A stretch of 60,295 nt of DNA from a virus. Taxonomy: Duplodnaviria; Caudoviricetes. Every line of letters starts with the position of its first letter. Within the stretch, counting starts at the first letter, position 1. The notes below the pieces were generated by a model. It was not told the DNA's origin. It searched no databases and saw nothing but the letters and a program-made list of their open reading frames with translations. The stretch spans positions 1-60,295 of the IMG/VR virus record IMGVR_UViG_3300010048_000004; one strand, given 5' to 3'. Below, piece after piece: positions 1-60,295 of this stretch. Position numbers and translations under genes: made by a program.

Positions 1-123
1 TGAGATCGAAGCTGGTGAAGCGGTACCGCAAATGCATCCCGGCATCAGGAAGCGCAAGGCGATCATTCCAGGCTTCGCTGCGATTGGCAGCAATGTTGCG
101 CCCACCGCTGAGGGGAATGAGCA
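1..123 (+). repeat. Terminal direct repeat, left copy (assembly circularisation overlap)
   Basis: Identical to 60173-60295; a reading frame runs across the junction. Confidence 0.95.
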
Positions 124-190
124 GCAAGATTCGGAAATACTGGAGCAACAGCGTGCGCGGTTAAGAGAGCAGCTACAGGGGATGGAATGA
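1..190 (+). CDS. C-terminal part of the large ejection/internal virion protein starting at 57195
   Basis: Frame continues ...EIEAGEAVPQMHPGIRKRK...LQGME to TGA at 188-190, overlapping the next ATG (ATGA). Confidence 0.85.
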   Translation, partial: EIEAGEAVPQMHPGIRKRKAIIPGFAAIGSNVAPTAEGNEQQDSEILEQQRARLREQLQGME

Positions 191-507
191 GCAGTCAAAG
201 ACATTTGCGCCAGGAGCTTGACGCTGCCGCGCTAAGGCTTCTTGGCAAGCACTTTCCGAAAGATTCGGCTGAAGGTGCGCCACCGCCTGATGAAGGCAAT
301 CAGATCAAGGCGTTCGATGCGGTGGTGCGCTATTTTGGTCCACGCACGAAATTCGGGGGCGATGACGACAAGCAGGAGCCCATCATTGAGCAACTCAGAA
401 ACAAACTCCACGGGCGTCGAGCGCCTCGCAGCAATTCCAATTCGTCCAACGGTGGTGGAAACTCCACCGAATTTCCAGGCTTCAACGATCCCGGCACCGG
501 CAACTGA
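187..507 (+). CDS. Hypothetical protein
   Basis: ATGA translational coupling with the upstream gene; 106 aa. Confidence 0.7.
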   Translation: MSSQRHLRQELDAAALRLLGKHFPKDSAEGAPPPDEGNQIKAFDAVVRYFGPRTKFGGDDDKQEPIIEQLRNKLHGRRAPRSNSNSSNGGGNSTEFPGFNDPGTGN

Positions 508-751
508 GCCGCCGCAGATCATTGTGCAAAAGCAGGAGATCAGCGATGCCATGTTGGCCGCTTTCTCGGCGCTCGGTTACGCGGTCTCGGCGCGATTCTT
601 GGTATTTTTAAGTTTGGCTGGAGCCTTCGCGCTCGCGGTGATGGCGATGCAATGGCACGATGTCATGGCGCTGGCCGTGCTCGGCATCTATTGCGTTCTC
701 ACCGTACTACCGCTGGTCGGCCTAGAGGTGCGTTCCAAGCGGCCTCAATAA
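242..751 (+). CDS. Membrane protein, holin-like candidate (true start probably downstream of 242)
   Basis: Two to three hydrophobic helices in the C-terminal half, basic tail RSKRPQ. Confidence 0.6.
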   Translation: MASTFRKIRLKVRHRLMKAIRSRRSMRWCAILVHARNSGAMTTSRSPSLSNSETNSTGVERLAAIPIRPTVVETPPNFQASTIPAPATEPPQIIVQKQEISDAMLAAFSALGYAVSARFLVFLSLAGAFALAVMAMQWHDVMALAVLGIYCVLTVLPLVGLEVRSKRPQ

Positions 752-784
752 CCGTTCACTCACCCATCCAAGGAGATTCAAGCC

Positions 785-1186
785 ATGCCTAATGTTGGCG
801 ATCATGAAGAATTGCACGCCCATTTCTACGACACCGACAAGAAAGAAATGACACCCGATAGCGTCGATTGGTCGGTCACCAAAGGCAATGTCACGCTCAA
901 AGGTTCACCTAGCACGCCTGAGAAAAAGGCTGAGGCTGAGATGACGACCGACGCGATTTTTAATGCGATAGGTCCATTTACCATTGAAGCGATAGGCCAC
1001 TTCGGCCTTGGCACTTTCGCAGTCGCCACAAGTGGCATGATTGATCCGCCAAAGCCAGTACCGCAACCGGTTGCTGGTGAGATTACAGTTGGCAAACCGC
1101 CGCCCGCAGCCAAACCGGCTGCAGATCAGCCAGCGTCAAGCGATGAATCGCCACCTGAAGGGCGGCACGCGCGGCACCGGGGCTAA
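785..1186 (+). CDS. Hypothetical protein (beta-rich with Pro/Ala tail)
   Basis: AAGGAG RBS upstream; 133 aa. Confidence 0.7.
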   Translation: MPNVGDHEELHAHFYDTDKKEMTPDSVDWSVTKGNVTLKGSPSTPEKKAEAEMTTDAIFNAIGPFTIEAIGHFGLGTFAVATSGMIDPPKPVPQPVAGEITVGKPPPAAKPAADQPASSDESPPEGRHARHRG

Positions 1187-1188
1187 TC

Positions 1189-1386
1189 ATGCCGTGGAAA
1201 CCTAAAGACGCATCACGATTCACAAGGCAGGCGACTACACCGAAGGCGAAGCGTGCGTTTGCGCACGCTTCCAATTCGGTGCTGGAGCGTACAGGCGATG
1301 AAGGGCGCGCGATTGCCGCTGGTAATGCGGCGGCACGCGCGTCTCGCGCCAAATCGCGCCGTGGCCGTAGAAGCACACGCAAGTAA
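1189..1386 (+). CDS. Small basic protein (MPW...DEGRAIA motif, Arg-rich C-terminus)
   Basis: Tight packing with neighbours; C-terminus RASRAKSRRGRRSTRK. Confidence 0.7.
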   Translation: MPWKPKDASRFTRQATTPKAKRAFAHASNSVLERTGDEGRAIAAGNAAARASRAKSRRGRRSTRK

Positions 1387-1401
1387 GAGAGGCCACACGT
1401 A

Positions 1402-2790
1402 ATGGTCGCACCTCAACTCGCCGCGTATGTCCAGGGGCAGGGCGCGGTCAGCGCCGACAATTTAAATTCGTTCGAACAAACCTGCGATAACTTCACGCAA
1501 CTGCGCGGGCTTATCGGTCTGCCAGGGATGCAAGTGTTCACGCGCGGCGGCACGACTATTGCCGATGGCAAGCAGGGGCCGTTCTACTGGAGCCAAGGTA
1601 TTTATATTGATGATGGTGTCAATGTCATCGTACCGATTGGCGCATCGTCAGGTGCGTGGATACGTTTGCAGTTGGTTGCATCTGTACAACCGTCAGGTGC
1701 CCCACTGCTTAGTGGCAAGAATCGACTGATAAATGGCGATCTGAGGCTTAATCAGTACGCTGGCCAGAGCCAGTTGACCCCGAATGCAACCGGATATGTC
1801 GCAGATCGCTGGTTTACCAGTCTCAGTCAAAGTGCAAAATTGATTTTCCAAACATCGCAAAATTCCAATTCCGCACCTTCGATCTATTGCGAGAATATCG
1901 AAAATTCAGGATCAGCTTACACACCACTTGCAAACGATGTGTTTACGTTTGCTCAGGCGGTGGAGGCAAATAACGTCAATGATATTCAGTTCGGGAGCGG
2001 CGGGGCAAAAGCACTAACGCTTTCGTTTTGGGCTTCTGCAGTTGTTCCTGGAACATATGCTGGCGCAATTCAAAATTACGCTGCGACACGCAGTTATGTG
2101 TTTACTTACAGTCTCCCAATCTCCAACACATGGACCTACATCGTCATAACTCTTCCGGGTGATGCAGGTGGTACATGGCAACTTGCTGGCAATGCCGGTT
2201 CGCTCAAAGTTATTTTTGATCTTGGGTCTGGTACAAATTTTTCTACCACCCCAGGAATATGGGTATCCGGAAGTTATCTCATCGCACCAGGAACGGTTAA
2301 GGTTGTCAGCAATATTCCTGCCGTTTTATCCCTGACCGACATTCAATTGGAGCTTGCACCACCGGGTGCAACGCCGTCCAATCCAATTGCCAGCCAATAT
2401 GACCGGCGTCTCATTGCTACTGAATTTGCCAATTGCCAAAGATATTTTGAAACGTCATTCCCATACGGCACAACGCCCGGTGATGGAATTAGCGGATTGG
2501 TTACAATGCTTGGCACGGCTTACACTGCTAATATAATTGAATACGCTACGCGGTTCACTGTTCCGAAACGCGCAGCGCCAACAATGACGGGTTATCGCGG
2601 AAGTAACGCAGGCTCCGTAGGTTCTGGCTTATGGAATTATTATAACGCCGGTTGGCTTGCTGGCGCGGCCCCTTCAGCATTCCAATCAGATACTACCGGA
2701 TTTTCACGCACAAATAATACATCCGCCGCTGTAACAGCTAACGGTTCAAATCTACTTGATGGAAATTGGACGGCATCAGCAGAATTATAG
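1402..2790 (+). CDS. Tail fibre / receptor-binding protein
   Basis: N-terminal tailspike-type anchor (GPFYW..DDGVNVIVP..GAWIRL) followed by an NRLINGD carbohydrate-binding-like domain ending WTASAEL. Confidence 0.75.
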   Translation: MVAPQLAAYVQGQGAVSADNLNSFEQTCDNFTQLRGLIGLPGMQVFTRGGTTIADGKQGPFYWSQGIYIDDGVNVIVPIGASSGAWIRLQLVASVQPSGAPLLSGKNRLINGDLRLNQYAGQSQLTPNATGYVADRWFTSLSQSAKLIFQTSQNSNSAPSIYCENIENSGSAYTPLANDVFTFAQAVEANNVNDIQFGSGGAKALTLSFWASAVVPGTYAGAIQNYAATRSYVFTYSLPISNTWTYIVITLPGDAGGTWQLAGNAGSLKVIFDLGSGTNFSTTPGIWVSGSYLIAPGTVKVVSNIPAVLSLTDIQLELAPPGATPSNPIASQYDRRLIATEFANCQRYFETSFPYGTTPGDGISGLVTMLGTAYTANIIEYATRFTVPKRAAPTMTGYRGSNAGSVGSGLWNYYNAGWLAGAAPSAFQSDTTGFSRTNNTSAAVTANGSNLLDGNWTASAEL

Positions 2791-2812
2791 TCGCCAAATT
2801 TAGGAGATCAGC

Positions 2813-3460
2813 ATGAAACTTGTCGGCGTAGGCGATCAGCATAAGCGTGATTTCTCATTCTTTGCCGATGGCGTGATCTTATCTGCTTCTGCGCCGCAGT
2901 TGATTTTGCCGGAACACACGTCGCGATCTGCGCTGTGGCTTCAAAATAGCTCCAGCGCAACCATGTGGTTCGGCATCGGCAGCGCACGCGCGACATGTAC
3001 AATCGCTGGCGGCGCGGTCAATGCGGTCACCGTCGTCAACGGCGGTTTCGGGTTTACGCGCCCACCGATTGTGCAGTTCCTGGGCGGCGGCATTACGCCG
3101 GGCGGCGGCAATTTTACGCCCAACACATCGTATGTCGGGGCAGGCGGGCCGGGCTTTCCATCGCCGCAGCATCCGGCGCTGGCGCATTGCGTGCTAACTG
3201 GCGGCGTGGTGACCTCCATCGTGATTGACGATTCGGGCGTAGGTTATGTGAAGCCGCCTTATGTGTTCATCAGCAATGATCCGCTCGATCCCAACGGCTG
3301 CTTCGATCCGTCAAAGCCATCCGGCGCATCGGCGGGCTCTGGCTTTCAGCTTCCACCGGGAAATTCGTGGACCTTCGATTCCAGTGTCGTATTCACCGAT
3401 CCCATTGCGGTGTTCTGCGCAACCATCAATTCTAGTTTTGCCTGCTGGTGGGCGACATGA
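2813..3460 (+). CDS. Virion structural protein with GxG(Y/F)xxPP repeats
   Basis: AGGAG RBS; VVNGGFGFTRPP and DSGVGYVKPP repeats resemble those in 48419 and 50603. Confidence 0.65.
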   Translation: MKLVGVGDQHKRDFSFFADGVILSASAPQLILPEHTSRSALWLQNSSSATMWFGIGSARATCTIAGGAVNAVTVVNGGFGFTRPPIVQFLGGGITPGGGNFTPNTSYVGAGGPGFPSPQHPALAHCVLTGGVVTSIVIDDSGVGYVKPPYVFISNDPLDPNGCFDPSKPSGASAGSGFQLPPGNSWTFDSSVVFTDPIAVFCATINSSFACWWAT

Positions 3461-4731
3461 GATCGTTCTTGCTCGCCAGCGTTGCCGTCATTGCGCTGTG
3501 CTGTTTTTTCCCGGCGCATGCGCACGCCCAGCAAGGTGGTGGCGGTGGCATCGGTACTGCGCCAGGAGCAGGTTCACCCGGTCATAGTGCGGTTTGGGTT
3601 GCGCCAGATATTTTGGGTGATAGCGGTTACGGTGTTGTCACTGTGGGCCGCAACCGGCTGATAAATGGCGATTTCAGGGTTTCGCAATATAACGGAACCA
3701 ATTCCGTCACGCCCGCCGCTTCTGGTTATGTCATTGACCGTTGGTCTGCCGCTATTACCACCAGTGGTCATTTAAATTTTCAGCAATGGGCCATGGCTCC
3801 ACCTGGGCCACCTTATTCAACCAACGCGTTTGTCGTCACCATAGTAACTCCAGCAACTGTAGCGGCGACAGACACTTGGAATTTTCAGCAACCCGTCGAA
3901 GCTCTCAATATAGGAGATAGCGGTTTCGGCGCGGCTGGCGCGCAATCTCTTTCGCTTTCATTTTGGGCTTATTCGAGTGTGGGCGGTACTTATGCCGGAG
4001 CAATAACCAATTACGCTTTCAATCGCAGTTATGTTTTTACTTTCAATTTAGCAGTCGCAACCTGGACAAGAATTGTGATTACTATTCCTGGCGATACGGC
4101 TGGCACTTGGGTAAACCAAGGCAATGCTGGGGCTATGCGATTATTTTTTGATCTTGGCGGCGGCTCAAGCAATGCCACTACGCCGGGTGTATGGACGGCA
4201 GGCTCATTTAATACCGCGCCAGGGGTAACGCAATTTGTCACTCAAGTGGCTAATAGCAAAATTTATTTTACAGATATTCAACTTGAACTCGCCCCGCCCG
4301 GCGCGACACCGGCTGCACCAGCCGCTACCCAATATGAGCGGCGGTCATTTGCGCACGAATTGCTGCTTTGCCAGCGATACTTTCAGACAAGCTATCCAAT
4401 CGGAACCTTGCCCGCTGACGGAGCGAGCGGTTCAACAGTCGGCAACGCGGCGGCTTACACAACCGCTGCCGCGCGGGTGCTCACGCAATTTTCTCCGCCA
4501 ATGCGGGCAACGCCGGGAATGGTCGCGTATCGCGGCACCAATGCAGGCACTAACGGTGTCTGGAATTTTTACTACCCCTCTACCACCTCATGGGTTGCAG
4601 GCACCGGCATGTCGTTGACCGCGAATGGCGCAGGCGGGTTCACGGGACAAGTGAATACCAACGCGGGAAACTTTACTCTCGGTTTAAGCTATCTGATCGA
4701 CGGTGGCTGGGCTGCGAGCGCGGAGCTTTAA
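3457..4731 (+). CDS. Signal-peptide-bearing paralogue of the tail fibre domain
   Basis: MRSFLLASVAVIALCCFFPAHAHA leader; NRLINGD...WAASAEL region homologous to 1402-2790. Confidence 0.75.
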   Translation: MRSFLLASVAVIALCCFFPAHAHAQQGGGGGIGTAPGAGSPGHSAVWVAPDILGDSGYGVVTVGRNRLINGDFRVSQYNGTNSVTPAASGYVIDRWSAAITTSGHLNFQQWAMAPPGPPYSTNAFVVTIVTPATVAATDTWNFQQPVEALNIGDSGFGAAGAQSLSLSFWAYSSVGGTYAGAITNYAFNRSYVFTFNLAVATWTRIVITIPGDTAGTWVNQGNAGAMRLFFDLGGGSSNATTPGVWTAGSFNTAPGVTQFVTQVANSKIYFTDIQLELAPPGATPAAPAATQYERRSFAHELLLCQRYFQTSYPIGTLPADGASGSTVGNAAAYTTAAARVLTQFSPPMRATPGMVAYRGTNAGTNGVWNFYYPSTTSWVAGTGMSLTANGAGGFTGQVNTNAGNFTLGLSYLIDGGWAASAEL

Positions 4732-4775
4732 ATGACCGCACCTCAACAGCAACCGCATTCGCAAGCGGAGATATG

Positions 4776-4979
4776 ATGATGACCATCATTCATTTGCTTC
4801 TGGTGCTGATCATTTGGGGCGTAGTGCTGTGGATCATCTGGTGGGCGATCTCTCAGATACCGGCACCACCACCCGTGATGGTGGCGATCCGCGTGATTTT
4901 CGCGTTGATCGTGGCGCTGGTGGCGCTTGAGATATTGCTGCCGCTCACCGAGATCGACGGGCGCACATTGTTCCGATAG
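4776..4979 (+). CDS. Small two-helix membrane protein
   Basis: GGAG RBS; two hydrophobic segments separated by PAPPP. Confidence 0.7.
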   Translation: MMTIIHLLLVLIIWGVVLWIIWWAISQIPAPPPVMVAIRVIFALIVALVALEILLPLTEIDGRTLFR

Positions 4980-5009
4980 TTCCTCTTTCTAACGCTTAGG
5001 TTAAATCGT

Positions 5010-5040
5010 GCCGGGCCCCATTTCGGGGTCCGGCTTTTTT
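5010..5040 (+). terminator. Intrinsic terminator ending the late operon
   Basis: GCCGGGCCCC-ATTTC-GGGGTCCGGC followed by T-tract. Confidence 0.85.
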
Positions 5041-5138
5041 GCCGTTTACTGGCATTTCAAAAAGTCAATTGGACCTATTACGCAAATGTACTCGCGCAAC
5101 GAAAGTGCTTGCTTTTCTTATCAAGCGGGACAGGCGTC

Positions 5139-5405
5139 ATGGAAATGATGGTTAGGCATCCCATACCAAGGATTCCTCATCCTCAAGACGTGAAACTTGG
5201 GAACCGGCTACGCGAAGTGCGCGAGAGCCTCAATATCACCCAGGAGATTGTGGCGCGCGAAGCTGGGATCAGCCTGCAGCAAATTCAAAAGTACGAGCAT
5301 GCGCAAAATCGCGTGTCTTGGTCGCGGCTCTGCGAGTTGGCGGCAGCACTTGATACCGATGTCATCACGCTCATTAAGCCTCTCATGAAGAAGAGGGGTC
5401 AATGA
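5139..5405 (+). CDS. XRE-family HTH regulator
   Basis: LGNRLREVRESLNITQ..VAREAGISLQQIQKYE..NRVS motif. Confidence 0.85.
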   Translation: MEMMVRHPIPRIPHPQDVKLGNRLREVRESLNITQEIVAREAGISLQQIQKYEHAQNRVSWSRLCELAAALDTDVITLIKPLMKKRGQ

Positions 5406-5721
5406 GATCATCAATTCTCTGCAGCATTACCGAGCGCCAGTGGGACGATCCCGCGCCGCGTACCACATCGCGAAGTTCGATCAAGATTTCGCGTGCTCTG
5501 GCGAAACGCATATCAACTGGATTGTCCTTGATGTTGAGGGGAGATGGGTCAAGCGCTCTGATCCGAGCAGAAACGCGCTTGACCCATTTGATAGCGTACT
5601 CGATTTGCAGACCGGTTTGCCGGTCATACTGATCGCGCCGACCTTGTTCCGATTTTAGAATTGCTTCCAGTTCTTCAATCGCGGTGTCTGCGATCTCCGC
5701 GCAATGATCGATGTCTGTCAT
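5383..5721 (-). CDS. Hypothetical protein
   Basis: AAGGA RBS upstream; 112 aa. Confidence 0.55.
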   Translation of the reverse strand: MTDIDHCAEIADTAIEELEAILKSEQGRRDQYDRQTGLQIEYAIKWVKRVSARIRALDPSPLNIKDNPVDMRFARAREILIELRDVVRGAGSSHWRSVMLQRIDDLIDPSSS

Positions 5722-5853
5722 AAGGTTCCTTGAAAGTGTTCATGCCGTGTCCACTGTAGGCACATCGCATTTTGAAATAAAGTTAAGAGTCGGATTGATT
5801 CATGATGGCAATGGTGCGCAGCATGAACACAAATCACAGAAGGAGAGGTAAGC

Positions 5854-6267
5854 ATGAGTTCAATCATCGCTTTACTGACGGCGGCTGCGGCCAAGGCTAT
5901 CGAAGCGGTTGGCAAGACAAAGGAAGTGTCACCGCCAAGGTTTGAAAAATTTGACGGCTACGATCCCAACAAGCTCGATGCACGTCCATTGATCTGGTCA
6001 CTGGAGAACAAACCAGAAGAGTGGAGTTACCCAGGTCCGCGTCCGGACAATCACGCCCTCGCGTTCTATTTGCGGCATGAGCCGTCAAATCATCTCTTCA
6101 ATATCAGTTGGCACGAAAATCTTTGCGGACTGGCCGCAGCAGAATGTTCTTGCCATGCGACCTCACACCAATTTCAGACCGGGCAAGCGCTTGAACTTTA
6201 TGCGGCTGCAGTTGCGTGGGATAAAGAAATGATCCGCCGCCAGTTTGCGGAGCACTTCACTGGATAA
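5854..6267 (+). CDS. Hypothetical protein
   Basis: Strong AGGAGAGG RBS; 137 aa. Confidence 0.7.
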   Translation: MSSIIALLTAAAAKAIEAVGKTKEVSPPRFEKFDGYDPNKLDARPLIWSLENKPEEWSYPGPRPDNHALAFYLRHEPSNHLFNISWHENLCGLAAAECSCHATSHQFQTGQALELYAAAVAWDKEMIRRQFAEHFTG

Positions 6268-6270
6268 ATT

Positions 6271-6392
6271 TTGGCATGCAGTCTTGTGCCATCCCCATGG
6301 TCTGCCTCTGCATGCCAATAAGGTGCCGGTCAGGTTTAGCGCAGGAGTGTCCAGCCCTGGTTCGCTCCTGTAATAGTTGCCTGACCGGCATC
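6271..6392. ncRNA. Candidate structured RNA element (two tandem long hairpins)
   Basis: 11-bp perfect stems 6271-6281/6308-6318 and 6324-6334/6380-6390, each with inner stems. Confidence 0.4.
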
Positions 6393-6408
6393 GATTTTTG
6401 AATCGATC

Positions 6409-6588
6409 ATGGCTTCTATCGATTATCTGGTTTGCACGCGTTGCGTTGATCAACCAAGTCCGGTCAAAGGATCAGTACGGGCGCGCTGTACGTCATGCGA
6501 TCAGCCGGTGTGGGTTGCCCCTAAAAGTCCGAAGGGCATGCCAGTGATGTGCATGGATTGTGTCAAAGCGATGATGGAGTCACAGTGA
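6409..6588 (+). CDS. Small zinc-finger-like protein (59 aa, below ORF-track cutoff)
   Basis: Hand translation MASIDYLVCTRC...CTSCDQPVW...CMDC, three CxxC pairs. Confidence 0.6.
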   Translation: MASIDYLVCTRCVDQPSPVKGSVRARCTSCDQPVWVAPKSPKGMPVMCMDCVKAMMESQ

Positions 6589-6608
6589 CACTTTCCATTG
6601 GGGGTCAC

Positions 6609-6833
6609 ATGGCCGACGACAAACAACTCATCATCACGCGCGCATTCGTGCCACAAGCATTGACGCATGCATGGCTTCAACATCTGCGCGACTTCGACAC
6701 GCTTCATCCTGGCTGTCATTTTGAAATAATGCTGGAAGATTCCGGCCTCACAATGCGCGAGATGATCGACAAGATCACGCTCGATCCTGAGATGAATTTC
6801 ATCTCATTCTTTCCACACAAGCAATCTCAGTAA
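6609..6833 (+). CDS. Hypothetical protein
   Basis: MADDKQL start after GGGGG; conserved-looking WLQHLRDFD motif. Confidence 0.6.
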   Translation: MADDKQLIITRAFVPQALTHAWLQHLRDFDTLHPGCHFEIMLEDSGLTMREMIDKITLDPEMNFISFFPHKQSQ

Positions 6834-6957
6834 TCTGTGTACGGATAAATATAACCCCTACAAAGCTGGGGCTCTTGCGAGCTTGTCCAATAGGGCCATT
6901 AGCCCTATACTCGGGGGTCGGCAAATTGGGCCGATTTCACACATCGAAAGGACAACA

Positions 6958-7188
6958 ATGCCTAATGCAATTTTAACCTGGACTCATGCCCTGGAGAAGA
7001 TGGGAATGCAGCGTGTCGATGCGGAACGCGCTGCCGCCGAATTGTTGGAAGCGATGAACACGACCGCAGCAACGAAATCGGATTTGATCGCACTCAAGTT
7101 TGAACTCTATCGCGGCATGCTGGCGATAGGCGGCACGCTTTGCGCGTTGTTGTTTGCCGCGTTGCATATCTGGCCCCCACATCTTTGA
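6958..7188 (+). CDS. DUF1640/CCDC90-like coiled-coil protein with C-terminal membrane anchor
   Basis: LEKMGM...AATKSDL motif plus hydrophobic C-terminus; TCGAAAGGAC RBS. Confidence 0.65.
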   Translation: MPNAILTWTHALEKMGMQRVDAERAAAELLEAMNTTAATKSDLIALKFELYRGMLAIGGTLCALLFAALHIWPPHL

Positions 7189-7271
7189 GCCGTGAGTGCG
7201 TAGCTCCATGCCGGATAAACGATCATCCGGCATCGGGCGCGATCTTGCGCATCAACCGAAAGGACTAACGA

Positions 7272-7445
7272 GTGCAGAAAAAGATTTCATGGACGCCTGC
7301 GATGCTGGCGCGATTCAAGCTGGCTCTCGCTGACCATAAAGAGAATGACGTGATCGTGTTTGACGGCAACGAGTTTGTGGTCGCTTACGGGCGCTACCTT
7401 GTCGAATATCTGGAGGGTCAATTCCACGCGAGAGGCGATGCATGA
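7272..7445 (+). CDS. Hypothetical protein (57 aa)
   Basis: GTG start after CGAAAGGAC; FDGNEFVVAYGRYLVEYLE. Confidence 0.6.
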   Translation: MQKKISWTPAMLARFKLALADHKENDVIVFDGNEFVVAYGRYLVEYLEGQFHARGDA

Positions 7446-7564
7446 TGCCTGTCTGGAAGATGCTGCTGATCTTCATGGCTGGTATCATCGCTATGGTTAT
7501 TTTCATCGATGTCTCTGCGCACCTAGTAATTCTGGCGGACAAGAATCTGTGGGGCGACAAGTGA
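7442..7564 (+). CDS. Small single-pass membrane peptide (40 aa)
   Basis: ATGA and GTGA coupling on both sides; hydrophobic core. Confidence 0.5.
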   Translation: MMPVWKMLLIFMAGIIAMVIFIDVSAHLVILADKNLWGDK

Positions 7565-7773
7565 AAATGCCGACTGGAGATCAGATCAAAGTGTTGCGTG
7601 AGTCCATCGGGCTCACGCAGCAGCAGCTTGGTGAAGAGCTTCGCCTGCCGCAACTCAATGCCGGGCGCACCGTGCGCAGGTGGGAGGCTGGCGACCGCCA
7701 GCCTTCCGGCACCGTGGTGATGATGCTCGAAATTCTAGCGAAGGCCGCACGCGTGAAAGCGCCGTGGCTATGA
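7561..7773 (+). CDS. HTH regulator (XRE/HigA-like)
   Basis: IKVLRESIGLTQQQLG...TVRRWEAGDRQPSG. Confidence 0.8.
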   Translation: MKMPTGDQIKVLRESIGLTQQQLGEELRLPQLNAGRTVRRWEAGDRQPSGTVVMMLEILAKAARVKAPWL

Positions 7774-7832
7774 CGCGAGAGATGGCGCGTCATAGCCGTG
7801 GCACTTAGGTCACGACAACAAGGGGAAGTACA

Positions 7833-8171
7833 ATGAAGGGACTGAATCGAAGCGCGGTGCTGGCTGCGCTTCTTCTTGTGGGGGCGTGTGCCACCAACGT
7901 GGACATGGTGCCCACCAACGGTTCGCGCGCCGATGGTACGATTGATATGTCATTCCAATATGGAATTTTCCAAAAGCCGATAGTCGATACCGATAAGGCG
8001 ATGGCCCAGGCTCAGGAGACTTGTCATGGCTGGGGCTACACGGGCGCGCGTCCGTTCGGTGGATCAAACCAAACGTGCCTTGTGCGCAACGGCTACGGCA
8101 ATTGCCTGCGTGTTCAAGTCGATGTGCGCTTTCAATGCACAGGCTCACCCTCAACAGGTAACGGCAACTAA
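7833..8171 (+). CDS. YecR-like lipoprotein
   Basis: Lipobox VGAC; GSRADGT and CxxWGYxGAxPFGG motifs. Confidence 0.75.
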   Translation: MKGLNRSAVLAALLLVGACATNVDMVPTNGSRADGTIDMSFQYGIFQKPIVDTDKAMAQAQETCHGWGYTGARPFGGSNQTCLVRNGYGNCLRVQVDVRFQCTGSPSTGNGN

Positions 8172-8181
8172 GTAGAAGCCG

Positions 8182-8216
8182 GTCACCGCCGTCCATGTGG
8201 AAAGGGCGGCGGTGAC
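8182..8216 (+). terminator. Stem-loop after the lipoprotein gene
   Basis: GTCACCGCCGTCC / GGGCGGCGGTGAC stem. Confidence 0.5.
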
Positions 8217-8254
8217 TTCAATAACTTTAATCTTAACAGTGAAAAAGGACGCTC

Positions 8255-8617
8255 ATGAAATTCTCTTTTATGCTTTCAACTGCCGCCGTGCTGACGGCAC
8301 TAGTGACACCGGCACATGCAGGATTTTTTAGTGGGAATGATCTTCTCAAGAATTGCACATCATCAATTCCACAAGAACAAAGCTGGTGTCTTGGGTATGT
8401 TTCAGGTGCAACCGACGCATTGCAAAGCGTTCGCGCTATGATGTTCGGACATGAAGATTTGTGTCCACAATATGGAACAGAAGTAAGCCAAGTCAAAGAT
8501 GCTGTGGTGCTCTATCTTCAGAATCATCCTGCAGAACGCACCTTGGGCGGCGATACGATAGTCATTGAAGCAATTTCCACCAATTGGAAATGCAACACGC
8601 TTCCGGCAACAAAATAG
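8255..8617 (+). CDS. Rap1a/Tai-family T6SS immunity-like exported protein
   Basis: Signal peptide ending AHA; SGNDLLxxC, CLGYVSGATD, C-P, YLQNHP and terminal C pattern. Confidence 0.75.
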   Translation: MKFSFMLSTAAVLTALVTPAHAGFFSGNDLLKNCTSSIPQEQSWCLGYVSGATDALQSVRAMMFGHEDLCPQYGTEVSQVKDAVVLYLQNHPAERTLGGDTIVIEAISTNWKCNTLPATK

Positions 8618-8654
8618 CGGCGGCGGTGATCTCAACATCAACAGAGAGGACATT

Positions 8655-8867
8655 ATGAGTTTCAAACCAGAAGTGATTGCAGACGACACCGGCCAGTGGC
8701 TTAGCAACGGCTTACGCTTTGCCACCAGGGAAGAGGCCGAAGCACAGGTGAAAGATTTGGAGTGGCGCTGGCATGCGGTGACTGACACCCGCGTGATCGA
8801 GTGTGACGATCCAGTGAGTCATCGCTTTGACTTCAAGTCGCGGGCCATCGAAACGGTGGAGCCGTGA
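8655..8867 (+). CDS. Hypothetical protein
   Basis: GAGGA RBS; MSFKPEVIADD..NGLRFATREEA. Confidence 0.7.
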   Translation: MSFKPEVIADDTGQWLSNGLRFATREEAEAQVKDLEWRWHAVTDTRVIECDDPVSHRFDFKSRAIETVEP

Positions 8868-9181
8868 TTTACTTCCGCATGTTGCACCCCCACGTCGATC
8901 CGGAGGTGCTGGGCTTCATCCCGACCTTTGTCAGCGAGCTAGACCCGCGCCCCGCCCGCGAGCAATTCGATGAGCATTACGCCCATGGCGGGGGCTGGCA
9001 TCTCATGCCGCACTGGGCCCTGATCGACGGGCCCGGCTATGTCATCAAGTACCCCGGCGACCGCCCGCTGCAGCCGCTGGCGCTCGCCAACTTCCGGCGC
9101 GAGACCATCTGCTTTTATGACGGTTCCTTTGTCGCGATTTTCCAAACGGACGGCAGCTTTGAGGTGGACCGCATGGATTGA
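8864..9181 (+). CDS. Hypothetical protein
   Basis: GTGA coupling; 105 aa. Confidence 0.7.
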   Translation: MIYFRMLHPHVDPEVLGFIPTFVSELDPRPAREQFDEHYAHGGGWHLMPHWALIDGPGYVIKYPGDRPLQPLALANFRRETICFYDGSFVAIFQTDGSFEVDRMD

Positions 9182-9553
9182 CCACCACCCCCAAAGGTAA
9201 GTGGACTAAATTACAGTAGTGTGAGTGTGAAACGGAACTTGATGCCCCGGTCAGAAAATGGCCGGGGTATTTTTTTGCGCAGCGTGATGTCTGGACAAAA
9301 CCAACGGTCGAAACGCGTGATGTTTTGTCTGACATCACGCATGGGTGGGCGGCACACAGCGCCGGACGCGATGACAGATTATCAGCGAGAGGGGTGCGCG
9401 AGCGAACCTAACAGCACCCGGCTCGATCTTAACAGGGCCCCAGGAGGCCCTCCAAAGCCCGCTGATGGGTGTTTTGGGATGGGACCGACAGGCGCGCACC
9501 AGGATCGACTCACACCCGGCACCCCGGCCTCGAAATCAGAAAATTGGCTCGCC

Positions 9554-9573
9554 GGGTTATATACGGGTTATAT
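9554..9573 (+). repeat. Integrase arm-type site pair, left
   Basis: GGGTTATATACGGGTTATAT, identical to 9830-9849, flanking the att core. Confidence 0.75.
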
Positions 9574-9613
9574 TGGCTGGAATGTCGGGGGGGTCTGTTG
9601 GAACGATGTTGTT

Positions 9614-9626
9614 TAAGTCTTTGATT
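9614..9626 (-). promoter_or_regulatory. IHF binding site in attP
   Basis: AATCAAAGACTTA matches WATCAANNNNTTR. Confidence 0.65.
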
Positions 9627-9631
9627 TTGTT

Positions 9632-9676
9632 TGGCTCCTCGGGTCCGGATCGAACGGACGGCCAACCGGTTAACAG
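9632..9676 (-). other. attP core: 3' half of tRNA-Asn(GTT)
   Basis: CTGTTAA anticodon loop, GTCCG-TTCGATC-CGGAC T-arm, acceptor strand, discriminator G and CCA; no 5' half; adjacent to the integrase. Confidence 0.9.
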
Positions 9677-9829
9677 GCGTTTGCGTGTGTGCTGAAGGCA
9701 CACTATAATGCGCAACAGAAACTAAGGAAAAACTCATCTAAGGCAACAAAATCAATAGTTCCATGAATTGTTTGGACTTGAGATGCTGTCGCCTTTGTAC
9801 TGCCTGATAACACCTGATTTTCTCAAACG

Positions 9830-9849
9830 GGGTTATATACGGGTTATAT
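9830..9849 (+). repeat. Integrase arm-type site pair, right
   Basis: Identical 20-mer to 9554-9573. Confidence 0.75.
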
Positions 9850-9896
9850 AATCCGACTGATTTTGACTTCTCACCAACCAGCAAAGGACGCGAAAA

Positions 9897-11321
9897 ATGG
9901 CTCAAGTTTTGGACAAGGAATTTCTCAAGACCGTCAAATGCCCGACGGACAAGGCCCAGCAAATTTATGCGGATTCCGACTACACCAATCTCATTTTGGT
10001 GGTGGCCAAGTCGGGCAAGAAAACGTGGCATTACAAGTACCGGCTTCCCACCGATAAGACGAAAACCCGCCTGCCGAAGATCGGCACCACGCTCGAATAC
10101 AAGACGCGGGAAATCGTCTGGGCGTGCGAAAAGCTCGCTGCCATCCGTGACGCGCTTAAGGCTGGAAAGGACCCCGAGGCGGTCGCGGCCAGTAAAATTC
10201 CGGAAAAGACATTTGGCGAACTGTGGAATGTGAAATGGGAGCAGCACACCAAGTTCCTTGATAGCGCCGATGAGGTGAAACGCATCATGGAGGTTGATGT
10301 CATCCCGGCCATCGGCAAGGTGCTCCTCAGCACCCTGGAGATCAGCCACGCCAAGCTGGTGACCGACCCCATCAAGTTTGGCACCGGCAAATATGCGGAC
10401 GGCTCGCCCAGAACCGAGCCCGCGCCCATCCAGGCCAACCGGGTTTTTGAGCAGGTGCGGGCGACGTGCCGGTGGGGGATCAAGAACGGTTACTTCCCCA
10501 AGGGCATGGGCAATCCCATCGAACTGATGGAGCGCCCCACCAAGAAGGAGCGCGACGATGACAAAGATCAGCGCTTCCTTGACCGGGGCGAGATCAGGAA
10601 ATTCTGGCTCATGATCGGCACCGTCATGTCCCATCCCCTGGCCCACGAATCCAACGTGCCCGACATTCTGCGGCTAGAGCTTTGCACTGGCCAGCGCCCA
10701 TCTGAATGCGCCTCCATCCGGGTGAAGGACATCAATCAAGAGACGCGGATGTGGACCCTCAACAGGGAGATGGTGAAGAACAACCGCAAGCACACGGTCT
10801 TTCTGAATGACATGGCGTGGGCGATTGTCGAGCCTCGCATCGCTGCCGCACATGGCAAGAGCAAATACCTCTTTCCCAACAGCAAGGGCGAATGGACCAA
10901 AGTCGATAACATCGATCAGGCGGTGAGCCGTCTCTGCGCGCTTCCCAAAAGCGAAATGGATAAGCCGGAAGATGAGCGCGACCGGACCAGCAATCGCATT
11001 GGCATCGCCAAGTTCACGCCTCATGCGCTGCGCCACACTTTCGTGACTCAGATGCTCAACGATGAGAACGAGGAGGAACTAGGCTTCTCCGAGAAAACCG
11101 TCAGCCGTCTTGTCAATCACGTGAGCGGCGTGAGCAAGGATGGCGAGCAGAAGCCAAAAAAGCAGACCGTCACCGGCAAGGTCTATGACCACAACACTTA
11201 TGAACGCACAATGGTGCGCGCAATGATGAAGTGGAATAACTGGCTGCAGAAGGTGATCAGCGAAGAGCCGCAAGCTCCCAAGATGCCAATCTTCCGCCTT
11301 ATCAAGAACGAGGCCGCGTGA
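9897..11321 (+). CDS. int: Tyrosine recombinase (integrase)
   Basis: N-terminal arm-binding domain; TGQRPSE, HALRH, VNH and VYD catalytic motifs. Confidence 0.95.
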   Translation: MAQVLDKEFLKTVKCPTDKAQQIYADSDYTNLILVVAKSGKKTWHYKYRLPTDKTKTRLPKIGTTLEYKTREIVWACEKLAAIRDALKAGKDPEAVAASKIPEKTFGELWNVKWEQHTKFLDSADEVKRIMEVDVIPAIGKVLLSTLEISHAKLVTDPIKFGTGKYADGSPRTEPAPIQANRVFEQVRATCRWGIKNGYFPKGMGNPIELMERPTKKERDDDKDQRFLDRGEIRKFWLMIGTVMSHPLAHESNVPDILRLELCTGQRPSECASIRVKDINQETRMWTLNREMVKNNRKHTVFLNDMAWAIVEPRIAAAHGKSKYLFPNSKGEWTKVDNIDQAVSRLCALPKSEMDKPEDERDRTSNRIGIAKFTPHALRHTFVTQMLNDENEEELGFSEKTVSRLVNHVSGVSKDGEQKPKKQTVTGKVYDHNTYERTMVRAMMKWNNWLQKVISEEPQAPKMPIFRLIKNEAA

Positions 11322-11367
11322 TGATGAAATCGGCCTAGCTGTACTTTTCCTGCACACGTGGATTAGG

Positions 11368-11399
11368 ATGGGCGGTGATCTCTCACCGCCCATTTTTTT
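11368..11399 (+). terminator. Intrinsic terminator after int
   Basis: ATGGGCGGTGA / TCACCGCCCAT plus T-tract. Confidence 0.85.
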
Positions 11400-11414
11400 C
11401 GAAAGGACGACTTA

Positions 11415-11696
11415 ATGAAAATAACATTCTATCACACCCGCCATTCGTGCGGGCATTCGGTGTACTGGGCTGATCCAGATGTTGGCATGGGAGTCGCCAA
11501 TTGGCCGTGCCCGTGGTGCGGCGCGGAGACCGGCATTCATGTAGAGGACGACATGATTTCCATGAGCGGGGTGCTGGTGGCGCGCCGCTACAATCCGGAC
11601 GGCACCTTTCCGTGGCCGGACGACTGGAAGAAGCCGGATAAAATCATTGTGCGGCACATGACCGGCGACGTGTGCTGTGATGGAGCGAAACAATGA
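11415..11696 (+). CDS. Cys/His-rich hypothetical protein
   Basis: TCGAAAGGAC RBS; HSCGH and CPWC. Confidence 0.65.
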   Translation: MKITFYHTRHSCGHSVYWADPDVGMGVANWPCPWCGAETGIHVEDDMISMSGVLVARRYNPDGTFPWPDDWKKPDKIIVRHMTGDVCCDGAKQ

Positions 11697-12184
11697 TTTA
11701 CACCAAATCGCAGACCGCTCAGATGGTGGCGAGCGGTGCACATATTGAAACTTTTCAGCATGCCACGCTTGGCACGTTTGACGTCTCCCTGACACGCAAG
11801 ATCATCGCGCGGTTTCCATCACGCTTTCCGGTCGGTTGGGCATGGTTTGAGGACATGCGGGCCGATGGTCATCCGGAATTAATTGGGCCCGAGGTGATGG
11901 CGTGGATTTTTTCACAGCGTGAGATATGCCCCATCCGCCGCGATGAGTTGACGGAAGAGCAGCTAAATGATCCGGCAATCAACTTAATCGATGATCAAGG
12001 TGGCAGTTACATCATCGATGGCATTCATCGCATAGCGGCGCGCTTTAAACGGGGCTATCCGAATTTTTCACTCTATTCGATGCCACTGAAAATCGCGCCG
12101 CGCGTGCCTGAAGGATTCGAAGATTTTAAAGTGCAATGGGGCGAGATGGAAGTGCGCGACGGCCAACTGGTGAAGCGCAGATGA
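11693..12184 (+). CDS. ParB/Srx-like domain protein
   Basis: P(I)...YIIDGIHRIAA motif. Confidence 0.55.
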   Translation: MIYTKSQTAQMVASGAHIETFQHATLGTFDVSLTRKIIARFPSRFPVGWAWFEDMRADGHPELIGPEVMAWIFSQREICPIRRDELTEEQLNDPAINLIDDQGGSYIIDGIHRIAARFKRGYPNFSLYSMPLKIAPRVPEGFEDFKVQWGEMEVRDGQLVKRR

Positions 12185-12387
12185 ACCGCACGGTCGAGTC
12201 GAATCTCTTGGATAGCAAAGCCGCCGCAAAATTTTTAGGTGTCAGCTTTCGCTCTCTGGAAGGCTGGCGGGTCAAAGGGTTCGGACCGAAATTTGTCAAG
12301 CTTGGCAAATTGGTACGCTACAGACCGGCTGAATTAACCCAGTGGCTCAATAAACGAACGAGGAGTCACACGGTGAAGCGCAAATAA
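12181..12387 (+). CDS. Excisionase-like HTH protein
   Basis: LLDSKAAAKFLGVS...WR..GFGPKFVKLGKLVRY. Confidence 0.8.
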   Translation: MNRTVESNLLDSKAAAKFLGVSFRSLEGWRVKGFGPKFVKLGKLVRYRPAELTQWLNKRTRSHTVKRK

Positions 12388-12419
12388 AAAGGACTGGGTG
12401 AGGGTAACACCCGGTCCTT
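12388..12419. terminator. Terminator between convergent operons
   Basis: AAGGACTGGGTG / CACCCGGTCCTT stem. Confidence 0.65.
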
Positions 12420-12455
12420 CCTCGCCTGTCCAGGCTAGTCAGCGAGGAGTGTCGC

Positions 12456-13250
12456 TTACGGACAGACGAATCGCTTGCTGTCACGCGCTCCCAAGCGTTT
12501 GAACATCGCCAGCTTCTCGCGATCCTTCTGCGAGAACACCAGGAGCCAGCCGGGGTTGCCCAGGCTCATTTTAAATTCGAGATGCGCGCCCATTGCCTTG
12601 CCGAGGTCGAGCATCCGTTCGATCTCCTGCATTGATACGGTGATGATAGCGATGTTGAGCTTGTAATTGTCCATCGCATCTTCGTGGACTTCCTCTGAAC
12701 TGGGATTTTCGCCGCGCAGCGCGCGCACGACCCTTTCATGGAACGCTGCTTTGTACTTCGCCGCACCGATCAGAATGTTATTGATAGACGATCCGGTGTT
12801 GAACCCAAGCGCCACACCAGCGCTGTGGCGAATACCATTGTGGCGTTCAATAAGGTCGGCCAGTGGCACCGGAACATTTTTGAAAGTCACAGGTTTTTTA
12901 CCTGCAACACTAGGCAGCTTGAGAGTACGCTTGGCACCATCCCACGGCGGGATGGATTCAGAGCTTCTCGGCGGCGTCCGCTCAAGCCCGCCGCCAACGC
13001 GCGCTGGCGATGCTTCGTCATGCGCGGAGCCATTGCCGTAGGACGCGGCCTTGGCTTCAATATCAACAGCAAATTTTGCAGCCATGCTGCCGCCATGTAT
13101 CCAGCGTGCAATGGTGCTTTTGTCGAACTTCAGCGCGGCGGCGGCTTGCCTGATGCCGCCTTCATGTTCGACCACCCTTTGCAAAGCTGGCGATGTGCAT
13201 TTCGAGAAGTCGATTTTTCTTTTCAGTGCCATTTCATTGTTCCCCTTCAT
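12456..13250 (-). CDS. Cro-like HTH-containing protein
   Basis: GGIRQAAAALKFDKSTIARW, plus a second degenerate HTH. Confidence 0.6.
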   Translation of the reverse strand: MKGNNEMALKRKIDFSKCTSPALQRVVEHEGGIRQAAAALKFDKSTIARWIHGGSMAAKFAVDIEAKAASYGNGSAHDEASPARVGGGLERTPPRSSESIPPWDGAKRTLKLPSVAGKKPVTFKNVPVPLADLIERHNGIRHSAGVALGFNTGSSINNILIGAAKYKAAFHERVVRALRGENPSSEEVHEDAMDNYKLNIAIITVSMQEIERMLDLGKAMGAHLEFKMSLGNPGWLLVFSQKDREKLAMFKRLGARDSKRFVCP

Positions 13251-13570
13251 TTAAGTTCGGTGCCATCGTCGCGCACAAGCTGGAAGCGACAGCCCATTGC
13301 TTCCGCAACGAATTTCATTGTGATGTGGTGCGGATGCAGCGTGTCGCCAAAGAACCAATTCCTGATGGTGGAAATATGGACGCCGCTCTTCTCACTTAGC
13401 ATCTGCAGAAAGTGGTGCGGAAGATTATGTCCACCGAGGCGTTGGCATTCGGTGCGCAACAACTGAATCGTTTCGTCCTTTTCGGTTAGCTGAAAGCGAT
13501 ATTCGCCACCGGGCAGCTTGCGATCCGCCTTGACGTTGACGATCTTCTTCTTTGCTTTGTCTTTTGCCAA
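13247..13570 (-). CDS. HTH DNA-binding protein
   Basis: TTG start after GGGAGG; LSEKSGVHISTIRNWFFGDT. Confidence 0.65.
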   Translation of the reverse strand: MAKDKAKKKIVNVKADRKLPGGEYRFQLTEKDETIQLLRTECQRLGGHNLPHHFLQMLSEKSGVHISTIRNWFFGDTLHPHHITMKFVAEAMGCRFQLVRDDGTELK

Positions 13571-13604
13571 ACTGCCTCCCACCCCCAAAAGGATTTCGGA
13601 AAGT

Positions 13605-13658
13605 GTACGCTAGACGTACACAATCTGCCAACCGCTAAACAGTGTTCTCTTTTCGTAC
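13605..13658. promoter_or_regulatory. Two GTWC-N7-GTAC operator boxes
   Basis: GTAC-GCTAGAC-GTAC at 13605-13619 and GTTC-TCTTTTC-GTAC at 13644-13658. Confidence 0.65.
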
Positions 13659-13764
13659 TATCAGCGGGCCGCGATAATTGCGCAGGCCACCAAGCCCAAG
13701 GTGATGAAAATAACCAGCCATTGAGCAAAGGAAAGGTCGGAGGCGGCAATCATGAAAGCCTCCC

Positions 13765-14196
13765 CTATCTGGTGTGCTTCCAACGAGCCACATGCTCATC
13801 GGCAATCGGTTTTCCGGTCGGCCCACGGCATGTCAGCCCAGGCGACGCGCCGCATTTCGGGCATGTGTTCTGACGGCGGTAATCGTTCTGACGGTTCTGT
13901 GGCTTGGGACGCTCATGCGGCAGTACGCCAGTCTCAAGATATTCCTGCTCGCGAACCGCGAAGCCCTTTGGATCGCGCCGCCGATCTTCGTCGTACCAGC
14001 CAAGGCGCCAGCTAATCGACATGTCATTGTCAATGAATGGCGGGCAATCATCTAGCCCAAGACCAACCGCGCGAGCCGTGCGCCCCTCGCGCGTGACACT
14101 GTGCATGACCTTCAGTTCGGCTTTCGCGGCGAACCCAGCACCGAAGATGCTATCGATTTGTGCAGGCGTCATAATGAAATCGGCCAGGTTAATCAT
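13765..14196 (-). CDS. Hypothetical protein with C-terminal zinc finger
   Basis: CPKCGASPGLTC...H motif; AAGGGGA RBS. Confidence 0.6.
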   Translation of the reverse strand: MINLADFIMTPAQIDSIFGAGFAAKAELKVMHSVTREGRTARAVGLGLDDCPPFIDNDMSISWRLGWYDEDRRRDPKGFAVREQEYLETGVLPHERPKPQNRQNDYRRQNTCPKCGASPGLTCRGPTGKPIADEHVARWKHTR

Positions 14197-14205
14197 GGGT
14201 CCCCT

Positions 14206-14514
14206 TTAATTCCACTCGGTTTCCGCCCAGGTCTTGCCCTGGGCGATGATTGCGGCCTTCACCGCGCGCATGAAGTCGGCAAGGGCGCGGCGCTCAATCG
14301 GTTTCGCGCCAAGCTTCACGGCGATCACACGTTTCGCCTTGCAAATGTCGTAGTGCGGAAAGCTGACCCTCGGGTTCATCGGATGCTGGTAATGCTTCCG
14401 CGCGACCCCAATCTTGTCGGCCATCGCGTCCAATTCGGCGCGAGTGTTGGCAAGCATGTGGCACATCACCATGCGCCCATATCCGTTCACCGCTGCATCA
14501 ACATATACCGCCAT
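14206..14514 (-). CDS. DUF4031-like protein
   Basis: VYVD...MCHMLA..EL..MA..IG...PHYDI motif. Confidence 0.8.
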   Translation of the reverse strand: MAVYVDAAVNGYGRMVMCHMLANTRAELDAMADKIGVARKHYQHPMNPRVSFPHYDICKAKRVIAVKLGAKPIERRALADFMRAVKAAIIAQGKTWAETEWN

Positions 14515-14523
14515 ATCGTCCCG

Positions 14524-14751
14524 TTAATGATTGGCTTTTAGCTGGGACCGGCCAGCATCCGTGATTGCAACCGCGCCATCAAAGTCATAGACGAAGCCGC
14601 GCTCTATCAGGCTGTCGCAGACGCGGTTCCACCATTTGTTTTCGGGTCGCACGATCCCTTGGCCCTTCGGGATATTGCCGATGGCCTTCAAGACTTCGCG
14701 CTGTGGCAAATCCAAGCCGTCAGCTTCGGTGTGTGGGCGCACGCTAAACAT
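14524..14751 (-). CDS. Small winged-helix-like protein
   Basis: SLIERGFV...ITDAGR; RBS present. Confidence 0.55.
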   Translation of the reverse strand: MFSVRPHTEADGLDLPQREVLKAIGNIPKGQGIVRPENKWWNRVCDSLIERGFVYDFDGAVAITDAGRSQLKANH

Positions 14752-14762
14752 CGTCGGTCCCC

Positions 14763-15032
14763 TTAATGTGTGGTCGGCACGCGGTGCTGCGTCGCCATAA
14801 GGTCAATGATCGAATGTCCGGCTTTGGCCCAGTCATCAGTGCGACCGCGAGCGATGGCAAATGCGTAATGAAGGTACAGTCCGTCAAGCATCATGCGGAG
14901 CGCGTCCTGCGCTCTCGCCAATTCAGTTAGCGGGGCGTCCACAGGCCAAGCGACTACAGGGACAATGCGCGACGACAGGAACCAATCGCGCTCATGCCTC
15001 AGAAAATAGTCAATAGGACCGTGGTGTAGCAT
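14763..15032 (-). CDS. Hypothetical protein
   Basis: AAGGGGA RBS; operon packing. Confidence 0.5.
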   Translation of the reverse strand: MLHHGPIDYFLRHERDWFLSSRIVPVVAWPVDAPLTELARAQDALRMMLDGLYLHYAFAIARGRTDDWAKAGHSIIDLMATQHRVPTTH

Positions 15033-15175
15033 CGATTCATCCCCTTACTTGATGCGCTTGAACGCACCGTCATAAAAATGCCAGCCGTGGCAAAATATGA
15101 AAATGCACCAGCCCCCTGCGGCTGATTCATATACCCAGAAAATCCTTCGCCACGGAAAGAGCCTCATGTGGTCCA

Positions 15176-15823
15176 TTAAAGCGGGATATCATCCTCAAAC
15201 TCCGGTGGAGTGTCGTCCTCTGCCGAAGCGAGGGGTGGATTGCTCTTTGCGGTGGTGCCTGGGACGTTAAGTTTGGCGAACTCGGGTGATTGGGCGATCA
15301 CCTGCTTGAGGCCATCGGGCAGAGCGTCGAACTTCATCTTGTCGAAGTCATCCGGTGTGAGCCAGATGAAGATTTCCTGATTGAACAGCGGTGGCACCTT
15401 GATGCTTTTGTGCGGGCGGGTGACGGCGGTGATGTTGGAATAGGTGCGTCCGTTTTTCGACACCACATGCACGATATTGATCATGCAAGCCTTGCCCAGC
15501 ACCTGCTTGATGTCGAACCCGGTCTTGTCGTCAAAGTCCGATTCCTTGAACGGCACACCGCGCCAACTTTCCAGCACCGCCCTGAGTTTGGCGTTCTCTT
15601 GCATGCTCCAGGTGTATTTCTGCGAGATCATGAATGGACGCTGATCGTCCATCTTCTCTTCGGGCAATTCCCAAGCGATGCGGACTTTGCGGCGGGTGCT
15701 TTTGGAGCCCTGGTACTCTTCAACCTGAGTGCCGAGATCGACCACCTGAAAGCAGATGCCGACATGATTTCCTGCCGGGACTAAAGTGTATTGACGTTCT
15801 GTAGGTTTCGGTAGCACGGGCAT
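15176..15823 (-). CDS. Putative single-stranded DNA-binding protein
   Basis: VPAGNH...VDLGTQ fold; acidic tail FEDDIPL; adjacent to the exonuclease. Confidence 0.7.
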   Translation of the reverse strand: MPVLPKPTERQYTLVPAGNHVGICFQVVDLGTQVEEYQGSKSTRRKVRIAWELPEEKMDDQRPFMISQKYTWSMQENAKLRAVLESWRGVPFKESDFDDKTGFDIKQVLGKACMINIVHVVSKNGRTYSNITAVTRPHKSIKVPPLFNQEIFIWLTPDDFDKMKFDALPDGLKQVIAQSPEFAKLNVPGTTAKSNPPLASAEDDTPPEFEDDIPL

Positions 15824-16027
15824 TTAGATGTTCTCCTTTTCGTGGTGTCCATAACCGCCAACCAATGGCCCATGAAATTCCATGATGAGATCGCGGCCAA
15901 CTCTCAGGCGGATGCTTTTGTGGTAGAAACCCCCAGTCGAAGTGTGCGTCGTCTCCGCGCAAGTTCGCATTTGCTCTTCCAGCGCCTTGTAGGCTTCGTA
16001 ATCGAGATGGATGTATTGCACGATCAT
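15824..16027 (-). CDS. Hypothetical protein
   Basis: ATGA coupling with the exonuclease gene. Confidence 0.55.
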   Translation of the reverse strand: MIVQYIHLDYEAYKALEEQMRTCAETTHTSTGGFYHKSIRLRVGRDLIMEFHGPLVGGYGHHEKENI

Positions 16028-16758
16028 TGAGCGCGCTTCCTGAGTTCTTTGTCGTTCTCGTAAAGCTCGCGCATCAGCAGGAAAGACTTCTTCGCGGTTT
16101 CGAGTTCGCCCCACCAGTGATGCTTGAAGTCGCCATAGGTCTTGTCGAAGCGGAGCAGATGAAAGCCGCCGTCAATCGGCTTGTCGGGGAAATTCTCTTC
16201 CCACAAAATCCGATAGGCGGCGAGTTGGCAGAGCATTTCGCCATAGACGGCGTTGGAGGTTTTCCAATCGCCCATCGCGCGCTTGCCTTGCACCAGGATG
16301 CAATCGAAGGTGCCGCCGAAGCGATATGTCTCCGAGACAAGGGGAAGCTCCGTCTCCACGATCTCCAGCTTGGTTTGCTTGGCCCATTCCAGGAAGGCGT
16401 CGAACGACTTCTCCGCGCGGCGCACCACTTCTTCCTGGCCGCTAAAGACTATCGGCTCCTGCTTGACCCAGTGCTCCACGGCGGCGTGAGCCAAGGTGCC
16501 CGCATCCGCCGCGCTATCGCGCACATCGCGGTAATTGGAAGCGCTTTGCGCACACAGCTTCGCCACATCGCTGAGTGCGATCCAGTCCTGACGAAGCAGT
16601 TTGCATTGCTCTTGCGCATTGTCGTTGACGTACTTCCCGGCCATGCGCGCGGCCCAGTCGATCAATGCATTGCTTTCCTTGAAGCGCGAAAGGATCGTGG
16701 TGACGGACGGCACGCGCTCACCGGATTTGAGATAGTAACCAGCTTTCTGTGTGGGCAT
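16024..16758 (-). CDS. PD-(D/E)XK recombination exonuclease
   Basis: PSVTTIL, GTLAH, GTFD...DWKT and QLAAY motifs. Confidence 0.85.
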   Translation of the reverse strand: MPTQKAGYYLKSGERVPSVTTILSRFKESNALIDWAARMAGKYVNDNAQEQCKLLRQDWIALSDVAKLCAQSASNYRDVRDSAADAGTLAHAAVEHWVKQEPIVFSGQEEVVRRAEKSFDAFLEWAKQTKLEIVETELPLVSETYRFGGTFDCILVQGKRAMGDWKTSNAVYGEMLCQLAAYRILWEENFPDKPIDGGFHLLRFDKTYGDFKHHWWGELETAKKSFLLMRELYENDKELRKRAQ

Positions 16759-16842
16759 TTATTTGATCCCCGAGATGAGTGCCATCAAACCAATCGCCAC
16801 GGCGGCGATGATCAATAATGCGGAGAGAATTTCGCGAAGCAT

Positions 16843-17436
16843 TTACACCCGCGCAGAGAGAGCCGCGCGCTCCACTTCGGTCAGATTCCATGCCGCGCAC
16901 ACCAGCCAGAGGTCGCCCTTGCCGAAGCGGCGAATGAGGATCGGATCAACCGGCACGCTCCTGGTCCATTCGGCTTCCCATAGAATGTGATAGTTCTGCA
17001 GGCCGCGCTTGGGGCGTTTGTCGATAGGGATGATCGGCACCAGCGCTTCATGCTTCCAGCCGGTATCGACATTGGGGAAAGTACCGGCGCTGAAGCGAAA
17101 CACGCGATTGCGGTTTTCCCAGCCCTCGCGGCTAGGCCATGTCGCGCGGCGCGCGTTGGGGTCCATAAAGTATCCGCTGCCGTTGCTGACACCGGTAAAC
17201 TGACACAGCTTCATGTCGGCGCGCACGATGGCGAGTTTCGGCAGGCGCTGCGCGTTCAATCCGGCAAGTTTGATCGACTCCAGCGCCTTGATGACAGTGC
17301 GGCCCTGGGCGATGCGCTGATAGGCGTGCTGGATTTCGAGATCGACCGGCGCGCTCCAGTGCTGATGCTTCTGGTATTCGCGATATTTTTCACGCGCGAC
17401 CAAAGGTGAGATGTTAAGAGTTGCCAGATTTTCCAT
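16843..17436 (-). CDS. Hypothetical protein
   Basis: 197 aa; ILWEAEW..PVDPIL..W motif. Confidence 0.7.
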   Translation of the reverse strand: MENLATLNISPLVAREKYREYQKHQHWSAPVDLEIQHAYQRIAQGRTVIKALESIKLAGLNAQRLPKLAIVRADMKLCQFTGVSNGSGYFMDPNARRATWPSREGWENRNRVFRFSAGTFPNVDTGWKHEALVPIIPIDKRPKRGLQNYHILWEAEWTRSVPVDPILIRRFGKGDLWLVCAAWNLTEVERAALSARV

Positions 17437-17443
17437 GACGGCC

Positions 17444-17872
17444 TCATTTTTTTGGGGTTGGTGTCATCATTGCTTCCAATGCTTCCTGACAATCGGATAA
17501 GCGCCAGCGGGCGATGTTGCGGCCCAGTTTGATGGGCGGCGGAATTTTGCCGGTGTGAGACCATTTCCAAATCGTTCCCACCGTGAGCGGCTTGGCGGGC
17601 CCGCCGAAAAACGCCGCCACTTCTTTCACCGTGAGCAGGGTGTCGTGCTTGTCCGGCACCAGGGGCGACACCAGCTTGACTTGCGTTCGCTGCCGTTCCG
17701 CCCAGGTGATGAGGTCGGACGGGCGGTAAAGCGCTTTGCGCATATAGACCGAATAGCGCGGGCCGGTGCCTTTGTGGGCCAGGGTGGCGAGCGCTTCCTT
17801 GGTGGTGGGATAACCGGCCTCGGACAACACTCCCGCCGCTTCCTCGCGGGTGAGGAATTTTTCCTTGTTCAC
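17444..17872 (-). CDS. Tandem Xis/AlpA-like HTH protein
   Basis: Two MerR-like winged HTH units (LTREEAA..GTGP; LLTVKEVA..IPPPIKLG..RW). Confidence 0.75.
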   Translation of the reverse strand: MNKEKFLTREEAAGVLSEAGYPTTKEALATLAHKGTGPRYSVYMRKALYRPSDLITWAERQRTQVKLVSPLVPDKHDTLLTVKEVAAFFGGPAKPLTVGTIWKWSHTGKIPPPIKLGRNIARWRLSDCQEALEAMMTPTPKK

Positions 17873-18117
17873 TGGCTGTCATTCGCCAGCACCAGCGCCA
17901 GTGCGGCCCCATTGTTGGCCTCATCGAGGCGTAGCTGGGCAGCCATCACGAACAGGCGCAACCCGGTATGCTCAAGTTCCCAAGCCCGCTTTTCGATGAT
18001 CGACAAGCCGGGCGGCTCCAGATGCCGCGCCCAGGCGTTGAGCGCATTGTCGCGCGCCTGCTTTAAACTTGATGGTTGTTTTGATGATGTCTGAGCATCG
18101 GGGAGATTGATCAGCAT
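17869..18117 (-). CDS. Hypothetical protein
   Basis: GTGA coupling with the next gene; start uncertain. Confidence 0.4.
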   Translation of the reverse strand: MLINLPDAQTSSKQPSSLKQARDNALNAWARHLEPPGLSIIEKRAWELEHTGLRLFVMAAQLRLDEANNGAALALVLANDSQ

Positions 18118-18222
18118 CCATTTTGTGTACGCGGGTACAACACAAAAGGTCAATCGCTCACGCGATCAAGTTTCACGTGAAACACGTAATAATCAACTCA
18201 TGCGTTAAATTCTACTTTGACG

Positions 18223-18654
18223 TTATTGCGCGGCCAACACGCCACCGATGGTGGCGGCCAAAGTTTCCTCGCGTTTCTTGTCGCGCATATAGGACAGGCA
18301 TGCGTCCTGGCCGGGTTTCGAGAGGCTATAATAGATGCCCAGCGCGTCGTCGCCCCAGTGGAATGGATTGACCGAGATCAGTTCGGCGGGCGAGCATTCC
18401 AGCACGATGGCGAGAGTTTCCAGTTGGCTTTGCCGATAGTCGAGCTTGCCGGTTTCCAGACGTGAAATGGTCGGACGCAGGATTCCTTCACGGCCCCTTA
18501 GCCGGAAAGTCCTGGCCGACAATTCACCATGGGTGCGGATTTTCCGGAACAGCCGCCAATTTCTGATGTTGTTTTTCGTGCTGGCGGCACTGCGGATCAC
18601 ATTCATGCGGCGTTTGCGCTTAACCGCCTTGAGCCGCGTCACTTTTTTATGCAT
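18223..18654 (-). CDS. Putative phage repressor (XRE HTH, no peptidase domain)
   Basis: IRNWR...RPTISRLETGK...LAIVLECSPAEL; divergent from the cro-like gene. Confidence 0.7.
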   Translation of the reverse strand: MHKKVTRLKAVKRKRRMNVIRSAASTKNNIRNWRLFRKIRTHGELSARTFRLRGREGILRPTISRLETGKLDYRQSQLETLAIVLECSPAELISVNPFHWGDDALGIYYSLSKPGQDACLSYMRDKKREETLAATIGGVLAAQ

Positions 18655-18707
18655 CTGACAACACTCCCGTCACAATTGGTCCCACCCAAAATCAACTCCA
18701 GGTATCT

Positions 18708-18792
18708 GTACATACCATGTACAGCATCAGCAGGACCAGCGGCTTTTTAGTGCCATGATTTTCCATGGACTATTTGTGTTCTTTGGACGTAC
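18708..18792. promoter_or_regulatory. Genetic-switch operators (two GTWC-N7-GTAC boxes)
   Basis: GTAC-ATACCAT-GTAC at 18708-18722; GTTC-TTTGGAC-GTAC at 18778-18792. Confidence 0.7.
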
Positions 18793-18795
18793 ACC

Positions 18796-18999
18796 ATGAG
18801 GATGAATCATCAGCTTCAAGCTTGGATGACCAAGCACAAAATGCGCGACCATCAAGTGGCCCGGCTGGTAAAGCGCTCGCGCGTGCAGATCAGCCGCATT
18901 AGGCGCGGCAAAACCTATACCTCGGTTCCGACCGCGATGCGCTTACAAAAGTTAACCGGCATTGCGTGGTGGAATTTCATCAAGGGCGGGCACGCGTGA
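18796..18999 (+). CDS. Cro-like HTH protein
   Basis: VARLVKRSRVQISRIRRG; first gene of the rightward operon. Confidence 0.75.
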   Translation: MRMNHQLQAWMTKHKMRDHQVARLVKRSRVQISRIRRGKTYTSVPTAMRLQKLTGIAWWNFIKGGHA

Positions 19000-19463
19000 A
19001 AATCATATTCACCGTACCAGGACGAATTACCGGCAAGGAACGGCCCCGCTTCGGTCATGGCCATATGTACACACCGCAAAAAACCGCCAGCCACGAAACC
19101 ATGGTGGGCTACCTCGCGCTGCAGGCAATGGCCGGGAAACCCCTGATGGAAGGGCCGGTTGTTCTCACGGTCAAAGTCAACCGGCGCATGCCCAAGAAGA
19201 TGCCGCCAAGGGTGCGTGCTGGCTTGCTTCATTGGATTGGCCGCCCCGATGCGGACAATCAAGGCAAGCTGGTGATGGACGGCTGCTCGCGGGTGTGCTG
19301 GAAGGACGACGCTCAAATAAGCGATCTGCATGTGATCCGGCGCTATGCCGAGCGCGACTCAGTGGAGATCACGATTGAAGAAGTGACAATGACAGACATC
19401 AACCGCGAGCAATTTGAGGCGTCCCATGCGTTATGCGAAATGGCCGGACGATCAGATCAATGA
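18996..19463 (+). CDS. rusA: RusA-like Holliday junction resolvase
   Basis: GKERPR, RPDADN..K..MD..WKDDAQI motifs. Confidence 0.85.
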   Translation: MKIIFTVPGRITGKERPRFGHGHMYTPQKTASHETMVGYLALQAMAGKPLMEGPVVLTVKVNRRMPKKMPPRVRAGLLHWIGRPDADNQGKLVMDGCSRVCWKDDAQISDLHVIRRYAERDSVEITIEEVTMTDINREQFEASHALCEMAGRSDQ

Positions 19464-19806
19464 ATTGAGACAACGATGGTGGAACGGCGAGCGGCTGGCG
19501 GCAATTGGGCGCGCCATGAAACGAGACCCCAGCACCGTCAGGAAATGCGTTGAGCGCTACGGAATGCAACGCAATCCGCACGGCTGGAAACGGCCAACAC
19601 CGATGCCGCCGGAATTTTCATCACCGGCAAATGTTCAAATTCCGCGCGCCGATGGCTCGCTGGTCACCATACTGACGGTCAAACGCGATGAATGCCGCTG
19701 GATTGACGCCCACAATCACTTAAGCACGGCGGCGATGTGCGGGCGCAAAATTGCCAAAGGCGAAAAGGTCTACTGCTCGATGCACGCGAGAATCGCACAT
19801 GGCTGA
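19426..19806 (+). CDS. GcrA-like transcription regulator
   Basis: N-terminal W..D.I..L...W..G HTH and C-terminal CRW...CG....YC..H signature. Confidence 0.8.
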   Translation: MRYAKWPDDQINELRQRWWNGERLAAIGRAMKRDPSTVRKCVERYGMQRNPHGWKRPTPMPPEFSSPANVQIPRADGSLVTILTVKRDECRWIDAHNHLSTAAMCGRKIAKGEKVYCSMHARIAHG

Positions 19807-20017
19807 CGATAACGATAAATATAGTCATCCGCACTACAGTCTCGAATTTGAGCGCAAGATCGCGATCATTGCACTGGGCTTCATGGACGCGGCGCGCGAT
19901 GTGCTGAAAGACGATCCGTCACGCAAACGGCCCAGGACAAGTTACCTGCAGATGGCGCGGGGGAAAGCGATGGTTGCGCTCGAATTGCTTGAAGATGTTC
20001 TTGAGGGAAATGCATGA
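19799..20017 (+). CDS. Hypothetical protein
   Basis: Overlapping start and stop with neighbours. Confidence 0.55.
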   Translation: MADDNDKYSHPHYSLEFERKIAIIALGFMDAARDVLKDDPSRKRPRTSYLQMARGKAMVALELLEDVLEGNA

Positions 20018-20229
20018 GCGAAGAACTGAAAGAAATTCCGCCCCTGGTGCGCTATGTGATGAATGAGATCGACCGCATTGACAAAACAATGCACGCCCGC
20101 CGCTATGCAAATCCTCACGGAAAGCGCGACATGTATTTCGGTCAAGGCGGCTTTAAGGAGCAAGTGCTGGAGGCCCAGGCACGGGCCGCAATTACAGCGG
20201 TCGAGGAAGAAATGAGGCACCGCGATTGA
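20014..20229 (+). CDS. Hypothetical protein
   Basis: ATGA coupling. Confidence 0.55.
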   Translation: MSEELKEIPPLVRYVMNEIDRIDKTMHARRYANPHGKRDMYFGQGGFKEQVLEAQARAAITAVEEEMRHRD

Positions 20230-20780
20230 GCCAGCGCATGAGCGGCTACAAGCGCGAGCCGCGCGATCTCTATCAGACACCGGCATGGGTGACCGACACC
20301 CTGGTGCCGCATATTCCCACGCGGGTGAGATCGATATGGGAGCCTGCCGCTGGCGACGGCTTGATGGTGGCGGCACTCAAGCGCGCAGGCTATAGCGTGC
20401 GCGCCACCGATATTTCGCAAGGCGCAGATTTCCTCCGCATTCATGAGCTTTCTTGCGATGCGATCATTACCAACCCGCCTTATGCCCAGGCGGAAGAATT
20501 TATCATGCATGCGCTCAGCTTGAACGCATTTGTGGCGATGCTGCTGCGCACCGATTTCGATCACGCCGCCACGCGCCAGCATTTGTTCGCCAGGAATAAA
20601 TCGTTTGCAAAAAAACTGGTGCTGACAAAACGGATCACATGGTTCGAACGGCCCGGTGCGGCCCCCAGCTACAATCACGCTTGGTTTATGTGGGACAGAA
20701 CGCACACGGGATTGCCGACGCTCGCATATGCGCTGGATGCAAAACGCGTCACACACATCGCCGCGATTGCGCGCGAATAA
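20226..20780 (+). CDS. Amino (N6-adenine type) DNA methyltransferase
   Basis: YQTP, WEPAAGDG SAM-binding motif, ITNPPY catalytic motif. Confidence 0.85.
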   Translation: MSQRMSGYKREPRDLYQTPAWVTDTLVPHIPTRVRSIWEPAAGDGLMVAALKRAGYSVRATDISQGADFLRIHELSCDAIITNPPYAQAEEFIMHALSLNAFVAMLLRTDFDHAATRQHLFARNKSFAKKLVLTKRITWFERPGAAPSYNHAWFMWDRTHTGLPTLAYALDAKRVTHIAAIARE

Positions 20781-21066
20781 ACCGGACAAGCGAAAGACGC
20801 ATCGACATAAGTTGGGATTGACTCAGTGTGTTTGCGCACATGTGGGATGACTCCGCATGTTGTGGACAGTCCGTGTACAGCCGTTGCAGTTCGCGAGTGA
20901 TCGCGCGGGAAAAATTTGTGTGCCTTGGCGCAACGCGGGCTTGTGAAAGCAACGGCAACAGGCGTAACGATTCACGTTCGACGTTGAGGGACATCCGGCA
21001 TCGTGACCCGTGCTGGCAAATACAAATTCGCGTTGCTCATCCGCGCGTGCGAGCGGGGATAACGAG

Positions 21067-21978
21067 ATGGCGGAATTTCCAGCATTGCCATTATGGACAG
21101 ATGCCTATCTGGCGGACACAAAACACCTGTCAACAATTCAGCACGGTGCCTTCCTCCTGCTCCTGTTTGAAGCATGGCGAAGCAAGGACTGCAGCTTGCC
21201 GGATGATGACAAGTTCCTTGCAAAAATAACTGGCATGACCACCCAACAATGGACCCGAAATAAGCCTGTGCTCATGCAAAAATGGAACTTTGAAAATGGC
21301 CGATGGTGGAATGGGAGACTGCGTGATGAACTCAATTCTGTCAGACGGCAGCGTGATCAAAAGAAACATGCTGGGCAAGCTAGTGCATTGAAAAGATTGA
21401 ATCGATCTTCAACGGCTGTTCAACAGCCGTTCAACGGCTGTTCAACACCCACACCCACACCCATAACCAGACTCTCTCTCCCTTCGGGTTTTGAAAGACA
21501 AAACCCTCCGGGAGAGAGAGCAGCGCGCGATGCGCGCGACGAAGAAGGAACTCTCTCTCAGGAGGAGGGAGGGAACAAAACAACGCAAGAAAAAAACAAG
21601 GAAGGAACCAGAACCAAGGAAGGAACCAGGGGCTGGGAACAGGGGAGAAAAATCGAGCAAAATTGGTTGAGCGAAGCTGAGCAAAAAATCATCGAGCTTC
21701 ACCTCCCCATCGTTGCTGTTGTCGAGGCTGAGAAATTCCAAATTTTTTTCAGCGCGCGCCCGCAGATCGTTTGCAGCGACGAGCAATGGCGCGCGAAGTG
21801 GCTGGTGTGGTGCTTGAACGCGAAGGGGCATGACGAGCCGAGAGGGAATGGTCATGACCGACGATCACTCTACGAGCGACTTGGAATTTCTGACGACGGA
21901 TCAATTGGCGAAAGCGCGAGTGAAGAAAGCCCTGGCCGATCTGGTGGCGGTTTATCCGCGAAGCCGCCTGACGAATGA
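21067..21978 (+). CDS. DUF1376/YdaU-family replication initiator
   Basis: PLWTDAYLADT.HLS..QHGAFLLLL...LPDDD..LAKI motif; internal iterons. Confidence 0.85.
   Translation: MAEFPALPLWTDAYLADTKHLSTIQHGAFLLLLFEAWRSKDCSLPDDDKFLAKITGMTTQQWTRNKPVLMQKWNFENGRWWNGRLRDELNSVRRQRDQKKHAGQASALKRLNRSSTAVQQPFNGCSTPTPTPITRLSLPSGFERQNPPGERAARDARDEEGTLSQEEGGNKTTQEKNKEGTRTKEGTRGWEQGRKIEQNWLSEAEQKIIELHLPIVAVVEAEKFQIFFSARPQIVCSDEQWRAKWLVWCLNAKGHDEPRGNGHDRRSLYERLGISDDGSIGESASEESPGRSGGGLSAKPPDE
21408..21446 (+). repeat. Putative origin iterons (11-bp tandem repeat, ~3.5 copies)
   Basis: TTCAACGGCTG TTCAACAGCCG TTCAACGGCTG TTCAAC inside the initiator gene. Confidence 0.65.
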
Positions 21979-22366
21979 GCAAGCGGAGACGATCATCAAC
22001 CAGATTGTCGAAGATCTAAAATTCCGTTTCGGCGCGCCGCAGGTGCTGGTCGCGATTGCGACCTATCGCATGAATGCGATGAACCGGTATTACCCGACCA
22101 GTGGACAGCTTGCGGCGTTGGCGCAAAGCGAAGTGCAGCATGAGCGCGTCATGCGTTCGCCCGTGCGCGGTCCTGAATTTCCGGAGCCTGGACCCGATGG
22201 AAAGCCTGTGAGCAGACCCTTGCGCTGGTGGCTGCAGCCGAAACGATTTTGGAAAGCGCATTGGCGCGAGAGTGAAATTCCGGCAAGCGAGCAAGAGCCG
22301 TATCGCAATTGGATTGCTGCGATCAAGGCTGGAGCGGTGCCGTATCGTGAACCAAACGATTACTAG
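21854..22366 (+). CDS. Replication-associated protein (helicase loader-like position)
   Basis: Follows the initiator; YYPTSGQL motif. Confidence 0.5.
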   Translation: MTDDHSTSDLEFLTTDQLAKARVKKALADLVAVYPRSRLTNEQAETIINQIVEDLKFRFGAPQVLVAIATYRMNAMNRYYPTSGQLAALAQSEVQHERVMRSPVRGPEFPEPGPDGKPVSRPLRWWLQPKRFWKAHWRESEIPASEQEPYRNWIAAIKAGAVPYREPNDY

Positions 22367-22377
22367 GGGAATGCGTC

Positions 22378-23001
22378 ATGGCGAGATCGCGGCGACAGCA
22401 GCAGGAAAATTTCGAAGAGGCTTGTCCGCGACCGAAGCCTGGACCGGGGCAAGTGTTTCGCCGCGAGTTGATCGATGCGCAGTCGGGGCATGCCAAGCGG
22501 TATCGCAATATTGCGATAACGCCGCTCACGCTGGCGTTCGAGACCGGCAAGCTCACCACCGATGCCGAAAGGCGATGGCAGCGCGATCCAGTGAAGCATC
22601 GCGTGCCGGGCATCATCGCGGTGGACCGCCGCGATTGCGGAGAAAAATTTTCCCGCTGGTATGCGGTGCGCATGGGCGGCGGGACGCGCGACAGTTCGCA
22701 GCCGCTGATCAATGGCGGCGTACAGGCGACGTTCACGGAGCGTCAGGAGCATGCGGGCAGGCAGTTGCAATTCGTGCGCGGCAAAATGGGGCGGCAGAAT
22801 TTTTTGATCGTGGAAGCATTTTGCGGCAACGGCTGCAGCATGATCGAAAGCTTGCGGGTTGCCGGTGTCGAAGCACATCCGGTGGGCACCGCCTATCGCA
22901 TTCGCGAGGCGCTCGATGATCTGGTTGCGGTGATGACCGGAAGATTTCTCATTCCGATGCTGGTGCCGTGTACGCGGCGGAACACGGTGGAACATCCTTG
23001 A
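22378..23001 (+). CDS. Hypothetical protein (late-regulator position)
   Basis: 207 aa ending ...RIREALDDL, in the usual position of Q-like regulators. Confidence 0.5.
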   Translation: MARSRRQQQENFEEACPRPKPGPGQVFRRELIDAQSGHAKRYRNIAITPLTLAFETGKLTTDAERRWQRDPVKHRVPGIIAVDRRDCGEKFSRWYAVRMGGGTRDSSQPLINGGVQATFTERQEHAGRQLQFVRGKMGRQNFLIVEAFCGNGCSMIESLRVAGVEAHPVGTAYRIREALDDLVAVMTGRFLIPMLVPCTRRNTVEHP

Positions 23002-23060
23002 CGAAAATAATTATTCATGCGACCGAATGCGGCACAGCACGCATTGCGAGCTTTGATTGG

Positions 23061-23127
23061 TGAGGCCAGGGATTTCCGCGTAGCTGGTTCGTCCCCTCAA
23101 CCCGCCCTACGACCCTCCTTGGCCTCA
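23061..23127 (+). ncRNA. Candidate rod-shaped RNA hairpin
   Basis: TGAGGCCAGGGA / TCCTTGGCCTCA with inner CGTAG/CTACG and GGTT/AACC stems. Confidence 0.35.
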
Positions 23128-23287
23128 TCGTCAAAGAATTTAATTCAATCAAATTGGAACCGATTGAGAAGCTCGCACACGGCGAGTTTTGTGTGCCGGT
23201 ACATCACCTCAAGGCATCACAGTTTACGTTGCTCATGTGGCTTAGAATTGAAATGGTGGCAATCTGGAGCACACGGAGGAAAGTTCG

Positions 23288-23551
23288 ATGACTTGGAGCG
23301 TGAACTTCGTGGCGAAGAGTTCCAATGATGCTGTGGAGCATATCAGTAAAGTCGATCATATGCCAGCCGAGCAGAAGGAGGCTTTGGTGGCGATGATCGA
23401 TGCGCTCATGCTCAGTGATGATCATCGCGTGATCCACGTTCAAGCGGATGGGCATATCGATCAATGGGGCGGGCAGTGTTCGGCCAAAGTGATGGTGATC
23501 GATGTTGCAGAGATTGCAGCAGTGAAAGTGCTGGCGGGCGCTATGCAATGA
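23288..23551 (+). CDS. Hypothetical protein
   Basis: GGAGG RBS. Confidence 0.65.
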   Translation: MTWSVNFVAKSSNDAVEHISKVDHMPAEQKEALVAMIDALMLSDDHRVIHVQADGHIDQWGGQCSAKVMVIDVAEIAAVKVLAGAMQ

Positions 23552-23841
23552 GCGGATTGTCAGGACGTTGTTTCGTTACTTTTGGTGATGATCGTTTAAT
23601 TTCGCATCAAGGTCTGGTTATCGCTGAGATCGCTGACGCCCTTTATCTGGTGCAGTATTTCGATTGGATCGTCGGTGAACTTAGCACGATGGAGATTGTT
23701 GGCGTTGAAGAGATGAGGGGTTCGCCAAGTTTGGTGCGCAATAGACCTGGTGCGTGGATGTTTTTTGAGGACGACAAACACCTCAAGGCGTGGCTTGCGA
23801 GCTACGGCAAGCAGTATCTGCACTATGTGGATAAGCAATGA
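23548..23841 (+). CDS. Hypothetical protein
   Basis: ATGA coupling. Confidence 0.6.
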   Translation: MSGLSGRCFVTFGDDRLISHQGLVIAEIADALYLVQYFDWIVGELSTMEIVGVEEMRGSPSLVRNRPGAWMFFEDDKHLKAWLASYGKQYLHYVDKQ

Positions 23842-24101
23842 GGGCGCGGTTTCTTGGCAAGCGCAGAGGCGCGAAGCACGCGGCGACCAAGCGCATTGCT
23901 GAGCAGGTGAATCTCATTCCAAAACCGTTTGCCGAAATGACGCTGGCGGAATTGCTGGAAGAGCGGAGTCATTGGCAGACGATGATCGACAGCCGGTTCG
24001 AAAGCGAGGCGGCGAAAGAAACCGCGCGGCGTACTCTCGACCGTTGCAACAAGTTCATTGAAGAGATAGCGCGCAAAAATGTGTGCGGTTACACGCGATG
24101 A
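23838..24101 (+). CDS. Hypothetical protein
   Basis: ATGA coupling. Confidence 0.55.
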   Translation: MRARFLGKRRGAKHAATKRIAEQVNLIPKPFAEMTLAELLEERSHWQTMIDSRFESEAAKETARRTLDRCNKFIEEIARKNVCGYTR

Positions 24102-24741
24102 AAATGGACGCGTGATTGTGTCCGCGAAAATTTTTGCGCACGGCAAACATCGCTGGATGAAAAAATGTTCCAGCGAAATCAATTTTTGAATCGCAATTTG
24201 GTTTTAGTTCAAAAATGGAAAAAACAATCATCCCATAGGAAAATTTTGGAGATCGCATGGCGAAAAAACAGATGAAGTTGAAGGCGCGCACGGGCAAGGT
24301 GCACCGTGGCACGGGACGCACGGAGCCAGTACCTGTCAAAGCAAGAGTGGCCAGAAAAGGGCGCTAACGGAGTCAAGGGGACAGATTGCCGCACTAGCCT
24401 TTTTCCTGCTCCAGGCCAGTCTGACCTTGGTTCCGTTGACACTGCTAACACTGCTACGGGCTCTAGGAAGCGCGTACAGAGGTTTTTCGGGCGTGCTGGC
24501 TATCATAGCCTAGTGTGCCGTAAGTAGGCTCAGCGGGCTTTAAAATCGTCCTCACGGCAATTTAGTCCGTAGGCTAATCCGGCCTAAATTGGGTCTCTAT
24601 GGCCCCTGGAATAGGGTAGGAACGGGGCCGCAATAGGCCTATAGCCCATGGTCTAGCCCGCGAGAATGCCAGCCCTAGCGCGTTCTAGCGCGTCTCATGC
24701 GAGAGCATGGTTTGACGCGTGCGCAGTGTGGTGCGCTACAC

Positions 24742-24777
24742 AAAAGAAAAACCCGCCACGCTTTCGCGTGACGGGTT
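24742..24777 (-). terminator. Intrinsic terminator ending the minus-strand cassette
   Basis: AACCCGTCACGC-GAAA-GCGTGGCGGGTT then TTTCTTTT on the minus strand. Confidence 0.85.
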
Positions 24778-24807
24778 ATTCCGTGTGCGGATTAAACCGC
24801 GCTGCGA

Positions 24808-25011
24808 TTATTTTTCGCGTAATAACATCTCAAGATAACCAGGAATGTTTTTGTTCAAGGCATCCCATGCATTGCGCGCGTCGTCGTGGTTATTAAATTC
24901 GAATACAACAGTTGCCGCTATCTGCGCATTACTCACTTGATAGTATGAGCGAGGCTCGCGGTCTTTTTTCCATGCTTGTCCGAGAAACCATTTTGGTTTT
25001 GGCGTGCTCAT
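24808..25011 (-). CDS. Cassette hypothetical protein
   Basis: GAGGA RBS, ATGA coupling. Confidence 0.6.
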   Translation of the reverse strand: MSTPKPKWFLGQAWKKDREPRSYYQVSNAQIAATVVFEFNNHDDARNAWDALNKNIPGYLEMLLREK

Positions 25012-25364
25012 ATTTCCTCGCAAGAATTTTCTTCGTCTGAATTTTCTTCTGGCCATAAGAAAAATTCATCGCGGTCACTCCATTCCATGCCGTGCGGAAT
25101 CAGCCAGCAATCGCCATTCTGGTAAACGGAATATTTGATTCCGTTTTCATCCGTCACGCATGCATTGTCGCAAATATTGTCCCATGCTTCCCAATACCAT
25201 TCGTGATTCGGGCCCGTTTCGAGAATTTTCCAATCATCTGCATCGACTCCGGAAACGTCACGCTCGCGATTGATAAACGAGTTTGCAAAATCGCGCGGAA
25301 TATGAATGCCGCGTGATTCATTCAACCAGAGAATGGGCTCAGGCTTCGAAATTTGAGTCGTCAT
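25008..25364 (-). CDS. Cassette acidic, Trp-rich protein
   Basis: ACTCGAAAGGAC RBS; acidic C-terminus. Confidence 0.7.
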   Translation of the reverse strand: MTTQISKPEPILWLNESRGIHIPRDFANSFINRERDVSGVDADDWKILETGPNHEWYWEAWDNICDNACVTDENGIKYSVYQNGDCWLIPHGMEWSDRDEFFLWPEENSDEENSCEEI

Positions 25365-25365
25365 G

Positions 25366-25587
25366 TTAGTTTGTCCTTTCGAGTATCGCGGCCAACCGAT
25401 CAAGTTTGTCCGCGTGCTGTGAGAGTATCGTGATTAGTTTCGCGTGCACGTGATTAGGAATGGTTGACGTGCCCGAAACGTAGCGTGAAACAGTGCGCCG
25501 GTTTATTTGGAGTTCATCGGCAAGTACAGTTTGCCAACTGGGCCCAAATAATTCTTTGCCTATTGTTTCGAATTGCAGCGGAGTCAT
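25366..25587 (-). CDS. HTH DNA-binding protein
   Basis: LFGPSWQTVLADELQINRRTVSRY. Confidence 0.75.
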   Translation of the reverse strand: MTPLQFETIGKELFGPSWQTVLADELQINRRTVSRYVSGTSTIPNHVHAKLITILSQHADKLDRLAAILERTN

Positions 25588-25787
25588 GAGTGCGTATATC
25601 CGTCAGTCTCAATTCCGATTTGCATTCCGCACCATGGCACCATAACGCAACCAAGTAGCGGGCTATTCCATGCGCCATCCAAAAACTGATTCAGTGTTTT
25701 TGGATTTGCGCTTTCTTTGCATTGGCGAGTGTAAAGATTCATGAGTGAATCCCATTGCGCTGGCGTTACGTCTTTTTCAGTAAGCAT
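25584..25787 (-). CDS. Cassette hypothetical protein
   Basis: AAAGGAC RBS; C-terminal GMQIGIETDGYTHS. Confidence 0.65.
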   Translation of the reverse strand: MLTEKDVTPAQWDSLMNLYTRQCKESANPKTLNQFLDGAWNSPLLGCVMVPWCGMQIGIETDGYTHS

Positions 25788-25801
25788 TGTTTGATGTCCT
25801 T

Positions 25802-25975
25802 TTAGTTTGCTGGTTTACGATTAAGCGCGCGATTAATGTATGCATCTAATTCGGCGCGATTCTCACGGATAAAATTGCGCATGCTTAAGCGTGAGCTTCG
25901 TTGCCAATTGTAAAGGCCTTCATCGTTTAAAACCCAAAGCTCACGCTCTTTATCATTCAATGTTTTGTTTTTCAC
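25802..25975 (-). CDS. Cassette hypothetical protein (57 aa, not in ORF track)
   Basis: GTG start after ACTCGAAAGGAC; LWVLNDEGLYNW. Confidence 0.65.
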   Translation of the reverse strand: MKNKTLNDKERELWVLNDEGLYNWQRSSRLSMRNFIRENRAELDAYINRALNRKPAN

Positions 25976-26055
25976 ACTCTGTCCTTTCGAGTTAGTTGTT
26001 TGAGAATTGCGATTATGATTCCGAGTCCGATCAATTCTAGAATTGCTTCCAACAT
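25972..26055 (-). CDS. 27-aa hydrophobic membrane peptide
   Basis: MLEAILELIGLGIIIAILKQLTRKDRV; TAATG and GTGA coupling. Confidence 0.45.
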   Translation of the reverse strand: MLEAILELIGLGIIIAILKQLTRKDRV

Positions 26056-26870
26056 TAGCGCGTCACGTTGAAAACTTTTTCGTTTGCGCCTTCGTTGAAT
26101 GCGTCGCGGTACTCATGCCATACGGAGTCGATAAGCTCTGCGCGTTCTTCGCGGGCCTTTTGTATGTCGTGATAGTGTTTGCGAATGTTCGCGCGCAACG
26201 TTTTACAAATTGCTGGCGCGTCAACTGTGATTTGCTTTTGTGCTTTTCGAAGCTCTGCGCAGATTTGCAGAATGTGTTTTCGGTCTGATTTTATATTTTC
26301 TCCTAAGTCATAATATTGACTGCCAGCCTGCCATGCTTCGTCATACTCGCGCGATTTTTCCGCTGCATATTCTGCGAGCGAATCTGCAGTGCGCGCCGCG
26401 TCACGTTTTGCAGAGTCTGCATCGTCACAAGAATACAGATCACGAAAATCCAATGCTGCCGAATGTTCACCGCATGTATCGGACCAACCGCGTTTTGAAT
26501 TTGAACCTTCACGATAACCGGGAATAAAAATTGCTTTCCCGTTTCGCGCTGGCAATTGGTAGACGCAAGCGCGGTATACTTCGTCCCAGTCACCAGCGCG
26601 AATATACCAGCCCTGATGTGAATCACGAGAAACGCGCAATTCATCTTGCCAGCCAACAAAGCGTAAGCCTATTTCATCGGGGTTACACCATTGCAAGCCT
26701 TGCGCATCCGGTTTGAAGCATTGTGCACCGTGCGCAATTTCGCGCGGATAGCGCTTCACGTTGTTTGCAACATCCTCACGTGCACGCTTAAGCGATGTAA
26801 CGGCATTGCCACACGGATATTTTCTTTGCCAGTAAGTAAACGCGTCTTTTAATTCTTCAGTGACAGTCAT
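26055..26870 (-). CDS. Cassette hypothetical protein
   Basis: 271 aa; ACTCGAAAGGAC RBS. Confidence 0.75.
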   Translation of the reverse strand: MTVTEELKDAFTYWQRKYPCGNAVTSLKRAREDVANNVKRYPREIAHGAQCFKPDAQGLQWCNPDEIGLRFVGWQDELRVSRDSHQGWYIRAGDWDEVYRACVYQLPARNGKAIFIPGYREGSNSKRGWSDTCGEHSAALDFRDLYSCDDADSAKRDAARTADSLAEYAAEKSREYDEAWQAGSQYYDLGENIKSDRKHILQICAELRKAQKQITVDAPAICKTLRANIRKHYHDIQKAREERAELIDSVWHEYRDAFNEGANEKVFNVTR

Positions 26871-26950
26871 TTGGTTTTGTCCTTTCGAGTACGACGCAAT
26901 AGCGCGTCTAAATGCGCAACGCGTTTTCGCACGTTGCGCATTCCGTCACG

Positions 26951-28390
26951 TTATGCAGTTTCCGTTATTGTTTCAGCTTCATTGCTTTCGCTTAGCGTGA
27001 AAACATTTAGCTCACGCGCGAGTCTTTCAATTTCGCTCCACACGATATGGTGACAACCAGCGCGGAAGTTTCCGCTTGTCCATATCGTATCGATTCCGAA
27101 ATGTCCGACTCGTATCGAGTGTCCGTTGCGTTGCCATGCGATTGCGTCAACTGGAAAATGTCCCGCGCTTGTTTGGGATTCCAATTGCACGCTTGCGCGT
27201 TGCTTTATCAGCTTGATGAAACGAAACGCGCGTATCGCATGAGTGAGCGGCACGCTTGCGCCGCGCGACGTTTGTAACTCGCCGCCTGTTATTATGCCTT
27301 CCTCACTGCGAGTAACATCGATTGCACGAAGTAGCGTTACGGTTGAATGTGGCGCGTATGCGCCACGGTCGCCGCGAAACCATGCTTGCGCGCGTTCTAA
27401 TTCCTCACGCTCACGCTCTGCGTGTTCGATTGCAAGTGCAGTGTTGTAGGCTTCATTGCATTGTGCGGCGATTGCAGCAAATTTTTCGCGCGCTTGATTT
27501 TTGAAACGTGGTAGTTCGGAAAGTTTGGAGCATGTGTTTCCAAATTCTCGTAAGTGATATGATCCTATGCATTCATTGCTGTTAAATGCTTCTACTAAAA
27601 AAACTTTGCAATCGCGAAAGTTTTTGACGAGGTGGCGCAAGTATCGATTTGCATTCTTACGCGCTTCACTTTTTTCTTGCCGAGTAATTTCAGCGCGTAC
27701 CAATTGTAAGACTTCCCAAACCTTGCGCGCTTGTTTCTCGCGCTTGACTGATTTGAGAGCACGGTGTGAGTGATAAAGTTTTTTTGCTTCATTTAGCGTT
27801 TGCCTGTTGCGGAAAATTTGCGCAAGATGTTGGACCGTTCCTGAATCGTCAAGCGTGCTGATAATTTTGCCATAACGAATCTGCTCGCGTTTGTTCTCCT
27901 CTTTCGCTTCTAACTCCTCTTTCTCGCGCTGTTTAATTGCTTGAGCTTTTATTGTCTCAAATCGGTCAATGGGATTTTTGATTTTGCAAAGTGAGAGTAG
28001 ATACACGCCAACATCGCTACTCATTTCTTCCGCATGTTCGATACAAAAGTTTATGATTTGTTTTGGCGCGGATGCTTTCGATTCTCCCGTGCCGTGCTCA
28101 TATGAGTCGAGTATGTGATTTAGTTTGGTAAGCGCTGGCACGTGATAGAATGTACCGCTCACGGCATTGTGTGCGTATCTTTGATGCCGCGTTGTGCTGA
28201 TGCTGTAAGAGTCTGTTGCGAGTAGCGCGGTCTTATCTTTCATAATGCGGCCGACAACGAAGTGACTGCCGTATGAGTACAGAGTTTGGCCGTTGAAGAA
28301 AAAGTTTCCATTGTTGCTTTTTCCACTGGGCTGATTCTGTTGCGCCCAAACATGTGCAACCATGGAATTTTCAAAAACAGTGCGAGTCAT
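26951..28390 (-). CDS. Cassette large hypothetical protein
   Basis: 479 aa; VAHVWA..YSYGSHF N-terminus, TSRGA..GCH C-terminus; AAAGGAC RBS. Confidence 0.8.
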   Translation of the reverse strand: MTRTVFENSMVAHVWAQQNQPSGKSNNGNFFFNGQTLYSYGSHFVVGRIMKDKTALLATDSYSISTTRHQRYAHNAVSGTFYHVPALTKLNHILDSYEHGTGESKASAPKQIINFCIEHAEEMSSDVGVYLLSLCKIKNPIDRFETIKAQAIKQREKEELEAKEENKREQIRYGKIISTLDDSGTVQHLAQIFRNRQTLNEAKKLYHSHRALKSVKREKQARKVWEVLQLVRAEITRQEKSEARKNANRYLRHLVKNFRDCKVFLVEAFNSNECIGSYHLREFGNTCSKLSELPRFKNQAREKFAAIAAQCNEAYNTALAIEHAEREREELERAQAWFRGDRGAYAPHSTVTLLRAIDVTRSEEGIITGGELQTSRGASVPLTHAIRAFRFIKLIKQRASVQLESQTSAGHFPVDAIAWQRNGHSIRVGHFGIDTIWTSGNFRAGCHHIVWSEIERLARELNVFTLSESNEAETITETA

Positions 28391-28422
28391 TTGTGATTTG
28401 TCCTTTGCGTTGTGAGTGAGAG

Positions 28423-28623
28423 TTAGCGTGCGTTGTGGTTATGCATTGCAATTGCTGTTGCGCATGCATCATCAAAGTCGTCTGCGAAATAATCAGCGCA
28501 TGCATGAAGTTTGCCGCGATAAAAAATCCGCGCGCAAAATTCATTTGCATCATTGCGTGAGTAAACGCGTGCAAACGTGTTTTGAGAATCCGGAATCGTG
28601 TGAAACAAAACCTTGCGTGACAT
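28423..28623 (-). CDS. First gene of the cassette, hypothetical
   Basis: ACTCGAAAGGAC RBS. Confidence 0.65.
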   Translation of the reverse strand: MSRKVLFHTIPDSQNTFARVYSRNDANEFCARIFYRGKLHACADYFADDFDDACATAIAMHNHNAR

Positions 28624-28768
28624 AACGTTGAGTCCTTTCGAGTTAATCTGTGTGCGGATTAGTTTGCCGCACGCGGGATATCAGCCCTGAGCACCATTGC
28701 TCAAGGCTTGTCTCAAGTTTGGGACAGCACACTTATATATAGCAAGAGGCCAAAAATGGATTTTTCAA

Positions 28769-29092
28769 ATGGTTCAAGGGCTTAGGCGTGCAGTCCCGTG
28801 GCATGGATTGCCGCAAATAAATACGCGCTTTAAGCGTGAGATGTTCCATAGAATCAATGACTTATCTAAGGAGCGTGGAGTCTCTCCTGGGGTAATCGTG
28901 CGCGAAGCAATGGCGTTGTACCTAGGCGGTAATAATGTTCCGGCAAAAATTGACCCAATTCCGCGCGAGCAGATTCCACATACGAAAAAACCGCGAGAAG
29001 AAACTTACATGAATGCGCCAATTCGCGAATTACAACAGATTGATACTGATAGAATTGAAAAACGCGGGAAACCCTTAAATTATAAGGATTAG
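28769..29092 (+). CDS. Ribbon-helix-helix DNA-binding protein
   Basis: QINTRF..EMFHRINDLSKERGVSPGVIVREAMALYL. Confidence 0.65.
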   Translation: MVQGLRRAVPWHGLPQINTRFKREMFHRINDLSKERGVSPGVIVREAMALYLGGNNVPAKIDPIPREQIPHTKKPREETYMNAPIRELQQIDTDRIEKRGKPLNYKD

Positions 29093-29212
29093 ATGAATCG
29101 CAAATTGTGAGCATCTCTGCCGAAACTATTTCACGTGTAAGCAGTGTAGAAAAAACGTGAGGTGCGGCGTAATCGTCAGGGTACGGAGCATCGAAGGGTC
29201 GGTTCATTTGGT

Positions 29213-29842
29213 GCAGTATTTATAAGGCTTAAATGAATCGAGAAAAATGCGCAGAATCGGGAAACATCGATTTTATATGGCTTAAAAAATCGGAAAAAAT
29301 CGCGAATTGCGCTAGGTGCCATTTTTGCTGGGTTAGATGCATTTTTTTGGGTACTCGTTTTACGAATTACATAAAACGTGTTTACACGATTGTGTAAATG
29401 CATTTGAGGCCCATTTTATAAGGGTTTTTCGCGCGCTGTTGTTTCACTCGCGCAAGCGCGCGCAAAATATTTTGATTTTTGATACACGCAAAGCGAGTTT
29501 CGAGTCGGTTTTTTCAAAAATCATCTAAAGCCCGGTTTTATTGGCTTAGACGAGCATGACTGCTGGAATGCTGCTTCGTGTATCACGCTTTGATATATCA
29601 ACCGCTATATAACCAGTTGCTCGATGTGCGAGAAATGCCTTGTTTTAAAGGATTATATGTATTTTCGATTATTCGCTTGTCCGTTTATGACTCCCTTATG
29701 ACTCAAATTGCGTATCACGCTCACGCGCTAGGCTTCGTTAGTACAAATCCAATATCACGCGATAATGAAAAGCGTAAGAAATGCCTGATTTTATTGTGTT
29801 AGATGCGCTGATAATGCAAAAACGCCTGAAAATACTGGATTA
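29213..29842. repeat. AT-rich non-coding tract with ~7 degenerate ~19-bp direct repeats
   Basis: GCCYGwTTTTAwwGGmTTA-like units near 29213, 29267, 29409, 29530, 29637, 29783 and 29824. Confidence 0.5.
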
Positions 29843-29984
29843 AAACGCCAAAATCGAACTCGTTTTGGTTTCAAAAATGGACCGGGAGAGCCCCCGGCAT
29901 CCGTTGGGCCTCTTTGAACCGTTTAAAGTTGGGAGACAAGCCTCCCCACCCCAAAGAAAATTTCAAATTCTTCCGAGGCACCCC

Positions 29985-30296
29985 ATGCACCCCGATCTTC
30001 ACTATCCCGATCATCCCGGCTGGATGCGTGATGGCACAAGTCGTGCCGCAGCGGATGACATGGCTGCCAAGGCTCCCACCTTGCGCAACAAAGTTCTGGC
30101 GTTGCCTTTTGGTGCGCCGCTCACGGCGGATGAGTGCGCGTCACGCATGAATGAGTCGGTGCTGGCTGTTCGGCCCAGGCTGACGGAGTTGGAGCGGCTA
30201 GGTCACATCTGCGACAGCGGCAAGCGGCGCGTCAACAGCGTCAGTGGCAAACGCGCAATTGTGTGGGAAATCCGCAAGGACAGTGGCGATGACTGA
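29985..30296 (+). CDS. Winged-helix phage protein
   Basis: TSRAAA...LTADE...RPRLTEL..G.I.DSG.RR..SG..AIVW. Confidence 0.75.
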   Translation: MHPDLHYPDHPGWMRDGTSRAAADDMAAKAPTLRNKVLALPFGAPLTADECASRMNESVLAVRPRLTELERLGHICDSGKRRVNSVSGKRAIVWEIRKDSGDD

Positions 30297-30480
30297 CATC
30301 TACAACAATCAGGCGCATATCATGGATCAATGGCTGGCGCAGCGCCGCAAGTTGTACGAGCGCCACAAGCGGGCGCTGGAGCTTGGCCACACCAAGGTCG
30401 CCACCAATTTGATGCGTGACATTCATCACGTTGAGGACGCGCTTCAGAAGCTTAATGACGCGCATTTTGCGAAGGATTAG
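30289..30480 (+). CDS. Hypothetical protein
   Basis: Overlaps the previous stop; AAGGA RBS. Confidence 0.55.
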   Translation: MTDIYNNQAHIMDQWLAQRRKLYERHKRALELGHTKVATNLMRDIHHVEDALQKLNDAHFAKD

Positions 30481-30623
30481 CGCCCTGGCTGATGGCTAAA
30501 AATGTCCGGAAGCAATTCTTATTGCAGCTTCTATAACTGCAGTTAGTCCAACTCCAACGCTCACAATTGTTGCTATTGCTTTCAAGGGCTCCCACTTGTG
30601 CCGTTGTTTTAAGCTCTCTCCGC

Positions 30624-31034
30624 TCATTTTCTCTCGCTATTCAGTGCGTTGATCACGATCTTCGCCATCTGTTGGAAGATTTCGGCATGCCCGACATCAT
30701 GCGGGTTGTGAAATCCTTCTGGCGTGGCGCGCCACAGTTCGTGGCTGATGATTTCGATCCAGCGCCACCAGCTATCGTTGCTTCCTGGCCCTGAGAGCGC
30801 TTTCGATGTCGAAAACGTGCCGCAATACATCATCACATCATCGACCGCCGTCTGCCAGCCAACCGTTTCCATCACACCCTTGCTGATCAGGCCAGCATCA
30901 CGCAGCAATTCGTTGGTGGCGTCGTAGATTTGGTACATCGTCTGGCTCATCGTTTCTCCCAAATTGTAGGTGCGTTGGCGTCTTTTTTCGATCACTGCCG
31001 TGTCTTGTTCCTGGCCGCTGGTTTCTTGGTCCAT
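30624..31034 (-). CDS. Hypothetical protein
   Basis: GAGGGAG RBS; start may be internal. Confidence 0.5.
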   Translation of the reverse strand: MDQETSGQEQDTAVIEKRRQRTYNLGETMSQTMYQIYDATNELLRDAGLISKGVMETVGWQTAVDDVMMYCGTFSTSKALSGPGSNDSWWRWIEIISHELWRATPEGFHNPHDVGHAEIFQQMAKIVINALNSERK

Positions 31035-31038
31035 GGGT

Positions 31039-31314
31039 TCACTCCCTCAATAGTTTTCTGGCAAACGCTATTGCCGCCCGGTCAAGCATGTCGCTGAAGC
31101 TTTCCAGCACCTTCATCGAGGCGTGAGCTTGATGCCACTGGTAATCCCATTCTTTCTTCAAGTGATCGTCCGACCAGTCAAATGGCGGCGGTTTATCCTT
31201 TAAGGCCGCAATGGTTTCGCACAGCAATGATTTGGGTATTTCGGCATGGGCGTCCCACATCGGATCGTCGGCGTAGCTTTGCAATTTATCGATCAATATT
31301 TGCGGGGCATCCAT
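31039..31314 (-). CDS. Hypothetical protein
   Basis: 91-aa ORF in a minus-strand run. Confidence 0.5.
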   Translation of the reverse strand: MDAPQILIDKLQSYADDPMWDAHAEIPKSLLCETIAALKDKPPPFDWSDDHLKKEWDYQWHQAHASMKVLESFSDMLDRAAIAFARKLLRE

Positions 31315-31528
31315 GTCGTCACATGATGAAGATTATGTTGATCTCTCCTGTCATGTCTCGCGTGTGAGCGAGAAGGCTGTGCTGGTTGATGTTGAAGAGC
31401 ATGAGGATGTTTGGATACCTCGCTCATGTTTGTTTGGCGGCGACGATATTGGGCTTGAGGACATGCTGGGCGAGGATGTTGTCATTCGCGTGCGGCGCTG
31501 GTTTTTGGTGAAGCATGGCGTGATTTGA
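31313..31528 (+). CDS. Small acidic beta-barrel-like protein
   Basis: SEKAVLV...WIPRS motif. Confidence 0.5.
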   Translation: MSSHDEDYVDLSCHVSRVSEKAVLVDVEEHEDVWIPRSCLFGGDDIGLEDMLGEDVVIRVRRWFLVKHGVI

Positions 31529-31817
31529 GCGTTTCCACGAAACGCTGTAGCTCATGGAGGATCGAATCCATCTTGCGCAAATCGGCGTCTGTTGGTTCCG
31601 TACCTTCATCCAGCATGGTTGTTATCGTGCCGAAGAGATGTTGCGCGCCACAGAAGAATGCCAATCGCAACGGTTCGATTTGCTCGTATGATAATCTTTC
31701 CTTTGATAATCCTTCCTTGTCGAGAAATATTACGAATCCAGCTTCAATGAGTGTACCTTCATCGATCAATTTGTTCGTAATTTCATTGATCAATTTGGCA
31801 TGTGTTGTTTCGCTCAT
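31482..31817 (-). CDS. Hypothetical protein
   Basis: AFFCGAQHLF motif; ATGA coupling. Confidence 0.65.
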   Translation of the reverse strand: MSETTHAKLINEITNKLIDEGTLIEAGFVIFLDKEGLSKERLSYEQIEPLRLAFFCGAQHLFGTITTMLDEGTEPTDADLRKMDSILHELQRFVETLKSRHASPKTSAARE

Positions 31818-32473
31818 GTGTGGTTCACCTTCTCCATCGGCAGCAACCTATGCAACCGCTTGAGACGCTCATCTAGCTCGCGCATTGCCTTGGGGCCTTC
31901 CTGTTCCGCGAGCTTTTTGAGCGATGGCAAGCCGCCTTCGATGGAAGTTTCCACTTCGCATCGCAGTGCCGGTCGGCCTTCGGCAAACCAGTAGATTTGT
32001 TCCGGCTTGCCGATGCTGAAGAGAATGCCATCGTCTGCCTTGAATGGCTTGTAGCTGCGGGTGACCCACACACAGGTTGCGCCGGGATTGCGGTCGAGAT
32101 GGATGCCGGGGGCGGGGAGATGTTCCGGCATGTTTTTCGTATTGCGCCGCATGCGGGGCTCGATCAGGAAGGGGCATGCTTTGACGGCAAACAGGGCGCA
32201 ATCCAGGTGCGATGGCGGTTCGGCATTGATTTGATTGATGGCGCACATCGGACCCAGGACGAAGGCGAGGTGGACACCGAGATAGTCGCCACAAATCCAG
32301 CAGCGCTTTTCGTTGACCGCGCGATACAAATGTTGGGTGTTGAGAATGCGGAAGTCGGGTTTGCCGTCAGGCATGAATTGAACGAACCAGGGGACGGGAA
32401 AGCCTCTGTGATCGCGCGGTAGCGCGTACATGCGAGGCGGCAGGGGCGGCAGGGTTTTGCGGAGATCGGTCAT
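31814..32473 (-). CDS. Conserved-looking phage protein with Cys/His motifs
   Basis: RGFPVPWFV, CWICG, EPPSHLDCA..CPFL. Confidence 0.75.
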   Translation of the reverse strand: MTDLRKTLPPLPPRMYALPRDHRGFPVPWFVQFMPDGKPDFRILNTQHLYRAVNEKRCWICGDYLGVHLAFVLGPMCAINQINAEPPSHLDCALFAVKACPFLIEPRMRRNTKNMPEHLPAPGIHLDRNPGATCVWVTRSYKPFKADDGILFSIGKPEQIYWFAEGRPALRCEVETSIEGGLPSLKKLAEQEGPKAMRELDERLKRLHRLLPMEKVNHT

Positions 32474-32484
32474 CTGCTCGTGCC

Positions 32485-32766
32485 TCACGATTTTTTCGGG
32501 TACACCAATTTTGCGTTCTTGAACCATTGTTCGGTTACTTCGGGAATATCGGATGTATCGATGGGGATTTCCGAGGCGCGCAAGGCGAATAGGCTCGCCA
32601 GGGTGCGGCGCTTAGGTGGCTTGCGTCCTACATTCGATGTGATCGCGTGATGATGCACGATCATGTCGTAGGGTTTGGCGGGATGGCCATAGATGTCGGT
32701 GACGACATGAATGCGGCCAGCAAGCTTGTAGTGCTGACCGACTATGATTTTGGTGATGGAGATCAT
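32485..32766 (-). CDS. Hypothetical protein (BrnA-like IDTSDIPE C-terminal motif)
   Basis: IDTSDIPEVTEQWFKNAKL. Confidence 0.5.
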   Translation of the reverse strand: MISITKIIVGQHYKLAGRIHVVTDIYGHPAKPYDMIVHHHAITSNVGRKPPKRRTLASLFALRASEIPIDTSDIPEVTEQWFKNAKLVYPKKS

Positions 32767-32960
32767 GATTGGTTTGTTTGGTCTATAAGGCCGCAATAGC
32801 CGATGTCTATGTCGTCGTCAGTGGAGCGCCATGCCATGCATTCCGAGGCGATACAACATGTTGAGATCATAATGGTACCGTCGTAATGACGGTTAACGCC
32901 GCTGCGCACCCGTGCGAATGGGCACCATTTATTCCTGGCTTCTTGTTCACTGAGAATCAT
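32763..32960 (-). CDS. Cys-rich small protein
   Basis: KWCPFAR...CIASECMAW...GYCGL. Confidence 0.7.
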   Translation of the reverse strand: MILSEQEARNKWCPFARVRSGVNRHYDGTIMISTCCIASECMAWRSTDDDIDIGYCGLIDQTNQS

Positions 32961-33122
32961 GTTCGATCCTTCTCTTCAGCACATGGGGACGAAGTTGATT
33001 CAGTTCGGCTATTTCTGCTGGTGTCAGTCCTTTGGTTAAGGTCGTGGCTTTTGCGATCAGCGCGTACCAGCGCGTTTCGTGATCGAGATAAGCCGGTGTG
33101 ATTGGTTCTGGAAAGATTGGCA

Positions 33123-33296
33123 TCAGGTGTTCTTTTCATGTTGGTTGAACCAATCTTCTACTGCGGTTTGGATTGCCTGGGCCAATGTTTTTCTGTTGTG
33201 CTCATTGTCGAGCTTATCTTTCCAAAGGAAATGTTCGGCCAATTCCTGGCAGGCCGGATCGTAGGAAAATTCCGGTTCATTCCTCTTGCGCGGCAT
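33123..33296 (-). CDS. Hypothetical protein
   Basis: YDPACQELAEHFL..LAQAIQTAVEDW. Confidence 0.6.
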   Translation of the reverse strand: MPRKRNEPEFSYDPACQELAEHFLWKDKLDNEHNRKTLAQAIQTAVEDWFNQHEKNT

Positions 33297-33474
33297 TGTT
33301 TTGGACTTTTCTGATTTTCTTTTCGATTGTGCTGGTGCAGTCGGCAGGTATGCTCTTCTCAATGGCTTCCACCACTTGCATTGCGGCCATCAGACTTTCC
33401 GGATGTTCGGAGTCGAACGGGACTTGCAGGCGAATGGTGGCGTCGTAAATGTCTCGGCGTGGTTGTTTTGCCAT
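33277..33474 (-). CDS. Hypothetical protein
   Basis: AAGGA RBS; first gene downstream of the 33.5-kb operator region. Confidence 0.55.
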   Translation of the reverse strand: MAKQPRRDIYDATIRLQVPFDSEHPESLMAAMQVVEAIEKSIPADCTSTIEKKIRKVQNNAAQEE

Positions 33475-33539
33475 GGATTTTCCTTTTGCGTGTCCGCTCT
33501 CAATTTGTGAGTTCCTCAATGTACGCTCTTTTGGTTTGT

Positions 33540-33706
33540 GTTCAACCGGCGTACATTGATTCACGTCAGGGATTGCTACCCCTCTGACGGATGGGCCGGT
33601 GCCCCTGTTCCCGCCCCCCAGCGCACAGCGCCCGGCCCATCTCTTTTTCGGAATCGCAATTGAGTTCCGCGCCCTGTGGGTGTTTGGTGCTGTACTCCGC
33701 ATGTAC
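33540..33706. promoter_or_regulatory. Divergent control region with two GTWC-N7-GTAC boxes
   Basis: GTTC-AACCGGC-GTAC at 33540-33554; GTAC-TCCGCAT-GTAC at 33692-33706. Confidence 0.6.
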
Positions 33707-33723
33707 GAAAGGGGTTCCAACAA

Positions 33724-34104
33724 ATGTTTAAACCCTACACAGACCGTCCGTCGCCGGAAGTTCCCACGCCTGATCATATCGAGAGGCCCGACTACATCGC
33801 GTGCGTGTTGTTGCAAGCTGCGGATTTGATCCGCACCTACGGGTTTGTGCGTCTGGAATATGGCTCATCGTTGCGTGGCTTTTGTGCGCTGGGCGCGATC
33901 CGCCACGTGACCAAGATGAATCCCGCTCGTCCCGAGATAGAGCGTGCTTTTGAGCGCTATCTTCGCGCTCGTGGCCATTTGCGCTCAAGAAATCGTGCCA
34001 TTCACCATTGGAATGATGCGCCTGGGCGTACCAAGCAGCAGGTGATCGACACTCTGGAAGCTGCTGCGTTTGGTTGGAAAAGATATGAAAACATTAGGAG
34101 ATAA
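33724..34104 (+). CDS. DUF6197-like phage protein
   Basis: L.AADLI..G...CALGAI...WNDAPGRTKQQVI..L.AA. Confidence 0.7.
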   Translation: MFKPYTDRPSPEVPTPDHIERPDYIACVLLQAADLIRTYGFVRLEYGSSLRGFCALGAIRHVTKMNPARPEIERAFERYLRARGHLRSRNRAIHHWNDAPGRTKQQVIDTLEAAAFGWKRYENIRR

Positions 34105-34201
34105 GCGAAGGGTATGGACCAATCATTGGCGTGTTTTCTCGTTGGCCTCATTCTTGGCTGGCCATTTGGGGCTGCGGTTGTACATTTCATCATGAGGGGT
34201 C

Positions 34202-34405
34202 ATGACAAGCGAACAGGAGCTAAAGGCACTTAATCAAACCATGATGGCATCCGGCATCGCCCTGCTGCTGCGCAAGCGCATTGCGGTGAGGTGCCAATAT
34301 AACGAAGTCGTTGTTCATTTTGATTCCATGCAAGACGCGCAGAATTTGTTCGATGCCATCCGGCGTATTCCGCCACATGGTGCAGTCAAGGGAGTCAAAA
34401 AGTGA
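34202..34405 (+). CDS. Hypothetical protein
   Basis: GAGGGG RBS. Confidence 0.55.
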   Translation: MTSEQELKALNQTMMASGIALLLRKRIAVRCQYNEVVVHFDSMQDAQNLFDAIRRIPPHGAVKGVKK

Positions 34406-34794
34406 AAATGCGCCCGTTGATTTTTGGTGATGCGCACCAGCAACGGGTGCGTGAGATCATGGCGTATTCGGAGCGGCATCATTTTCGCGTTGGCATGCCG
34501 CCTCCCGGCGACAATCCGGAGCATGTGCTGGATTTCGACTTTGGGTATCGCGCGGTTTTTTCTTACAGCATGAACAAATCACCGCCTGTGTTGGTGCGTC
34601 ATCTTTCCGTGAGCGTGCCTGGCAATCTGCCCAATCCCGTTGCCGTGTTCATGATTGCAGAGATGTTCGGTTTTACCGGCTGGAACATCATGATGGGAGA
34701 TGAGCCGTCGCCCGATTGGTATATTGGCATCAACGACGATGGCGATGGTCCCTATGTTGTAGTCGGTCAGATCATTCCACAGGGGAGTGCATAA
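34402..34794 (+). CDS. Hypothetical protein
   Basis: RHLSVS...P.P motif; GTGA coupling. Confidence 0.65.
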   Translation: MKMRPLIFGDAHQQRVREIMAYSERHHFRVGMPPPGDNPEHVLDFDFGYRAVFSYSMNKSPPVLVRHLSVSVPGNLPNPVAVFMIAEMFGFTGWNIMMGDEPSPDWYIGINDDGDGPYVVVGQIIPQGSA

Positions 34795-35057
34795 TGGCGA
34801 AATGGGCGTGCAAGCTTTGCATCATGACCAAGGGATTGCTGGGTTCGCAGATCGACAGCTTGCCGGATGCTGAGGACAGTGAAGGCATTGCCCGCCATAT
34901 CGAAAGCGAGCATCACATCGCCGTCAGGCGCGAAGATGAAAGTGAGGAAGCTGCGCTCAAGCGCTTTCGGGATGCTTATCCCGAAGCAGGCGGGCCAAGT
35001 TGCAAGTGTCCGTCCTGTCAAGTTGGTTACTCTCACAATGGCGTGTTGGAGCCGTGA
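34794..35057 (+). CDS. C2H2/Cys-rich small protein
   Basis: CKLC...HIESEH...CKCPSC. Confidence 0.6.
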   Translation: MAKWACKLCIMTKGLLGSQIDSLPDAEDSEGIARHIESEHHIAVRREDESEEAALKRFRDAYPEAGGPSCKCPSCQVGYSHNGVLEP

Positions 35058-35069
35058 GGGCCATAAGGT

Positions 35070-35291
35070 ATGAATGATTTCACCAACAATCTCTCCGGTG
35101 ACTACGGCACTCCGGTGTGCATCGGGCGTTACAGGAATATTGTCCAAATTCAGATCGTGTTCGACAATGAGCAGCAAGCCATGGTCATGCTGGAGTGCGT
35201 GAAGCAGGAGATCGACAAAAATCATTTCACCATGATCCGCATTGGCGGCACCATGGATGAGGCCCCGGCAGAGGTGATCCACAAGCAATGA
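35070..35291 (+). CDS. Hypothetical protein
   Basis: 73 aa, operon context. Confidence 0.5.
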   Translation: MNDFTNNLSGDYGTPVCIGRYRNIVQIQIVFDNEQQAMVMLECVKQEIDKNHFTMIRIGGTMDEAPAEVIHKQ

Positions 35292-35444
35292 AGCCTGAAA
35301 AGCGACCGACAGATTTCCAGAGGCAATTGGTGGTGTGGGCCGATCAATGTGAGGCTGGCGAGACGCCAAAAACGAGTCTTTACTATCGCCTGACGCGGGA
35401 AATCGAGGATGCCCGCGCGGCGATCAGGCGGGAGAGGGAGAGAA

Positions 35445-35726
35445 ATGAATCACGCGATAGCCAGTAGTTTCTCGCGTCACATTATGTTCTCTTATATTTT
35501 TCAGGCGCTGACCTTGCTTGTGGCTGGTTTTGGTGCCGTGGAAGTTTGGTATGGGCTAGGTCATTCCGGTTTCTTTCGCATGGCCATATTGGTTCTGTGC
35601 ACAGTCGTGAATGTGGCTATGTTTTTCTTTCATTTTTACATTCGCGCGCGTTTTCGCTTTCTCAAGGAACTCAATGAGCGGGCTGACAGCCTGGACTGGA
35701 CTACCCGGTATAAGCCGCCTGCTTAG
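35445..35726 (+). CDS. Two-helix membrane protein
   Basis: Two hydrophobic segments; purine-rich RBS. Confidence 0.55.
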   Translation: MNHAIASSFSRHIMFSYIFQALTLLVAGFGAVEVWYGLGHSGFFRMAILVLCTVVNVAMFFFHFYIRARFRFLKELNERADSLDWTTRYKPPA

Positions 35727-36040
35727 CCTTGCAGGAAGTTGCTTATGACGCTAAGGCTTAACGACGCGGCAAGGCGTGAGTGCCGCGTTACAAATAACCG
35801 CGTCAGCCGGGGCAGGCTGGTTTCTTTCGTCCTTTCGAGTGTTGACGGTCGGGCCCCGGCATTTCCTCTTTTCCGTACATCCGTGGTACATCTTCTGTTT
35901 CCCGGCTTCGCCCCTCATCAGCGTGAAGGCTCAGCCGGGGGAGGGGCTGGCGGACGCGGTGTTGAGTGACGCATCCGCCAGTCGTTTCATGGGAGAAGGA
36001 TTTTCCGGATTAAATAACGGATTTTTAAATCTGGAAATTT
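35727..36040 (+). ncRNA. Candidate multi-hairpin non-coding RNA
   Basis: At least six stem-loops; G-U pairs favour the + strand; one loop carries GTCCTTTCGAGT. Confidence 0.45.
35875..35889. promoter_or_regulatory. GTAC-N7-GTAC operator box
   Basis: GTAC-ATCCGTG-GTAC. Confidence 0.55.
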
Positions 36041-36052
36041 GAGGGTCGCGAC

Positions 36053-36424
36053 ATGTCGGCACTGACTGATCTTTTGCAACGAGACCATGTAACGTTTGCC
36101 GAAGTTTCCAGATTGCCGGGTGCTAAAGGCGACACTGCCATGATGCTGAAAGGTGATAAATTTTCCAACATCGTGCTGTGGCCTAATCTTAGTCATGAGA
36201 TTGTAACTGAAATTAAGGCGCTGCTCGCGGATGGCACTGTTGAACTGAAGCCGACTATTGTTTTGACGTATTTAATCGACGGAGTTACCTGCAAACTTCC
36301 GTTGGTTAAAGCAGTGCGGCATTACGAATCGCCGCATTGGTTTCCAGTTGTGCTCAAGCTGAAAAATAAATCAGTGCTTTCCAGCACCCACCAGAAAGTT
36401 GCTGTCAAAACGTGTACGGCATGA
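36053..36424 (+). CDS. Hypothetical protein
   Basis: GAGG RBS; YLIDG...LP...PHWFPV. Confidence 0.65.
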   Translation: MSALTDLLQRDHVTFAEVSRLPGAKGDTAMMLKGDKFSNIVLWPNLSHEIVTEIKALLADGTVELKPTIVLTYLIDGVTCKLPLVKAVRHYESPHWFPVVLKLKNKSVLSSTHQKVAVKTCTA

Positions 36425-36437
36425 ATAAGGCGGTGAC

Positions 36438-36782
36438 ATGCGGCGTGTGCTGGTGTGCGGTGGGCGTTCTTTCAAGGATCGGGAGTTTCTTTTCCTGGTG
36501 CTCGACCAGCATCTCGCGCGCGATGATGTGATTATTTCTGGCGCGGCGCGTGGTGCCGACCGGCTGGCGATTGAATATGCCGTGATGCGCCGTCTTGCTT
36601 GTGAGCGGTTCCCCGCCGACTGGGCGCTTTACGGCAAGGGTGCCGGACCAATCCGCAACCAGCAAATGCTGGACAAGGGCAAGCCCGATCTGGTGATTGC
36701 ATTTCCTGGCGGCACTGGCACCGCCGATATGGTTGCGCGCGCCAAGCTGGCGAAGATCGAAGTCAGGGAGATCGCGCGCTAA
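36438..36782 (+). CDS. YspA/SLOG-like (DUF2493) protein
   Basis: VLVCGGR, SGAARGAD, AGPIRNQQML, AFPGGTGT. Confidence 0.85.
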   Translation: MRRVLVCGGRSFKDREFLFLVLDQHLARDDVIISGAARGADRLAIEYAVMRRLACERFPADWALYGKGAGPIRNQQMLDKGKPDLVIAFPGGTGTADMVARAKLAKIEVREIAR

Positions 36783-36875
36783 GGCGTGGGCCGAGCCGCG
36801 TCAGGACATCACGTTATTGTCTTAAAAGCGTGGCGCGCTGGGGGCAGACTTTTTAAACCCTAGGAGGAGAATAAC

Positions 36876-37421
36876 ATGCAACCATTTCTTGCCATGATTA
36901 CACCCGTGACGGGTGACGGTCAGCCGCCCGGCATATGGGGTCCACCCGGACCTTGGCCCAGCCCGCCCATCCACATGCCGCCAGTCATGCCCGGTTATCC
37001 GGCTCACCCGATTTACAATCCACCGGGCATTTGGGGTCCGCCTGGGCCGTGGCCTACGCCACCGATCTTTATGCCGCCAGCAGGTAGCGGTCCCGGTTAT
37101 CCATCGCATCCGATTTTTTATCCGCCAGGAATTTGGGGACCGCCTGGACCATGGCCGACACCGCCGATTCACATACCGCCATCTGGAGGAGGTCAGCCGC
37201 CAGCACCCGGCGTTCCGACCTTTCCGATTTGGGGGCCACCCGGTGTCGAGCTTCCACCCGGCACGGGCTATCCGCCAGTGGCTGGCAATCCGCTTCCACC
37301 CGGCGAGGGGCCACAGCCGATAAAGAATTGGCAAGCCCAGCCGGTGTGGACCGATGCCACGGGTTGGGTGGTGGTGATCGTGCCGACCGGCGATCAGCAC
37401 GTTCCGACACCGAGTAAGTAA
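36876..37421 (+). CDS. Pro/Gly/Trp-rich repeat protein
   Basis: AGGAGGAG RBS; PPGIWGPPGPWP(S/T)PPI three times. Confidence 0.8.
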   Translation: MQPFLAMITPVTGDGQPPGIWGPPGPWPSPPIHMPPVMPGYPAHPIYNPPGIWGPPGPWPTPPIFMPPAGSGPGYPSHPIFYPPGIWGPPGPWPTPPIHIPPSGGGQPPAPGVPTFPIWGPPGVELPPGTGYPPVAGNPLPPGEGPQPIKNWQAQPVWTDATGWVVVIVPTGDQHVPTPSK

Positions 37422-37426
37422 AAGAA

Positions 37427-37457
37427 AAACCCCCACCGGGTGACCGGTGGGGGGTTT
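37427..37457. terminator. Bidirectional terminator
   Basis: CCCCCACCGG / CCGGTGGGGG stem flanked by A- and T-runs. Confidence 0.8.
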
Positions 37458-37459
37458 GG

Positions 37460-37768
37460 TTATTTTAGAAACTTGCGCATTCCAGCATTGAGCGCCTTAA
37501 GCGCTGTGCTGGCGCGCTTGCGATCCTCCTCTGGAATTGGCGGCGGTGGATTTTTGGCCGCCTGGACTTTGCGTTCCTCAGTATGCTTCCGGCATTCCAG
37601 CAGATGGCGGAGCGATGCGCGCCGGTAGATTTTCCCATTGCCGTAGATGACTGGATAGTGGTGATGAGGATTTTCCTTGTCCATGCACCACAACAATACT
37701 GGCTCTGAGAAGTTGTTGCGTTCTAGCGCAGCCTTAAATTGCGCGTCAGTCATGTCGCGTTTGGTCAT
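37460..37768 (-). CDS. Hypothetical protein
   Basis: AAGGGGA RBS. Confidence 0.55.
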   Translation of the reverse strand: MTKRDMTDAQFKAALERNNFSEPVLLWCMDKENPHHHYPVIYGNGKIYRRASLRHLLECRKHTEERKVQAAKNPPPPIPEEDRKRASTALKALNAGMRKFLK

Positions 37769-38126
37769 TATGGTCCCCTTGTGGCCGCAGGTTTCATGGG
37801 CCACCTTCCTTTCAGTGTTAACGATGTGAAATAACAGTCCGCGCGCAAGGCATCATGCCCACGCGCACGAACAGTGTAGCACAACTCAAGGGTGGCATTT
37901 TCAGAGGCGATGTTTTTTGCGCCGCGCGGCGTGCATCTAATGCCCATTTTCATTGGGTTTGCGAGAACCAGGTCCAGCTCATAAATTTCGCATCTATTGC
38001 ATGAGATGCACACCAAAAGCGTGTATTCGGAAAAGTCGAGTCAATGGCATCAAGCTTAAATGTGCGACACCCTGTCGCGATTTGCATTTCCGTGTACGGA
38101 TCAAATCACAGGCTATGGAGGACGAA

Positions 38127-38306
38127 ATGCCAGCACTGAGACTTAAAAATGATCAACGGCGTACTGAGATGATTGGGGCGCTGTTTACGCCTGAAGAGAT
38201 GGAGCGCATCGAGCGGGTGGCGCGAAGCAGAGGCATCCATAAAGGTGTGTTGTGTCGCATCGCGGTTCTGCAAGAGGTATCCCTGGAAGAGGTGGCAATG
38301 TCATGA
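38127..38306 (+). CDS. RHH/MobC-like small DNA-binding protein
   Basis: GGAGG RBS; RTEMIGALFTPEE..RIERVA..RG. Confidence 0.6.
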   Translation: MPALRLKNDQRRTEMIGALFTPEEMERIERVARSRGIHKGVLCRIAVLQEVSLEEVAMS

Positions 38307-38668
38307 GTGGTAGTGAAACCGAAAAGCTTGCTCGCGAACTTGCTTTGGCTGATGGCTTCAATCCCGATGACATGGTGCTTCCTGCTGCTGCACCGATTCT
38401 CGGCGTGAGGCATCTGCAAATCATCGATCCCAAGAAACTGGTGCCGACATGGCGCTACTACGATTTTTATGTGCGGCGGCTTCTTGCTTCACTGGTGGCC
38501 AATCTGAAAGAGCGGCCCGATGAAGATCATTTCGCCATTCTTGAAGCGATGCTGCAGGAAAGCGATCCGCAGCAGCCCAATGGCGACGATGACGATGACG
38601 ATGACAATCCTGACGATGAGGATGAAGAGGCGGAACAACGCGACTGGCGCGACAATTACGGTCTTTAG
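38303..38668 (+). CDS. Hypothetical protein with acidic tail
   Basis: ATGA coupling; poly-Asp/Glu C-terminus. Confidence 0.6.
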   Translation: MSGSETEKLARELALADGFNPDDMVLPAAAPILGVRHLQIIDPKKLVPTWRYYDFYVRRLLASLVANLKERPDEDHFAILEAMLQESDPQQPNGDDDDDDDNPDDEDEEAEQRDWRDNYGL

Positions 38669-38826
38669 GTGACATATGACTAATGATGAAATTGTTGTTG
38701 CGCTAAAGAAAATTGAAGCGGTTTTGTTGCGCGACAGTGCGGCAAGAAACCAGCATGGCGAAATTGCTGCTCATCATTTTGTTGGGAAAGCAATTCTTAT
38801 GTGCCGTGATTTGGCGGAGGCTATAA

Positions 38827-39240
38827 ATGGCCCATAATCCGACCTATTCCATCGCGCTTAATCAGGCCCGCCTTGCCGCCATCGTCACGGCGCTGGGCAA
38901 CGGCGCGTTGCTGAGAATCTATGACGGTGCGCAACCGGCCAATCCCGATACCGCGATCACATCGCAAAATCTGCTGTCGCAGCACACGTGCGGTTCGCCG
39001 TTTGCGCCTGCGTCGAGCAGCGCCCATCCGTCCGTGTTGACGGCCAACGCCATTACTTCGGCCATATGCGGTTTTACCAGCACGGCGGCGTGGTTCCGTC
39101 TTACCACCAGCGGCGGGACGGCGGTTGCCGATGGTACGGCGGGCGTGGGCAGCACGTTCGATCTCAACTTGAGCAGTACGGCGTTCAACAATGGTCAGAC
39201 CGTGACCATCAACTCGCTGACAATTACGAGTAACACCTGA
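38827..39240 (+). CDS. Virion structural (fibre-associated) protein
   Basis: LRIYDGAQPA..TAAWFRL..ADG...DLNL motif; GGAGG RBS. Confidence 0.7.
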   Translation: MAHNPTYSIALNQARLAAIVTALGNGALLRIYDGAQPANPDTAITSQNLLSQHTCGSPFAPASSSAHPSVLTANAITSAICGFTSTAAWFRLTTSGGTAVADGTAGVGSTFDLNLSSTAFNNGQTVTINSLTITSNT

Positions 39241-40115
39241 TGACCTTGCCCTATGCGGATTTGGTCAAAGATACCTCAACTGCACAAAGCTCCACGCTCA
39301 TCACACTGGCCAATGCGCCATCATCTGGGTTTCAGAGCTTCAATTCCGGCATTGGCGACACCAACAATGCGGTCTATCGCGTCAGTGATACGGCGGGGCA
39401 TTGGGAGATCAATTACGGGGTCTATACCAATTCCGCGCTGACCTTGGCGCGGGCCGCCACGCCGATTGCTTCATCCAATGGTGCCAGTCCGCCGACGCAA
39501 ATTGCGGCATTCAGCGGCACGGTCACGGTGGCGTGCGTGGTGCCCGCTGATCAATTCTTGAATGCGTTTGATTTGATTGGCGCGAATAGTGGTTTGTATA
39601 AGAATTATCTCGCGGCAGGTGCGCTGACCGGCACGGCGCAAGCGGCTGGCACACTTTCCCTTGTGCCCATCTACATCAAGCAATGGTTTGAAAATTATTT
39701 TGTCGCGGTCCAGCAAACCACGGCGGCGACCGCTGGCGGCAGCGTCAGTTTCGGCCTGTTCGATTGTTTGCCAAATTCCGCCTATCCCAATCTGCTGTTG
39801 GGCGCGGGCTCAAGCGGCACCGCCAACACGGCGATTGGCCAAGTTCAAAGTCCAAGCATTGCCGTGCCGCAGCCGCAAGCGCCGGGAATTTATTGGGCGG
39901 CTTATCTGCCGCTGGTGGCGGCTGGCAATATCAACACCTGCACCCAGGCCACGGCAGAAGTGGGCTTTGCGGAATTGCTTGGCGTGGCGACGCCCAACAC
40001 GGGCATGACTGCCGCGTATTATCATGCCACTGGTCAATCCGGCATGCCCGGTCAAGTCCCGGCTTTGACCGCAGTTTCGGGGGTGCCGCCGTTCATCTGC
40101 GTTGGCGTCAGTTAA
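39240..40115 (+). CDS. Fibre-like virion protein
   Basis: ADLVKDTST..ITLA..GFQSF..WEI..G.YT N-terminus typical of phage fibre proteins. Confidence 0.65.
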   Translation: MTLPYADLVKDTSTAQSSTLITLANAPSSGFQSFNSGIGDTNNAVYRVSDTAGHWEINYGVYTNSALTLARAATPIASSNGASPPTQIAAFSGTVTVACVVPADQFLNAFDLIGANSGLYKNYLAAGALTGTAQAAGTLSLVPIYIKQWFENYFVAVQQTTAATAGGSVSFGLFDCLPNSAYPNLLLGAGSSGTANTAIGQVQSPSIAVPQPQAPGIYWAAYLPLVAAGNINTCTQATAEVGFAELLGVATPNTGMTAAYYHATGQSGMPGQVPALTAVSGVPPFICVGVS

Positions 40116-40121
40116 TCGGTC

Positions 40122-40898
40122 ATGCTTTCCTTTGGTGCGATTTCCGAGCTTGCGATCTCGGAAATTCCGGTTCCTGCACCGTCAGGCCCAACCGGCAGTA
40201 TCGCGATTGTTGAAACGCCAGACGATGTGTGGGCTGGCTCTGCCACGATCTCCTGGCCCGCCATCACAGGCACGGTGGCGTGGACGGAAGCTCAAGATGT
40301 TTGGGCTGCGACCGGCTCGCCTATTTTTCCTACGATTACTGCTCAAGGCGCTTGGGTTGAAGGGCCCGATTTATGGGCGGCGGCTGGCACCGTCGCGTGG
40401 CCAACGATTACGGCGGCAGGTGCGTGGGTTGAAGGCGCTGATGGGTTGGCCGCAGTTGCCACGCTGGGGCCGGTGCCAATCAGTGCTGCAGCCACCTGGA
40501 CAGAGGCATCGGATCAGTGGGCGGTCGTCGCAACACTTTCGTTCTCTGCCATTGCTGCCGCTGGTGCGTGGGTTGAATCTCAAGATGCCTGGGCCGTGCT
40601 TGGCACTGGCCCGATCATTGCTGCCATCGCCTGGAACGAAGCGCCAGACCGCTGGCTGGCGAATGGTGCCGGTGCGAGCACCATGCTGCCGGGTTACAAT
40701 GGCGTATGGTCGATCAGCATCAGCGGCTCCGTTGTTGCAGGTGCTGGTTATGATCCAGCGAGTCGCATTTTGCGCGTGTTTTACGAAACCAATGTGAGCG
40801 TTGATGTCCCAGGCCAGCCTTGGCAGGTGACCAACGCGATCTACACGTCAGCAAATCCGCAGGCGTATTGCCTGCAGTTGGTCGCTCAATCACTCTAG
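40122..40898 (+). CDS. Virion repeat protein with C-terminal KTSC-like domain
   Basis: FGAISELAIS N-terminus, ~24-aa WxE..D.W repeats, AGYDPASRILRVFY. Confidence 0.6.
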   Translation: MLSFGAISELAISEIPVPAPSGPTGSIAIVETPDDVWAGSATISWPAITGTVAWTEAQDVWAATGSPIFPTITAQGAWVEGPDLWAAAGTVAWPTITAAGAWVEGADGLAAVATLGPVPISAAATWTEASDQWAVVATLSFSAIAAAGAWVESQDAWAVLGTGPIIAAIAWNEAPDRWLANGAGASTMLPGYNGVWSISISGSVVAGAGYDPASRILRVFYETNVSVDVPGQPWQVTNAIYTSANPQAYCLQLVAQSL

Positions 40899-40936
40899 GA
40901 GATCGTCATGCCGCAAATGCTGGCAATCCAAGGCCA

Positions 40937-42844
40937 ATGACAAGATCAACCAAATGGATTGGTCTTTTCCACCAATTCATTAAGCCGCTGCGGATTTATT
41001 CGCGTGAGGTCAGCACGGGTGATGAGGATGGTTCGCCACTCAAGTTGTGGCTGTCGCAGCGCCGTTTTCTCGATGAGATGGCGCAAGGGCTGGAAGAGAA
41101 TATTCGTTTCTTCATTTGCCTGAAGTCCCGCCAGCTTGGCATTACCACGGTGTCACTGGTGATAGATTTGTTCTGGTGTGCCATGTATCCCGGCACTCAG
41201 GCGGCGTTGGTGACCGACACCGAATCCAACCGCGATGCCAATCGCGCCATTCTGCAGGGTTACATTCGCTCGTTTCCCAAGGCGTTTTTTGGAGATTCGT
41301 TCACGGTCACCACGTCCAATCGAAACTTCATTCAATTTTCCAACAAGTCAAAACTCACCTTTCTGGTGGCTGGCACCAAGAAGAAGGGTGTGTCATGGGC
41401 GGAAGGTAAGGGTTACAGCTTTGCGCATCTCACTGAAGTCTCTAAGTATGGTGATCCGGATGCTTTGGCGTCGTTTATGGAATCACTGGCGCAACAAAAC
41501 CCCAACCGACTCTTCATCGTAGAAAGTACCGCCAACGGATTTAATCATTTCCGTCAGATGTGGGTGGATGGCAAGCGTGATTCCTCCAGCAAACGCACAT
41601 TTTTCATCGGCTGGTGGGCTTCTGACGTAAATTACATCGATAAGAACGACCGGCGCTTTCTGCAGTACGGTGATCGCCGTATTTCCGGTGAAGAGCGTGA
41701 ACGGGTGCGCTTGGTGCGCGAGCAATACGGTTTTGTCGTTACACCTGAGCAACTCGCCTGGATCAGGTGGAAAGAAGAAACGGATTCGACCGGCAGCGGC
41801 ATTCTGCAGCAAAACCAGCCTTGGATTGAGCAGGATGCATTTCTGGAAACCGGCTATTCATTTTTCCAGCTTCGCACCATCAATAAACATTTGCAGATTA
41901 TGGATAGTTACACCGTCGAGGATGGTACGGAGTATAATTACAACGCCTATCGCTACGAGTTAGGCAACGACTTTTGGGCGATGAAAATGGAACGCCTGGA
42001 AGGTGAAAATAATCGAGATCGCATCGAGCTTCGCGTTTGGGAGGAACCACGGCCAGAGGGCAAATATGTAATTGGTTGCGACCCCGCTTGGGGCCGCAAT
42101 GAACACAAAGACAGGCACGCTATCAGTGTATGGCGAACTTATTCCGACAAGATGGTGCAGTGCGCAGAGTACGCCACTTCGCAGGTTGAGCCGAAGCATT
42201 GCGCTTGGGTGTTGGCGCATTTGGCGGGTGCTTACAAAGATGCGGTGGTGAACATCGAACTTGTCGGACCTGGGCGAATGTTGATGCAGGAGTGGGATCA
42301 CTTACGCGATCTGCTCAAGGCAGAGCAGTATGCCAAGCTCAGTCAGGAGCGTGAGTGGGATGAGGCACTCGATAACGCTCGCTGGTACATTTATCGCCGG
42401 GCCGATAGTAGTGCCGGAGGCGGCGGGGCTTACAATTTCGAGACCAACTGGAAAACCAAGGCTGAAATCATGTTTCAGCTTCGCGGCGCTTACGTCACCA
42501 ATGAACTGCGCATCCGTTCCAAGCCGCTTCTTTTGGAGATGATCAATGTGCGCCAGGACGGGGTTGAAATCGGCGCACCTGAATCCGCCAGCGAGTCCTG
42601 CAAGGACGACAGGGTGTTCGCCGCTGCTCTGGCCGTGCGTGCTTGGATCAACTGGCGCAGGCCGGGGCAGGTGGCGGAAAACGAAAGTTATGAGCGTATT
42701 TCCAAGGAAGAAGAGGGCACCGTTACCAAGGATCAGAAGCGAGTGAATGAAATTGTTTATCGTTTTTTCAAGCGCAAAGCAGAGGAAGAGGAAATGGAGC
42801 CAGAGCGCGGTCCAGCCTGGAAAGTGAGTAGAGGATTGATATGA
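40937..42844 (+). CDS. terL: Terminase large subunit
   Basis: LKSRQLGITT Walker A, AHLTE Walker B, ESTANG, IGCDPA and DDRVFA nuclease motifs. Confidence 0.95.
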   Translation: MTRSTKWIGLFHQFIKPLRIYSREVSTGDEDGSPLKLWLSQRRFLDEMAQGLEENIRFFICLKSRQLGITTVSLVIDLFWCAMYPGTQAALVTDTESNRDANRAILQGYIRSFPKAFFGDSFTVTTSNRNFIQFSNKSKLTFLVAGTKKKGVSWAEGKGYSFAHLTEVSKYGDPDALASFMESLAQQNPNRLFIVESTANGFNHFRQMWVDGKRDSSSKRTFFIGWWASDVNYIDKNDRRFLQYGDRRISGEERERVRLVREQYGFVVTPEQLAWIRWKEETDSTGSGILQQNQPWIEQDAFLETGYSFFQLRTINKHLQIMDSYTVEDGTEYNYNAYRYELGNDFWAMKMERLEGENNRDRIELRVWEEPRPEGKYVIGCDPAWGRNEHKDRHAISVWRTYSDKMVQCAEYATSQVEPKHCAWVLAHLAGAYKDAVVNIELVGPGRMLMQEWDHLRDLLKAEQYAKLSQEREWDEALDNARWYIYRRADSSAGGGGAYNFETNWKTKAEIMFQLRGAYVTNELRIRSKPLLLEMINVRQDGVEIGAPESASESCKDDRVFAAALAVRAWINWRRPGQVAENESYERISKEEEGTVTKDQKRVNEIVYRFFKRKAEEEEMEPERGPAWKVSRGLI

Positions 42845-43173
42845 GCGACCACGGCAAAACAAAAATAGCTTCGCAGATACCCAAAAAACCAGATCCGCAG
42901 GTACAACCTATACGGTCGCCGGCAGACCAATCTCCAGTTGTATCGATCGCAAAGAATGGTGAGTGGCATACGATGGATGATGCGCCAAAAGATGGGCAAT
43001 TTATCTATCTCAAAGGCGATGAGATTGGCAGCGAGTGGTACTGGTACATTACCCGTCAATTCAGAAAAGGTGTGTGGCAACCAGTGGGCTGGTGGCGGCG
43101 CAGATTCGGTCCTTCCGTTCCGCCCAGCTTCAAGCCGGAAGGCTGGCGCTCCATAAAAGAAGGCTTGCCATGA
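42841..43173 (+). CDS. DUF551-like protein
   Basis: W.TMDDAPKDG...PEGWR. Confidence 0.55.
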   Translation: MSDHGKTKIASQIPKKPDPQVQPIRSPADQSPVVSIAKNGEWHTMDDAPKDGQFIYLKGDEIGSEWYWYITRQFRKGVWQPVGWWRRRFGPSVPPSFKPEGWRSIKEGLP

Positions 43174-43724
43174 AGAAGTATCAATTGGTGTTGCGCTGTA
43201 AGGACTGGCGCTGCAAGAACAAGTATAAGCGCACGGTGGAAATTGGGGACGATGAAGATATTGCGGATTACCCCGATCCACCTTGCCCGAAATGTTTGAA
43301 GCGAGCCAAACGCGAGGATGCTGCGCAACAGGCGACCGCGCCTATTCCGATTGAGCCTTTTGAGGAATCGCTGGCTCAAGGCAAAACCGGCCCGGCCTTA
43401 AACGGGCAAAAGATTGTGGTTAAGGCTATCGATACGGCGGCCAAGATCGCAATGGAGGATTATCATCTTACTGATCTCAAGGACAATCTTCGACAGGGCG
43501 ATAGCATGGCTCCCAAATTGCCGCCGCAAATGCAGAAGATGGCGGACAATTTTTTTACCCCGGCCACCAATCCTGTTTTTAGCAACCGCCAGAAGAAGCG
43601 CCTGCAGATGATAGGGCAAAATGCCATCAAGGGCCGCTACGCCAACATGGCGGTTGACGTTAAATCGGTGTTACCTGACAGCCGTGTGGCGTTGCGCAAG
43701 GTTGAGATTTTGAATCGAAAATGA
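43170..43724 (+). CDS. Zinc-ribbon (FmdB-like) protein
   Basis: C..(W)RC...CPKC; ATGA coupling. Confidence 0.65.
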   Translation: MKKYQLVLRCKDWRCKNKYKRTVEIGDDEDIADYPDPPCPKCLKRAKREDAAQQATAPIPIEPFEESLAQGKTGPALNGQKIVVKAIDTAAKIAMEDYHLTDLKDNLRQGDSMAPKLPPQMQKMADNFFTPATNPVFSNRQKKRLQMIGQNAIKGRYANMAVDVKSVLPDSRVALRKVEILNRK

Positions 43725-43876
43725 TTATTCCACGCAAGAAAATCAAACCACGCGACGATTCAGAAGATTTTGACGATTTAGAATGCCATGGCGGTTTTTT
43801 TATTCACGAAGATGATGAATTTGATGATGAGTATGAAGATGCGGATGACCGCACTGATCCCGAAAGTGACGCTTGA
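43721..43876 (+). CDS. 51-aa highly acidic peptide (not in ORF track)
   Basis: ATGA coupling; MIIPRKKIKPRDDSEDFDDLECHGGFFIHEDDEFDDEYEDADDRTDPESDA. Confidence 0.5.
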   Translation: MIIPRKKIKPRDDSEDFDDLECHGGFFIHEDDEFDDEYEDADDRTDPESDA

Positions 43877-43966
43877 CTGTGCGGACACGCCATGTACGTT
43901 GATCCCCGCCCGTAAGGTTCCTGCCCGGAAAATACACGGGCCAAGCTGTGACCGCACCCGGCTTGA

Positions 43967-43998
43967 AAACCCCGGTGGCCTTGACACCACCGGGGTTT
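43967..43998. terminator. Bidirectional terminator at the portal 3' end
   Basis: AAACCCCGGTGG / CCACCGGGGTTT perfect 12-bp stem. Confidence 0.8.
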
Positions 43999-44002
43999 AA
44001 TT

Positions 44003-45787
44003 TCACCGCTTTTTCTTACCCATCTTAGCCGCTTCTTCAGGATGCTGAGCCAATTGTGCTGCCCGCTGGGCGGCGCGTCTCTCGATACCAGCGATCAATT
44101 CTTCCGGGTTGGGCGCGTCTACGTGATCGATAAGCTGTTCGGGGTCCAGCGCGCCGACTTTGAGGAGATCGAACGCGAGCCCACGCGCTTCCATTGCGAA
44201 GGCGGGCGATGACGAATGACTGTCTATTGTGACCCGGATGTTCTCCGGCAAATCTGCGAAAGTAAACCGTACCGGCACTTGGCCTTGGACCGGTGGCAAG
44301 TTAATCACATTGGTATCTTTATCGGCTTCCATTCCGGCATCTTGGGGAGATACCCAGGCTGTCATCTTGTCTGGTAGATGTGCCCGGCACAAATCGAGCG
44401 CGAGACCGCCGCCAGTCTCCACATTGCGCTCTATGATCAGCGCCCGGTCTTTGAACCTGGGGCTAAACATCCTCACCAAAGTTTCCGCGTGACCTTGGCT
44501 TCGCACGCCAGATTCACCGCGACCTTTGGCAATCGGCGGCAATCCAGCCATCTCATCGAACATGCGCTCATATTCGTGGAGCGACAGCCATAAGCTTTCG
44601 GAAATTTCCGGGCTCATGTTTTCCACGTTTGCGTTCTGGTTCGAGTCGTTCCAGTGTCCGCCCGGCTTGCTGAGCTTGGCGAGCACGTTTTGATTCACGC
44701 CCGCTACGCCACGGAATTTTTTGGGTGGATTCTCTTGCAGTCTGAGCATGAAGTTGATGCCGTTGATGCGGCTGTTGAGCGCCTCCTGCAGCAGCGCGAT
44801 GTTAATGATTTCGGAGCGCCCCCAAAAATAGTTATCAAGTTTGTTGGGACAGAACTCAACAAACGGATGGTGACCTTTGAGGGCGTCAAACTTTCGTCCC
44901 GTTGCCGGATTGTAGGCTAGAGAATTGGTGACGAAATCTTCGTTGGTGATCAGCATGTCATCACCGATCATCTGGAAAGTGGCCCAGTCGTTCTGGTCGT
45001 CATTCCACACCCATAACTCATCAAGCCGCATGATGTTCTGCACCAAATTTGGCGAGAGTTCTGGCTGTGGCGATGCCATCCATTCGACCAGTCCGCGACT
45101 TGCATTGCCGGATGGATTAGCGCCAGCGGGCTGGAACGGGTAAAGCCCGCCAATGATAACCTGCTTCATCGCCTGGGCTTCGCCGGGCTCGTCGCCCTTT
45201 GGCGGGCGCATATATTTCTTGGCTTTCTTTAGCAGTATTGCTCGTTCTCGTTCACCACGATCCCAAATCAGGCGATTGAATTGATAAGGTGTGATGTACG
45301 TGACATGTACAAACGCCTCCATGTCGCTATCGATAACGTTGCGGTTTTCTTGCAATACGCCCATCAATTCTGGCTGGACGATTAGCGGTACGAGGCCATT
45401 CGCACCCCATTTGAGTTTGATCATGGCCTTGCCTTTGACCAGTGACCATTGCACGGCGTCGCTGATCATTTGATCGAAATTGGAGCGGCGCACTTCGGCG
45501 TGAAGATGCGAAGAGGCAACGCGGAATTTTGTGGTGTCGAGCGTGTTTGGCGTGTCGTATTCGCCAATATGAAAGCGCAACGAGACTGGCGAATAGAGCA
45601 GCGATTCAAGGTCATCGATGTAGGCAAATGTTTTGTTGTAAAGCGCGGCGGTGTCTGGATTTTCTGAGCCCATGAGGAAAATATTTTTGTAGGCGATATA
45701 GCGCTGCACACGCGCTTGCTGCGACACCAAGCACTCCTTGATGAGTTCGCTGCAGAACCGCTCAAGCTTGCTGGTAGGTATCTTCAT
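44003..45787 (-). CDS. Portal protein (inverted orientation)
   Basis: 594 aa between terminase and capsid genes; HPFV...YFWGRSEI..LQ..LN..IN and G..G.GE.GVRS portal-like motifs. Confidence 0.8.
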   Translation of the reverse strand: MKIPTSKLERFCSELIKECLVSQQARVQRYIAYKNIFLMGSENPDTAALYNKTFAYIDDLESLLYSPVSLRFHIGEYDTPNTLDTTKFRVASSHLHAEVRRSNFDQMISDAVQWSLVKGKAMIKLKWGANGLVPLIVQPELMGVLQENRNVIDSDMEAFVHVTYITPYQFNRLIWDRGERERAILLKKAKKYMRPPKGDEPGEAQAMKQVIIGGLYPFQPAGANPSGNASRGLVEWMASPQPELSPNLVQNIMRLDELWVWNDDQNDWATFQMIGDDMLITNEDFVTNSLAYNPATGRKFDALKGHHPFVEFCPNKLDNYFWGRSEIINIALLQEALNSRINGINFMLRLQENPPKKFRGVAGVNQNVLAKLSKPGGHWNDSNQNANVENMSPEISESLWLSLHEYERMFDEMAGLPPIAKGRGESGVRSQGHAETLVRMFSPRFKDRALIIERNVETGGGLALDLCRAHLPDKMTAWVSPQDAGMEADKDTNVINLPPVQGQVPVRFTFADLPENIRVTIDSHSSSPAFAMEARGLAFDLLKVGALDPEQLIDHVDAPNPEELIAGIERRAAQRAAQLAQHPEEAAKMGKKKR

Positions 45788-45948
45788 TTAATTCAATTAA
45801 ATCCAATTCAATCATAGGTAGTGAATGCACAACCACATTATTGACCCTTTCGATAAACACAAGTACGAATATTGCACACGGCGCATCAGGGATACGGATT
45901 GACTCTCCCAATGGTGCAATCGAAGCCGTTTTTAGAAGGAGACTCCAC
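45788..45948. promoter_or_regulatory. Divergent promoter region for the portal and head operon
   Basis: AT-rich; TTGACC-N17-TACGAA at 45841-45869 overlapped by GTAC-N7-GCAC (45863-45877). Confidence 0.5.
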
Positions 45949-45981
45949 ATGCGTGGTCGTCGTCGTGGTCGTCGGAAATAA
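45949..45981 (+). CDS. 10-aa Arg-rich peptide MRGRRRGRRK
   Basis: Strong AAGGAG RBS at proper spacing; mostly CGT/GGT codons. Confidence 0.6.
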   Translation: MRGRRRGRRK

Positions 45982-46054
45982 GTGATTGCCGCTGAGCGAT
46001 GTGATCTGGTCGCTAACCATTCATTCGCTCAGCGGCATTGCTTTAGCAGGATAA

Positions 46055-46525
46055 ATGTCCGCTCCAGGCTTACCGATTAGTGCAGGCGCAGGTCCACCTC
46101 CAGGTGGTGGAGGTCCACCCGCCAGTCCGCCAGGAGCTGGGCCAGGGTTGCCGCCAGCAGGTGGTGTTGGCGCGGCGATGCAGCCAAGAGCGATGTTGGG
46201 TGCCGGTGTCCAGGCGCTCAGTCTCGTTCATCAAGCTTTGAAAGCACTGCAACTTGCGATGGTTGGGCTTCCTATGGGGACCGATCTGCACACTGCTGTG
46301 CTCAATGCTGTGCGCGATCTCACCCGCAAGATGACAGATATGGGCGGTAGCACCGAAGGTGGCGATCAGGCCGGGATGATGCAGGCGTTGGTCGGTCAGA
46401 TGCGCAATGCCCAGGCCAATCCGCAAGGTCAAATGATGAATGCCCTGATGGCCCAGCGTCAGGGTCAACCAGCCGTGCCGACACCGCCTCCAGGCGGCGG
46501 CGGGCCTTCACCCCCAGGAGCATAA
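46055..46525 (+). CDS. Pro/Gly/Met-rich head-module protein
   Basis: AGGA RBS; position ahead of scaffold and capsid genes. Confidence 0.75.
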   Translation: MSAPGLPISAGAGPPPGGGGPPASPPGAGPGLPPAGGVGAAMQPRAMLGAGVQALSLVHQALKALQLAMVGLPMGTDLHTAVLNAVRDLTRKMTDMGGSTEGGDQAGMMQALVGQMRNAQANPQGQMMNALMAQRQGQPAVPTPPPGGGGPSPPGA

Positions 46526-46527
46526 CA

Positions 46528-46719
46528 ATGGCAGAAGGCAGATTTCCCAAAGCGTATGTGAACGATGTGCGGCTCGATCCAATGATGGAGTATGTGACGT
46601 TTCCCAATACCGGCATTGGCTCTCGCACGTCCGGCATGCCGAAGGGCAATCAAATGAGCCATACGGATTCGCACCTTAGCCTTGAGCATGTCGGCGGCAC
46701 CGCAACCGGGAGCAGATAA
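46528..46719 (+). CDS. Small head-module protein
   Basis: AGGAG RBS; tight packing. Confidence 0.7.
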   Translation: MAEGRFPKAYVNDVRLDPMMEYVTFPNTGIGSRTSGMPKGNQMSHTDSHLSLEHVGGTATGSR

Positions 46720-47319
46720 ATGTCAGACACTGGCAAGCCAGTCACGCAGCCGCTGCCAAAGCGGCTTACGCAGCATGAAGAGCGCGCGCTCGCATTGCTT
46801 GCTGATCTTTGGAGTGATCCAAGCGATCTTGGTAGAGGCGTGCGCGCCGCCGCGAAGAAGAAATTCGATGATATTCCGGAGCCGGTTGGCGATGTCAGGG
46901 CCGAAATGGCCGACATGAAAAAGACCATTGACGATCTCAACAAAAGGATCGCGGATCGCGACAAGGCCAATGACGATCTGAGGTTGGAGGCTGATCTTGC
47001 CGGTCGGATTCATGCAGCGGTGCAGGAATTTGGTCTAACCGATTCTGGCCGCGCCAAGATGCTGGACCGGATGAAAGAGACCGGCAATGTGCATGACGCG
47101 GCTGCGGCTGCAGCCTGGGTGGTGTCGCAGTTGCCGAAGCCGCAGACCAGCGATCTGCCAAGCTGGATGCCGCAGAAGGCCAACACCTACGGCTTCGCGG
47201 AAAAAGAAGATAAGTGGGAAAGCCTCCACAGAGACCCGGTGAAGTACCTCGATAATGAACTGCGGGATTTCGTGCGTGATCCTGATGGTTACACCAGGGA
47301 CACGTTTGGCACCGCATAA
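46720..47319 (+). CDS. Putative scaffolding protein
   Basis: Charged coiled-coil protein immediately upstream of the capsid gene. Confidence 0.6.
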   Translation: MSDTGKPVTQPLPKRLTQHEERALALLADLWSDPSDLGRGVRAAAKKKFDDIPEPVGDVRAEMADMKKTIDDLNKRIADRDKANDDLRLEADLAGRIHAAVQEFGLTDSGRAKMLDRMKETGNVHDAAAAAAWVVSQLPKPQTSDLPSWMPQKANTYGFAEKEDKWESLHRDPVKYLDNELRDFVRDPDGYTRDTFGTA

Positions 47320-47335
47320 CCGGGAGTAAATTGTC

Positions 47336-48406
47336 ATGGCATTTCCTACCAGTCCTGTTGGTCCTATCACCAACAGCGGCATAGTCCCTGGTGGAGCACT
47401 AGGTGCACAACTTGCGGCGATCACACGCCGCGCCTTCGTTCCGTCGGTGTTCGTCCAGATATATCAGGCGCACCCGCTCCTATCGCTCTTGATGGCGAAT
47501 GCGCAGACCGCACGCGGTGGCGTTTCTCAAGTCACCTTTCCAATCCAAGGCGCGTCGTTTGTGGCATTCAACTGGGGCTCGTTCGCGGGCGACTTCCCGC
47601 TTCCGACCGATGCGGCGGCAATTCAAGACGCCCAATTCAATCTCAAGCTGGGCATGGTGCCGGTCGGTTTCTTCGGCATGGAAGCAATTTTGCAGTCAAG
47701 CGAAGTTGTTATTCCTAAGCTGCGCGCAGTGATGAGCGATGCCGCCGTGGTGATCAAGCAGTCTTACGCTCAGGCGATGTACGCCAACAATTATGCCAAT
47801 ACCCAGGCATGGGACAGCTTGTATCAAGCCTATGATGACGGCACCAATGTTCCGGCCTATGGCGGCATTACCAAAACCGGTACGCCTTATTGGACAGGCC
47901 AGTATATTCCGTCTGCCGGTGCCGCGCCCACCACGCGTGTTGGCATGGCTCAGCTTCTCACCCGCGTGATGAATGGTGCCGGTGGCGAAGCGCCTGACTA
48001 TGCCGTGATGAATCCGGCCAATTGGGCAGTGTTGATGTCCGACTTCATGTCGCTCGAAATGTTTACCACCCGTCCACGTTCGATTTACGACAAGGATGAT
48101 GTGGTGAATGCTGGCTTCCGTGCCATTCGCGTTCTTGATACGCCGATTTTCCTCGATCCGTTCTGCCCACTTGGCGAGATGTACATCATCAACTCGCGTT
48201 ATCTCGCGCTTTATCTCAGTGCAGCGGCACCGCTCACTTGGTCTGGTTTTGAATCGCAAATTCCGGTCGGCCAAATCAGCGACATTGGTGTTCTGATCAG
48301 TGCATCCGACATTTGCTGCGCCAAGCCTTCAAGTGGCGCGCATGTCACCGGCATAACTGGCGCAGCGTGGCCGAATGTTCCTGGCACGCAACCCGCCGTG
48401 ATCTAA
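47336..48406 (+). CDS. Major capsid protein
   Basis: 356 aa; YGGI, AGF..I.V..TPIF.DP.CP..MY.IN..YL HK97-like C-terminal pattern. Confidence 0.85.
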   Translation: MAFPTSPVGPITNSGIVPGGALGAQLAAITRRAFVPSVFVQIYQAHPLLSLLMANAQTARGGVSQVTFPIQGASFVAFNWGSFAGDFPLPTDAAAIQDAQFNLKLGMVPVGFFGMEAILQSSEVVIPKLRAVMSDAAVVIKQSYAQAMYANNYANTQAWDSLYQAYDDGTNVPAYGGITKTGTPYWTGQYIPSAGAAPTTRVGMAQLLTRVMNGAGGEAPDYAVMNPANWAVLMSDFMSLEMFTTRPRSIYDKDDVVNAGFRAIRVLDTPIFLDPFCPLGEMYIINSRYLALYLSAAAPLTWSGFESQIPVGQISDIGVLISASDICCAKPSSGAHVTGITGAAWPNVPGTQPAVI

Positions 48407-48418
48407 TAGGAGAAAACA

Positions 48419-49495
48419 ATGTCACTGTTTTATGGTGGGCAAGGCGTAGCGGCAAGCCAAGCAGGGCTGGTATCGAACGCTGTCACGCTTGGTCCGGGGC
48501 AAGTGTTTATTCTGCCATCGAACTGGTATCAGAGCCGCAGCGGCAAGTACACGGCGCTGCAGTATTGGGATCAGGTACTTGGCTGCTGGCGTTCCTGTGG
48601 CGGCGGCAATACCAATGCATCGATGGAACGTGGCAAGAGTGACGGCAACACTTACCGTCTTGCCAATCAGACAGGTTGCGCGGTTGGTGCGCTCTTAACT
48701 GCAGCCGGTTCGGGTTACACTTCTGCGCCGGTCGTCACGCCGTCTGCCGGTGGTTCGCTATGGCGCGCGATTGTTGGCGGCGCGGTGGCGACTGCGATTA
48801 CCATCACCAATGCTGGCAACAATTATACCTATCCGCCGCTGGTGTTTTTTGCTTCACCGCCTGCAGGCGGTATTCAGGCAACCGGCTACGCTACCATCAC
48901 TGCTGGCGCAATAACCGCTGTGACTGTGACCGATCAAGGCGCTGGTTATGCTTCGCCTCCAGCGGTCACTTTTATCAATGATCCGCGTGAAGGTTTGAAC
49001 AATGTGCCGCTTGGTTATGGTGCTGCTGCTGTTTGCACCTTGACCGGCGCTGGCACGGTCACCGGTGTTATTTGCATCGATCATGGCAATCCCATTACCG
49101 GCAATGTGCCGCCAACCTTGGCATTTGCAGGCGGTGGTGGCACGGGTGCTGCGGCGACTGTGATCATGTGTTGGACTATGACCGCTTATACCGTGACCAC
49201 TGGCGGTGCCGGTTACACGACCAATGCTTCTGTTTCCGCGATGGGTGGATTTCCAACCGGTGCGGCGGCTTACACCAATCCAACCACGCAGCAAAATTGG
49301 CTTAAGACGCGCAGCGGGTTGATTATTGCAGCACAGACTGCTGGTGCGATTGTCGCTGCCGGTCAGTCGATAGTTGACGGCGGAATTTATCCTGGCGTTC
49401 CGCAAGTGTTTACCAATGGCACCTCAACCACTGGTGCTGCGCTTGGTGCCACGATGGGCGGATTGCCGGATACCAGTCTTGTGTTTGTCGGCTGA
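48419..49495 (+). CDS. Virion decoration/spike protein with GxGYTxxP repeats
   Basis: Follows the capsid gene within its terminator unit; AGSGYTSAP, AGNNYTYPP, QGAGYASPP. Confidence 0.65.
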   Translation: MSLFYGGQGVAASQAGLVSNAVTLGPGQVFILPSNWYQSRSGKYTALQYWDQVLGCWRSCGGGNTNASMERGKSDGNTYRLANQTGCAVGALLTAAGSGYTSAPVVTPSAGGSLWRAIVGGAVATAITITNAGNNYTYPPLVFFASPPAGGIQATGYATITAGAITAVTVTDQGAGYASPPAVTFINDPREGLNNVPLGYGAAAVCTLTGAGTVTGVICIDHGNPITGNVPPTLAFAGGGGTGAAATVIMCWTMTAYTVTTGGAGYTTNASVSAMGGFPTGAAAYTNPTTQQNWLKTRSGLIIAAQTAGAIVAAGQSIVDGGIYPGVPQVFTNGTSTTGAALGATMGGLPDTSLVFVG

Positions 49496-49523
49496 GCAAA
49501 TTTTCTACTGGGTCTGCAACTTC

Positions 49524-49559
49524 ACCGGCTGTGTTCATGGGCGCAGCCGGTTTTGTTTT
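49524..49559 (+). terminator. Terminator after capsid and decoration genes
   Basis: ACCGGCTGTGTTC / GGCGCAGCCGGT plus T-tract. Confidence 0.75.
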
Positions 49560-49568
49560 GGAGGGTGA

Positions 49569-50381
49569 ATGCCGCAAACCACCCTCGGTTGGTATCTCAA
49601 CGATGCCTCAACCCTGATCCACGATCAGGCGTATGCCTTCACGTCACAAGATCAGCTTACGCGCTGGGTAAATGAAGCACGTCGTCAATGTGCGCAGCGC
49701 ACTGGTTGCGTGCGCCGCACGGTGACCGGGCAATCTGCTTTTGGGGCCACTTCGCAGCCTGGGCAGATTATTCCTGGTGGCCTGCAGCCTGGGGCGCTTC
49801 CTGGCAATGTTCCGGGCGCGGTTTACAACGCTTCGACCAATGCATTCGGCGCGATGCGCAATATCGAGCGCTATCCCTTTCAAGGCTTCATCAATCCATT
49901 TCTCACTCAGCAGCATGATGGGATCGAGGGATGTCTGGACATCTGCACATGCGCGATCACGTGGGGCGGTGGGCCGGGTGGATCACCGCGACCGGCCTTG
50001 GCATGGCTTGCGTGGGAGGACTTGCAGGCATACGCACGGGCCTACGCCACGTTGGTGACCTCTTATCCGTATTATTGGAGCACCTATAACGAAGGTTCGA
50101 CTGGAGAGTTTTGGTTGTTTCCAGTGCCGTCACAGTCGATGGAAATGGAATTGGATTGTTTTTGCATTCCAAAAGACCTTTACAGCGATAACGACTATGA
50201 CGCGATTCCGCTCGGCTTCTCCAACTCGATCAAATATCTCGCCGCTTCGCTGACCTATATGAGTTCGCGTCGCTATCAGGATGCGCAGATCATGGAAAAT
50301 ATTTTCGCAGATCGTCTCGGCATTGCGCGGACAGCGGTCGATATGGGTAAGACCCCGAATTTCTATCACCATGGTGTCTAA
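49569..50381 (+). CDS. Head-tail adaptor (tail tubular protein A-like)
   Basis: LTRWVNEARRQ...WLFPVP...YLAASL pattern and position. Confidence 0.7.
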   Translation: MPQTTLGWYLNDASTLIHDQAYAFTSQDQLTRWVNEARRQCAQRTGCVRRTVTGQSAFGATSQPGQIIPGGLQPGALPGNVPGAVYNASTNAFGAMRNIERYPFQGFINPFLTQQHDGIEGCLDICTCAITWGGGPGGSPRPALAWLAWEDLQAYARAYATLVTSYPYYWSTYNEGSTGEFWLFPVPSQSMEMELDCFCIPKDLYSDNDYDAIPLGFSNSIKYLAASLTYMSSRRYQDAQIMENIFADRLGIARTAVDMGKTPNFYHHGV

Positions 50382-50600
50382 ATGCCGATTGATGAAACAG
50401 CTTCAGTTGTCGCGCTGGCGCAAACTCTTTTGCAGGGGATTGATCCAAGCGCACCCGCCACGCTGGTTTCCACGCCTTCGCTGCAGCTTGTACTCGTGAC
50501 TTTTATCACCGAATTTCGTCAAGGCAATCGCACCGCACAGCAGGTTCAGGCTGCGCAAATGGGATTTATAAATAGCCGCCGTCTCGGTTATGAAAGGTAG
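50382..50600 (+). CDS. Hypothetical protein
   Basis: Tight packing in the tail operon. Confidence 0.55.
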   Translation: MPIDETASVVALAQTLLQGIDPSAPATLVSTPSLQLVLVTFITEFRQGNRTAQQVQAAQMGFINSRRLGYER

Positions 50601-50602
50601 TC

Positions 50603-52972
50603 ATGTCTGCGCCGGGTGAGCGTGGCAGGCCACGCACTGGTCAATTTACCCAGCGCCAAGAAAATACCCTTGGCATCATTCCCGGCACCAAACTGTGGTC
50701 ACCATTCCCGTTTGCCGGGCTCAATATGCAGGACACGCCACCTGCAATTGATGACAAGGAATTTTCCTATATGGAAAATTTCTTTCATATCGGCAATGGT
50801 TATCTCAGGACCGCATGGAATGTCGGAACAGCGCTTTATACAGCACCAGTCGGCAAACAAATTCTCCCCTATTTCTTTTGGTATAATCTTGGTCAGATCG
50901 ACTATGTTATCGTATTTTTCACTGATGGCACGGCTGTTCAAGTTCAGCAATCGAATCGCGCCGTTACAACCGTTAGCAGTGTCGCCAACACGTTCTACAG
51001 ATCAGGTGGCAGTCTCCCCATCTGTTCCCAGTCTGGCACCCAATATCTCCTCATCGCCAATCACAACACCCCCAACGACTATTGGATTTGGGATGGAAAA
51101 AATCTCTTTGGTGCAGGGACCGTTAGTCCTTTCGTCAACATCAATGGCTCAGGCTATAACTACACGTCAGCCCCGACCATCACGGCCTTCGGAGGTGCTG
51201 GTAGCGGAGCGCAATTTTCCGCGACTATCCAGCAAGGATCAATTTCAAATATTCAAGTCACCACGCCGGGGTCGGGGTATGCAGTCGGTGATCAAGTCCA
51301 ATTATCCTTCAGCGGTGGCGGAAGCGACACATCCGCTCAACTTACATCCGCCATCTCTGGCGGGAGCGTTACCGGCGTCACTGTCGTCAATGGCGGAAGC
51401 GGTTTCACCTCCACTCCGGTAATCTTATTTGTTGGCGGACAGGGTGCTGGCGCTACTGGCATCGTCAATTTGACCGGTACGACAATTGCCGCAATTAATG
51501 TGACGGCACCGGGTTCTGGTTATTTTCATCCGCCAACTATTACGATCTCGGCACCGGCTTCTGGCACAACGGCTACCGCCACAGCCAATGTTGCTAATGG
51601 GCAGGTGACATCGATCACGCTCACCAATCCAGGGAGCGGCTACACCGGCACACCGGCAATCACAATTGTGCCTAATACTTCCGACACGCTGGCAACTGGC
51701 CTTGGCGCGACGGCGGTTCTCACGCCAACGTCGATTGCATCTGTCACGATGGCGTCGAGCGGTTCAAATTACGCATCGGCACCAAGTGTACAGGTGGCGG
51801 CAGGGGCCAATCATTCGGCTTATGCTACCGTTGCGATGATGCCATTTGGCATTTCTGGCAACGCGATGGAGACGTTCAATTCCCGCGTTTGGCTGTTTTA
51901 TCCTTACGATCCAGGTGCGATTCCGACCGGTGGCGATTTTGTGGTGAGTGCACCCGGCTCGCTCACTGATTTTGCAACCAGTGACGGTGGCGTGGCATTC
52001 GTCAACTCGGATCGTTTTTTGCGCAAGCAATATGTCGCCGCACGTCAGTCGAACGGTTATCTCTATACCTTTGGTGATAGCTCCACCAACGTCATCTCGA
52101 ATATTCAAACCACTGGCGTGCCACCAACCACTACTTTCACAAATCAAAACGTTGATCCCCAAGTTGGCGTGGCGTGGCGCGATTCGGTTCAAGATTTCGG
52201 TCGCACAATCATCTTTGCCAATGCGTTGGGGATTTTTGGTCTTTACGGCGGCTCTGCCACCAAAATCTCGGCCAAGCTCGATGTGTTGTTCAACAATGCG
52301 GTTTTGCCGCCCAATTCAACCATCACGCCAAGCTCGGCAGTTGGAACGGTCTATAATGTAAAACACTATTTTTTCTTGATGACGATTTACGATACGGAAC
52401 TACAGACTTATCGCAATGTGATGGCGACATGGAATGAGAGGGATTGGACGCTCACAAGTCAGAGCATCAACCTGACTTATATTTGTACGCAGGAAGTCCA
52501 GAGCTTGCCTTATGCCTGGGGGACCGATGGCGGCGCAATTTATCAGTTGTTTGCGCAGCAATCTTCGACACTGATCAAACGTCTTTCGACAAAATATTAT
52601 GGCACTGACACGTTGCTAATCCTGAAGGATTTCCTTGGGATGTATCTTCAGGCGCAGGATTTGAGCAGCAATCAAGCCGGTATCGACATTTCAGCCACCT
52701 TGGTGACAAGCGGCATTGCGGTTCAAGGTTTTGGCAATGTTGAGATTGATCAGGAGACCGTGGCGAACAACCTGTTCACTGAGGCAACCTATCCCAACAT
52801 GCTTTTTTCTCAACCGGAGTTTTTTGCACCGCCACCGTTCTTCCCGGTGTGGGGCACTGGCACAGGTGGACTCTCGTTCTCAACCTTGTGCGCGCGATTA
52901 CAATCTCAATCGCCCGATTTTGCGATTAGCAATGCGATGATCGCGTATATGGACAACACCGCTTATCAATGA
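50603..52972 (+). CDS. Tail nozzle (tail tubular protein B-like) with inserted GSGY repeats
   Basis: 789 aa beta-rich; FAGLN..PAIDD..ENF N-terminus; podoviral gene order. Confidence 0.7.
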   Translation: MSAPGERGRPRTGQFTQRQENTLGIIPGTKLWSPFPFAGLNMQDTPPAIDDKEFSYMENFFHIGNGYLRTAWNVGTALYTAPVGKQILPYFFWYNLGQIDYVIVFFTDGTAVQVQQSNRAVTTVSSVANTFYRSGGSLPICSQSGTQYLLIANHNTPNDYWIWDGKNLFGAGTVSPFVNINGSGYNYTSAPTITAFGGAGSGAQFSATIQQGSISNIQVTTPGSGYAVGDQVQLSFSGGGSDTSAQLTSAISGGSVTGVTVVNGGSGFTSTPVILFVGGQGAGATGIVNLTGTTIAAINVTAPGSGYFHPPTITISAPASGTTATATANVANGQVTSITLTNPGSGYTGTPAITIVPNTSDTLATGLGATAVLTPTSIASVTMASSGSNYASAPSVQVAAGANHSAYATVAMMPFGISGNAMETFNSRVWLFYPYDPGAIPTGGDFVVSAPGSLTDFATSDGGVAFVNSDRFLRKQYVAARQSNGYLYTFGDSSTNVISNIQTTGVPPTTTFTNQNVDPQVGVAWRDSVQDFGRTIIFANALGIFGLYGGSATKISAKLDVLFNNAVLPPNSTITPSSAVGTVYNVKHYFFLMTIYDTELQTYRNVMATWNERDWTLTSQSINLTYICTQEVQSLPYAWGTDGGAIYQLFAQQSSTLIKRLSTKYYGTDTLLILKDFLGMYLQAQDLSSNQAGIDISATLVTSGIAVQGFGNVEIDQETVANNLFTEATYPNMLFSQPEFFAPPPFFPVWGTGTGGLSFSTLCARLQSQSPDFAISNAMIAYMDNTAYQ

Positions 52973-52976
52973 GGAG

Positions 52977-53213
52977 ATGATCATGCCACGTGAAGTTCCT
53001 ATAATGCCGAGATCAAAACCAAAATCGTGTGACTTTGAAGGGATGATTCAAGAAGGCCAGCATCCCAAAGGTTTTACTGCACAAACTCCCAACGGCACCG
53101 CCAAGTCGGATAGGTCTGGCAATTGCCCAGGATGGAATCGTGATTACCACTTCGAGTTTCCTGAAGTGGCAGCGACTGATGTCTGGAATAATGCCAACCG
53201 GTCTGGTGAGTAA
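52977..53213 (+). CDS. Hypothetical protein
   Basis: GAGGAG RBS. Confidence 0.6.
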   Translation: MIMPREVPIMPRSKPKSCDFEGMIQEGQHPKGFTAQTPNGTAKSDRSGNCPGWNRDYHFEFPEVAATDVWNNANRSGE

Positions 53214-53551
53214 TGTTGGCGGAATTGCTCAATGTGCCGCACACAGTGCATGAGTGGAATCGGTTTTCTTTTCATCACCGTCAAAGTCACGTGCTGATCC
53301 GGCAAGCCATTTTTGCGCAAAGCGGATTGAATCTGGTTGATTATCTGCTTGATCCAATTCCGCTCAACAATCCAAAGGGATTCCTTGAAAATAACCAGCA
53401 GGCTCATGTCGATATGGATCAGGCGCTCGGTTCGCAGAGTGTTAATCTGCTCGACGTGGATTTGAATGATGAAAACGAGAAAACCGCCTGGATTTATCTT
53501 CACTATCTGGAGCACCAGACCGCAGAACAGATTTTAGGCATTGGATCGTGA
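53213..53551 (+). CDS. His-rich tail-module protein
   Basis: TAATG coupling; F.H...H..I and W...H..EH. Confidence 0.65.
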   Translation: MLAELLNVPHTVHEWNRFSFHHRQSHVLIRQAIFAQSGLNLVDYLLDPIPLNNPKGFLENNQQAHVDMDQALGSQSVNLLDVDLNDENEKTAWIYLHYLEHQTAEQILGIGS

Positions 53552-54012
53552 GCGATCTTTATTTTCAGCGCGAGAACTACGGTCAGATCGTCCACGATAT
53601 TAAAGCCTTGATCCCATCGCATCATCAAGAGTTGGCGCTTTATCAGGATAGCATTCCGCTCGATCCTGACTATTTGTTCTTTAAGCGAGCCGATGATGCC
53701 GGATTGTGTGTGATCATTTCAGCCAGGACGCGAAACGAGGACATACTTCGCGGCTATGCGATTTATTTCATCAAGAACCATCATCATTATTCCATGCATA
53801 AGTGGGGCACGTCCGATCTGTTTTGGCTTCATCCCGATGAGCGCAATGTGGGAAATGGCCGGGCTCTGTTTGAGGAAGTAGAAAGAGCGCTCAGACAAAT
53901 GGGTGTCACTGTGATGCACACCACACTCAAGACTTCGCACCCGGCAGCGAAATATCTTTTGGAGTCGATGGGCCACACGCTGGTGGAGTTCGGTCTTTCC
54001 AAGCGTCTCTAG
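53548..54012 (+). CDS. GNAT-family acetyltransferase-like protein
   Basis: DLFWLHPDERNVGNGRALFEEVE motif A; LESMG. Confidence 0.8.
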   Translation: MSDLYFQRENYGQIVHDIKALIPSHHQELALYQDSIPLDPDYLFFKRADDAGLCVIISARTRNEDILRGYAIYFIKNHHHYSMHKWGTSDLFWLHPDERNVGNGRALFEEVERALRQMGVTVMHTTLKTSHPAAKYLLESMGHTLVEFGLSKRL

Positions 54013-54026
54013 CAAAGGCACGTATC

Positions 54027-55649
54027 ATGGGAATTTCGGCTATCATTGCCTCGATTGCCGATGCTGTTGCGTCGGCTGGCGCTGCGGTTGGTTCTGCCGT
54101 TGCGGCAGGCGCGGGTGAAATTGGTGCCGGGCTTACTGCAGCCGATGCGGCATTGACCGGCGCGGTTGGTTCGACTGCGGCAGGGGCATTGGAGGCGGGC
54201 ACGGCGGGTGCCGCTATCGGTGCCGCAACTGATCCCAAGAAGCCTTTGCAAGGGGCTGAGACGGGATTTCTGACGGGTGCCGGTGGTGCACTTGGTGGTG
54301 CCGTGTTGGGCCCGACAATAGGCGCACTGGGTGGCACTGTGCTTGGTTCTACAGCGGGTGGCACGCTTGCGTCGGCAGCGGAAGGCAAGCCTTTGGCACA
54401 GGGTGCGATTGGCGGTGCTGAGAGTGGATTGGTCACTTCTGCACTCAATACGGCTGCGAGCAATTTTCTTGGTCCAACAGCAACCCCGACATCTGGTGCA
54501 ACGCCAGCAGCAGGTGGCGGTGGTCCATCGGCTGCAGCCTTGGCCGCTCCTACTGGAGTTGCAGCCGCACCGGCTGGAACGGATTTTTCCTATCTCACGC
54601 CGGATGCGACGGTGCCGGGTACAGGTATTTCGCCTTTGACTGGTACACCGACAGCGGCTGGAATTGGCGCGGTTGATGCGACTGGCGCGCCGCTCACGAC
54701 CGCGCCGACGACTCCAGTGGCACCTGCAACGGCTGCAGCAGCACCAACCACACCGGCAACGCCAACCATTACGCCCACCACGGCGGCGGCAACTGATACG
54801 TCACTGCCGACCGCAGTTGGCGCAACGCCAACCACTGGCACCGCTGGTACGCCAAGCACGCAAGCTACTGGTTTGCCGACAGTGGCGCAGATGGGGGCGG
54901 TGGACACAGGAACCGCAACACCGGCTGGTGGAAGTCCGACAGATTTTTCTTATCTCGGTGGGGCTGCGGCTGCGCCAGGACTTGGCAATGCGCAAGTCGC
55001 GCCACAACCAAGCAGCCTAACAAGTCAAACACCAACAGATTTAAGCAGTGTGCCACTGCCTCAAATCGGTTCAATCCCCAGTGCCGGGCCAACAACAACT
55101 TTGGGCAAAGCCATTGCCGATCCAAGTTTATCAAATGTCGGTGATTTTCTCTCTTCCAATGCCGGGATTCTTGGTGCTGCTGGATTGATGGGCGTGAATA
55201 TGCTGAAGGGCAACCAGCAACCGAAGTATGCGCCGCAGGTGGCATCGGCTGCGGCCACTGACACCGCACAAGGTGCGCAGCTTGGCAGCTATTTGACATC
55301 AGGTGTGTTGCCGCCCGGATTGCAAGCGCAGATCGATGCGGCGCGCGAAGCGGCGGACGCTTCAGCACGTCAGCAATATGCAAATATGGGTATCGAGGGA
55401 TCATCATCCCTCGGCCAACAGCTTGGTGGCATCGATATTTCATCAGCGGGACAATCCGCTCAGATTGCCGAAAATCTCCTGCAGCAAGGCATCTCGGAAG
55501 GTCAACTCGGAGCCAGTCTCTATGGTCAATTAATGAATGCCAGCATGCAACAAGACGCGGCACTTTCCAGCAGTATTGGAAATTTTGCTGGTGCGCTGGC
55601 CGGAATGAACAGACCGATCTACACCACGGCGGCAGGGACTACGGCATAA
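54027..55649 (+). CDS. Ejection/pilot protein 1 (Ala/Gly/Thr-rich)
   Basis: Gly-zipper hydrophobic N-terminus; position after the tail genes. Confidence 0.65.
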   Translation: MGISAIIASIADAVASAGAAVGSAVAAGAGEIGAGLTAADAALTGAVGSTAAGALEAGTAGAAIGAATDPKKPLQGAETGFLTGAGGALGGAVLGPTIGALGGTVLGSTAGGTLASAAEGKPLAQGAIGGAESGLVTSALNTAASNFLGPTATPTSGATPAAGGGGPSAAALAAPTGVAAAPAGTDFSYLTPDATVPGTGISPLTGTPTAAGIGAVDATGAPLTTAPTTPVAPATAAAAPTTPATPTITPTTAAATDTSLPTAVGATPTTGTAGTPSTQATGLPTVAQMGAVDTGTATPAGGSPTDFSYLGGAAAAPGLGNAQVAPQPSSLTSQTPTDLSSVPLPQIGSIPSAGPTTTLGKAIADPSLSNVGDFLSSNAGILGAAGLMGVNMLKGNQQPKYAPQVASAAATDTAQGAQLGSYLTSGVLPPGLQAQIDAAREAADASARQQYANMGIEGSSSLGQQLGGIDISSAGQSAQIAENLLQQGISEGQLGASLYGQLMNASMQQDAALSSSIGNFAGALAGMNRPIYTTAAGTTA

Positions 55650-55650
55650 C

Positions 55651-57195
55651 ATGGCAGACCCCGCACTCACGTCCGATCCTGGCCCGCTGGCGGCAAAGAA
55701 GCCACCGCTTACACCAGAGCAGGGTGTTGACCTCAGAGGACAGACCGAGACTGTTGAGGTGACGCCACCCAAGGAAAGCCCGCTTCAACTTTTCGAGCGT
55801 GAAGATGCGGAAGCGGTGGATCGTTATCAGAAACAAATGGAACAGGTGAAGTTGGAGCAGGCACGCAATCCTGAGCCGAAACCATTTGTCGAAAAACCGT
55901 TGCCACAAACTCAATACACCGATCCGATCCAGGCATGGGGATCGTCCGCGATGTTGCTTGCAGGTATCGGTTCATTGATGACTCGCGGCCACATGACAAC
56001 CGCCATGAATGCTGCAGCAAACGTGATGAAGGCTTATCGGCAGAACGATGTGGAAGCTGCCCAGCAGGCGTTCAACGAATGGAAGGCATCCAATGACGAA
56101 GCGCTTAAGGTCCATAATGCAGAGGTGGAACTCTACAAAGCCGCTAATGAGAAGGCTAAGACGGATGCTTCCGAAGCGCGGGCCGACTTTAGCGTTGCCG
56201 CAAAGTTAACCGGTAACCAGATCGCGGCATGGCATGCGCAAAATTCAGATTTGCATGACCGCGAGATGTACACTGTTGCGCTTGACCGATTGGCCGTGGC
56301 GCAAACCAAAGCTGCCGCACAAACCGATGAGTTGAATACTTACCACCAGTATATGGCTTCGGACGAAGCCAAGCAGAAGATGAAGGGAATGAGCCTCCTT
56401 GAGCAGGCGAAATTCAGACATTCGATGATGGTGAAGATTGCTCCAGACCTCACATCGGCCATGGGTTTGTTTAGCGATGATGCCATTCATTATCGTGCCC
56501 AATTGGCGCTTGCAGGTGATTTTGAAGGTGCCTTTGCTGGTGTAGGCCGTGACAAATCCGGTAGTATGACGCGCTCCTTTATCATCGATGATTGGGCCGA
56601 TTTGATGAAGCAAAAGGGCTGGACCGGTGCCGATCAGGCTGCAGCGCATGCTTCATTCCAGGGTATTAAGGCCGGGTATCGCACAGTTTATGTTACTGAG
56701 GCGCGTATTGGCCTTGGCATCGCGGAAATGAAACGTATTGAGCCACAATTGTTAGCGGCGTCAGAAGAATTGAGTCGCACGAATTATCCGTCATTCAATG
56801 CTGTGCTGCAGGCTGCAGAAAAAGAAACCGGCAATGTAGCGCTAAGAAGTTTTGCCAATCGCGTGATGGCGGCAAAGGCTGCATTTTCACAAGCGTTATC
56901 GCGCGGCGGCATGCCGACAGATTCGGTGCGTTCATCTGCGGATGAAATGATGGCAACTAATGATCCGCATGGCGTCACTCAGGCCAGCTTAATTGCGATG
57001 AATGATGAAGCGGAAGCGATCAGGAAAGCACCGGCTGATGTGCGCAAAGAGCTTCAAGAAACATTGCCAACTTCTCCACCGCTTGACGCAGGAGCGCGTG
57101 GACCGGCACGGGCTACCCTCGATGGCAAACCAATTTGGCCGAATGATGAAGGAACCGGTTGGGTTTACCAGGATGGTACTCCGGTGAAACAGTAA
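55651..57195 (+). CDS. Ejection/internal virion protein 2
   Basis: 514 aa, helical, second of three large genes. Confidence 0.65.
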   Translation: MADPALTSDPGPLAAKKPPLTPEQGVDLRGQTETVEVTPPKESPLQLFEREDAEAVDRYQKQMEQVKLEQARNPEPKPFVEKPLPQTQYTDPIQAWGSSAMLLAGIGSLMTRGHMTTAMNAAANVMKAYRQNDVEAAQQAFNEWKASNDEALKVHNAEVELYKAANEKAKTDASEARADFSVAAKLTGNQIAAWHAQNSDLHDREMYTVALDRLAVAQTKAAAQTDELNTYHQYMASDEAKQKMKGMSLLEQAKFRHSMMVKIAPDLTSAMGLFSDDAIHYRAQLALAGDFEGAFAGVGRDKSGSMTRSFIIDDWADLMKQKGWTGADQAAAHASFQGIKAGYRTVYVTEARIGLGIAEMKRIEPQLLAASEELSRTNYPSFNAVLQAAEKETGNVALRSFANRVMAAKAAFSQALSRGGMPTDSVRSSADEMMATNDPHGVTQASLIAMNDEAEAIRKAPADVRKELQETLPTSPPLDAGARGPARATLDGKPIWPNDEGTGWVYQDGTPVKQ

Positions 57196-60100
57196 TGGCC
57201 CTCCCACCTCTTCCATCAGGTGCTGTTCTTGCAGATCAACCGCAGGTACCGCCACCAGAACCAACCAAAACGAAACTTCCTCCATTGCCAGCCGGAGCTA
57301 CGGCTGTACCTGCAGCACCAGCAGCGCCGGTTGCGAAAGCAGACACCGGCCCGATCATCAACATTCCGCCGCCTTCTCAACAGAAAGATACGTTGCTCGA
57401 TACTTCGACTGCCATTGTGCAGGATATGACCGGCACAATGGACGCATCATGGGAGCAGTTGAAAAACGACGCGATGACGGCGTGGGGAACGGACGAAAAC
57501 TCTTACGCCAATAAAGGTTTTTGGGATTTGGCGAAGGTGACTTGGAAGAAACAAGTTGCTGCCGGGATGATCCCTGTCGATGCTTTCAATTTGGTGATGT
57601 CCATTCCTGCCGGGATTATGCGCGGCACCGCTGTAAAGGCTGCAGCACATACTGTTCTTGCGGCGCGCGATTTTTTCAATCTTGGATTGCCGGAAGGCAC
57701 ACCGATCACAAAATACAATCTGTTCACTGGTCAGACCACGACGGACAAATATCACCGCTACACGCAGCAAGAGATGGAAGATGCGGTGAATACCGGGATT
57801 ATGTTCGCTCTGCCGGAGGAGAGTGCACCGCTCCTGGCTGGTGAAGGGCTGGCTGAGCTTGGCAAGCTGGCCGAAGGCGCGCACACGCCACTCGATATTC
57901 GCGGGCCAGGACGGGCGGAGACCGTGGCGCGTCCAGAACGCGAGAGCATGATTGAAAAGGCACAGCGGGAAAACAGAGAAATCGATGCGGCGAAAGCCGC
58001 CAAGGCCGGGCCGCTGACGGCAAAGAAGCCGACCACATTTGATCTTCGTGGCCGTGCTGCGCTTGAGCCAGAGACTGGCCCCGCCGATCTTCGTGGCGGC
58101 ACGCAACCGGCTCCGAAGAAGGGAACGGTTGCCGAAGCCAAGCGCAGGCTTGCCGCTCCGTTCCAGGCCGATGAGCCAGGAACGATTTTCGAGCGCGGTT
58201 ATGCCGCGCGACTGGTCAATCCGGCAGATGAGGACAGCACGTTTGCGCATCTCCTGCAGCGCCCGTTTTATAAGCCGGGCGAGCGCCGCCCATGGCGCAA
58301 TAAGGATCAGGAATGGGCGAGCAGAAAAGTTGGCAAGGCATTTCAACATGATGAAGTAACGCGCGAACGGGCGCTGGAGGAAATAGAACGCAAGGGAAAA
58401 ACTATCAGTGACCTGGGTGAAGAAGCCGTGACCAGTGCTGCGGAGACTGCAGCACTTAGCGGCGAGGGCCGTCGCCTGGGTATGAAATTGGTCAAGCAGC
58501 GTTTGTCTGGCCGCGTTGGCCGCATTGTCGGTGGTGTGCAAAATTATATCAGCAACAGATCATTTTATAACACGATGAAAAATTTCATGCGCTCGCGTTG
58601 GGCGACAGCCAAGCCATTTTTCGATGAAGCATTTGATTTTGGCGGCGGCACACAGGCGTTGATCACTCAGTTCGAAGGACATGTTGCCGATACATCAAGC
58701 AGGCTTACGGAAGCGCGCCAAGCGCGTGCTGCCGCAGACGATGCGGTTGAGGCGTCGAAAACCATGGCGCACCCGGTGCATGAAGAATCGTTAAATACCG
58801 CCAGCAAAAATTTAAGAGCGGCACAAGACGCGGTTTCCGATGCGGAGCGCAATTATCAGTTTGCCACACAGAAAAGTTCCGGCGCTGATCCCATGAATGT
58901 CTATGGCTCAGCCGCGCGGCAACAGGCGATCCGTGAAGCTGAATCTGCGCTTGAAGCTGCGCAAGGCAAGCTCGATGACGCCACTATGGCCCATGAAAAT
59001 GCTCAGCGCCGGTTGAATATGGCGCGTGAAAGCGCAACCAAGGGAGCGGAAGCGGAGCGTGTCGCTGCTCACGAGCGCCTCACGCTTTCTGAAAAGGAAC
59101 ATGAAGCAGCCTGGGCGCGGCTACGCACGGCCCAGCAGCATCAGCGCTTGAATGTGAAAGGCGGCATCTGGTCGCCATTGATCGAACGCCTTCTAAACAA
59201 TGAAAATGTCCAGAAAGGCATTCATCGCGGCATCCAGATCGAAAAAAATCTGGCTGATGCCAGAAACAAGCCGCTCAACATCAAGGAATGGGCTCTGGCG
59301 GAAGAGCCGAAGGGCGATTTCGATATGCGCAATCCGCCCAGGGTGCAACAAGTACCGACGCTCAAATTGATGCATTCGGCGGTTGAAGGTCTCGATGACA
59401 TCCTTGAGGATTCACGTGACAAGCTTACAGGAAAAATTCATCTCAATAAGTTTACCGAGTCGATTATGGAGTTGCGCAGGTCACTCTCCGACGAATTGAA
59501 GCGTCTCACCAGAGAGAGCAATCCGGCTTACGCCAGGGCGCTGGAGATATGGTCAGGGCAATCGCGATTGCTCGATGCGATGTATAAAGGGCTGCGCGGG
59601 TTTTATGAGATTGGTTCCGAAGAACTTAAGGATTATCTGCATGGCGAAGCGCACCCCGAAACCGGCAAGCGTCAGGGCGGTTTGTCAGCCGATGAACGCG
59701 AGGCGTATCGCATCGGTGTGACCAAGGCGATCACCAAGAATGCCCAAAAGGGCCCGGCGCAAGCGTTGCGCGAATCCAAGAACATTGTCGAAAACGAGGA
59801 GATGCAGAAAAAAATGCGTCTCGCGATTGGCGATCCAAAAGCGGCGGATGAATTTATTCGCATGGCGCAGGATGAAGTGGACATGGCCCAGCGCGCTGGT
59901 CCGCAATTTTTCGGTCCACGCACTGCCGGGCGTTTGGTGGGAGAGCAAGAGCTTAGGCGGGTCGATGAAGGCCTTGCCGATGGGGCAGTAAACGCCGTGC
60001 GAACCGGACTGATGTCCTGGCTTAATCCGCATTATATGGGAATGCGTTTTGGGGTGTCGTATCTTGATAGCCTTCTTTCCGAGATGCAGGATTCGCGGCG

Positions 60101-60295
60101 CACGGCAATGGCGCATCTGCTGTTCTCCACCAACAAGGAAGATAATATCAAAGCGATCAATATGATTTTCGATGAGATCGAAGCTGGTGAAGCGGTACCG
60201 CAAATGCATCCCGGCATCAGGAAGCGCAAGGCGATCATTCCAGGCTTCGCTGCGATTGGCAGCAATGTTGCGCCCACCGCTGAGGGGAATGAGCA
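57195..60295 (+). CDS. Ejection/internal virion protein 3 (about 1055 aa, continues through the origin to 190)
   Basis: TAATG coupling; MALPPLPSGAVL start; frame matches at both ends; absent from the ORF track because it has no stop inside the window. Confidence 0.8.
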   Translation, partial: MALPPLPSGAVLADQPQVPPPEPTKTKLPPLPAGATAVPAAPAAPVAKADTGPIINIPPPSQQKDTLLDTSTAIVQDMTGTMDASWEQLKNDAMTAWGTDENSYANKGFWDLAKVTWKKQVAAGMIPVDAFNLVMSIPAGIMRGTAVKAAAHTVLAARDFFNLGLPEGTPITKYNLFTGQTTTDKYHRYTQQEMEDAVNTGIMFALPEESAPLLAGEGLAELGKLAEGAHTPLDIRGPGRAETVARPERESMIEKAQRENREIDAAKAAKAGPLTAKKPTTFDLRGRAALEPETGPADLRGGTQPAPKKGTVAEAKRRLAAPFQADEPGTIFERGYAARLVNPADEDSTFAHLLQRPFYKPGERRPWRNKDQEWASRKVGKAFQHDEVTRERALEEIERKGKTISDLGEEAVTSAAETAALSGEGRRLGMKLVKQRLSGRVGRIVGGVQNYISNRSFYNTMKNFMRSRWATAKPFFDEAFDFGGGTQALITQFEGHVADTSSRLTEARQARAAADDAVEASKTMAHPVHEESLNTASKNLRAAQDAVSDAERNYQFATQKSSGADPMNVYGSAARQQAIREAESALEAAQGKLDDATMAHENAQRRLNMARESATKGAEAERVAAHERLTLSEKEHEAAWARLRTAQQHQRLNVKGGIWSPLIERLLNNENVQKGIHRGIQIEKNLADARNKPLNIKEWALAEEPKGDFDMRNPPRVQQVPTLKLMHSAVEGLDDILEDSRDKLTGKIHLNKFTESIMELRRSLSDELKRLTRESNPAYARALEIWSGQSRLLDAMYKGLRGFYEIGSEELKDYLHGEAHPETGKRQGGLSADEREAYRIGVTKAITKNAQKGPAQALRESKNIVENEEMQKKMRLAIGDPKAADEFIRMAQDEVDMAQRAGPQFFGPRTAGRLVGEQELRRVDEGLADGAVNAVRTGLMSWLNPHYMGMRFGVSYLDSLLSEMQDSRRTAMAHLLFSTNKEDNIKAINMIFDEIEAGEAVPQMHPGIRKRKAIIPGFAAIGSNVAPTAEGNE
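60173..60295 (+). repeat. Terminal direct repeat, right copy
   Basis: Identical to 1-123. Confidence 0.95.

Follow-up and report, generated by a model that had tools for sequence, protein, structure and literature searches.

A 12-nt sequence, GTCCTTTCGAGT, that occurs as an exact match at positions 25373, 25981, 26879, 28632 and 35829 of the window (the whole stretch of DNA analysed, 60,295 bases) is in four of these places the ribosome-binding site of a minus-strand gene, and lies the fifth time, read as its own antisense, at the tip of a predicted plus-strand hairpin in a long gap ahead of the virion genes. This fifth copy is not there by chance. We tentatively propose that the hairpin belongs to a leader RNA that presents the anti-tag, pairs with the tagged messages and blocks their initiation after late transcription has started, a reading that we hold to be a serious possibility, if short of a probable one.

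The window is a complete virus record with direct terminal repeats and represents an uncultured soil phage, 98% of whose sampled words are contained in one soil metagenome DNA run. An integrase (9897-11321), an excisionase-like gene, a RusA resolvase and a primosomal protein, together with a terminase, a major head protein and tail fibres on the virion side, mark it as a temperate tailed phage. Most of its small genes belong to no known family in PHROG, Pfam, NCBIfam or PADLOC, and a tRNA search of the window returned none. The tag, the operon that bears it and the two plus-strand sites that match it or its complement over 12 nt are located as follows.

24750..28643, minus strand: low-GC (44-48%) operon bearing the tag, ending at a classical terminator (24777-24750)
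24750-24777, minus strand: this terminator, strong and classical, with a 12-bp stem, a GAAA loop and a clean T run
28632..28643, minus strand: tag copy, 8 nt upstream of the ATG at 28623 of the first operon gene (66 aa)
26879..26890, minus strand: tag copy, 8 nt upstream of the ATG at 26870 of an operon gene of 271 aa (phrog_8188)
25981..25992, minus strand: tag copy, 5 nt upstream of the GTG at 25975 of an operon gene of 57 aa
25373..25384, minus strand: tag copy, 8 nt upstream of the ATG at 25364 of an operon gene of 118 aa
35829..35840, plus strand: fifth exact copy; the plus-strand RNA reads GUCCUUUCGAGU, the perfect antisense of the ACUCGAAAGGAC tag
11399..11410, plus strand: TCGAAAGGACGA, before the ATG at 11415 of a 93-aa gene; 12-nt complement of 35827-35838, with a 2-nt shift

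A preliminary description made from the sequence had reported the 12-mer at four ribosome-binding sites plus a fifth copy, and exact matching at all five positions bears this out. Its placement of the four copies 5-8 nt upstream of minus-strand genes is equally sound: the four operon copies read ACTCGAAAGGAC on the minus strand, with spacings to the start codon of 8, 5, 8 and 8 nt from the lowest position to the highest, and the copy at 25373 falls within the 3'-terminal part of the preceding ORF. No function for the tagged genes emerged from Pfam, NCBIfam or PADLOC, and their PHROG families are all of unknown function; seven of the eight operon proteins have no family in the first three collections, in which the eighth, encoded by a 72-aa ORF at 25366-25584, finds weak sub-cutoff matches only.

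The mismatch profile of the 12-mer has a sharp step, with five exact matches, none with one mismatch and five with two (three of them at start regions). With up to one mismatch allowed, 0.13 occurrences are expected, and none of 100 shuffles reached five copies; a fifth exact copy in particular is expected by chance only about 0.004-0.007 times per genome. Around the four start-site copies the flanks are unrelated and identity stops exactly at the borders of the 12-mer, which points to the 12-mer as a single unit under selection rather than to a duplicated segment. When the stretch 35726-36068 (343 nt) was scanned for k-mers, the only 12-mer in it with at least three complementary copies in the genome was this one, with four.

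Shorter versions of the tag extend the set of candidate targets. Besides TCGAAAGGACGA, the sites TCGAAAGGAC at 6944 and CGAAAGGAC at 7257 are present, so the complementarity of the loop to these three places that had been described earlier stands. So does the claim that AAAGGAC precedes further genes: the heptamer has 17 copies in the window, 11 of which sit 4-9 nt ahead of a start codon: those of int and its downstream neighbour, of three genes at 6.9-8.3 kb and of six operon genes. The 11 start-linked sites are confined to 6.9-11.4 kb and 25.3-28.6 kb, whereas the virion block at 36-57 kb has none; GGAG-type sites are used by most other genes, including all virion genes. By this division, the tag serves as an extended ribosome-binding site that is private to one set of genes, all of them non-structural. 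One AAAGGAC copy lies 4 nt before the ATG of a 120-aa protein with a signal-peptide-like N-terminus (8255-8617, plus strand), for which 'Rap1a-like' is the label of the preliminary description. Another (12388-12420, plus strand), downstream of the excisionase-like gene, provides the 5' arm of a terminator-like hairpin and is not a ribosome site.

The fifth copy lies in a 326-nt gap (35727-36052) between a plus-strand membrane-protein gene (35445-35726) and a plus-strand gene at 36053; the genes 3' of the gap are phrog_7134, that for a SLOG-domain protein and then virion genes. On the minus strand, as described before, no start codon follows it: there is no ATG, GTG or TTG within 5-10 nt. Its surroundings fold on the plus strand as follows.

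35806..35860, plus strand: H2, a three-tier hairpin with outer stem GCCGGGGC/GCCCCGGC, inner helix GGCUG/CGGUC and apical stem UUCG/CGAG
35830..35835, plus strand: apical hexaloop UCCUUU of H2, the complement of the Shine-Dalgarno core AAAGGA
35861..35874, plus strand: U-rich tail AUUUCCUCUUUUCC after H2, possibly a weak intrinsic terminator

In this predicted fold 39 nt lie within the outer stem (35806-35813/35853-35860) and 26 nt within the inner helix. The outer stem and inner helix are those of the preliminary description, to which the apical stem and the UCCUUU hexaloop can now be added. In each of four transcript contexts, every base of the hexaloop has an unpaired probability of 1.00. 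Of the 12-mer, one half (6 of 12 nt) is presented in the apical loop and the other is paired in the apical stem. Two G-U pairs in the inner helix and one U-G pair in the 4-bp apical stem make the fold specific to the plus strand. That the inner helix pairs only on this strand, through G-U, had been claimed before and agrees with the energies: the plus-strand fold reaches -30.1 kcal/mol (z -3.32), with none of 200 shuffles as good, and the minus-strand fold of the same region -19.7 kcal/mol (z -1.61), with 16 of 200 as good.

An H2 of merely structural use, as a terminator or as a helix of the kind that follows the phage RNA motif discussed below, with the 12-mer an old recombination leftover or a rare coincidence, is a possible but doubtful alternative. 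The U-rich tail fits it, and a sub-hairpin together with this tail is terminator-like; that sub-hairpin (35848-35860) plus AUUUCCUCUUUUCC is also all that passes a terminator scan. H2 as a whole does not have the form of a classical terminator, with 39 nt inside its 8-bp G+C stem and AUUUCCUCUUUUCC as its tail; a short loop of 4 nt and a clean T run characterise the terminator that closes the tagged operon, and H2 has neither. Coincidence is at odds with the expected number of fifth copies given above and with the position of the 12-mer exactly at the apex, where the Shine-Dalgarno complement falls in the loop. A junction scar is hard to reconcile with the flanks, since the two arms around the fifth copy are complementary to each other. 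The structural reading does draw support from the four further hairpins of the gap, for none of which a target is known, and from a hairpin at the same place in certified members of the RNA family, which has variable loops and no anti-tag.

That family is Proteo-phage-1 (Rfam RF03044), listed as Gene; sRNA, with 82 model positions and a gathering score of 42 bits. At gathering scores Rfam has no match anywhere in the window; at E-value thresholds RF03044 gives the best Rfam match in the gap, directly 5' of and overlapping the first bases of H2.

35726..35808, plus strand: Proteo-phage-1-like RNA element, RF03044, 29.8 bits (below threshold), covering model positions 1-82 of 82
35763-35789, plus strand: hairpin H1, inside the Proteo-phage-1-like match

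The match has an E-value of 4.9e-5 for the 60-kb genome, and at E <=0.001 the model hits none of 14 control genomes; its score remains below the 42-bit cut-off, against 72-94 bits in five certified phages. It ends at the first bases of H2 and includes H1 as well as the loop and 3' tail sequence common to the family. A weak Rfam match to Termite-flg (25.5 bits) was put down to G+C hairpins resembling each other by chance. A search with a family-consensus pattern found at least 120 places in viral contigs, of which 80 were fetched and 73 are distinct. In certified members the motif is directly followed by another hairpin, whose loops are highly variable, then by further helices and, about 200 nt on, by an intrinsic terminator; holin families lie 3' of the motif in 4 of 10 certified loci (12 ORFs, PHROGs). 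The certified motif forms the 5' part of a structured stretch of about 300 nt (for example, 1425-1790 of locus L055), and some certified subtypes (L027, L033) have tRNA-like 3' halves after the motif instead.

These features suggest that the certified stretch is a late-operon leader like the 6S region of lambda. The RF03044 family may represent the 5' part of late or lysis-operon leaders, with the gap of this phage as a diverged member. The likeness consists in a full-length plus-strand alignment, a hairpin directly after it and a long structured gap before a new block of genes. The differences are that certified members precede holins (at the loci counted above), whereas phrog_7134, the SLOG-domain gene and virion genes follow here, that the score here falls short of the cut-off, and that certified members lack the anti-tag: no 11-mer or longer word with at least three complementary copies occurs in the leaders of any of the five certified RF03044 phages, which indicates that an anti-tag loop does not characterise the family. 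A literature search on Proteo-phage-1 yielded no papers. In this phage the gap probably encodes the leader RNA of the late operon, and read as a Proteo-phage-1-like leader it makes plus-strand transcription over the 12-mer likely.

The same leader invites a model with the direction of control reversed, in which tagged messages pair with the H2 loop, alter the fate of the leader and so couple late expression to the level of the accessory operon. The complementarity is identical to that of the antisense model, and control of termination would be expected in a leader by analogy with the certified members and their terminator. Pairing of the top 12 nt, however, spares the 8-bp G+C basal stem, so that an effect on termination is not obvious, and no precedent was found; we regard this direction of control as highly improbable.

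Besides H1 and H2, the gap contains these elements.

35898..35942, plus strand: hairpin H3, -23.4 kcal/mol, z -3.34; its 3' arm repeats TCAGCCGGGG(G)AGG, also found at the start of H2
35945..35983, plus strand: hairpin H4, -25.1 kcal/mol, z -4.10, 0 of 200 shuffles as good
36002..36037, plus strand: AT-rich inverted repeat, -9.8 kcal/mol, with ATCTGGAAAT-type repeats, just before the gene at 36053

The 14-mer direct repeat TCAGCCGGGG(C/G)AGG occupies 35803-35816 and 35931-35944, 128 nt apart; its first copy forms the 5' arm of H2, its second the 3' arm of H3. Since both CCCCGGC partners are available to each of these arms, the region may fold in alternative ways. A tandem duplication within the gap was rejected except for this repeat, its local alignment score being matched by 44 of 300 shuffles. 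The ATCTGGAAAT-type motif occurs three times around the start of gene 36053, twice inverted (35311-35321, 36029-36039 and 36103-36113), and may be an operator; the AT-rich inverted repeat might serve as a promoter or an operator. A search of the plus strand between 35000 and 36600 revealed no sigma-70-like promoter. A -10-like hexamer, TATAAG, lies at 35709-35714, 12 nt before the RF03044-like match and with no good -35 at the usual spacing; it possibly marks the start of the leader transcript.

The gap had been described as intergenic. This needs qualifying in that an 88-aa ORF with a GTG start, 35776-36042 on the plus strand, is a called protein in the public record and spans H2. Were this ORF a real gene, the 12-mer would lie in its frame by accident. 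In addition to being called, the ORF ends 10 nt before the next gene and has the best coding score among the six frames of the gap. That score is nonetheless -0.03, the lowest beside ten other plausible genes (+0.03 to +0.31); the GTG start has no usable Shine-Dalgarno sequence and is buried in H1, the RNA-family match covers the first third of the ORF, and the protein is an orphan, with no relatives among 5.8 billion clusters and no family match. A coding gap is accordingly very unlikely. A decayed minus-strand gene was likewise rejected: a tblastn search of 35300-36100, which made up a database of about 800 nt, with all 115 predicted proteins gave noise only among the matches listed, which run to about gene 73 of the 115 and have a lowest E-value of 0.025, and the stretch in which such a gene would lie is occupied by the plus-strand RNA motif match.

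The 12-mer might instead be a protein site, bound by a translational repressor or activator on RNA or by a regulator on DNA, with the fifth copy as a fifth site or a decoy. The common DNA orientation of all five copies would agree with this, as would their exact conservation, since the lack of one-mismatch variants fits a footprint; moreover, the authors who described a comparable tag in Cluster K mycobacteriophages leave open, where they consider its partner, whether this is RNA or protein (PMC3203893). On the other side, the minus-strand fold at the fifth copy is weak (its z-score is given above), neither a minus-strand gene nor a promoter was seen there, and at 35726-35808 the minus strand runs antisense to a plus-strand RNA motif. 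The fixed spacing to start codons points to use at the RNA level, and Pfam, NCBIfam and PADLOC reveal no candidate regulator among the eight operon proteins. We therefore consider a protein site unlikely. A structured plus-strand RNA over 35829 is made more likely than it could seem in the preliminary description by the strand asymmetry of the fold, the adjoining full-length, sub-cutoff RF03044 match and the absence of a minus-strand relic among the matches listed.

Judged by sequence, the same design recurs independently in an unrelated phage group, Cluster K. Its start-associated sequence (SAS), the 13-mer GGGATAGGAGCCC, lies 3-7 nt before the starts of non-structural genes; it is asymmetric, contains the Shine-Dalgarno core and was given no known function in the sections that deal with it (Pope et al. 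2011, PMC3203893). One SAS copy is reported there in reverse orientation, away from any start, and the partner of the sequence is left open between RNA and protein; an antisense RNA reading of the reverse copy is not among the proposals in those sections of PMC3203893. In Mycobacterium phage Anaya (JF704106), which has 16 forward SAS sites and one reverse, we found that the reverse copy lies in the apical loop (CCUCCUAUCC, 10 nt) of a long hairpin (59848-59898) in the gp96-gp97 gap, which is 385 nt long and structured (z -5.96). The region recurs in 138 Mycobacterium phage records. Among eight Cluster K phages aligned, the mirror loop is exact in five, degenerate in two and absent in one, and all five Cluster K genomes searched carry 13-16 forward tags; since some of these phages keep the tag and have lost the mirror loop, the two do not obligatorily go together. 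Two of the 19 pairs of the hairpin show compensatory changes across seven phages, and many one-sided changes remain G-U compatible on the transcribed strand.

The tag of the soil phage resembles SAS in being an asymmetric 12-mer with a Shine-Dalgarno core, in having four exact copies 5-8 nt before starts, in its restriction to non-structural genes and in the single mirror copy in a hairpin loop within a structured gap. It differs in sequence (GGGATAGGAGCCC in Cluster K versus ACTCGAAAGGAC here, which do not belong to the same sequence family), in the phylum of the host and in number, with 13-16 copies in Cluster K and four exact plus seven short ones here.

Closer to the soil phage itself, few comparisons are available. 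No close relative was found when 35400-36450 was compared with phages by blastn; the neighbouring protein (36053-36421) has no close relative in viral or metagenome contigs and found only itself in a protein database. The best terminases in viral, genome and metagenome contigs are either 52-53% identical, on short contigs that lack the upstream region, or 34% identical, and a pattern for the phage's own leader subtype has no match in viral contigs. Relatives of the 479-aa operon protein were found at eleven loci, with ordinary ribosome-binding sites; the tag is present at none of 13 loci in distant phages sharing this gene, and has no exact match in five records. Two of these distant phages show different repeats, with three copies of GAGGTGCAGTCATG at gene starts (461, 769 and 2862; G004) and five of CACTACAGGGGGGTC within 6678-9456 (G003), and no clear antisense copy of either repeat was seen in them. 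The sequencing runs listed as containing the phage comprise two of DNA, one of them its probable source, and none of RNA; the reads of the two over H2 show no usable variation. The best reading is thus limited by its dependence on a single genome with no close relatives.

On the antisense reading, the gap 35727-36052 would be a structured plus-strand leader ahead of the late (virion) genes, opening with the Proteo-phage-1-like element and continuing directly into H2, whose tip would present UCCUUU within a 12-nt exact antisense of the ACUCGAAAGGAC tag of the four minus-strand accessory genes; as many as seven further non-structural genes are preceded by shorter versions of the tag, which the anti-tag would also match. 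The leader RNA would accumulate either as a short transcript, released by termination or processing, or within the late message, at its 5' end. The H2 loop of this RNA would kiss the AAAGGA of tagged messages and then zip to 12 bp (about -22 kcal/mol), and the duplex would block the 30S subunit and perhaps invite cleavage, so that the onset of late transcription would silence the tagged genes. We infer, rather than observe, the transcription of the leader, its abundance, the pairing in the cell, the timing of the operon and the effect on translation. A duplex-energy scan, of the kind proposed in the preliminary description, failed to single out the tag sites: two of the four rank in the top five, one is 27th and one lies beyond the top 30. 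This non-discriminating scan, together with the sub-cutoff RF03044 match, the missing sigma-70-like promoter, the half of the 12-mer that is paired in the apical stem and the ORF called across H2, counts against the antisense reading, as do the lack of the tag in distant phages with the 479-aa gene, the lack of an anti-tag in the five certified RF03044 phages and the loss of the mirror loop in some Cluster K phages.

Temporal shut-off at the start regions of many early messages, as proposed here, is the task of RegA and RegB in phage T4, proteins that act on early messages at ribosome-binding sites; the agent proposed here is RNA, whereas those of T4 are proteins. Short structured transcripts from a late or immunity leader are known in the 6S RNA of lambda (the pR'-tR' late leader) and in the CI RNA of P4, which acts via complementary repeats; neither has a sequence or model match here (Rfam, window and gap). 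The c4 antisense RNA of P1 and P7 is described, in the part of PMC12197685 devoted to it, as a structured phage RNA whose loops pair with repeated sites around a ribosome-binding site and block translation. The tip of H2 is alike in complementing four start regions over 12 nt, exactly. Unlike c4, which lies upstream of its targets in one operon and is released from the precursor by processing, it has its candidate targets on the opposite strand, 7-10 kb away and in four or more genes; furthermore, c4 RNA uses two seeds, and there is one here. The c4 model (RF01695) has no match at gathering scores in the window and none at E <=10 in 35650-36100. Phage antisense RNAs found in a literature search were single-target only, such as c4, and none of the papers found described a switch in which one RNA acts on many ribosome-binding tags. 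What is new here, and partly supported, is the combination of c4-like antisense control with SAS-like tags.

In summary, should the pairing fail, H2 would be an ordinary leader or terminator hairpin accompanied by a curious coincidence of sequence. If it works, one hairpin would control many genes through a shared ribosome-binding address, which would be a simple and portable timing switch; the start-associated sequences of mycobacteriophages, a fifteen-year-old puzzle, would gain a function, and the orphan RNA family Proteo-phage-1 a first functional context, in late-operon leaders. It is conceivable, though we would put it forward with some doubt, that SAS-type tags in general are addresses for a phage antisense RNA, with a late leader that silences an accessory or early set of genes and Cluster K phages built to the same design; if true, this would be an all-RNA counterpart of T4 RegA.
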